This document shows, piece by piece, positions 1 through 40,655 of a stretch of DNA of 40,655 nucleotides. Position 1 is the stretch's first letter; each line of letters starts with the position of its first letter. Source of the stretch: Patellaria atrata CBS 101060 (Eukaryota); the NCBI GenBank assembly GCA_010093705.1, contig MU006102.1, positions 629,548-670,202 on the forward strand. The letters run 5' to 3'. A model generated the notes under the pieces. The model made no database searches. It was not told the origin of the DNA and saw nothing but the letters and a program-made list of their open reading frames with translations. Position numbers and translations under genes: made by a program.

Positions 1-3000
1 TAGATGAGGTACCCACGTGCGTGCAAGTTTAGGGATGGGTCTGCAGTTGGCTGCAGCTTTGTCGTTTTGAGGTTCGAGGTAAGATCTTGGATGGATATTT
101 GCAGTTGGAGGGGATTTGACGCGATTGTGGACGTGGGTCACTCTAGCGATGTCTGCTCAGCTAAGCGGGAAGTAAATTGATATTTCACGTGCGCATACTG
201 TCGACTGCACCATGCTGACGATAAACGAGATTAATAGGCCGTGGTACGAGTCTATCTGAAAAAGTGGAAGTAGTATTTTGGCTGCACGGCCAGGGCGAAG
301 AAAGACATTTGAAGAGACAAGCAAAGAATATCGTCGTTTGAGGTATCGAGAGAGGTAAAGATCGTCCGGATATAAAAAGATACCTACTTGGCATATGAGG
401 AATTTGAGAGACAGTGTCCATATTCGTGCAGTGGAATCCTAATCATCACTTTACATTAGGTATATGCAGTGTCACTTCCAGCACTCTGGAAGACGGTCGT
501 GCGGTTTTTGACAGATGATAGACGAGAGCGGCATGTTCATTCCGAGACGTCTTGAACGACCTTAATCGGACGACAGCGATCGTCCGCAGATTGCCTTTCC
601 AATTCGTCCTCCAGTACGATACCCATGCGTAATCCAGGTAGATGGTTGTTCGCCTGATAAACGTTCGGAAATATCTCCGGTCTCCTCAGGATATAACTGA
701 AGGGGTGATTTAGAGTTTGATTGTTGTTGACCGTTGAGCTCCAATCGTTAGTGGGCGACACAGAATATGTGGGCCTGTGGTAAGGTATGACGGGAACCAT
801 CGTCGTCATATAAGGCCAACGCACAGCAGAATCCTACCTATCGTGTTATTAGCAACATCATGAACGCCAGTTCGTGAGTACAAAGATACGTGGTTCGTCC
901 GCCATCCAGACCAATGATTAATCACAGCCTCAATAAGGGTAAGGTGGAACGCGTTGTGCTCACTCCTCATGTACTGTACGTCCCGAATAATCAATCAATC
1001 ACGCATGATCCCACCCCATTGTCTTTTGACAGAATAATTGTAATCCACTGCATCTCCTGTACTTCCTATCATCGTACAAGGCCCGAATAAGATATTCAGC
1101 GATAGCAAGATGGTGTTGTAAGAATCTCCATCTTTCATAGATGGTAAAGATCAGCGGATTGCATTTGGGAGATAACGGCCCTGTCCACAGGAACCACCAA
1201 AACGAGGACAAACGGTTATATGGAAGGTTCAGACAACGCCCAGGAAGAAGGTTGAAGCTACAGGAGGCAGTGATTTTCCCTCGAGCGGTTACACAATGTG
1301 CCAATATGAGGTAGAAGTTTCGTACGACTGCTTTCGGGGTGCCTACTGGAGCCTACTGAAGTCGTATGCGTCAATTGCGACAATCATGGAGGGGTATGAG
1401 GGGCAGAACTGTGTACCATCAGTAGCTTAAGGTGTAATGTAATTGTAAGACCAGCGCCACTGTCCAAGGCTACTACATATCAGATAGGTGGTTACGAATT
1501 TGTAAAGCAGAAGCACAGTGATAGTCTTCGAGAAGACGATATCGCCGAAGATCCCTTTCTCACATCATACAGTCTGGAACGATTACGATTGTGTGTGTCT
1601 CATCGATGAGGTTTCTCAGTGGAACGACATTACTATTGCATAATATTGCAGCGATTGTCGTATGTTATAACAGATTTGAGACAGTAGTGGTCCTTGGTTG
1701 AGCAATTGGACCGTCTTGGATCAAGCAACAGCTTGAGTGACTCTGGATTCTGGACCCCTCGCCGGTGTCCATAGCGACATGGAGACCCTGATCGTCTTAA
1801 TAACTAGTTGCCGTTACCCGTCAATTGAATCCGAGAGCAAGCGGTCCGCATGAAGCCGCAGGCAGGGTCTCATTTAAGTCTGCATCCAAACTGCAAGATA
1901 AGCGTTCTCAGACGAACGAGTACAAGGGTCAGGAACTTTGATGGATGACAATCATGAGACAACCATTTCAAAAGTTTCTGTTATCTGGCCCCCTCGTTAT
2001 GATAATTGCGAGATTCGCAAGGTAGAGAGATATGCGCGCGGCATGCATATGAGCGGCGGAGGATGAGTTCCCCAACAAAACCATACGCTGAAGGGATTTC
2101 AGACCCACCAGCCACTGGTGATGAAAAGTGGGTATGGACTTTGTCTGCGGGGTTGAAATACCTGCTACAGTGTTAGCAGCATAATTTTAAATACTCTTTT
2201 AGAATATGAACGGCGTCTGTTATGGCTTAGAGGCTCTATAGCTCCTGATAGTGAGGGGAAACGCGAATTTTTTCTGTTGATGCTTGCAAGCTAAAAGTTG
2301 AAGGATGGAAAAACCACGCCGAAAGCTGCCGTATTGAGGGCTAAAAGTCCCTTTCGGCTTGAAATTAAAAAGAGTGGCGTCCTGCAAGTGCTAGGTTCTA
2401 TCGATAGACCGCAGCATCCAATGTTGAAGCCGTCAGGCCTGTTCTGACATGTGAATGGATCGACACTCGTTTAGTGGGAGACAGAAGCTTCAATGGATGT
2501 CGAACTTTACAATGACTACTGGAGAAAAACTGCTTAAGAATGGCTGCAAAAAGTAAGAGAAAGACTAGAGAGATGATCTAGAATCTCAATGGCAACATTT
2601 GAGGAACAAACATTGGAGATTGACAGGCTATTCCATGGTACTGACAGCAGTCTGCAGCCAACGGAAGTCTGTCAAGGTTCACTCGGCTTTCGATGTGTAC
2701 ATGAGAGATACAAAGGTGTACATTCTAGGTACACACTTTTATCCCCTTAGCTAATCTGAATGATCGACGTTTCAATGTCATACTGATGAAAACAACCTCA
2801 CTTTCGTCTATCGTTGGATCGTAGTACCGTGATGTTAGTCATCTCGAGAAGTTTCGTTGCGACAGATAAAAAGATGAAAATTCTTCAGTTAGTGCGATGG
2901 ATTAAAAGTTGCGTTTCACACGGCAGAATATTGGTAAAATCTATTTTTCCATAATATCACGTGAAACTTCTTAGCGTGAGCTATTGCTTAGCATTGAGCA

Positions 3001-3065
3001 TGCACGTGTAACGGCTTTATCAGTGTTATAGAAAATAAGAGAAATATATTATATTATTAGATAAA

Positions 3066-4188
3066 TGTTACGGCCACAAGTTGTAGGAACATGCAGACAA
3101 CGAGTGACGGGAAGAAAGGAACACCACTCGGGGGAACTACGGGTGAAACAAGTGACAGAGAATCACGTGACCAGACAGTGGTCGCTGGACGCGCTGGTCG
3201 CAGAGAACGACCAACGACCAGAACGACCAGAACATAGGCAACTAAATTGGCTATGAAGGATAGGAATATTTAAGGACGGTCTTTCTCTCATGTATTTAGA
3301 TTCTTCGTAGTTATTCTTACCATCAATCTTACCCATAGATTTGGATGTTACGGTTTTGAACTTGACTTCACTTGTTACNNNNNNNNNNNNNNNNNNNNNN
3401 NNNNNNNNNNNNNNNNNNNNNNNNNNNNNNNNNNNNNNNNNNNNNNNNNNNNNNNNNNNNNNNNNNNNNNNNNNNNNNNNNNNNNNNNNNNNNNNNNNNN
3501 NNNNNNNNNNNNNNNNNNNNNNNNNNNNNNNNNNNNNNNNNNNNNNNNNNNNNNNNNNNNNNNNNNNNNNNNNNNNNNNNNNNNNNNNNNNNNNNNNNNN
3601 NNNNNNNNNNNNNNNNNNNNNNNNNNNNNNNNNNNNNNNNNNNNNNNNNNNNNNNNNNNNNNNNNNNNNNNNNNNNNNNNNNNNNNNNNNNNNNNNNNNN
3701 NNNNNNNNNNNNNNNNNNNNNNNNNNNNNNNNNNNNNNNNNNNNNNNNNNNNNNNNNNNNNNNNNNNNNNNNNNNNNNNNNNNNNNNNNNNNNNNNNNNN
3801 NNNNNNNNNNNNNNNNNNNNNNNNNNNNNNNNNNNNNNNNNNNNNNNNNNNNNNNNNNNNNNNNNNNNNNNNNNNNNNNNNNNNNNNNNNNNNNNNNNNN
3901 NNNNNNNNNNNNNNNNNNNNNNNNNNNNNNNNNNNNNNNNNNNNNNNNNNNNNNNNNNNNNNNNNNNNNNNNNNNNNNNNNNNNNNNNNNNNNNNNNNNN
4001 NNNNNNNNNNNNNNNNNNNNNNNNNNNNNNNNNNNNNNNNNNNNNNNNNNNNNNNNNNNNNNNNNNNNNNNNNNNNNNNNNNNNNNNNNNNNNCCTACCC
4101 TAGTGGTTGACCACGTTAAGTGAGAAGCCAGGCGCGTTTCTAGACTTATCCTGTTCTGTCTCGATAAGTATAGACTCCCGTTGTAACA
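3066..4188. mobile_element. LTR retrotransposon remnant(s), solo or nested LTRs spanning an assembly gap
   Basis: Begins TGTTAC (3066) and ends GTAACA (4188), the TG...CA inverted termini typical of LTRs. It has an internal TATA-like TATTTAAG followed by a CT-rich tract, further TGTTAC copies at 3346 and 3373, and TGTAAC at 3007. Flanks are AT-rich. No matching 5-bp TSD (ATAAA vs AAATA). Confidence 0.6.
3379..4093. other. Assembly gap (715 N)
   Basis: Run of N in the sequence. Confidence 1.
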
Positions 4189-4345
4189 AAATAATTATAT
4201 AATTAAAAGTTTATTAAAACTTTTTTTTTTTAGCTATTAAGATATAGAAAATAAGAAAAATATATTATATTATTTAATAAGAACTTTATCCTATTTAAAT
4301 AAAGATAAGTGCTCGTGATTACTAATATAATAACTAATCTATAGC
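4189..4345. repeat. AT-rich, RIP-like degenerate repeat relic
   Basis: Very TpA-rich. Contains TATAGAAAATAAGAAAAATATATTATATTATT (~4243-4274), a near-copy of ~3027-3058 on the other side of the LTR. Confidence 0.55.
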
Positions 4346-4529
4346 TTAACCCGTATTCCTATAGCGTCATCAGAGTTTCCAACGACAATGAAATAGTACG
4401 CGTGAATGGAGCCATCATCACCAAGGCTTGTACATATCACAACATCAGAGTATATACATGTAGGCAATCAAAAAAGTATAGCAAAGAGAATTAACAATCT
4501 AATCACTGCTATGGCTTCACTTGTAGAAA

Positions 4530-5055
4530 ATGGCCCCTTCAAGAGCTTTATACAGCTTTGCCGCAAGTCTTTACGCTCGTCAAACCATACGCGCCTTTTC
4601 AACGTACCCGCGATATTACAAAATAGCTCAATCACAAACGAAAATAATTTCACTTTCTAGACGGAATTCCTGCCAAACTTCTACGGCACGTCGGTTTTAC
4701 TCTGCAACAAATAGCAGTAGCGAAAGTGCAGATACAAATGGTCCGCCAATACCTCCTGATTACTTAACAGAGGGGGAACTTCATATTTTTAAGAAGGTTA
4801 ATGACGGATTAAGCCCTGTAAGCTTGCAGGTAGGTCTACCATGTTCTATGTTGGAGGAAGGAAAACGGTCAGGGGCTGATACATGGCCAGGTACAAGACA
4901 TCAGTGGTGGATGCGGCTCGATGTACGCTTTGGACATTGTGTCCCCAAAGTTTGCGGGCATGTCAGTCATAAAGCAACATCGTCTTGTCAATCGGATATT
5001 GGCGGAAGAGATCAAGACCATGCATGGTGTACAATTGAAAACCAAAGCCCCTTAA
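4530..5055 (+). CDS. BOL3: Mitochondrial BolA family protein (BolA3/Bol3/Aim1-like), 2 exons
   Basis: Exons 4530-4829 and 4891-5055 (intron GTAGGT...GCTGAT...CAG). The spliced product contains LSPVSLQ|VQDISGGCGSMYALDIVSPKFAGMSVIKQHRLVNRILAEEIKTMHGVQLKTK, the BolA3 SGGCG signature, after an R/S-rich presequence-like N-terminus. Confidence 0.93.
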
Positions 5056-5461
5056 TACAATCATACTCAAAGATATATCTTTCTTCAATCAACCACAAAC
5101 TCAAATATTGTTTAATGTGTGTGAACATTCTCGATGTTTTTAGTTATCAGGGTTTTGAAATATGGATTCTCCAGTAAGTTGAGTAGTTTTGCTCTTTAGA
5201 CCAAGTTCGGTTTATTAATTGTTACCCTGCGTCCAACAACGTTAATCTTCAATAAAGGATGAAGAGTATCTCCGGCACAGGTATTAATGACAATTCCAAT
5301 AGCAACAGTAGGCGCATTCTTTTACAAAGGGCGATGCCGCCTCTCCTGGCTTCCACCAAAACTCAATATATAGTGAACGCCATTTTGCGTCCCCTCAATT
5401 ATACCACGAGACGCAGTCCCAAAATTTAACACAACATATAGCCCCATAACAGGACTCTACT

Positions 5462-6847
5462 ATGCCCAATGAGAACCGAACCGACCCAGCGGTTGCACTC
5501 TACAGAGTTGTGGAGTTGAACGCACACCACTTGGCCCCATGTTTCTCTGTTGAAGAGGTCTCCCCCTTACAACTCATGTTCCCATCATTGTCAACCCATG
5601 TAACTCTAAATGAACAACATAAACAACCAATCGACCAAGATAACCCATCTTCACCCCTAATTACGCACAAGAGACCCTTCATGCCTTCCCAGTCCGGAAT
5701 CTCTTCGCCCTCTGGATACAGACCCATGTTTCCCGGGTTGACCGGCCAGTTGAGCCGTAACATCAAGCGCAGACGCGCTCTCGAAGACGATGGAGATGCA
5801 GATGATGAGGGAGAGATTCCAGTACTTCCTTATTCGAACCCTGATCCCAGTTCTGTTTCAAGCAGTTCAAAGCCCGCTTCACCGAAACGGAAACGTGGGC
5901 GGCCTCGTAAGAAATCCCAAACTCCATCTGCAAAAGAATACAGAACCACTGCAGATACCAAATTTGTCGTTACCGGTCCCCAACTGAGCACCGATAGCTC
6001 TTCTCAGATAGACACTCTACCCAAACGTAGCTCTGGCCGCTCTAGGAAGGTCCTCTTCAACCCGCTACCGGAAGACTCCACCGCACAGCGAGAACCCTAT
6101 CCACTGTTTTTGAACTCAGTAGCATCAACCCCAACTCAACCGCAGCACCTCCACCAAAGCGCAGCCGTGGCCATCCCCGTAAAGACGTGCCTCCTTATGC
6201 AAATCAGACATCTACACCATCCACCATGGAAGCAACCCCAGCTCCATCAGAACTAGCAACCTTTCCCTTTTCTTCTTCTTCTCCTCCCCCCTACTCCCTC
6301 ATTTCTCCTTCCCAACCCTCCAGAAGCGACTCAGGCTCATCACCTCCTTCCAATTCCGACTCACCCGGCTACACCAGTTCTTCATCCGAACCCCACAGTC
6401 CCGATTATTCCGGCTCCGGCTCCTCTCAGTCTTCCAATCTTGACTTTCTCGTCTATACAGCTCATTAGGACAGGATGGAGCTCATGTCTGGTCATGATGG
6501 GGTGAGCCCAACCGCTCTTGTTTATGCCGCATCCTGAGCCGAGGGAGAGATTGGTGGTTCGGCCTTTACCGCTGGGAAGTGCGATTGTTGTTGTCGAAAA
6601 CGAGGGCGAGAAGGGAATGAAGGGTATGGAGGGAGAGGTGGTGCTGGGTGGAGAATGAGAGGAGGATGAACTAGATGAGGGGCATGTGGATACTGGTGGG
6701 TAGAGAGATTGGATTAGGCGTGATGGGGTTTGGACGAGGAGGGTAGAGGATGTGGAGGATAGGGCGCAGGAGGAGGATGAGGAGGTCGAGGATGAGGGGG
6801 AAGAAGACGAGGAGGAAGAAGACTGGGGTTATTATGGGGATCAGTAG
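5462..6847 (+). pseudogene. Orphan low-complexity protein with an AT-hook, probably disrupted
   Basis: The 264-aa ORF contains KRKRGRPRK (AT-hook core RGRP). Coding-like S/P-rich sequence continues in another frame (6187-6468). An acidic E/D-rich frame (6524-6847) is interrupted by in-frame TGA (6656) and TAG (6701). Confidence 0.4.
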
Positions 6848-7693
6848 TATCAGGCACATGATTATACATATGAGCAGTTAGCGCCATCATCTCTAGATCA
6901 TATACCCATGGTGCAAATGGCGATCCTTCCATTCTCATAACATGGGATTGAACTCATTTTGCAGGACAGCGACGCGGATAAGGTGAAGAGGTGGGGTGTA
7001 AATGAGCGGGAGAGAGATTAGGAATTAGGATTATTAGAAGACCAGAAGTGAAGGAGCAAATTAATACCGACCTTGGGCGAATGTTTGTTTAGACTACGTG
7101 TCTTTTTGATATAGCGTTTGGTGACACTGTGGGTGCTGATGATCTATTTGTCTTGTCTAATGGTACGTGGTAATTTCTAATGAGACAATCCAAAAACTAC
7201 GCATATGATCAAATTCCTTCCCTTTCGCTGGGTTTGCCATAGTTCTATTATCCCGTTTCATGAGGGCTTCGATTTCCTTTATCTTCCTGTTGTCTAAAAA
7301 GCAAAAGGAAAGCGGTCCACTGAGACCCAGCCGAGGATAGCAACAGAATAGATCTACAACTCGAAAAAAGTTGCACACAGCGCCCTCATCCCTTCTCCCT
7401 TTCCCCGCTAGGTAAAATATGCAAGTTAACTAAAGCCCTCGGTAAGACAAGATTAGGTTATCAGATGCTTGTTGTTGTATTATAAGCAGATCCTTTACTA
7501 CATAAGCGCAATCCTTTGATTACTTTTGAAAATATGATAAGGAGGTACTGGAACTAACAAGGTTGTGAAAAAGGAGGCCAAGAGGTTCTTCAAAGGGGAT
7601 ATATGAGGAGAATAAGGAGTAATAGTGTTATTTGATGTCTGTTAGCTATCGATGTCTTTTTTGACGCAACAAGGAGTCACCCCGAGTGGATTA

Positions 7694-9021
7694 CTAAATA
7701 CTGAGAAATTGGTATCCCTTGTCCATCTCCCATGACCTCTGCACACACCCCCTAGCCATTTCCAATTGCTCATCCGTACGACAGACAAACACCTTCTTCC
7801 CTATTTCCACCACTCTCTGCTTAGACACGTCCGCATGCTTGTTTCTCTCTTCGTCGAGATCAAACCCCATGCACCTGAGCTTCTTTCCAACCTCTTTTCT
7901 TAGGTCAATACCTTTCTCTCCGATTCCTCCCGCGAAGACAAGACCATCCACTTTCCCCTCCAATTTCACGAAATAGGCTCCCACATACCCAGCCACCCGA
8001 TCCACAAACAGGTCAAACGCAATCCGGCATCCCTCATCAATCTCCCGGTTCGCAGAGATATGGCCAAAATCGGTAGTACTAGCTAAGGCCTTCCACCCGG
8101 ACTCCTTGTTCAGGATCTGCTCCGCCTGCGTGATATGCAAATCTTTAGTTGCGGATCTTGAAGGGGCGCCGGCGGAATGCGTATAATGAAACACCAAACT
8201 AGGATCGATATCCCCACTGCGAGTCGCGCCAGGTAATCCCCCTAGTGGAGTCAATCCCATGGAAGTATCAATGCTCTGACCATTACCAATGGCACAGGCG
8301 GATGCGCCAGAGCCTAGGTGAAGGGCTATAAAGGAGGTTTTTGATGGAGCCTTGTTGAGGTGAGAGGAGAAAGAAGATAGAATGGAGGCGTAAGAGAGCC
8401 CGTGGAAACCGTATTTGCGGAGTTTATTCTTAGACGCTATGGTGGGAGAAATGGCGTAGGTCCGCGTGGAAGCGGGGAGAGTGCTGTGGAAGGAGGTGTC
8501 AAAGAATGCGAGGTTGGTGGTGTTAGGAATGGCCTTACGCGAGGAGCGGATGATAGCGAGTGCTGAGGCATTATGTCTATATATGATTGATCAGCTTGTG
8601 AAGGGTTCGAACGGTCTTTCAGATGCACTTACAAAGGAGCAAGGTCAGAGAGTTTCTCGATATGCTCATAAGTGTCCTCGTTAAGTACTTTGGCTGTGTT
8701 GTAGTCACCTCCATGTACAACTCTGTGGCATGCGTATGCTGTGTTGTCTCTGTCTGACAGCTCTGGCAGGCCCTCATCCTCTTCCAAATGCTTTAGAATG
8801 TAGTTGAAAGCATCGTCCTGGGATTCAATATCGCTGAGCTCTTTTCCCTTGATTTTCTCCGGACCTCTATTGTATTCAAAAGTTGTTGGTGGTGCTGTCA
8901 ATCCATTTATTTCCACAACAGCAAGCTCTTGCGGGTCTTCGGATTTACTACGTGCTTTGTAAACAGAGACCTTAACCGATGATGAACCAGCATTGATGGA
9001 GAGGATGATCTTATTCTCCAT
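7694..9021 (-). CDS. ackA: Acetate kinase, 2 exons
   Basis: Exons 9021-8633 and 8576-7694. Motifs INAGSSSVK, HRVVHGG, LAPL|HN, FFDTSFH, RKYGFHGLSY, HLGSGASACAI, TSMGLTPLGGLPGATRSGDIDP, FAGGIGE and TDEQ. Confidence 0.97.
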
Positions 9022-9956
9022 TGTATGAATAAGAAAGATTGAAACTTCTTTCAAGGGAAACCATAGATCAAATCCGCCTACGCACTATACCTCGCATAGA
9101 CCTGATATTGGTTCACTTGTCGATGGGTTGTCAAGGTTCAATATTACATATAAAAGTATCAAACACAGAGCCTGATTGAGTTACAGGTAGTGACGTTAGA
9201 AGCTGCAGGGTAAGAGCTCGTGGAGCTCTCGCGGGCCGATCATTGGAACTGTTTCCGCAGTTATTAGGTATTGATAGAACTACATTGTACAGACTACTAT
9301 ACGATCAATCAAATATCTCGGCAAGATACGTGCGGCGCGAAAACAGTCTATCATGGCTACTGTTCTGTTTGAAAGAAAAAAAGTTTGTAGTCGACTTTGT
9401 TGAAACCGTGAGGTAGAAATAAGCTTTGGACCGTTTAGGGGCAAGAGGGAAGTTCCAATGCGATCTTCGTTGCCCTTTCTGCTGTTACAGATACAATCTA
9501 TATTCAAAACAGAGCAATGAATACCGTGAATTCGTTCAACCTTCTAGTATGAAAAATGGTATGTGGTATCATGAAATTGTTGTTTTACCAGCATCCTGTG
9601 TCTCACATCCCCTCGGTCTTTGCGGAGACAGAAACTCCTTTCAGCTACTTCACGTATGATAGCTAGATAGCAAGGTAATGGTCCAAGAGGCCCTGCTTGC
9701 CGTCTTCCGGATGTGCTGTATTTGTAATACTTCTATGAATAATGAATTTATATGGGTAAAGGCGAATATTCTATGCCAACAACTTTTCTTGCTGGGCAAA
9801 TAGGTCCGCATCAGCACCACGTCATAACTGAAAGTGCTACACCAGCTTAGGAGAGATATCGCTGCTACCTTAACTTACTCATATTTCCCCACAATATTCC
9901 TATACCTAATTCAACTACATTCCCTCGTCCTCAATTACGCTCTATTACTCATCATA
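9022..9956. promoter_or_regulatory. Shared divergent promoter region of ack and xfp
   Basis: 935 bp between head-to-head ATGs, with CRE-like half sites TGACGT (9191-9196) and ACGTCA (9819-9824). Confidence 0.55.
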
Positions 9957-12758
9957 ATGCCAGGCGAAGTGATTGACCGGCCAAATCCAGAGCCTTTGCC
10001 CTCGCAACTTCCAGACGACGTCTTGAATCTTGCTGTGCAGCTCGAAAAGACCACCCTACCAGAAGATGTTAATGAAGCTCTTAAACAGTTTCGTAGAGCA
10101 GCATGTTATATTGCTGCTGGTAAAGTCACCCAAGGCCTAAACAATGAACCTCAAGCTTACTGATAACAGCAATGATCTTTCTGAAGGACAATGTTTTTCT
10201 TGAACGTGACCTAACTTTTGACGATGTCAAACCCAGATTACTCGGTATGCTCCGAGAGCAGTCAGACTAGTATGTAACTAACGATCCAAAGGACACTGGG
10301 GGACATGCCCTGGCTTGACCTTGGTTTATTCACACCTAAACTACATCATTCGAAAACATGACTTGACAATGATCTATGTCGTTGGGCCTGGACATGGAGC
10401 TCCCGCAATTCTTGCTTCCTTGTGGTTGGAAGGTTCAATGGGCAAATTCATGCCTGAGTATAGCCGCACCAGACAAGGTCTACATAATCTTATTACGAAG
10501 TTCTCCGTAACTGGAGGTCCACCTAGGTAAGTATATCACCATAGCGGAAAAGAAAAGTCTAATCCTTTGCGTAGTCATATTAATGCAGAGACTCCAGGAG
10601 CCATCCACGAGGGTGGCGAACTTGGTTATGCTCTGGCTGTCTCATTTGGTGCTGTTATGGACAAGCCAGATCTCATCGTCACGTGTGTTGTGGGTGACGG
10701 TGAGGCAGAATCTGGACCTACCGCTACGTAAGGACATTCATGACCTTGAACTAGAAAGATTTTTAATGATTATAGTGCATGGCATGCATACAAGTATATC
10801 GACCCCGCTGAGTCTGGAGCTGTCATTCCCATTGTCCATGTGAATGGCTTCAAGATCAGTGAGCGAACGATATATGGATGCATGGACGACAAGGAAATCT
10901 GTAGTCTCTTTACGGGTTACGGCTATCAAGTTCGCTTTGTGGAAGACCTAGAGGACATTGACGCTGATCTGGGCAATTCTTTGGAGTGGGCCGTCGCCGA
11001 AATTTGCAAGATCCAGAAGGCAGCTCGTTCTGGGAAACCAATGCTGAAACCAAGATGGCCTGTATTGATTATGAGGACTCCCAAGGTAATCGATAATCCC
11101 TCTTCTACCATTTTGTATACAGAGTTACTGATTAATGAGTAGGGCTGGAGTGGACCCAAGAAAGTGGATGGTGAATTCATCGAGGGATCATTCCGGGCGC
11201 ATCAAGTTCCCCTGATGAAGGCAAAGACTGATGAAAACCATTTAAAGGATCTTCAAACGTGGCTCAAGAGCTACGGACCCGAGGAGCTATTCAATGAGGA
11301 CGGCATACCCAATGATAAGATTCTCAGCATCATTCCTCAGGATCCTTCAAAGATATTGGGCCAAGTAAAGGAGACGTATGATCCATATAGTCCTATCATG
11401 GTTCCCGATTGGAAGGATTTCGGTATCGAGAAAGGAGACGAACATAGCTGCATGAAAGCTTGCGGCGAGCTTATGGACAAGACATTCCAGGAAAATCCGC
11501 ACACGATCCGCATCTTTTCTCCTGATGAATTGGTCTCTAACAAGCTCGATGCCGTATTCAACCACACTGGCCGGAACTTTCAGTGGGATCAATTTTCCCG
11601 AACACAGGGTGGCCGTGTGATCGAGATTCTCTCGGAGCATTGCTGCCAGGGCTTTATGCAAGGATATACGCTCACCGGACGCACTGCAGTCTTCCCATCT
11701 TATGAATCTTTCCTTGGTATTATACACACTATGATGGTACAGTACGCGAAATTCGGGAAAATGGTGTGGAGGTCTCTATTTCAACGCTTTTCCAATTAGT
11801 ATACGCTTCCTACAGACTACTAACCACCGTATAGGCTGCTGAAGTTCCCTGGCGCAAACCTATCTCTAGCATCAACTACATCGAAACATCTACCTGGACC
11901 CGTCAGGAACACAATGGCTTTTCTCACCAAAACCCATCTTTCATCGGCGCCGTACTTAACCTCAAACCCTCTTTCGCCCGTGTCTACCTTCCCCCTGACG
12001 CAAACTGCTTCCTCTCAACCCTAGCACACTGCTTACGTTCCCGCTCGTATGTCAATCTCATGGTTGGCTCGAAGCAGCCTTCCCCAGTGTTTCTCAGTGT
12101 TGACGAAGCAGAACGCCACTGCCGTGCCGGCGCTTCAGCATGGCAGTTTTGTTCAGCCGACAGGGGCCGGAACCCGGATGTTGTCCTTGTCGGCGTTGGC
12201 GCTGAACTGACTTTTGAAGTCGTCAAAGCAGCTGAGTTACTGCGTGACCTCGCACCCTCGCTCCGTGTCCGCGTTGTCAACGTGACGGACCTCATGGTTC
12301 TCGGGACAGAAGGCCTGCACCCACACGCGCTTACAGACGATGCATTCGACGCCCTCTTCACCAAGGATAGACATATCCATTTCAACTACCACGGTTATGA
12401 AACTGAACTCGGCGGTCTCCTCTTTGGCCGTCCGAACACACGTAGGGTCAGCATCGCATCGTATGCTGAAGAGGGCACAACAACCACACCTTTCGATATG
12501 ATGCTCCTGAACGGCGTGAGTAGATACCATGTTGCGGAGATGGCAGTCTCGGCTGCGGCTAAGGTGAACGATGAAGTTGGATTGAGGCTTGTAGAGACAG
12601 TAGCCGAGATAAAGCATAAGGTGAGGAAGGTGAGAGAGTTTATCGAGCAGCATGGTAAGGATCCCGGCAATACGTACGATATGCCCAAGTTCGAGGGTTT
12701 GGGGGTGGGGACCGGTGAGGGAGGGCTGAGCGGAGGTGGTGTGTTGTATGAAGGCTAG
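9957..12758 (+). CDS. xfp: Xylulose-5-phosphate/fructose-6-phosphate phosphoketolase, 7 exons
   Basis: Exons 9957-10119, 10170-10244, 10292-10526, 10575-10727, 10776-11085, 11143-11763 and 11835-12758. Motifs [32 protein letters not shown]-binding GDGEAESG...[38 protein letters not shown] and [11 protein letters not shown]. Confidence 0.97.
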
Positions 12759-13116
12759 CCGTCGTAAAAAGCGGCAATATTGCTGCATGGGCGGATGCTA
12801 GAAGGTTTTTATGTATATTAGCAAAAAGTAGCACGGAGGAAGATAATCCACGATCCTGTTTCCAGTACAAGTGGACCTATACATAGCATTCCAAGCCCTT
12901 GTCTACATATGTCTCTCCCCCCCATACCATTTTCCCCTTTCCCACTTCCTATCACATGACGTAAAATGGGAAAGCCCGGGGAGAAGTTTGAATGCTACCA
13001 CTTTCCCCCAATCGCTCCTTCCCCCAATCGCCCCTTCCTCCAACCGTTCCTTCCCCTAACCCCTCCCTCCAAACATCTACTTTACATACAAACGACATTC
13101 CGGCTGCTTCCACTCA

Positions 13117-13269
13117 GGACCTGTGGCGCAGTGGTGGGAAACCCCCACCACACCGAATCGGGCCTAACTCACCAACACGTCCTGAGTTCGATCCTCGGCC
13201 CTGTCCGGGTCCAGCAGACTACCACGTACCTCTTCGGAGGGCGTGGGAACTGTTTTGCTTATTTTTTTT
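13117..13269 (+). ncRNA. Putative Pol III-transcribed, tRNA-derived structured ncRNA (or SINE/pseudo-tRNA)
   Basis: A box TGGCGCAGTGG (13124-13134); T-arm/B box CTGAG-TTCGATC-CTCGG (13182-13198); 7-bp stem GGACCTG/CGGGTCC; downstream hairpin capped by C-TTCG-G; T8 at 13262-13269. It does not fold as a canonical cloverleaf. Confidence 0.6.
13262..13269 (+). terminator. Putative Pol III terminator (T8)
   Basis: TTTTTTTT directly after the 3' hairpin of an element carrying A and B boxes. Confidence 0.55.
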
Positions 13270-13896
13270 ATTCATCTTGGAGATGTGGGGAGAGGGAATG
13301 AAGTTTTGATTTGGGATGGAAAGGGAAAGTGTGGTTGGGATAGGAGAGCGCTGCACATGTGGTTGGCTGATACCCCTTTTTTGGAGGGAATGAGCGTGCT
13401 TTTGTCTTTAGCAGGGTGATGGATTCGTTCATGAGATTAGGGTGTAATGGATGATGGATCAGGTGGGCATTCCGTTTCCGTTGATCTCGGAGGGTGGAGT
13501 ATTAGACATAACGTACGCTGCAGTTAATAGGGTGCTACGTGGTATCCTTGATATACATTGACAGATAATGGAATAGAAGGTAGGCCGGACAATTTAGTAT
13601 AATGAGAGGGAGGAGATTGACTAATATCGGTCTAATTGTGATGGTAAGGCGTGAGGAGTGAATCGGGAAGATAGAAATGATAATAAGGAGAGGTGGGAAA
13701 AGAGTGTGGAAAGTGTTATTAGGTATAGATGTTATCTATATTAGTATTAGACATTATATGCGAGTTTAGTGCCCTCAATCATACCTTACATTTCGCCGAT
13801 GAAAATGCTACACTATCCTAACCTCTCTCTCCTCCAAACGCCCGTACAATACCATTACCACATAAGATATCTACAAATCCCCCTTTTCCTCGCCAC

Positions 13897-15490
13897 TCAA
13901 GCCCTCAACTCACTTAAAATGTACGGACCAATAACCATAACAGCCTTCCAAAACACGCCGATCCCATTAACCAACTCCACCGGCTTCATAAATAGACTCG
14001 CGGCGCATATCCTGAGCCAAATCGCATACAGTGCAACGGTGAAGAAATGATAAACAAGCACGAGCGGATTACGTATAATGCCGGCGAGCAGACCAGACGG
14101 TTCAGAAACACGGATCCCACCCAGCTGGAAATATCGAAAGCAGCCGTTCTGGAGTGTGCGGAGATGTGCATCGTCAGCAGCGAAAAGGCTGTATAGCGCC
14201 ATCGCCAGGATATTAATTATCGAAGTGAGGTTTTTCCGTCGCCAGTGAAAGGTCTTCATCTGTTTGAGTACTGCTTTCGTGTTGTCGAATGAGGGTACTT
14301 GCTCAGGGCTTAGGAGTTGCGAGAGCAGGAGCGCATCGTTGAACGCAACAGTCATGCCGCCCCCTGTTAGGGGATGGCGCATGTTCATCGCGTCTCCTAG
14401 GATAATCATGCCAGGTATTCTGGCGGTGCTGGGAGGGAGGTAGCTGTTGGGCATGCTCCGCAGTTTTCCTTCTTCGAGAGCGGCTTTGAAGCTGGGGCGA
14501 ACGGATTCGGGAAGGGAGGGGAGGACGAAATTTTGCATGTGGCCCTTTACACCACCGTTTTTGACGGATGCGGACGCGCAGTTCTCGGGAATGTCGATTA
14601 GTATGCGAGTTTCGCGGGTTCCGATTTGGTAGATGAGGATTGGGGGACCGTCGGAAAGGACCACATGTCCGTGGAAAGGGCAGGGGAGAACGGTGTCGAT
14701 GAGTTCTAGTCCCCAAAACTTTGATCTTACGACAGGATTGTGAGGGATGTTCTCTTTGCGAAATTTAGAGGCGTAACCGTCGGCTATGATCGTTAAGCTG
14801 CCAAAAAACTATGATTGTAGAGGTCAGCAATACGTCTCAGGGGTGACCCGTATAGATGGACATACATAGTCTTTCTTCCCCCCCGTGGAACACTCTACTC
14901 CTAAAACCTGGCCGACATAATTATCCTTTATCAGGTCTACTGCGGTAGTCTCTACAACGGTCACATTTAGACACCTCATCGCCGCCACACGTAACTTTTG
15001 GACAAATTGCCCGTGGTGGAAGGATCGCCCCTCAGGTCTCGTTCCATCGGCGTTTTGTGGATATGGTATGTGTACAGGCTCCCCATAATAGGAGACCTCA
15101 TACCCCTTGCACACAACCGCATCGATATCCTCGAGACACTCTGTATAGCGCAAGCACATTGATCAGCCCCATCCACTCCCTACTATGATGACCTGCTCTT
15201 CGCAGAATGAACTAACCTCCCAACCCCAATTCTCTCAAAGCACGTACTCCACCGGGTTGCAGCAGTTCCCCGACTATTCTATCTGGCGTCTTTAAGCTAC
15301 GTTCTAGCAAAAGCACACTCCGCCCCTGCTTTCCCATTGCCACGGCAATCGCACAGCCAAAAATACCAGCCCCGACGATGACGATATCAGCATCATGGTG
15401 AAGTCTTCTTCTTTCTTCGCGCGGATCTAGGGGCGCGTTTGAGGAGGTGGCAGATGTTGCGACGGACGGCGAATCGAGCATTAGCGGCAT
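13897..15490 (-). CDS. ERG1: Squalene epoxidase (squalene monooxygenase), 3 exons
   Basis: Exons 15490-15217, 15140-14866 and 14808-13897. Motifs IVGAGIFG (FAD binding), PDRIVGELLQPGG, IADGYASKFR, LGDAMNMRHPLTGGGMTVA and INILAMALYSLFAA, plus hydrophobic C-terminal helices. Confidence 0.97.
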
Positions 15491-16363
15491 TATATAATGG
15501 CCTCAAAAGCTGGTAATCACGTGGCGATTGTAGGTTCAGACGATAAAGGAGCTCAGGGAAACGACAGTGGTTACGGGCGGCGCGTTATGTGTAAATTGTA
15601 GGGAGACGTAGTGAGAGGGAGGAAGAATTATTGGATATGGTAGCGAAATCGGGGTATAGCGGCGCAATATATTTGCCTGAAGGGGTAACGAGATGAGCGG
15701 CGGGAGGTCAACTGAAAGTCGGGGGAGCCAAGAGAAAATGAAATAAAAAGTCTGTGCTCACTTGGGTGCAAACGGTACGGTTAGAGACGTTGGGTTTTCA
15801 CATGCGTTTCTCACACCACCGTCAGAGGTGAGATGATTATGGAAGGCTAGAGGTCAATTCGTGTAATTCCCGTGATCCCTACATAAAAGGGAGCAAATAT
15901 ATTACAGAGAGTACTTACAATGCGTCCCTCAGCATGAACAGTTATCCATTATCTCTATTGTTATGGTTTTATATTTATTGTTTATCCCTTTAACTCTTGT
16001 TGTATATATAAACCGATCACAATAAAGTATGTTGCTCCTACTGAAGTAGCATGGCTCCCTTGAATCAAGAGTATGCTGAAGACTATTCAGAGCCATTCCC
16101 TCTTCCCTGGTTCAGTACCAGGGCGAACCATAGACGGGGAGAGTCTGGCTTTATAGTAGGGTGTTACAATATAACATTGGTCACTATACCGACGCAGGGC
16201 GACGAAGGGGTTGGATCGAAGAGTTTATTGTAGATATAGTTACTTGTTACACTAACATACACATTATGTGCTCTTTGCGAGTCTTTCTTTTCTAGCCCGT
16301 CGCCCAGACTCTGTGCAAGTACAATTGCATGAAATATTACATTGGTAAAGTGACTTCTCTTGA

Positions 16364-18235
16364 CTAGATCAACGCCTGTCCCTTGAACATCCCCTCTCTA
16401 ACCTCTTTCACGACATCCCTTCTATCTCCTTTGCCCACTAAGACCACACCTCTACCTCTTCTTCCCATTCGTCCTGTCCGCCCAAGACGATGGATAAAGT
16501 CAATGGTGGTATGCGGTACATCATAAAGTATGACATGCTTGACGGCTGTCGTATCAATGCCTCTTGATCCAAGATCTGTCATCACTAAAACCTTAACATT
16601 TGCGAGACGTCGCTTCCCCATCACACCAGGCGTAAAAGTTGCTGTTCCAGGAGCTGGTGGTTCATTATATGGAGATATATTGGGTTGTGCGCCTTTGAAT
16701 TCTGCTAACAACTTAGTATGTCGTTCCTTCTCAGCGTCACGATTCAACGCCACGGCATCTATGCCCTTAGTGACAAGGTAGTCTGCGACTTCAACCGTCT
16801 TCTCGCGTTCATTCACGAATACAATGACACGCTTCATGCTAGCATGCTCTGCTTCAAAATTTTCATATTCGTCAGGTAGCTTGCTAATGTTCCAGATCGT
16901 CTCTGCGCAGGCTAGATTTTTGTTGCCCCTATATGGCTCCTTGTCCGCGTCTACGACGCCGAGTTGAACTCTGCGTGGGATAGCGTGCAAATTTGGCGTA
17001 ACCAACCGACGAAGGTCGGGGAAGCGATTGCGGAGGAAGGAGTCGAGCGACTTGGGGATGGTAGCGGAGCAGAGGATAAGTTGTTTGAGTGACGGTGTGG
17101 CTTTATCTAGAATCTCGGATGTGAGTGGTGAGAAGGAGCGGTCAAGGAGGGAATCAGCTTCATCGACTACCAAATGAGATACACGGCTAAGAACATTGGG
17201 ATCACTCTCTGCGATGCTAGCGAGAAGGTGAGGAGTGGAAATGACGATGTCAATTCCGGATGGTGAAAATAGACGATTTCGAATGACAGTAGGAGAGTAT
17301 GCGGCTGAGATAGGAGAAGCCTTAAACTTGACAGTATGTGAGAAGGCTTTTGCGAGGGAACCAACTTGCGCAACGAGCTCGGCGGTTGGCACGAGAATGA
17401 CTGCGCGAGGTCTACCAGTTGAGGGATGAGGTGCATCCACTGGTGGAGATGGAAGCTCGTACATATTCGCAGGGGCATTCTTCTCCCGCTCTGCTTGTTC
17501 CCGACCCTTTTCTTGGGCTTCTTCTTCAGCTTCCACCGCTTCAGCTCGTTTTATTGCATCAATCACAGGTAGAAGATATGCCATTGTTTTTCCAGAACCC
17601 GTCTCAGCTGCTAGTAGAAACTGTTCCATCTGGCCACTCTTCTGCCTGGGCCGACCGTACGTTCCAAGTATGGCCGGTATCGCCAACCTTTGCACCGCTG
17701 TTGGCGTGATCTCCTTCAGTCCTGGAAGTGCTTGTGACGTTATAGAGTCTTGAACCGATTTCGATAACCCGAGTAGCCCGAAGGAGTCAATTCCAGCTAG
17801 TGTTCTCTTGATAGCCGTACGATGTCCATATGAGACTGATCCCAGCGCCCTTTGCATCTTCAACGCATGATAACCATCTCTTTGCTTCTTTGGCGCCGAC
17901 TCCCTCCCTCTCGTGGAACGTTTGACTTCAGGTTGAGACCTTTTATTATATGGTTCTTGGTTTGGCCTGATATTGGCACTCGTCTGATTTAGCGCCCCAA
18001 ATGGACCATTGGTCTTCCGTTTAACAGGCTTCCCGCTCGACGTTTGTTTCGGAGTTGATTGGGCGACTCGATGAGAGAGCTCCATGCGTGATGGTTTGCG
18101 CTTCTGCAGCAAAGCTACTGATCTTGCTTGCGTCCATGATGCTGAGGAAGCGAAAGCTTGCGCTCTGGATCTAGGTAGAGAGAATAGTGATCTAATCTCA
18201 CAAAAAGGACATGCCTGGGATGAAGCCCGGATCAT
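16364..18235 (-). CDS. MRH4: Mitochondrial DEAD-box RNA helicase MRH4-like, single exon
   Basis: Motifs PTAVQ, AETGSGKT, LVPTAEL, STPHLL, VDEAD, SAT, DLGSRGID and HRLGRTGRMGRRG. N-terminus is basic and presequence-like. First ATG at 18235. Confidence 0.88.
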   Translation of the reverse strand: MIRASSQACPFCEIRSLFSLPRSRAQAFASSASWTQARSVALLQKRKPSRMELSHRVAQSTPKQTSSGKPVKRKTNGPFGALNQTSANIRPNQEPYNKRSQPEVKRSTRGRESAPKKQRDGYHALKMQRALGSVSYGHRTAIKRTLAGIDSFGLLGLSKSVQDSITSQALPGLKEITPTAVQRLAIPAILGTYGRPRQKSGQMEQFLLAAETGSGKTMAYLLPVIDAIKRAEAVEAEEEAQEKGREQAEREKNAPANMYELPSPPVDAPHPSTGRPRAVILVPTAELVAQVGSLAKAFSHTVKFKASPISAAYSPTVIRNRLFSPSGIDIVISTPHLLASIAESDPNVLSRVSHLVVDEADSLLDRSFSPLTSEILDKATPSLKQLILCSATIPKSLDSFLRNRFPDLRRLVTPNLHAIPRRVQLGVVDADKEPYRGNKNLACAETIWNISKLPDEYENFEAEHASMKRVIVFVNEREKTVEVADYLVTKGIDAVALNRDAEKERHTKLLAEFKGAQPNISPYNEPPAPGTATFTPGVMGKRRLANVKVLVMTDLGSRGIDTTAVKHVILYDVPHTTIDFIHRLGRTGRMGRRGRGVVLVGKGDRRDVVKEVREGMFKGQALI

Positions 18236-18740
18236 ATCCACGCGAGATGATGAATCTAATATAAAATAGAAAGAGAGAGTTGAACAAGCGAGTGTGAATA
18301 ATAAGGAGAGGAGACGGGAGTAATTCTATCTGTGGCGTAAGAAATATTTTAGATGTGGCTCCCTTAGTAAGAGACGCGGGTGTCACGGGACGGGAGCTCG
18401 CGGTGGTCGTGGCGCAAGCGATGGTTGCCCCACGCAACAGCCGTGGCCTGTTTGAGCAACAATAGAACGCTCTAATATCATCCTCCACCTCACACTCACC
18501 AGCCTTCACCACCTGAACTTTCACTCACTACCCCTAATTTTTTACTCAATTGTACAAGGCGAACGCTCTTCCGCTTCTACATGCGAGCGTTAATCCCTCG
18601 CTCTATAATCTTCTTGTGGAATTTGATTTGACTTTACGTCTCTCATCTTCGCATCGTTGACGCTACTCGCACTCTTTACGCGCACATTCCAGAGCTGCAT
18701 ATTTCGTTGCGCACAAACACAGGTATCGTTCAGCTTCAAT

Positions 18741-21700
18741 ATGCCCTCGGAGGGGGTAAGCTACTATTCAATTTCATTGCCATCTCCTATGTTGATGTTC
18801 GTATAGGTACAGCCTCTGCGCATAAACAAAGGCACAACCAACACGTCGCCATCGAAGATGTCGCGACCATTATCAGAGATTAGTCCGATGGAGCGTCGGA
18901 GGAACTCTCCTAGCTTTAATCAAGTAACAAAGGTACGCTTGTAATACATGCCTTGCAGTCGCTTTAACCTGCCTCGAATTTGTACTTATCTTGTATCGCA
19001 GCAAACGATGTTCAACAGAGACACATCTCCCTATGAGACATCTCCATTCACGAATTCCCCTCGTCTCTTCTGGAAGAATCGCGACCCCACATCTCCGGGG
19101 AGGTTTTCGGAGAACACATTCGAGAGAGAGACGACTCCATCTTCTTCACCACGTCGTTCATCCATTGAGAATTTGAAGAAGGCCTCTCGAGTCAAAAGCT
19201 CTACAATGTTTGCTCGCGAACAGCAACAAGAGTACGATCCATCTCAGGTGCCTGTCGTTGAACGCCCATTAGCATCTGGACGCCCTCTAACACTCCAATC
19301 ACCAATTGGCTCTATCACCAGCTACACTACCAATAGTCCACTGAAGGAGAACGCGGGATTCAAGGGTCATCGCAGAGGTGAGAGTCAAAGCAAGATTCCG
19401 CTGCTTAGTCCATCAAAGCAGCAGAATAAGGTTTTAGCGGATATTTCTCAGCCATCCTCACCGACAAAGTCGCCTGCTCGAGAGGGAGCAGCGTCCCCTA
19501 CAAAGTCTTCCCTAAGCCAAACCAGCCGATATAACATCAACAAGCAATATGAACCTGACACATCGATGTTCTCAGATGATGAGGATATCCGATCTTCCAC
19601 CCCTCGCACCCTTCGTCGCCTAGCAAAGAGTGTTACGTTTGATACTGCTCCACCAGAGATTAACGAGTACGAAATGGTCACACCGGATCCTTCGTCTATC
19701 GCATCAGGATCTCGTGAAGGAAGCTATGACTCTGAAGATTACGAAGATGAGTTCAGCTTCGAAAGAGGGTCATCCATCGACAAAGATGATAGTTTCGATG
19801 CATCTTTGGAAGATACAGACAAGACTCCAGTTGTATTGCCTGGCGATTGGCGCCATATGAGCCCTAGTGCGGCGAACACGTCTTTAGCAGACACGTTTGA
19901 TGATCCCTTTCAACCAAATGAGACTAGCCCTTCGGCAACTCCGCGTCGACCAGCCAATTTGCGCTCTGGGTCTTTGAATTCTGATGGAGAGGCTCGTCCC
20001 CTACCACCATTACCGGGAGTAACCAAGTCTCCCAGCAGAAGAGAGTCTGGCACAGGCCTTACTGAGACTGCGGATCGTATTAATCACGCTCAACGGTCAA
20101 GAGGTTCACTTGGTACTCCTGAAGTTTCCAAGTCAGATATCCTCAAGATGCGAGGAGATTCCATGTCGCTGGATGATCGTCTTCGTCTCATGGGAATCGG
20201 AGACTCTAGAGACTCTCTTCCTTCGCGCCAACAGATGAGGAAGGACCAAGGATTGGGCATCCAAGTCCATGTTGATGAGATTGAAAAGGAGGAGACCTCC
20301 GTTCTCGACGAGTTCAGCATTCCACAGATATCTAGAGAATCCATTCTACGTAGAGTTAAGAGCCGAAATTTCGAAGATGAACAAGACTACGACTACGGCT
20401 CAACCCGATCCAGCCCAGAACGGACATACGACGATATTACCGACCTCACCAATCTTGATCCTGATATTCCTATCCCTTCGCGAGAGAATTCATCTCAGTT
20501 TGATCAGTATGTGGCGTCACATCCTATCAAGCGAGAATATGATAGTGAGAGCGAGAGTGAGTTGGATGTATACGACATTCCCGACATGTATAGTACTGAA
20601 CCTTCGCCCGCACGCAATGATGTGAGCGAACGAGAGACATCCGTTATCCATCACGAAATTCCTCGAGATACAGAGGATGATGAAGAAAGCAGATATTCCT
20701 CCCAGTCTGATGAAGAGAATCCAACGCAAGTCCTTTCGCATAGCACAACTGATGATGAGGGACCACCAACACCTAAGCAACAAGACTTTTCCGCACGTAA
20801 GCTCGAACCCGAATCTACGAAGACTCAACCTGAGGAATCGAAGCGTATGAGTCTTCCAGAATTCTCAGAGTTTCTCAACAACAGTGATTTTAACTTTGAA
20901 TTCCGAAACTACACTGCTCCCACAGCAAATGAAATCCCTAAACTTGCTCCTCTCAAGACAGTTGAGGTAGAAGCTATGCGGGAAGCACTTCAGAGGTCTC
21001 TTTCTCCGGTCTCCTCGTTGGGGGAAGAGCTAGAGCCTCCTAAGATACCGGGAATAGGTTCAGATAGTGAAGGGTCGAGATGCGATACCCCTGATTCTGT
21101 AAATTCTGTAATCCGTCATCCGATTGAGCCTGTACAAAGGGACTCCCCGAGTATCCCTGAGCCAGTTGCGACTATCAAAGCTCCTGGTGGAAAGTTGAAG
21201 ACACGATCTTCCATTTCACCCGCTGATGCGAAAGCTATTGCTGCCGCAAGACGTCAAGTGAGCGGTGAACACCCCCCCCCACCACCAATTCCGGCTAGAA
21301 ATGCGAATCGCCTTTCATTGAACTTGGAGTCAAGACCAGAATCTAGTGGATCTGAAGGGTCAAGTTTTGGTATAACACAAGGAGAAGGCTCTGCGGTAAA
21401 GAGAACGGGAAGTTTAAAGAAATTAGATGTTCCAGTATCCGGAATCAGTGATGATCTCAGCTTTGGGCTGGATAAAGAGTTCGACAGAGTTATTGAAGCT
21501 CAAAAGGTAGCACCACTTTTCCCTTTGCCCTCTCACGCAAAATTCCCACCATGTAACGCTCACGGTGGAGCGGAGTATACCGGCGTACAAGGTTTCACCC
21601 CTCAACAAATCCAGACTAACAACTATGTTCCTAAACAGAAAGGATATCTCATGCGACAGAATACGAAAGTTGTCGTAGCGAGTAGCCGTCAGTTTAGTGA

Positions 21701-23552
21701 CGAGAAAGCTCCTGGAGGTGCGCCGGCCGCATCAAGAGGCACTCGTTCAGCAAATAGCAGCCCAAGAAAACCTAGTGCTGAAAAGACCTTCACGACAGAG
21801 CCGTGGAATGGTAAGGTGAGACGTAAGAGCGTACGATCTAACTCCGGCAATGGACGCAGGCCAGTTACTGGTCCAGCACCTCCACTTCCAGGTCAAGAAA
21901 GTAATGTTGCTGGTGGCCTGGGCTCAGTTGCTGAGGATGCTGTAATCGACGACGATGAGTTTGATGATGGGGTCGAGCGTGGAAGGCTCTTTGCTAAGGT
22001 AGTAGGTGTCAAAGACCTTGACCTCCCGCTTCCCAAATGTGAGCATATGTTCTTCTTGTTGTCTTTGAATGTACTGACGCACATTAGCTGAACAAACCTG
22101 GTTTCAACTCACTCTCGATAATGGCCTTCACTGCGTAACGACCGCGTGGTTGGAGCTAGGCAGGAATGCGCCCATCGGTCAAGAGTTTGAGCTTACCGTA
22201 TATAAAGACCTTGAATTTCATCTTACCCTACAGACAAAGCTCGAACCTCCTCCTAAATCTCAGATGCGAACTCTGTACCAGCCAACAAAAGCGCCAAAAC
22301 AACACAAGTCTTCGACATTCAGTCGAGTTTTTGGCTCACCTAAGAAACGGAAGGAGCAAGAACGGAGACAGCAAGAAGAGGCTGAGCGCGAGGCTCAACG
22401 CCAACAAGCTGAACTAGATGCTCAACGAGCTAATCACCAGCCGACTGCTTGGGAGCTTCTCCACGATCTCGTGGGCCCCGATGGTTCTTTCGCGCGTGCT
22501 TACGTCTCGTTGAAGAACTATGAAGATCAAGCTTTCGGCAGGCCCTTCACTGTCGATGTTCCTTGCTTCAATGAGTGGGCGGTTGAAGATGCCTCTATTA
22601 ATAGCAGTGTCAAGAGCAAACGCGGTGGTGTAGTTCGAAGGCCTCCCTATATGGTTGGCAAATTGACCTTGCAATTGCTGTTTGTGCCGATGCCGAAGAA
22701 CGCAAAACAAGATGATATGCCCAAGAGCATGAACGCCTGTATCAGGGAGCTGAAGGAGGCTGAGGAGATCAAGTCTAAGTCGTGGGAGGGTCATTTGAGT
22801 CAACAAGGTGGCGATTGTCCAGTAAGTCTTAACTAGTCCTCGCCGTGCGGCCGTTCCTGAAGCATCTACTAATATGGTCATAGTACTGGCGTCGCCGCTT
22901 CTTCCGTCTGAACGGCACGAAGCTTACAGCTTATCATGAGACCACTCGACAACCTCGTGCGACTATCAACCTGGCTAAGGCCTCCAAGCTTATTGATGAC
23001 CGGTCGGCGCTGACCCAGCCAACTTCTACCAAGAGCGGTGGTAGACGCAAGTCTGCATTCTCAGAAGAGGAAGAAGGCTACATGTTTGTCGAAGAAGGAT
23101 TCAGGATTCGCTTTGCGAACGGCGAGACAATTGACTTTTACGCCGACAATGCAGCTGATAAGGAAGGTTGGATGAAGGTTCTCGCAGACTGCGTTGGCAA
23201 GGAAGCAGCACTCACCAAAGGTTGGGCAGATCTCGTCTTCCAGCACGAGAAGGCGATGCAAGCTGCGCAGAAAGCTCAGGTGCAGCAGCAGGAACCGGAA
23301 TACTGTCAGAATCCTGCAAGCTCCAGGAAAGCGGCACTCTCTCAACCGGAAATGCAGAATCACTCGAGGATAAAATCTGCGCCGAACAGTCCTGTGAAGC
23401 AGCATCGTGAGCGCAGGATGAGCGACATGGGTGAGTCGGCTATGGGGCGGCCCCCAGCAGTCCCAGCAAAGGAGAGGAAACCTATTCCTTCGAATCCTCG
23501 AGAGAGGAGGAACGTGCAGGCGAGGGATCAGATTAGGTCTATGATCTTCTAG
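18741..23552 (+). CDS. BUD4: Anillin-like bud site selection/septation protein BUD4 with C-terminal PH domain
   Basis: Exons 18741-18755, 18807-18932, 19002-21506, 21639-22038, 22088-22821 and 22884-23552 (21507-21638 may be retained). Motifs KSVTFD...EYEMVTPDPSS, GYLMRQNTKVVVAS, RGRLFAKVVGVKDLDLPLP, TLDNGLHCV, GQEFEL, and PH region EGHLSQQGGDCP|YWRRRFF...GFRIRFANGETIDFYAD. Confidence 0.92.
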
Positions 23553-24774
23553 AGCGTGGAAATCTTAAAAGTACTTTGGTGTCTGTTGTTTTGCTGGTGG
23601 ATGTTGGATTTGACTACCGTCATGCGTTTTCTTATGTGGCATAGATGATTTGATGTTACTCTTTCTGGTGTTTAATTTTTCTAGGTTTCGGTGGGTTGTA
23701 TATTTTATGCGGTATTCATTTGTCTTCATGATTAGGCGTTTGTTAGTATCATAGTATGGATGAGTTCGGTATGAGAGGCTGTATAATGAGTTACAGGATA
23801 GGAAATGAGATCAGCTTCTGTTGAAAAGTGACCCTGAAGTGAAGAGATGTGTGACTGTTGATACCGGTTAGTTGGTTCGAAATTTACTTCTCTGCTCGAA
23901 CTATAGTAGGGTGATATCTTTAGATATTCGTTGTCTATTATAAATACCATGTACTTTTTTCGATAAATACTTGTACTGTTCCTTGGGCGTCTAGGAGACC
24001 TGAGGCCAGGGATATCTCTTTACTTCAATTTCTAACAAAAATCTCCTTTCAAAAGTTTTCAAGTATAATATTCATTCTATTCTAGAGAAAACGACTGTGA
24101 GTAGAGAAAAATTGTGCGGAAGGGTGCGCTCTAGGAGAAAGTTGGCGCACATTTGCTCCTTGCTCAATTTTGCTATTCAGTAGAAATGCGTGGTAAATGG
24201 AACTAAGGTGGTTTTTCTTCCCAGTCGTACAATGGGGAATCATAAACAAGTGCTCTGTATAATCTACTCCTTTAGAATCGCATGGCTGTAAATATTTTGG
24301 GACTACTAACTCTGTTCCTTTATTCCCCTTATACTACCCTCTCTGTTCATTTAATCTCCTTGTACGGATGTTACTTGAATGAGGAAATTTGTAGAGAAAA
24401 TTGACACTATAAACTCTTTTGCGGTTTAAGTTAAGAGTCTATGGGAGACAGGTGGATCTGGAGCCAGACTGGAGAGAAGAAGCTGAAATGCTTTCTGACT
24501 GATAGATCGATCGGTGTTACTAAATCCCGAGCTTTTCCCTTTACTTTGTATTCATCCCGTTGGCATTGACTCAACTCAAGATTGATATGCAGGAAAGGAT
24601 TCGTGATTAAATAATGATGATCGGATTCTCAAATGGGAAGTTTCCTCAGCTCCTAGATCCCATCTTGCGCCCGCAACCCCTTTTACAGTGGGTCAATCTA
24701 AGATGATTTCCTCACGCCTAATTCATCCCCCTCCCACTCCTTTCCCCCGCCGATACCAGCAAAAGCATCAAACC

Positions 24775-25422
24775 CTACACATTCCCCCCCTCAACCCACG
24801 CCTTCAACTCTAATCCTTGACTCTCAAACCCATCCTCCAACCCCTCCCCCAACCCTTCCCTCACCAGCACACTCCCAGGCCCAAAATAAGTCTCCCAGCT
24901 CATATACCGACACGCTCCATCCCCTTCATCAACAACGGTACTCGCATGCTCCGCCTTCATAACACCCGGTAGCTCCAACTTCCACGCCGTCAAATAGACC
25001 ATTTTCCCCTCATCCTGTCTTCCCCGGGCTACCCAACTCTCGCTCCAGAACGATATGAGCTCGACGGTCGAGCTCGGCAGACCCGCGGGGAACAGACCGA
25101 AGGACGTGATCAGGATCGGGGAGCCGACGGTCAGGGGTGGGGGGGATAGGGCGTCGATGCGCGCGAAGCTGTTCCAGGAGGGGTAACGTGGGAAGTCTTG
25201 TAGGGCGGTGAGGATGTGGGTGCAGTTTTGGGTTTGGGGCGGGGAGATGGAGAGGGTGGAGCAGACGGTGAAGATGGGGTTAGAGGTTTGCGTGAGAGGG
25301 TAGGAGGGCGTGGGCATGAGGGTGCCCGAGGGGAGGCAGGTTAGGGGGCCGGTGTATGGGGTGCTGGTTGCTAAGGAGGAGAGGAGGAGGAGGAGTCCTG
25401 AGATGGATCGTGGGAGGCGCAT
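24775..25422 (-). CDS. Secreted hypothetical protein, SRPBCC/START (polyketide cyclase/dehydrase-like) fold suspected
   Basis: 215-aa intronless ORF with a signal peptide (MRLPRSISGLLLLLSSLATS). DFPRYPSWNSF and the C-terminal RYMSWETYFG...GFESQGLELKAWVE resemble SRPBCC family patterns. Confidence 0.7.
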   Translation of the reverse strand: MRLPRSISGLLLLLSSLATSTPYTGPLTCLPSGTLMPTPSYPLTQTSNPIFTVCSTLSISPPQTQNCTHILTALQDFPRYPSWNSFARIDALSPPPLTVGSPILITSFGLFPAGLPSSTVELISFWSESWVARGRQDEGKMVYLTAWKLELPGVMKAEHASTVVDEGDGACRYMSWETYFGPGSVLVREGLGEGLEDGFESQGLELKAWVEGGNV

Positions 25423-26856
25423 GTTGAGGTGGTGGGATGGAGTTGATATGGGTTGGAGTAGGTATGGTGGTGAGGAGACCGGGTCTGGTTAGGATTTGGA
25501 AGGGTTGTAGGAAAGGTAGTAATTATATACGCGCATTAGGTTATCTTGCTATTCTCGAATTGGACTATCCTGTATTCCATCCTCGTCTCCCGTCTTTACC
25601 TGAACAGTTCTAGAATAACTGAAGACCTATCGCGTCCCAAGAATGACTAAATCTCGTGTCTGCATAAGAGGTCGTTTTAGGACTCTTTTCAACATGTCGT
25701 TCGGCTCGTTCCTAACTGGGTTCCATTTTTAGGCTATTCATCCTTCGGACATGGACGTCATTGCATTATCGAGCTAAGCTTGTCTGCTCAATTTTATGCA
25801 GTGTTAAGAAGTACAACGTGCTACCCGACTTGGCAATATTACACATTTTCACACTTATGCACTTCTCGTGAACTGAAGACGGATGAAGTTTGAATGCATG
25901 TCGATTCTTTGGGCTTAGTGCAATATATCCATGACTAAAACACCATCTGGTCATATACGTCCAAAGTCCTCCAGATCTTGATCCTCAATAAATAAAATAT
26001 TGCCTTAAATAAGAATGATAATGTAATCTGTTGTTTTGTAAGTCTCAAACAGCTCTCCCAAAGTGATATAAGTCATGATTAAAATGATATCCTCTTTTTA
26101 ACCCAAAAAGAAGACTTTGATCTTCCATCATTGCTTTTTAGGGTGACTCCATTGAGTTTACTCTTTTGCTATACATCCAAGATACTATAAGATGCGAGAG
26201 AGCTATCAATCAGTACCCATCCTGTGGTGAACGTAGAAGAGTACGAGGAACTTGACTATCCCTGGTGATCCGGCTGAATTCATCCTACAACGTTAAGGCC
26301 CATTCCCCTTTCCAGTATCGAAGTGGATGGGATGCTTGGGTTCGATGAGAAGACTCAGACCTCCCGAGCCATTTGTACTCCAGGGTCGAACAAGAAGATG
26401 AGATCCGGTTTACAAGATGCATAGCACCTTAGATGGAGCTCAAGTAGGATAAGAATGAAGTCTTCTTCGCGGCCGGAATGCATATAAGCCCCATTGCCCT
26501 TTCGGGTTTTCTGATAGTCGCTAGCCGTCCTGTTTGAGCGGCTGTTGATTTCCCTTCATGACATCGACTCTGCCTTTTTCCAAGATCAGACCTCGGGGTT
26601 CCCGGTGATGAAGTCTTCCACCGCAAATATTCCTCAAAATACGGGCCATCAGTGCTGCTAGTTCCCGAATTGTTGTAGTAGGCTTCCTAACTGCAAGAAC
26701 ATCCGCAGAAAAAGTTCATGACACTACAGCTCGTGCAATTGTATTGGTAAGCTCGTAGTTTGCACGGTTTCGCTGGTGTAGGAGTCTCATGAGTCTCAGA
26801 AAAGTGAACGGAGAATTGGTCCGGTATCTCCCTGGGGGAACCAATGACCCCAATGT

Positions 26857-29070
26857 TTACCCCGTACATCTTTCCCATGGCTCTCTGTATACAAGCGCCA
26901 TACCCTCAAACACAGCTCTCTCCGCATCTTCCATGCTCCCATCAACACCATTGGGACCCTCAAGTGCGACAACCTCACCGGTTCTCCTACTCCTGACACC
27001 GCTACTGTCAAATTTCCATCCTTTGACATTTTTCGCGTAGCGTCTCAAATCTCTCTGAAAGGTAGTGCCACCGCTCCATCCAGTAATCGCGCATCCAACT
27101 GTGCGCCAGGGACTGACGATGATATCGACTCTGCGATGAACATTGGGATTCTTCGCTTTCGGGTTCTTCGCGAGATCTTCCTTTTTGGTTGGCCAATAAG
27201 GATCTTGCCAGACAACTAGAGCCTTGTCTAAGGTGTCGAATCCCATTCCTCCTGATGCTACCATCGTTGATGCTCTATATGCAAGAGTGCTTTGACCTCT
27301 ATGCGTACCATGGAGACTGAGAAGAAGTGTATGAGTGATATATCCAGCTTTTTCCAAGTTTTCAACAATATGTGTGACGAGATTCGCAGTTTTGTCCAAG
27401 TCGCGGTGCGAGACTATCATATCAACATCTCCAGCTCTCTCCTTTCCTCGTCGGTATCCCCCAACGATCATGAGCTCAATTCCCTCGTCTCTGACTTTGA
27501 CGCCATGTTCTTTAACAATTGCTCCTATTTCCTCGACTTCTGCGCGTGGTATTCCTTCTAGAAATTCGTCGTAATATTTGACTCCGATTTGCTGAACTCG
27601 AGAAAGAGTATGCCATCCAAACTCAACGATATCATCAAGTTCCCTCCAACCATTTTTGTACAGAAACTCCCGAGCTGAGGTTGCTCCAACACCCCAGATT
27701 TCCCAAAAGAGTTTTAGTATTGGCATATCGCCTTCATTCTCCGCTTCTTCCGCCTCTTTGATTCTACCAGTATTCTTCCATTCAATCCAGAGATTTGCTA
27801 TTTTCAGGTCACAACCTGGTAGCTGTATAATTTCTCTGTAGTTTGTAATTTTGTATGGGTATGCAGCCAGTGAAGCAATAGAAGTGCTATATGCGCGAAC
27901 CCCTATCTCATCTACTAAAAGCACCCTTGCAAGCTTGATCTTCTTTAATTCGTTGATGAAATCATCATTCGGTGCAGGAGCCGGTGTACTTCTTTGACAG
28001 GCGTATATTATATTCTTCTTGACCCATTCGGGAGGTTCTGGTATATCACTCTCATCGCCTTCGTATTCACTAGTCGTCTGCTGGAGTAATTTCGCCCTGC
28101 TGGCTTGAGAGAGATCGAATTTTCGAAATGGGATATTGCTTTTCCCAAACCGACGGCCTCCAAATGCTCTATTCAACTTACGGTTCTTCGGGGGTGTAGA
28201 TTCTGCATCAGCTTGTGCGCGTTCCAAGATGCCATGCGCAATTACGGGCCTTTCTGCCATTTTCTGCGTGGAACCAGGTAAGATGTCGAATTTTGAATTT
28301 CTAAACATTATCTGGGAAGACCTGTCCTTCTTAATATCATCCACATTCGGGAGAATGCGACCCTGATACACCAAGTAGTTGTCCAGAGGAAGGAGATGTC
28401 CAGCTTTGATCAAATCATCAACCCAGTCAATGCTAACAATCTTAACAACGTCCTTGAAGTCTGGTTCATCAAATGAAACAACGTCAACAGTCGATATACT
28501 CTCCGGCATAGGCGAGTGTATCTCTATTGTAGGGTTTATAGTTCGCGGAGAAGCTTGCTCCACCGTTTCTGGAATAGATTCATTGTCGGTAGTGGAATCC
28601 TCATGGGCTCCTTTGGAGTGCTTGCTCATCGATATCTCTTTATCTGATGGCGAATCAGTTTCATCATCTGTGGTCAAGTCATCTTTCTGTTCTACCACTT
28701 TGGGAACCCCTGAATCAATACGCCTCCTCTTCGTAGGGAGCTCGCCTCCAATTTCCTGTGACTCAATCTTCGCCTCATCTTTTGAAATATCCTCAGTAGT
28801 TATGCCCTTCCAACGCAATTCCAGTTTAGCCCGAGTCTTTGAGGCAATTCTTCCAAAGAATATTCTAGCATCCTTAACATTATCAGTCAAAGGCGCACCT
28901 CTAAATACAAGGCTTTCTTTCGCTTTTTTGAGCTCCTCGTCGGTAAAGTGTGTCGAAAGAACATATACAGGTGGTAAGATACTGAAATCTAATGTTGGAA
29001 GTCCCTCATCCCTAGCTGGGGAGCTTCCAGCTAGTGTTTGAAAAGAGGGAGGTTCTGATTCCATAATCAT
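26857..29070 (-). CDS. POL4: Family X DNA polymerase (Pol4, Pol mu/TdT-like) with probable N-terminal BRCT region, single exon
   Basis: Motifs YACQRSTP, RAYSTSIASLAAYP..I, LPGCDLKI (HhH), WGVGATSA, GGYRRGK..AGDVD, RRVDII and GWSGGTTFQRDLRR. Start could be 29070 or 29064. Confidence 0.92.
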   Translation of the reverse strand: MIMESEPPSFQTLAGSSPARDEGLPTLDFSILPPVYVLSTHFTDEELKKAKESLVFRGAPLTDNVKDARIFFGRIASKTRAKLELRWKGITTEDISKDEAKIESQEIGGELPTKRRRIDSGVPKVVEQKDDLTTDDETDSPSDKEISMSKHSKGAHEDSTTDNESIPETVEQASPRTINPTIEIHSPMPESISTVDVVSFDEPDFKDVVKIVSIDWVDDLIKAGHLLPLDNYLVYQGRILPNVDDIKKDRSSQIMFRNSKFDILPGSTQKMAERPVIAHGILERAQADAESTPPKNRKLNRAFGGRRFGKSNIPFRKFDLSQASRAKLLQQTTSEYEGDESDIPEPPEWVKKNIIYACQRSTPAPAPNDDFINELKKIKLARVLLVDEIGVRAYSTSIASLAAYPYKITNYREIIQLPGCDLKIANLWIEWKNTGRIKEAEEAENEGDMPILKLFWEIWGVGATSAREFLYKNGWRELDDIVEFGWHTLSRVQQIGVKYYDEFLEGIPRAEVEEIGAIVKEHGVKVRDEGIELMIVGGYRRGKERAGDVDMIVSHRDLDKTANLVTHIVENLEKAGYITHTLLLSLHGTHRGQSTLAYRASTMVASGGMGFDTLDKALVVWQDPYWPTKKEDLAKNPKAKNPNVHRRVDIIVSPWRTVGCAITGWSGGTTFQRDLRRYAKNVKGWKFDSSGVRSRRTGEVVALEGPNGVDGSMEDAERAVFEGMALVYREPWERCTG

Positions 29071-29429
29071 CCAAAAGTATGATAAGTTGGTATGTTTAAA
29101 TAATCGAGTATATGTATATCAGGTAAAATAAGAAGGAGCTAGGGATATGTAATGAGGATGGCGCTCTGTCGAGCCCTGGGACAGGACCGATCTCTTACTA
29201 CATCACGTTCAGATTAATGACATTCCTTCACGGACTATTATGTTTAGAAAAAATTGTATTAGTGATTAAGTGTGAATCGTAGATAATCAAAGAAGATTGC
29301 TTCATTGTACATTAATAGAGGTTGCTGAAATTGGTCTTAGTCGGTTAGCAGATGACATAATCAGCCTAGAAGAGGAGCAATATGAAAGCTAAGTAGAGCT
29401 TAGGATAATGTAAGAGAGAAACTCATCGG

Positions 29430-29647
29430 CTAAGATACTATACCAAGAATGATGTTCTATATGCTAAGATTCTATGCCTACTACCATGTAACATTGGTTG
29501 AAGTTTCCTACCAAGTACCATGCAGTATAGGTTAAGGTTTCTACCAAGTAAGATGTAGTATAGGTCAAGATTTTCTACCAAGTAACATGTAATATGGGTT
29601 AAGGTTTCCTACCAAGTAAAATGTAACATGGGCTGAGATTTTCTACC
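29430..29647. repeat. Minisatellite of 33-34 bp units (4 clear plus ~2 degenerate)
   Basis: Units begin CTACCAAGTA at 29508, 29541, 29575 and 29609, with approximate consensus CTACCAAGTAnnATGTArTATrGGTTAAGrTTTy. Degenerate copies lie upstream. Confidence 0.85.
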
Positions 29648-29689
29648 CTACTCCTATGTTAGAGAGGGTATCTATAATATGTATATACA

Positions 29690-31309
29690 TCACCTAAACC
29701 TCCCGAATCTCTCCTCCTCCCTTCTACGTTCCGCAACCAAGTTCACAATCCCCTGATCGTACACCTCATGAGCCCTCTTCCCACCATTCAAAACCTCTTT
29801 CTCGTGCTTCGCCGCTTCTTCCTTAGTCATACAAACAAGATCATTGAACCTGAGTGTAGACCTTTTCTGACCCGGAACGCTCACATCAACAAAGTCTTGC
29901 GGCGGTGCCTCCCACCTTGTGAGTATCAATCGTGTAGTCAACCCAGTAATTATACTTCGTCCCCGGTATACCTCTTCGATAAGATATCCTACATCGTCTG
30001 CGGTGACGGGGATGCGTAGACCGAGCGCGTCTTGATCTCTTGACCGCGCTAGTCTTTCTTCTTGGCCTTGGAGTGTGGCTAAGATGCCTTCGTACATCTT
30101 TTCTCTTCCTTTTGAAGGGAGATATTCGTGTGGATATCCGGTGATCGCTAAGATAACATGGTTGGACACGCACATGCCGAATATCGCGGGCATAGTACCG
30201 AGAACTGGTAGTATCCTGACTCGGAAGTCTGGTAGAACCCCCAATTCTCCCACTTTGCCTTTCTCGAATTCGTCGTCTGGCAGCGGAAGTAGTTGCGCTT
30301 TGCCAGGTCCTGTCTTTTCAGTCGAGAACACAACTGGGATGCCGTCTTTTACTCCCACAGCTCGTAGTCTCCTCCGTGTAGATTTAGACAGCGGATCATC
30401 GGTACTGGCAGATATATCCCCGATTAAGATTCTGGTTGGGTCCGATTTACAGCCAGCTCCCATGGAAGAAATTACCGGCAAGTCATGCATTTTGCAATAA
30501 CGCAATAATGCTACTTTGCTATCAATATTATCAATAGCGTCTATAATGTAAGTCGGCTGCTGGCCATCAAGTGGACCAAGTTGTCTTTCCGCCGAGCTCT
30601 CATTAAAAAGCTCATTTCTGCAGTCAAAGTGGACCCATGGTGTGATTTGTTCTAGTCTCTTCCGTAGGCAATGTACCTTCGGTATTCCCACATCTGCGAG
30701 AGTTGCGACGGCGTGTCTGTTCAAGGAGGAGAGCGTAACTTGGTCGAAATCAATCAAGCGGATCTTGGAGACGCCAGAACGTGATAGCGAAGCTGTGGCA
30801 TGAGAGCCTACTCCACCACAACCTACGACGATAATGAATGCGGAGCGAAGCTTTTCCAGGCCATCGTCTGTGAGGAAGACGCGATTACGAGCGAGTTGTT
30901 CGAGAATTAGCTCTGTTAAAGCGTGAGTTATGGCACGAAGTCTAATTTGGAAGTTCCCGTACCATCATCATAATCCCCTTGTCTTGCCCTAATAGCAAGA
31001 GCTTCCCCTCGTGCATCCTCTTTGCTTGGTGCTGTTACATTAGCAGCAGCTCCATATTCTGTTAGCTTCACTTTGAAAGCCATCGGTCAGCACACCGCAA
31101 TAGACATCGAAGGGTGAACAGCGTACCCTAGTCGCAACGTGTTCCTGAGATATGTCTGGGATAGAAGCTTTCAGATGTTCGACCCTATATATGCGCCTTG
31201 CTTTCTGAATTCCTAAAACAGCTCCAGCGACCACAACGCCAGATATCACCGCAGTCGCAACGAGCTGCGCATGATGAGACGACGTTGCTCTAGAGATCCA
31301 ACTCGACAT
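29690..31309 (-). CDS. tRNA threonylcarbamoyladenosine dehydratase (ThiF/E1-like, yeast TCD1/TCD2 family), 3 exons
   Basis: Exons 31309-31127, 31065-30963 and 30912-29690. N-terminal TM anchor and motifs EQLARNRVF, VVGCGGVGSH, IDFDQVTLSSLNRHA, DAIDNIDSK, SMGAGCKSDPTR, DPLSK and RILPVLGTMP. Confidence 0.92.
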
Positions 31310-31573
31310 TCTTATAAAGATGATACGAGTGTCATAATGTGACGATTAATCCCATATTTTAAGAGACGATATATGGCTAAATAAAGGATTGTGGAAATAT
31401 CTACCGTATCATGGCAATATCTCTTCCTATCTCAAAAATATACGTATGAGCGGAGGTCTGTGCGGAAGCTCTACTGACTAAGCGACATTCCCGTCCCGCC
31501 GTGCAAGTTTTATACCTGTACACGGAGCTTTCTCTGAATTTTTAGCATCATATACGAGCTAGGAATCCCATCG

Positions 31574-32922
31574 ATGCCACGCGAAGAGTCCCCCGCAACT
31601 CCCAGCCTTCCATGGCGAGCTTCTTCGATGGCTGTGATGGCGCTCACCGGAATCCTCTCACGCGCATTCCTCTACGGCCTCTCGAGAACCGAAGTCGACG
31701 GCTTAGAAGGCTTTCTGCGCGTGTTGGACAGGAGAAAAGATGTAAAGAAGAGAGATAGAGGGTTGATTACCGGTAGGTGGTTACTGTAAATGGGTGGTTC
31801 TTGTATATGGGCCATGAGGGACAGCAGGCTGACGGACCATGAAAAAGTGTCAAATCATGTTAGTGTGTATGTACGTACAAAAAGTATATAACCGCATACA
31901 AAGATTGAGGTTCTGACACGCGACTCCGGATAATAGACTCGATGATCCGGTCATCTGGGGTGTACTTCCATTCCGCTATATGTTCGACCCAGACAACCTC
32001 CGCTGGAGTTTAGGAAGCTACGACATTTGTTTCAAAAACCGGTAGAAGGACCTCGCCCTATACCTTAACAGCGGTATACATATTGACACTCAACAGGTTT
32101 ACAAGCCAATTCTTCACATACGGCCAAACCCTCCCCACCCACCGCCTTGCGCACTCCCCCTACGGCGGCCTCTTCCAACCCACAATCACACAAGCAATAC
32201 GTCTCCTCTCATCAGGACCATTCTCCATCCCTCCTCAACCATCCCCATCACTCTCCCCTCCTCAACCCTCACACCCCTCCCCAGATACCCAACCCCTCCT
32301 ACCAGAACCCCCAAGCGACCCTTTCTCCTCCAACCATCTCACCTACACAACCAACGCGCTCGACACCTTCCCCTCCCCCTCGGCCTACGCAAGCAGAAAG
32401 CACGCATGGCTCCACATCTTCCCCGAAGGCAAGATCCACCAGAAAGAGGACAAGACGATGCGCTACCTCAAATGGGGCGTCGCGCGTCTGATCCTCGAGT
32501 CCGACCCCTGTCCCACCATTGTACCCATGTGGATCGACGGCCCGCAGGAAATGATGCACGAGTCGCGCTCATTTCCGCGTTTCTTGCCGCGCCTGGGGAA
32601 GAGCCTGCAAGTGGTTTTTGGCGACGAGGTCGATACGGAGAGCGTGTTTGGGGATCTGAGGGAAAGGTGGAGGATCTTGAAGGCGAGAGAGGGTGTGGGT
32701 CAGGAGGTGGGCATTTTAACTGAGGGGCTAAAGTATGGGGTTGAGGCTGTGGAGCTGCGGAAGGAGTGTACCATGAGAGTGCGGGAAGAAGTGCTGAAGG
32801 TTAGGAGGAAGAGAGGATTGCCGGATGAGGATCCAAAGGCAGGGCTGGTGGAGACGTGGGTTCAAGAGGGAGGTAAGAGGGAGGGTAGGATGAAGGATGG
32901 AAGTTGGGTCAAAGATACCTGA
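31574..32922 (+). CDS. TAZ1: Tafazzin (cardiolipin transacylase), 4 exons including a 19-nt micro-exon
   Basis: Exons 31574-31772, 31848-31866, 31937-32041 and 32097-32922. Spliced RGLIT|VSNHVS|VLDDPVIWG (HX4D motif), RWSLGSYDICF, WLHIFPEGKIHQ and MRYLKWGVARLILE. Confidence 0.94.
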
Positions 32923-33196
32923 TCAGAGTGGCAGGTTGGGTATTGGAAATTGTGCAATATCGCATTTGATGTGTTCTGAGGTCGGTTGGTTAGTTTGTTC
33001 AGAAGAGAAAAGTTGTAACACTTGATTCGAGTGCAATAAAACTAGAGAACTGGCTCCAACGCTATGCACCAAACAAAAATCGACCTTTCGAACCCTACCC
33101 CTGAACTGATATACAGCCCCTAAATATTTGATACAAAAGGTACTGTACAGTACGTACAACGCCCGATACGCAGGAACAATGACTTTCATTCTCTAA

Positions 33197-34222
33197 TCAA
33201 TTCCTCTTCCCTTGCTGCGCTATCTGCGCAATCGACCTCTGCCTCTCCTTATAATCCTTCACTATGATCGAACAGGGGACTTCGGCACAAAGTCTCTTCC
33301 GTCTATTCAGTGGCAATTTCTCCGCAAACTCCAACCCACTCGCTCTCTCGAGGCCCTCCAGGGGAATCTCAAAATCGCTCAACGGCTTATCATTCGCGAT
33401 ATGCGTATTCGGTAGCACGAACGCGCCGAGCGCCACATTGCCTCCCGCCATGCCATCTTCCGCGAAAATGACCTTATAGAAATGCGTCGGGACAGCGATA
33501 TTAGGCGGGCTCCCGATAACCTCGTAACTGACGCGCCACTTGCCGTCCGGCTCGCGCTTAGGCAGGTACAGCGGCCCCGTGACGATGCGCACGCTGGGAT
33601 ACTTCCCCGCGAGACGGCGGCAGAAGTCCTCGAAGTGCGCCCAGTAGTCGCGGTTGAAGCCCTCGCCGACCTGCGGACACATGTTGCTCAGGCTGAACGT
33701 GTCGTCCATGGCCTCCTGGCTCCATTTCGCGTCGGCGGCGGGGACCTGGTGACCCCGGTCGTACCCGGAGCGGTAGTAGTCTTTTAGCTTGCCCCGGAAC
33801 TTTTCGGGGATCGAGGAGTCTTCGACGAAGACGCTGTGTTTGCGGTCTGCGTTGTGGGCTGCGAGGGACTGTGGGGTGATGTGTTCGGCGACCCAGTGCG
33901 GGTTCCGCGTGCGGCGGTCGAAGGAGGAGATTAGGGATGCGACAGGGCGTAGGTCTGCTATTGGGCCAGGGAAGCCGTACTGGAAGAGGCCTGTTGGGTC
34001 CACAGGGGCGGTGGTGAGGGATTTGAGTTGTGAGAAGGGCGCGGGAATAGGTGGTAAGGGGGTGGTGCGGGATGGTGTTGAGACGGTAGTCGTTGTAGTC
34101 GTTACGGCGGGAGAAGAAGCGGGAGATGGACGCCGTGACGTTGCTGAGTAGTATGCTGCTGTCGCTGCTGCCCCAGTTGCTGCTCCAGCGGCAGCGATTA
34201 TGGCGAATGTTGCTTTAGACAT
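33197..34222 (-). CDS. NUC1: Mitochondrial DNA/RNA non-specific nuclease (endonuclease G)
   Basis: Motifs YGFPGP, RTRNPHWVAEH, SGYDRGHQVPAAD (DRGH), FSLSNMCPQVGEGFNRDYW, TGPLYLP, VPTHFYK and LERASGL. Confidence 0.96.
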   Translation of the reverse strand: MSKATFAIIAAAGAATGAAATAAYYSATSRRPSPASSPAVTTTTTTVSTPSRTTPLPPIPAPFSQLKSLTTAPVDPTGLFQYGFPGPIADLRPVASLISSFDRRTRNPHWVAEHITPQSLAAHNADRKHSVFVEDSSIPEKFRGKLKDYYRSGYDRGHQVPAADAKWSQEAMDDTFSLSNMCPQVGEGFNRDYWAHFEDFCRRLAGKYPSVRIVTGPLYLPKREPDGKWRVSYEVIGSPPNIAVPTHFYKVIFAEDGMAGGNVALGAFVLPNTHIANDKPLSDFEIPLEGLERASGLEFAEKLPLNRRKRLCAEVPCSIIVKDYKERQRSIAQIAQQGKRN

Positions 34223-34889
34223 GTTTAGAGCTCTGGCGGCGACGAGCTAGAAATGGAGGGGAGACGCAATCTTCGGGGTTGAAGTTGTCCTTGACGCCTT
34301 TATTTGCAGGGAGGGATCACTGTGAGCTGGAGCACAGCTGAAGACGCGGTTTTTGGACTTTTAATGCGTGATGCTGTCCAGCTGTTTAATGTTCAAATGA
34401 AATGTGGTCAGGCTGTCAAATCCCAGAATTTCCCGGCTATAGGCGCTAAACGAAACATTCTTGGCGCGTAGCTTGAACTCAGAGCTGCAAAGAAGTTGAT
34501 GAACCACCGTTGTACTCTGTACAGTACAGTACAGTACACAAACGAATGTACTGATATTTCTTCTCATGGGTGTCTCAGGGAGTCATTGATGGCACACTGG
34601 TAGAAATTCTTTGACAAGTCGCCAGGACTCACGAATACCGATAGAATCGCTTCATATCATTTCAACAACTTCGCTGCCACCTAACGCCATCCCATGCAGA
34701 AATCCCTAATATGCTCTAATATCCGCCGAGTCTCAACTTCCTGCTAGTGACAGGAACCTTTGCTTAGAGCTACCTTAGGTAACGCCGCCCATAAACATCC
34801 CTCGCCATGCTTCAAGGTCGAAAGTAGATAAAAAGTTAAAGCACCTCTCTAGGTGTCACACAAATACAGCTATAGCAGAAAATAGTAAT

Positions 34890-35656
34890 TCATAACTCAT
34901 CGCTCTCCTTTCGCTTTCTCCTACCTCCGGCAGACCGCTTCTTCTTCCCACCGGGGACCTCGTCCGAATCCTCATCCTTGCTCGCTGGCGCGTCTTGCAC
35001 TCGCTCCACGATATCACGGAGGAAGTCGAATTGGTCGTCTTTCATGACCGCGGCCTTGAGATGAGCGGCAGACACACGCTTCTGATTCTTGCTCTTCGCC
35101 TCTGCGGCTGCTTTAGTAACTAAGGAAATCATGAACAGTTCCAACGCTTTTGCTGTTTCACGCGTTAGCTTGGATTGAAATGGACGTATGGCGTGTCCGA
35201 GGACAGCTTACAAACTGCAACAGGAGTCACTTGCGCGACCTTGCCTACATCATCGTCGGCTTGCATGATCCTCTTTATTCTCGCAACGGGGAACTTGGTT
35301 CGCACTTCGATCCCCAAATCTGGACGTGTCCCAGCGGTCTCCATCTTCTGTCTCTTCGCTCTTTGCATATTCTCTGTCATCTCCCTCACGGGGTTCTGAT
35401 TATAATTCCAAGCTTCCTGATTCTCCTCTTTCAGCGGTGGGTGATAAAGAGGGCCGTTTGACACTGTTTTCCCAAAATAGCCCGTTTGCCCTGGTATCGA
35501 CTGTTGCGGCGGTGAGTAAACGTGCTGATGGGAAATAGAGCCCTTATACCGCTGATGTTGAGGTAGCACGTGCTCCTGATTACCCAAGTAATATGCGTCT
35601 GTCAGCTTGGGTGACTGGGGAACGTAAGAGGTATCCGGGTCCTCGAAATCGGTCAT
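34890..35656 (-). CDS. BUR6: Negative cofactor 2 alpha subunit (DRAP1/Bur6, histone fold), 2 exons
   Basis: Exons 35656-35212 and 35152-34890. Spliced [41 protein letters not shown]...[19 protein letters not shown]. The start codon is uncertain. Confidence 0.9.
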
Positions 35657-36921
35657 GGTGGTGCACGACGGCAGCGGTAATGACCAAAAACTAGCGTCCG
35701 TCGCACAGGGGCGAGCCAAATGGCCTTGGATGTGCTTTCCTTTTTATGCAAGCTTTAATGCACTCGCGAATAAGGTAAATAAACAAACAATCTTCGGCTT
35801 ATACTGGAATGGACTCGATCCGGTTATCGATGGCTGACTCAGCTTTTACAATTCTCTCACGCCAAATTCATATTAGCTCCGTATTCAAACTAACCCGGGT
35901 TCCTGGTTGACACCTCAAGCTTGATCGAGTTTTGAATTCTTGGCGAGTTTGTCTCGGTTTGATCCTTTGTTGGTAAGATTGGGGGCGGGCGCTCTGAGAT
36001 CTTTTTGCGACCTTTTGCGCACGAGGGGGAGCGCGGAGAGGGGCTTAAGTACCGGAAAAGGGGGCGCCAACACCGCCCCAGCCCAACCAATTGGAAGCCC
36101 GAACCGCGGGAGGCAGCTATTGCCGGGGTTCCACGTCCCACCTGTCGTAACTCCCGGATTCGATCGTGAGAAAATCTTTCTTTGTTTTCCCCCCCGAATC
36201 TGGTCATTCGACTTGCATCTCAAAGCCTTCATCATCATCATGGATCTTCTTCTTCATTTTTATGATTGTATGTAGTGGTGATGATGATAGCGGCGAATGT
36301 TAGTATTGAGTGATGATAGAGCTGTTTCTCGAGTCTGCTGCCTGGATCTTCTTGAGGATGACGTTGCGTGTGGGAGGTGATGCTCGAAGCCTGACTTGTG
36401 GTTTCGTCGTTGCTGCTTGCATGTGATTTCGCTTTCTCAACGGGGTGGCAGTCCATGGGAGTTTTTAACTTGATCTAATCTGACAATACTACTAAAATAA
36501 CGGAAGTGTCTGATATGTTCAATCGTTACGAGTTTTCCATTGTCAATTTCATAGTCTGATCAGTGAAATATGCTTCCATTGCAAGATGAATATCTCGAAC
36601 TGATGAGCTTGTGAAAATGCATACGCATATCGCTCTACCTACCTATCTACTACCTATACATGAGGTCCTCAGATCAGCTCTCTAGTTCTCAGCGACAACC
36701 ACATCACACCCACCACCCACACGCAAGCGCGCAAGCAGAGCGTGAAACGGGCTATCAGTCAACTTTGGCTTTTGTACATATGCTCTCATCACCGGACCTT
36801 TCCCAACCCAACCGGACCCAAAACCCCCAAGCCCACAGCACCACTCCCCGAACCACCTACTCGCCACGGAGTCGAAAACAAACCACACCAGCTCCGATTG
36901 AAAACTACTATTTCAATCTTC

Positions 36922-37404
36922 ATGAGCCGTGTCTGCACAACATGCCCTTAACCCCGCGCCACACGAGCACAGGAGAGCAGGAAAGCAATTACGCGCGGAC
37001 ATACGCGTGGGCATCGGTTAGATTGCTGATGTCGTCACTGCTGGCTGCCTGTGGCATTTTCTTCCCCTGGTGGTCTTTGAGTCCAAGATTGATGCGGTTG
37101 CCCGTGGGTGAGCACGGTGAACACCCGAGCTTCGCTTACATCCTCACGCCCTGTCAGATTTCTGTTGCAAAGAGGTGGTTCATCGACCGTTGCCGGTGAT
37201 TAGGCGGCGGGCAGCCTGCTCTTGTGTGGTTATCTCCATGGGGAACGTGCTGATATTGAATTAGCTTTTGTGGGCGGATACTTTGGACATGGACTTACAA
37301 GGTGGGCAAAGTGGGTTGGCTGGTTGAGGAAGAAAGGAGAGAGGGAGTGACTGATTAGTTGTCGCGTTAGGAAAGACGCGGCGGGGAGAAGCACCGGGGA
37401 TTAA
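36922..37404 (+). other. Possible cryptic multi-intron transcription unit (~60-aa microprotein or spliced lncRNA)
   Basis: Three consecutive intron-like segments with donor, branch and acceptor signals (37108-37157, 37175-37264, 37302-37370) and a weaker one (36931-37021), preceded by a C/A-rich 5'UTR-like leader. Confidence 0.35.
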
Positions 37405-37633
37405 CCGGGATAATTTATGTAAGCGAGGCTCTAAAATGGTAGTCATGGTACACCTTGGTAGGGAGTGATAGTAAAATTTGGTCAAGGTAATGGAACCATG
37501 GAAAAAAAGCCCTTGTCTTAGTTTAGATGAGATGAAATCGCTCTGACAATATACATAGCTTTTATTAACCACGCTATGCCTCCCACACCCTCGACTTCCC
37601 TCGTACAGTACCCCCTTACCCTTCCCCTTTCCC

Positions 37634-38902
37634 TCAAAATCTCGACGCCCTTCTCGACGTCCTCCAGGCCGTAAACCCCACATAAGCCCCCACAACCGCA
37701 AACCCAAACAGCACAAACTTTACCAAAAACCATCCCCAGCCCCCTCCCTCCGTCCTCACCTTCCCCTTCGTACTGCCTCCCATAAAACCCCCTTTGGATC
37801 CCGTACCCCCCAAGGTGCTTCCACCAGTCCCGGTCTCCGGCTTGTTGGGCTGATACAAATTGCGGGTCTGGATGGAAATGATGTCATGGTTGTCGCTCAG
37901 CTCGCCGGTCTCGGCGCTGAAGCCGAGATAGGCAACGGGTGGGATCTTGACGTCGGGAATATCGAAGCATTCGGTCCATTTTCCTTCGGTCTTGTAGTGA
38001 AGTTCGAGCTTTAAGGATTTTTCGGCAAAGTAGGTTAGGCGAGCTTTGGTGGGGAAGTTTTGGTTGCGGATACCGCGAGACTAGGGGTAAGGAGTGGTCT
38101 GTTAGTGGGTGATCCTTCACTTGCTTCCCATCCTGACTGTAATATGCGGGGGTAGACTCACAGAACAACCCGCAAGCTCGTTCGCCTTGCCATCATTCTC
38201 TTTATCATACGGTTGTGTCCCATCGTTCATAGCAGCAAGTACTAGCGGAAATACAACCCCCGGTCTATTGTTCTTATATGTGTCGAAGAAGATGGCGAGG
38301 CCGTCCCACTTGTCCACGAAGCCGAAGACGTCGCCGCCCGTTGCGCGCTGTTTGGTAAGCCACATGGCGAAGCCATCGCCGTAGAGGGTGTTTTGGCCAT
38401 GAATTTTGAATTCGACCTCGATCTGGGAAATAGACGTAAGTTGTGTGGATCCAAAATGGGGTAGAGGGGGCATACGAACTTCCCAATTTGTCGCCGTCAA
38501 TGGGACGCGTGAGAAAAGCCAGCCGGCTCGTGACGGGCGGTCCGAGGTTAGTCTGATATACTTGTCTGTCCGTACTACTGTGTCACCGCCGAAGTCGAAC
38601 CAACGGCTTTGGAGGTCGGAGTCTAGGTAGGGCTGTGTGTATGGGTGTCAATGCTGGCTCATATTTGGTATCTCGGCGCGAGCAGGTATTCTTTGAATGG
38701 GAGTGGGATATGCGAGCTAGAAGAGGGACTGACCGCTCCTAAACTGTGCGTCCGCAGCTATAAATGATATGTTAGTATTAGTTATATTTGAGAAATCTGG
38801 TTATGTACGCACCGCTATACTTTTGATCTCCCCATCCTGTGCTGAAATCAATCCCAAGCTCCATAGCAGCAGCCAAATATAATTCCACAACCTCGTTACC
38901 AT
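37634..38902 (-). CDS. L-type lectin ER-Golgi cargo receptor (VIP36/LMAN2/Emp47-like), 5 exons
   Basis: Exons 38902-38813, 38757-38734, 38632-38480, 38422-38162 and 38080-37634. Signal peptide, LRTHSL, PYLDSD..SRWFDFGG, IRLTSD, WE|IEVEFKIHG, GDGFAMW, FFDTYKNNR, YLGFSAETGELSDNHDII, a C-terminal TM segment and tail RRASRF. Confidence 0.92.
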
Positions 38903-39352
38903 CGCGAGCAAACTTCGAAATTTCCTCGTATCGCGTGCCTAACCAAAATTCTCAAGCTCTCGCCAAATTTAAGGAGAGAATAATAAAAGGAATAAACAAG
39001 CAACCCGGGAACAGATTGCCAGGCAATTAACTCTTATGAAAAGAATCCTAGGGAGGAGTGGATGTTGGCTGCGCTGACTGCTGCTGGCCTTGGATGTGGA
39101 TTTACTGTAAGTTGGTGGTCAAGCTGTCCTCTTCTCTTCTTTCTACCGGGAGAGCATGGGTTGTTTCATCCATCGCCGACGCTAGCGAATGCGCATCATT
39201 GCGCTTGTGATTTTTACTGAACAGTAAGGTATTCGGACATCATCAACAAAGTCACTTTCACAAGAAACGCTTCGTAATTCTTTTATCCATCTCGGCATTC
39301 AGGAGCCAGCTTCTCAGTCTTCCTTCCGAACTCGAAAGATTTATCAGAAACA

Positions 39353-39760
39353 ATGGATTCCCTCAGCACCTCAACCCTCTCCGCCTACTCCTCCTCCGAT
39401 CCCAAAACCCAGGTAATGCAGCAAATACGACAAGAAGCAGCCGTGCAAAACGCGAGACAGCTCATCGAGGTATGGTTTCTCCTCTCCAAAATAAACCCGG
39501 ACCTACACTTTTCCCTAGTCCTAATTCCACAGCGTACCCTCATATCCAGCATGTTTTCGTTAAGCTAATCTACCCACTTACAGAAACTTAATGAACATTG
39601 CTTCGACCGCTGCATCCCAAAGCCTTCAACCTCCCTCTCCAAAGGCGAAGAGTCTTGTTTCTCAGCCTGTATGGAGAAGTATATGTCCGCGTGGAATACG
39701 GTTAGCAGGAGCTACGTGGCGAGGCTGCAGAAGGAGGGACAGGCGCAAGGAGGGTTATAA
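39353..39760 (+). CDS. TIM13: Mitochondrial intermembrane space chaperone Tim13, 2 exons
   Basis: Exons 39353-39469 and 39584-39760. Spliced QIRQEAAVQNARQLIE|KLNEHCFDRCIPKPSTSLSKGEESCFSACMEKYMSAWNTVSRSY contains the twin CX3C motif. Confidence 0.95.
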
Positions 39761-40279
39761 GTTAATGACGAGACGCATCATACTATATCCATGAAGGGAG
39801 CTGCGTGATGGAGAGGAATAGGAAAGTGTACGATAGTGACCGCGCCTGGGTGGCTCGGCATCTACTTGGGATGTGGAGCGGAGTGTATTATAGAATAGCG
39901 GAGTGTATTCGCAAAGGGATATGTATACTAGAAATGGGAAGAGGAAATTCTCGGCTTTAGGAGGGAACGGAACGCATAGAATAGCTCGGAGGGTGCGGTT
40001 TTCGCTCAAGATCAATAGATACTGATTAAATTTGTAACCGCTTCCACAATGAAGTCTATACAAAGGTGTTGTTATCAACTGACTATAGTCCCATTTTGTG
40101 TGAAAGGATATGCTTGCCTATAAAGTAGCTTCTATGGATCTGTATGTACAAACACTACCTTTGCATAACGGATTAGAAAATATAAAGATACAGACGCGTT
40201 TTCGCTGAGTTTGAGATAGCCACGAATTTCTTCACATTTTTAGAATATCATTAAGAGGAATCCCGTAAGGGGTAGGTTT

Positions 40280-40600
40280 AGAATCGATTAGCAAAGCAAT
40301 AACTATATATAGAGCCTTAATAGTATTAGACTAAGGGATAAGTAATAAGTTTATCGTATTATTTCTTCGAAATATATTTAGTAAATAATAGTACTCTTAA
40401 ATATTAAATAAGATAATATTAAAAATTAATATAATTATATAAAAGTAATTTTTATAAAATATAATATTATATTAATTTATATATATTAAAAATTATTTAA
40501 AAATAATAATATATAATAATAATAATTTATATTAATTATGACAATGTAGTATAGCTGTAGTAATCGTATTTTGACTATCTCTATTACTAACTACTAAGTG
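40280..40600. repeat. AT-rich, RIP-like degenerate transposon relic
   Basis: Abrupt drop to near-pure A/T (40390-40540) with strong TpA excess and very few CpA/TpG. Confidence 0.55.
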
Positions 40601-40655
40601 TGGAGATTAAGTTAAGGAACAATAATATCGTGGGCCGAATGTCCGCATATAACAG

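Follow-up and report, generated by a model that had tools for sequence, protein, structure and literature searches.

What is the short element at 13117-13269 of this stretch of DNA (the whole 40,655 nucleotides of which are called the window below), in which a tRNA-like head is followed by a UUCG-capped hairpin and a run of eight T residues? The sequence-only reading preferred a single, undescribed non-coding RNA gene and held a tRNA-derived SINE as its alternative. Which of the two does this locus contain?

Layout, folding and known relatives of the element

The element sits in a 1.1-kb spacer that separates a convergent pair of genes. To its left is a + strand phosphoketolase, whose last exon runs to 12758 (XFP_C, E 6.5e-78), and to its right a - strand squalene epoxidase with its end at 13897 (SE, E 2.1e-84). 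The multi-exon phosphoketolase (~9834-12758, +) in turn forms a divergent pair with an acetate kinase fragment (8629-9054, -). The DNA derives from a filamentous ascomycete. The ORF for the mitochondrial helicase MRH4 is 97% identical to a protein of the Dothideomycete Patellaria atrata, with the next relatives at ~63%. Judged on this one protein, the nearest named relatives beyond that match are distant. Further upstream, an N run (an assembly gap) occupies 3380-4093, and a T run with AT-rich DNA is found at 4200-4320. An AT-rich, RIP-like isochore was considered at 3001-4000 (a bin of GC 0.158) and rejected, since the N run accounts for the low GC.

All parts of the element lie on the + strand. 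The head opens with a 7-bp closing, or acceptor-like, stem in which GGACCTG (13117-13123) pairs with CGGGTCC (13206-13212), followed by an A at 13213. Directly behind the 5′ strand of this stem is the A box, TGGCGCAGTGG (13124-13134), which begins at tRNA position 8. It fits the consensus TRGCNNAGTGG at 11/11 positions and is the sole match in the whole window on both strands. Where a tRNA has its D and anticodon arms there is instead an 8-bp hairpin, GTGGTGGG/CCCACCAC (13131-13151). A T-arm-like or B-box segment, CTGAG-TTCGATC-CTCGG, follows at 13182-13198. Measured against the B-box consensus, its part at 13183-13193 keeps the equivalents of G53, T54, T55, C56, A58 and C61. Seven extra bases (13199-13205) then separate the T-arm-like segment from the 3′ strand of the closing stem. 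Behind the head comes a 3′ module (13214-13257), in which an outer stem, GCAG...CUGU, surrounds the UUCG-capped hairpin (13222-13246). The element closes with T8 at 13262-13269, a Pol III terminator-like run or poly-T tail and one of only two runs of eight or more T residues in the whole window; a T4 upstream of it (13253-13256) is a possible candidate for a weaker stop. The closing stem, A box, 8-bp hairpin, T-arm letters, seven extra bases, UUCG hairpin and T8 are all where the sequence-only reading had put them.

The type 2 Pol III layout that had been claimed (A box, B box and oligo-T) also holds. For the A box by itself, shuffling gives an expectation of 0.57 per window. An A box and a B box at tRNA-like spacing were found once in the window (at 13124) and in 0/1000 shuffles, whether or not a downstream T6 was required, and the combination of A box, B box and T run exceeds chance. 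Folding against shuffles gave similar z-scores throughout. The hairpin at 13131-13151 (-15.8 kcal/mol, z -3.69) and the UUCG-capped hairpin (-15.9 kcal/mol, z -3.62) each beat 200/200 shuffles, 13213-13269 folded at -19.5 kcal/mol (z -3.50) and the whole stretch at -62.6 kcal/mol (z -3.64). Within the thermodynamic ensemble of 13117-13213 the pairs of the closing stem have a probability of at least 0.995, and the five pairs of the T-arm one of at most 0.003. The T-arm is not predicted to form because the letters of the B box pair elsewhere. The T-arm that had been called intact is therefore intact as a sequence, but not as a fold.

Searches for known RNAs agree with the earlier view that the element is not a normal tRNA. 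ARAGORN found 0 tRNA genes in the whole window, and Rfam searched at an E-value of up to 10, on 801 bases and on the 118-base head, returned no tRNA. The rows that were returned at this cut-off were miRNA, snoRNA and lncRNA models at chance level (best E-value 1.6). At the gathering score there were 0 Rfam matches in the whole window, and the check on Rfam that had been proposed thus gave no credible match to a known family. The two translated frames searched were also without protein relatives: that at 13106 had 0 matches among 1.84 billion protein representatives, and that at 13107 had no candidate among proteins of 30-97 residues. Within the window, blastn at word size 7 found no second copy of the element and no LINE tail, the matches being chance matches of 9-14 bases only.

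Several other candidates were tried and set aside. Thirty metagenome loci fitted a gapped pattern of the 3′ hairpin, but these fits were put down to chance, as their blastn likeness was confined to the pattern and they lay mostly on GC-rich, apparently prokaryotic contigs. By eye, a Helitron 3′ end was rejected for lack of a CTRR end, and an element with terminal inverted repeats for lack of inverted termini. A scan of the window for bacterial-type terminators gave 0 sites, which has no bearing on Pol III.

Copies of the element in contigs of the same organism

Evidence for copies came from the contigs of two public runs (X1 and X2) of the same organism, which belong to one sample and one study and are probably DNA; the sample is perhaps the window's own source. 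Contigs were aligned to 12000-14700 at a likeness of at least 80%, giving 30 records in X1 and 32 in X2. The majority of these (23/30 and 25/32) were partial fits, most of them 80-95% alike, that continued into unlike flanks, and the unlike run-on fraction of the aligned records was 0.68 (X1) and 0.64 (X2). By likeness, the records of X1 fell into 6 at 99% or more, 2 at 95-99%, 10 at 90-95% and 12 under 90%, with 8, 2, 12 and 10 in the same classes for X2. Summed contig depth, which is not a copy number and is used here only for an order of ten copies and for an excess of the 3′ part over the head, was flat on both flanks at ~314 (313.7) in X1 and ~438 in X2; it rose to 1802.3 and 2500 in the bin 13092-13182 and to 3423.4 and 4677 in the bin 13183-13273, and stood at 6103 and 8597 at position 13242.

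The family unit is roughly 150-190 bp long, is dispersed and is present in the order of ten copies. Contig depth and loose ends place the repeat unit at 13107-13269 (+) for a likeness of at least 80%, and the 3′ module at 13214-13257 is the portion that the largest number of copies have in common. The copy-number check on the single-gene reading therefore went against it, the stretch being multi-copy in the contigs of both runs. The singular, undescribed RNA gene that had been preferred is not supported, since the stretch is a dispersed and diverged multi-copy repeat.

The borders of the matches were also informative. Other copies match the window from 13107 or 13118 onwards, and up to 13257 or 13269. 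Five records in X1 and six in X2 diverge directly behind 13269, and their flanks agree with one another at 0.58-0.60. Such mutually unlike letters indicate that the copies are at different sites and that the unit ends with the T run. Contigs of other copies also start or stop at 13182-13183, meaning that words of the B box are shared exactly between copies. The two home contigs themselves break and overlap at 13231-13258, inside the element, which is how a de Bruijn assembler behaves where words are identical to those of other loci.

Two records, 5 and 14 (contigs of 4093 and 14763 bases), contain the 3′ part of the element only, within 13169-13264 and in the interior of the contig. These could be 5′-truncated copies or a LINE tail that shares the 3′ module.

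Upstream of the head the picture is less sharp. Among the loose ends listed (12/37 rows), the letters ACAAAC are shared ~30 nt upstream of the head, a weak likeness seen by eye, and within pairs or triples of other copies the upstream 30 letters agree at 0.83-0.85. The stretch 13089-13106 (+) may be an upstream extension or leader, at a likeness by eye that is below the 80% threshold. Just 5′ of the element, 13003-13070 holds 4.2 copies of a tandemly repeated 16-bp unit (consensus TTCCCCCAACCGCTCC, 80% matches). Depth there is single-copy, which places the tandem repeat outside the dispersed family at 80% likeness.

The copies have diverged appreciably from that in the window. Among the pieces listed (16/63), two head pieces differ from the window copy at 8 and 9 letters of 77, two further pieces by 10 letters and 4 gaps of 89 and by 5 letters and 6 gaps of 76, and a tail piece by 5 letters of 58. 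Variation within the family peaks at 13198-13213, where the seven extra bases are followed by the closing stem's 3′ strand. Substitutions were found there at four positions (13202, 13205, 13206 and 13213), and 13198-13210 accounts for 9 insertion rows. Most copies have C at 13202 (depth 1717/2363) and G at 13213 (depth 827/1462), and the window copy differs from them at both positions. Within the hairpin at 13131-13151, other copies carry 13150 A>G, which preserves a G-U pair, and 13142 C>A in the loop.

A closer inspection of the 3′ hairpin points to wear of the window copy. When the loose ends before 13229 are joined to the next letters of the window, a perfect 10-bp stem is formed under the UUCG loop; at this place the window copy has one A bulged out and one G-U pair. 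The window copy is thus a worn version of a cleaner consensus. Selective constraint on 13229-13257, for which no variants were listed, was considered and rejected, because the threshold of a 5% share makes that absence an artefact. This stretch looks invariant partly because changes confined to a single contig drop under the 5% share at high depth. Record 14, for example, has 5 differences inside 13207-13264, all of which are absent from the variant list.

These data bear on the processing that the sequence-only reading had envisaged. The head had been seen as a possible RNase P/Z signal for the release of a ~50-nt hairpin RNA, and this finds no support, as the supposed 3′ acceptor strand falls within the indel-rich 13198-13210 and the T-arm is not predicted. 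The likening to a milR-4-type, tRNA-linked precursor also falls short, because such a precursor has a genuine tRNA fold. Here there is no cloverleaf, the seven extra bases break the stack of T-arm and acceptor stem, and the junction is hypervariable.

Origin of the repeat family

The stretch probably belongs, as a somewhat worn copy, to a low-copy family of tRNA-derived, SINE-like repeats made up of a tRNA-like head, a hairpin body and a poly-T tail. What marks a SINE has a counterpart here. The 5′ part is tRNA-related and holds internal A and B boxes. The unit is short (~13107-13269, with single-copy depth outside, where a SINE is expected to be under ~600-800 bp) and non-coding, its two frames being without relatives. 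Copies with unrelated flanks are dispersed in the order of ten within the one sample, and the T8 at 13262-13269 provides the simple-repeat 3′ end. Moreover, the excess of 3′ parts over heads fits either 5′-truncated copies or a tail that is shared with a LINE. The SINE that had been offered as the alternative is thus the better reading, in that dispersed and decaying copies were largely found. As candidates for a target-site duplication, the flanks of the window copy offered only two repeated 5-mers, CATCT (13074/13273) and TGCTT (13105/13256), which is at chance level given ~5.6 expected by estimate; for other copies the view of the flanks extended to 30-letter consensus rows.

How might such a family have spread? 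The A and B boxes would be bound by TFIIIC, which together with TFIIIB would recruit Pol III. Transcription would start ~10 nt upstream of 13117 (~13107), end within the T run and yield a ~150-160-nt RNA. A LINE of the same genome may supply a reverse transcriptase that recognises this RNA in trans by its 3′ hairpin and T tail, and that enzyme would then copy the RNA into new sites by target-primed reverse transcription. Insertion into the spacer of the convergent gene pair would have produced the window copy, which would later have gained its private changes. As its boxes are intact, it may still be transcribed.

Several observations count against a SINE. The window copy shows no target-site duplication above chance, no LINE was found in the window, and copy number is low (order of ten). 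In addition, the likeness to ~30 nt upstream of the head, seen by eye, seems to exceed the usual reach of an internally promoted element. This likeness could leave room for spread at the level of DNA, or for an upstream promoter element belonging to a gene family. If the repeat was spread as DNA, it would be a fragment or terminal piece of a transposon, or else a tRNA pseudogene carried along with its flanks by segmental duplication, and the Pol III boxes would be relics. Such an origin would suit a likeness that seems to extend upstream of any likely Pol III start, the agreement of 0.83-0.85 among the upstream letters of other copies, and a window copy for which a target-site duplication was not found among flanking 5-mers at chance level. 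We nevertheless regard it as unlikely, since depth is single-copy on both sides of a repeat that spans only ~160-190 bp, no terminal inverted repeats are visible and the downstream flanks are mutually unlike. Moreover, 5-6 records have their 3′ border right behind the last T of the run, as is expected of a Pol III transcript unit.

The upstream letters take on another meaning if the copies are a functional family of Pol III small-RNA genes, in which the head is an internal promoter or leader and the product is the UUCG hairpin RNA or the whole ~150-nt RNA. They would then be a possible upstream promoter element. The complete Pol III layout and the stable hairpins agree with this, as does the 3′ module, which is shared exactly by most copies and on which the home contigs break. 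One diverged copy with deletions on both strands of the hairpin also appears to retain the hairpin. Dispersed families of 5S or tRNA genes likewise have differing flanks, and Neurospora milR-4 is a fungal example of a tRNA-linked small RNA made by Pol III (PMC3547838). However, the copies are 9-16% divergent with indels, which is far above what is usual for working paralogues of a structured RNA, and the apparent invariance of 13229-13257 is partly an effect of the threshold. Variation is highest in the 3′ strand of the closing stem, the hairpin of the window copy is weakened, Dicer substrates generally have stems longer than these 10 bp and no Rfam family matches. A family of working genes is for these reasons distinctly unlikely. 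We consider improbable its lineage-specific form, a Pol III gene set in which the tRNA-like head drives the ~150-nt RNA or a released UUCG-hairpin RNA of ~45 nt and the 3′ module is under selection, e.g. as a source of small RNA or as TFIIIC-bound boundaries of neighbouring genes like the convergent pair here. A tRNA gene that is aberrant yet works, or a novel ncRNA gene in single copy, is highly improbable. The perfect A box at position 8, the invariant letters of the T-loop and the 7-bp closing stem followed by A speak for it, but ARAGORN and Rfam recognised no tRNA (0 genes, and nothing at an E-value of up to 10 even on 118 bases), there is neither a D stem nor an anticodon arm, the pairs of the T-arm have a probability of at most 0.003, and the stretch is multi-copy.

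With the SINE-like reading, a Dothideomycete lineage that has received little study would gain a probable SINE family; the reading carries little weight beyond annotation. For other intergenic islands in fungi that combine a tRNA-type promoter, a hairpin and an oligo-T, it suggests that copy number should be checked before new RNA genes are named. Should transcription and conservation of the family be found, fungi would have in it a rare example of a SINE-like unit co-opted as a small-RNA gene.

Comparison with known systems

The position of the boxes recalls the leader-promoter Pol III genes of yeast, RPR1 and SNR52, whose A and B boxes are in a 5′ part outside the functional product. Both of these genes are single-copy and yield a recognisable mature RNA (RNase P RNA and a C/D snoRNA, respectively). 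The window element differs from them in being multi-copy and in having no Rfam match to such a mature RNA.

A second point of reference is the tRNA-miRNA unit. The units of Neurospora milR-4 and of murine gammaherpesvirus 68 contain genuine tRNAs that are cut by RNase Z (PMC3547838). Like the window element, they place a hairpin behind a Pol III promoter of tRNA type and end in oligo-T. However, the head in the window is no cloverleaf and its junction is the most variable part, its hairpin has ~10 pairs only, and the unit as a whole is a diverged, dispersed repeat.

Poly-T tails are well represented among the SINEs of plants. Among grass SINEs, such tails are given for 26/61 families, with sizes that peak near 150 bp (PMC5585668), and Au-like SINEs are described as ending in TTT or TTTTT with a structured 3′ end that is common to RTE LINEs (PMC6007223). 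The window element shares with the poly-T SINEs of plants its order of tRNA head, body and poly-T tail, its size of ~150 bp and its structured 3′-terminal region before a short T run. These plant SINEs belong to another kingdom, however, and the likeness is one of anatomy, with no shared sequence claimed.

The closest parallels in fungi are again drawn from anatomy. A published account reports low-copy, tRNA-related SINEs of 140-493 bp in Aspergillus fumigatus, the AfuSINE2 families, whose heads do not fold as cloverleaves, and names Mg-SINE, Foxy and nrs1 as further tRNA-related SINEs of filamentous fungi (PMC5063351). The 3′ terminus of AfuSINE2-1a is given there as an ACT trinucleotide repeat (PMC5063351), whereas the unit in the window ends in a T run. 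In other respects the window element is like the AfuSINE2-type SINEs: it is short, with a degenerate, non-cloverleaf, tRNA-related 5′ part that carries both an A box and a B box, its 3′ part is unrelated to tRNA, its copy number is low and it is located between genes in gene-rich DNA.
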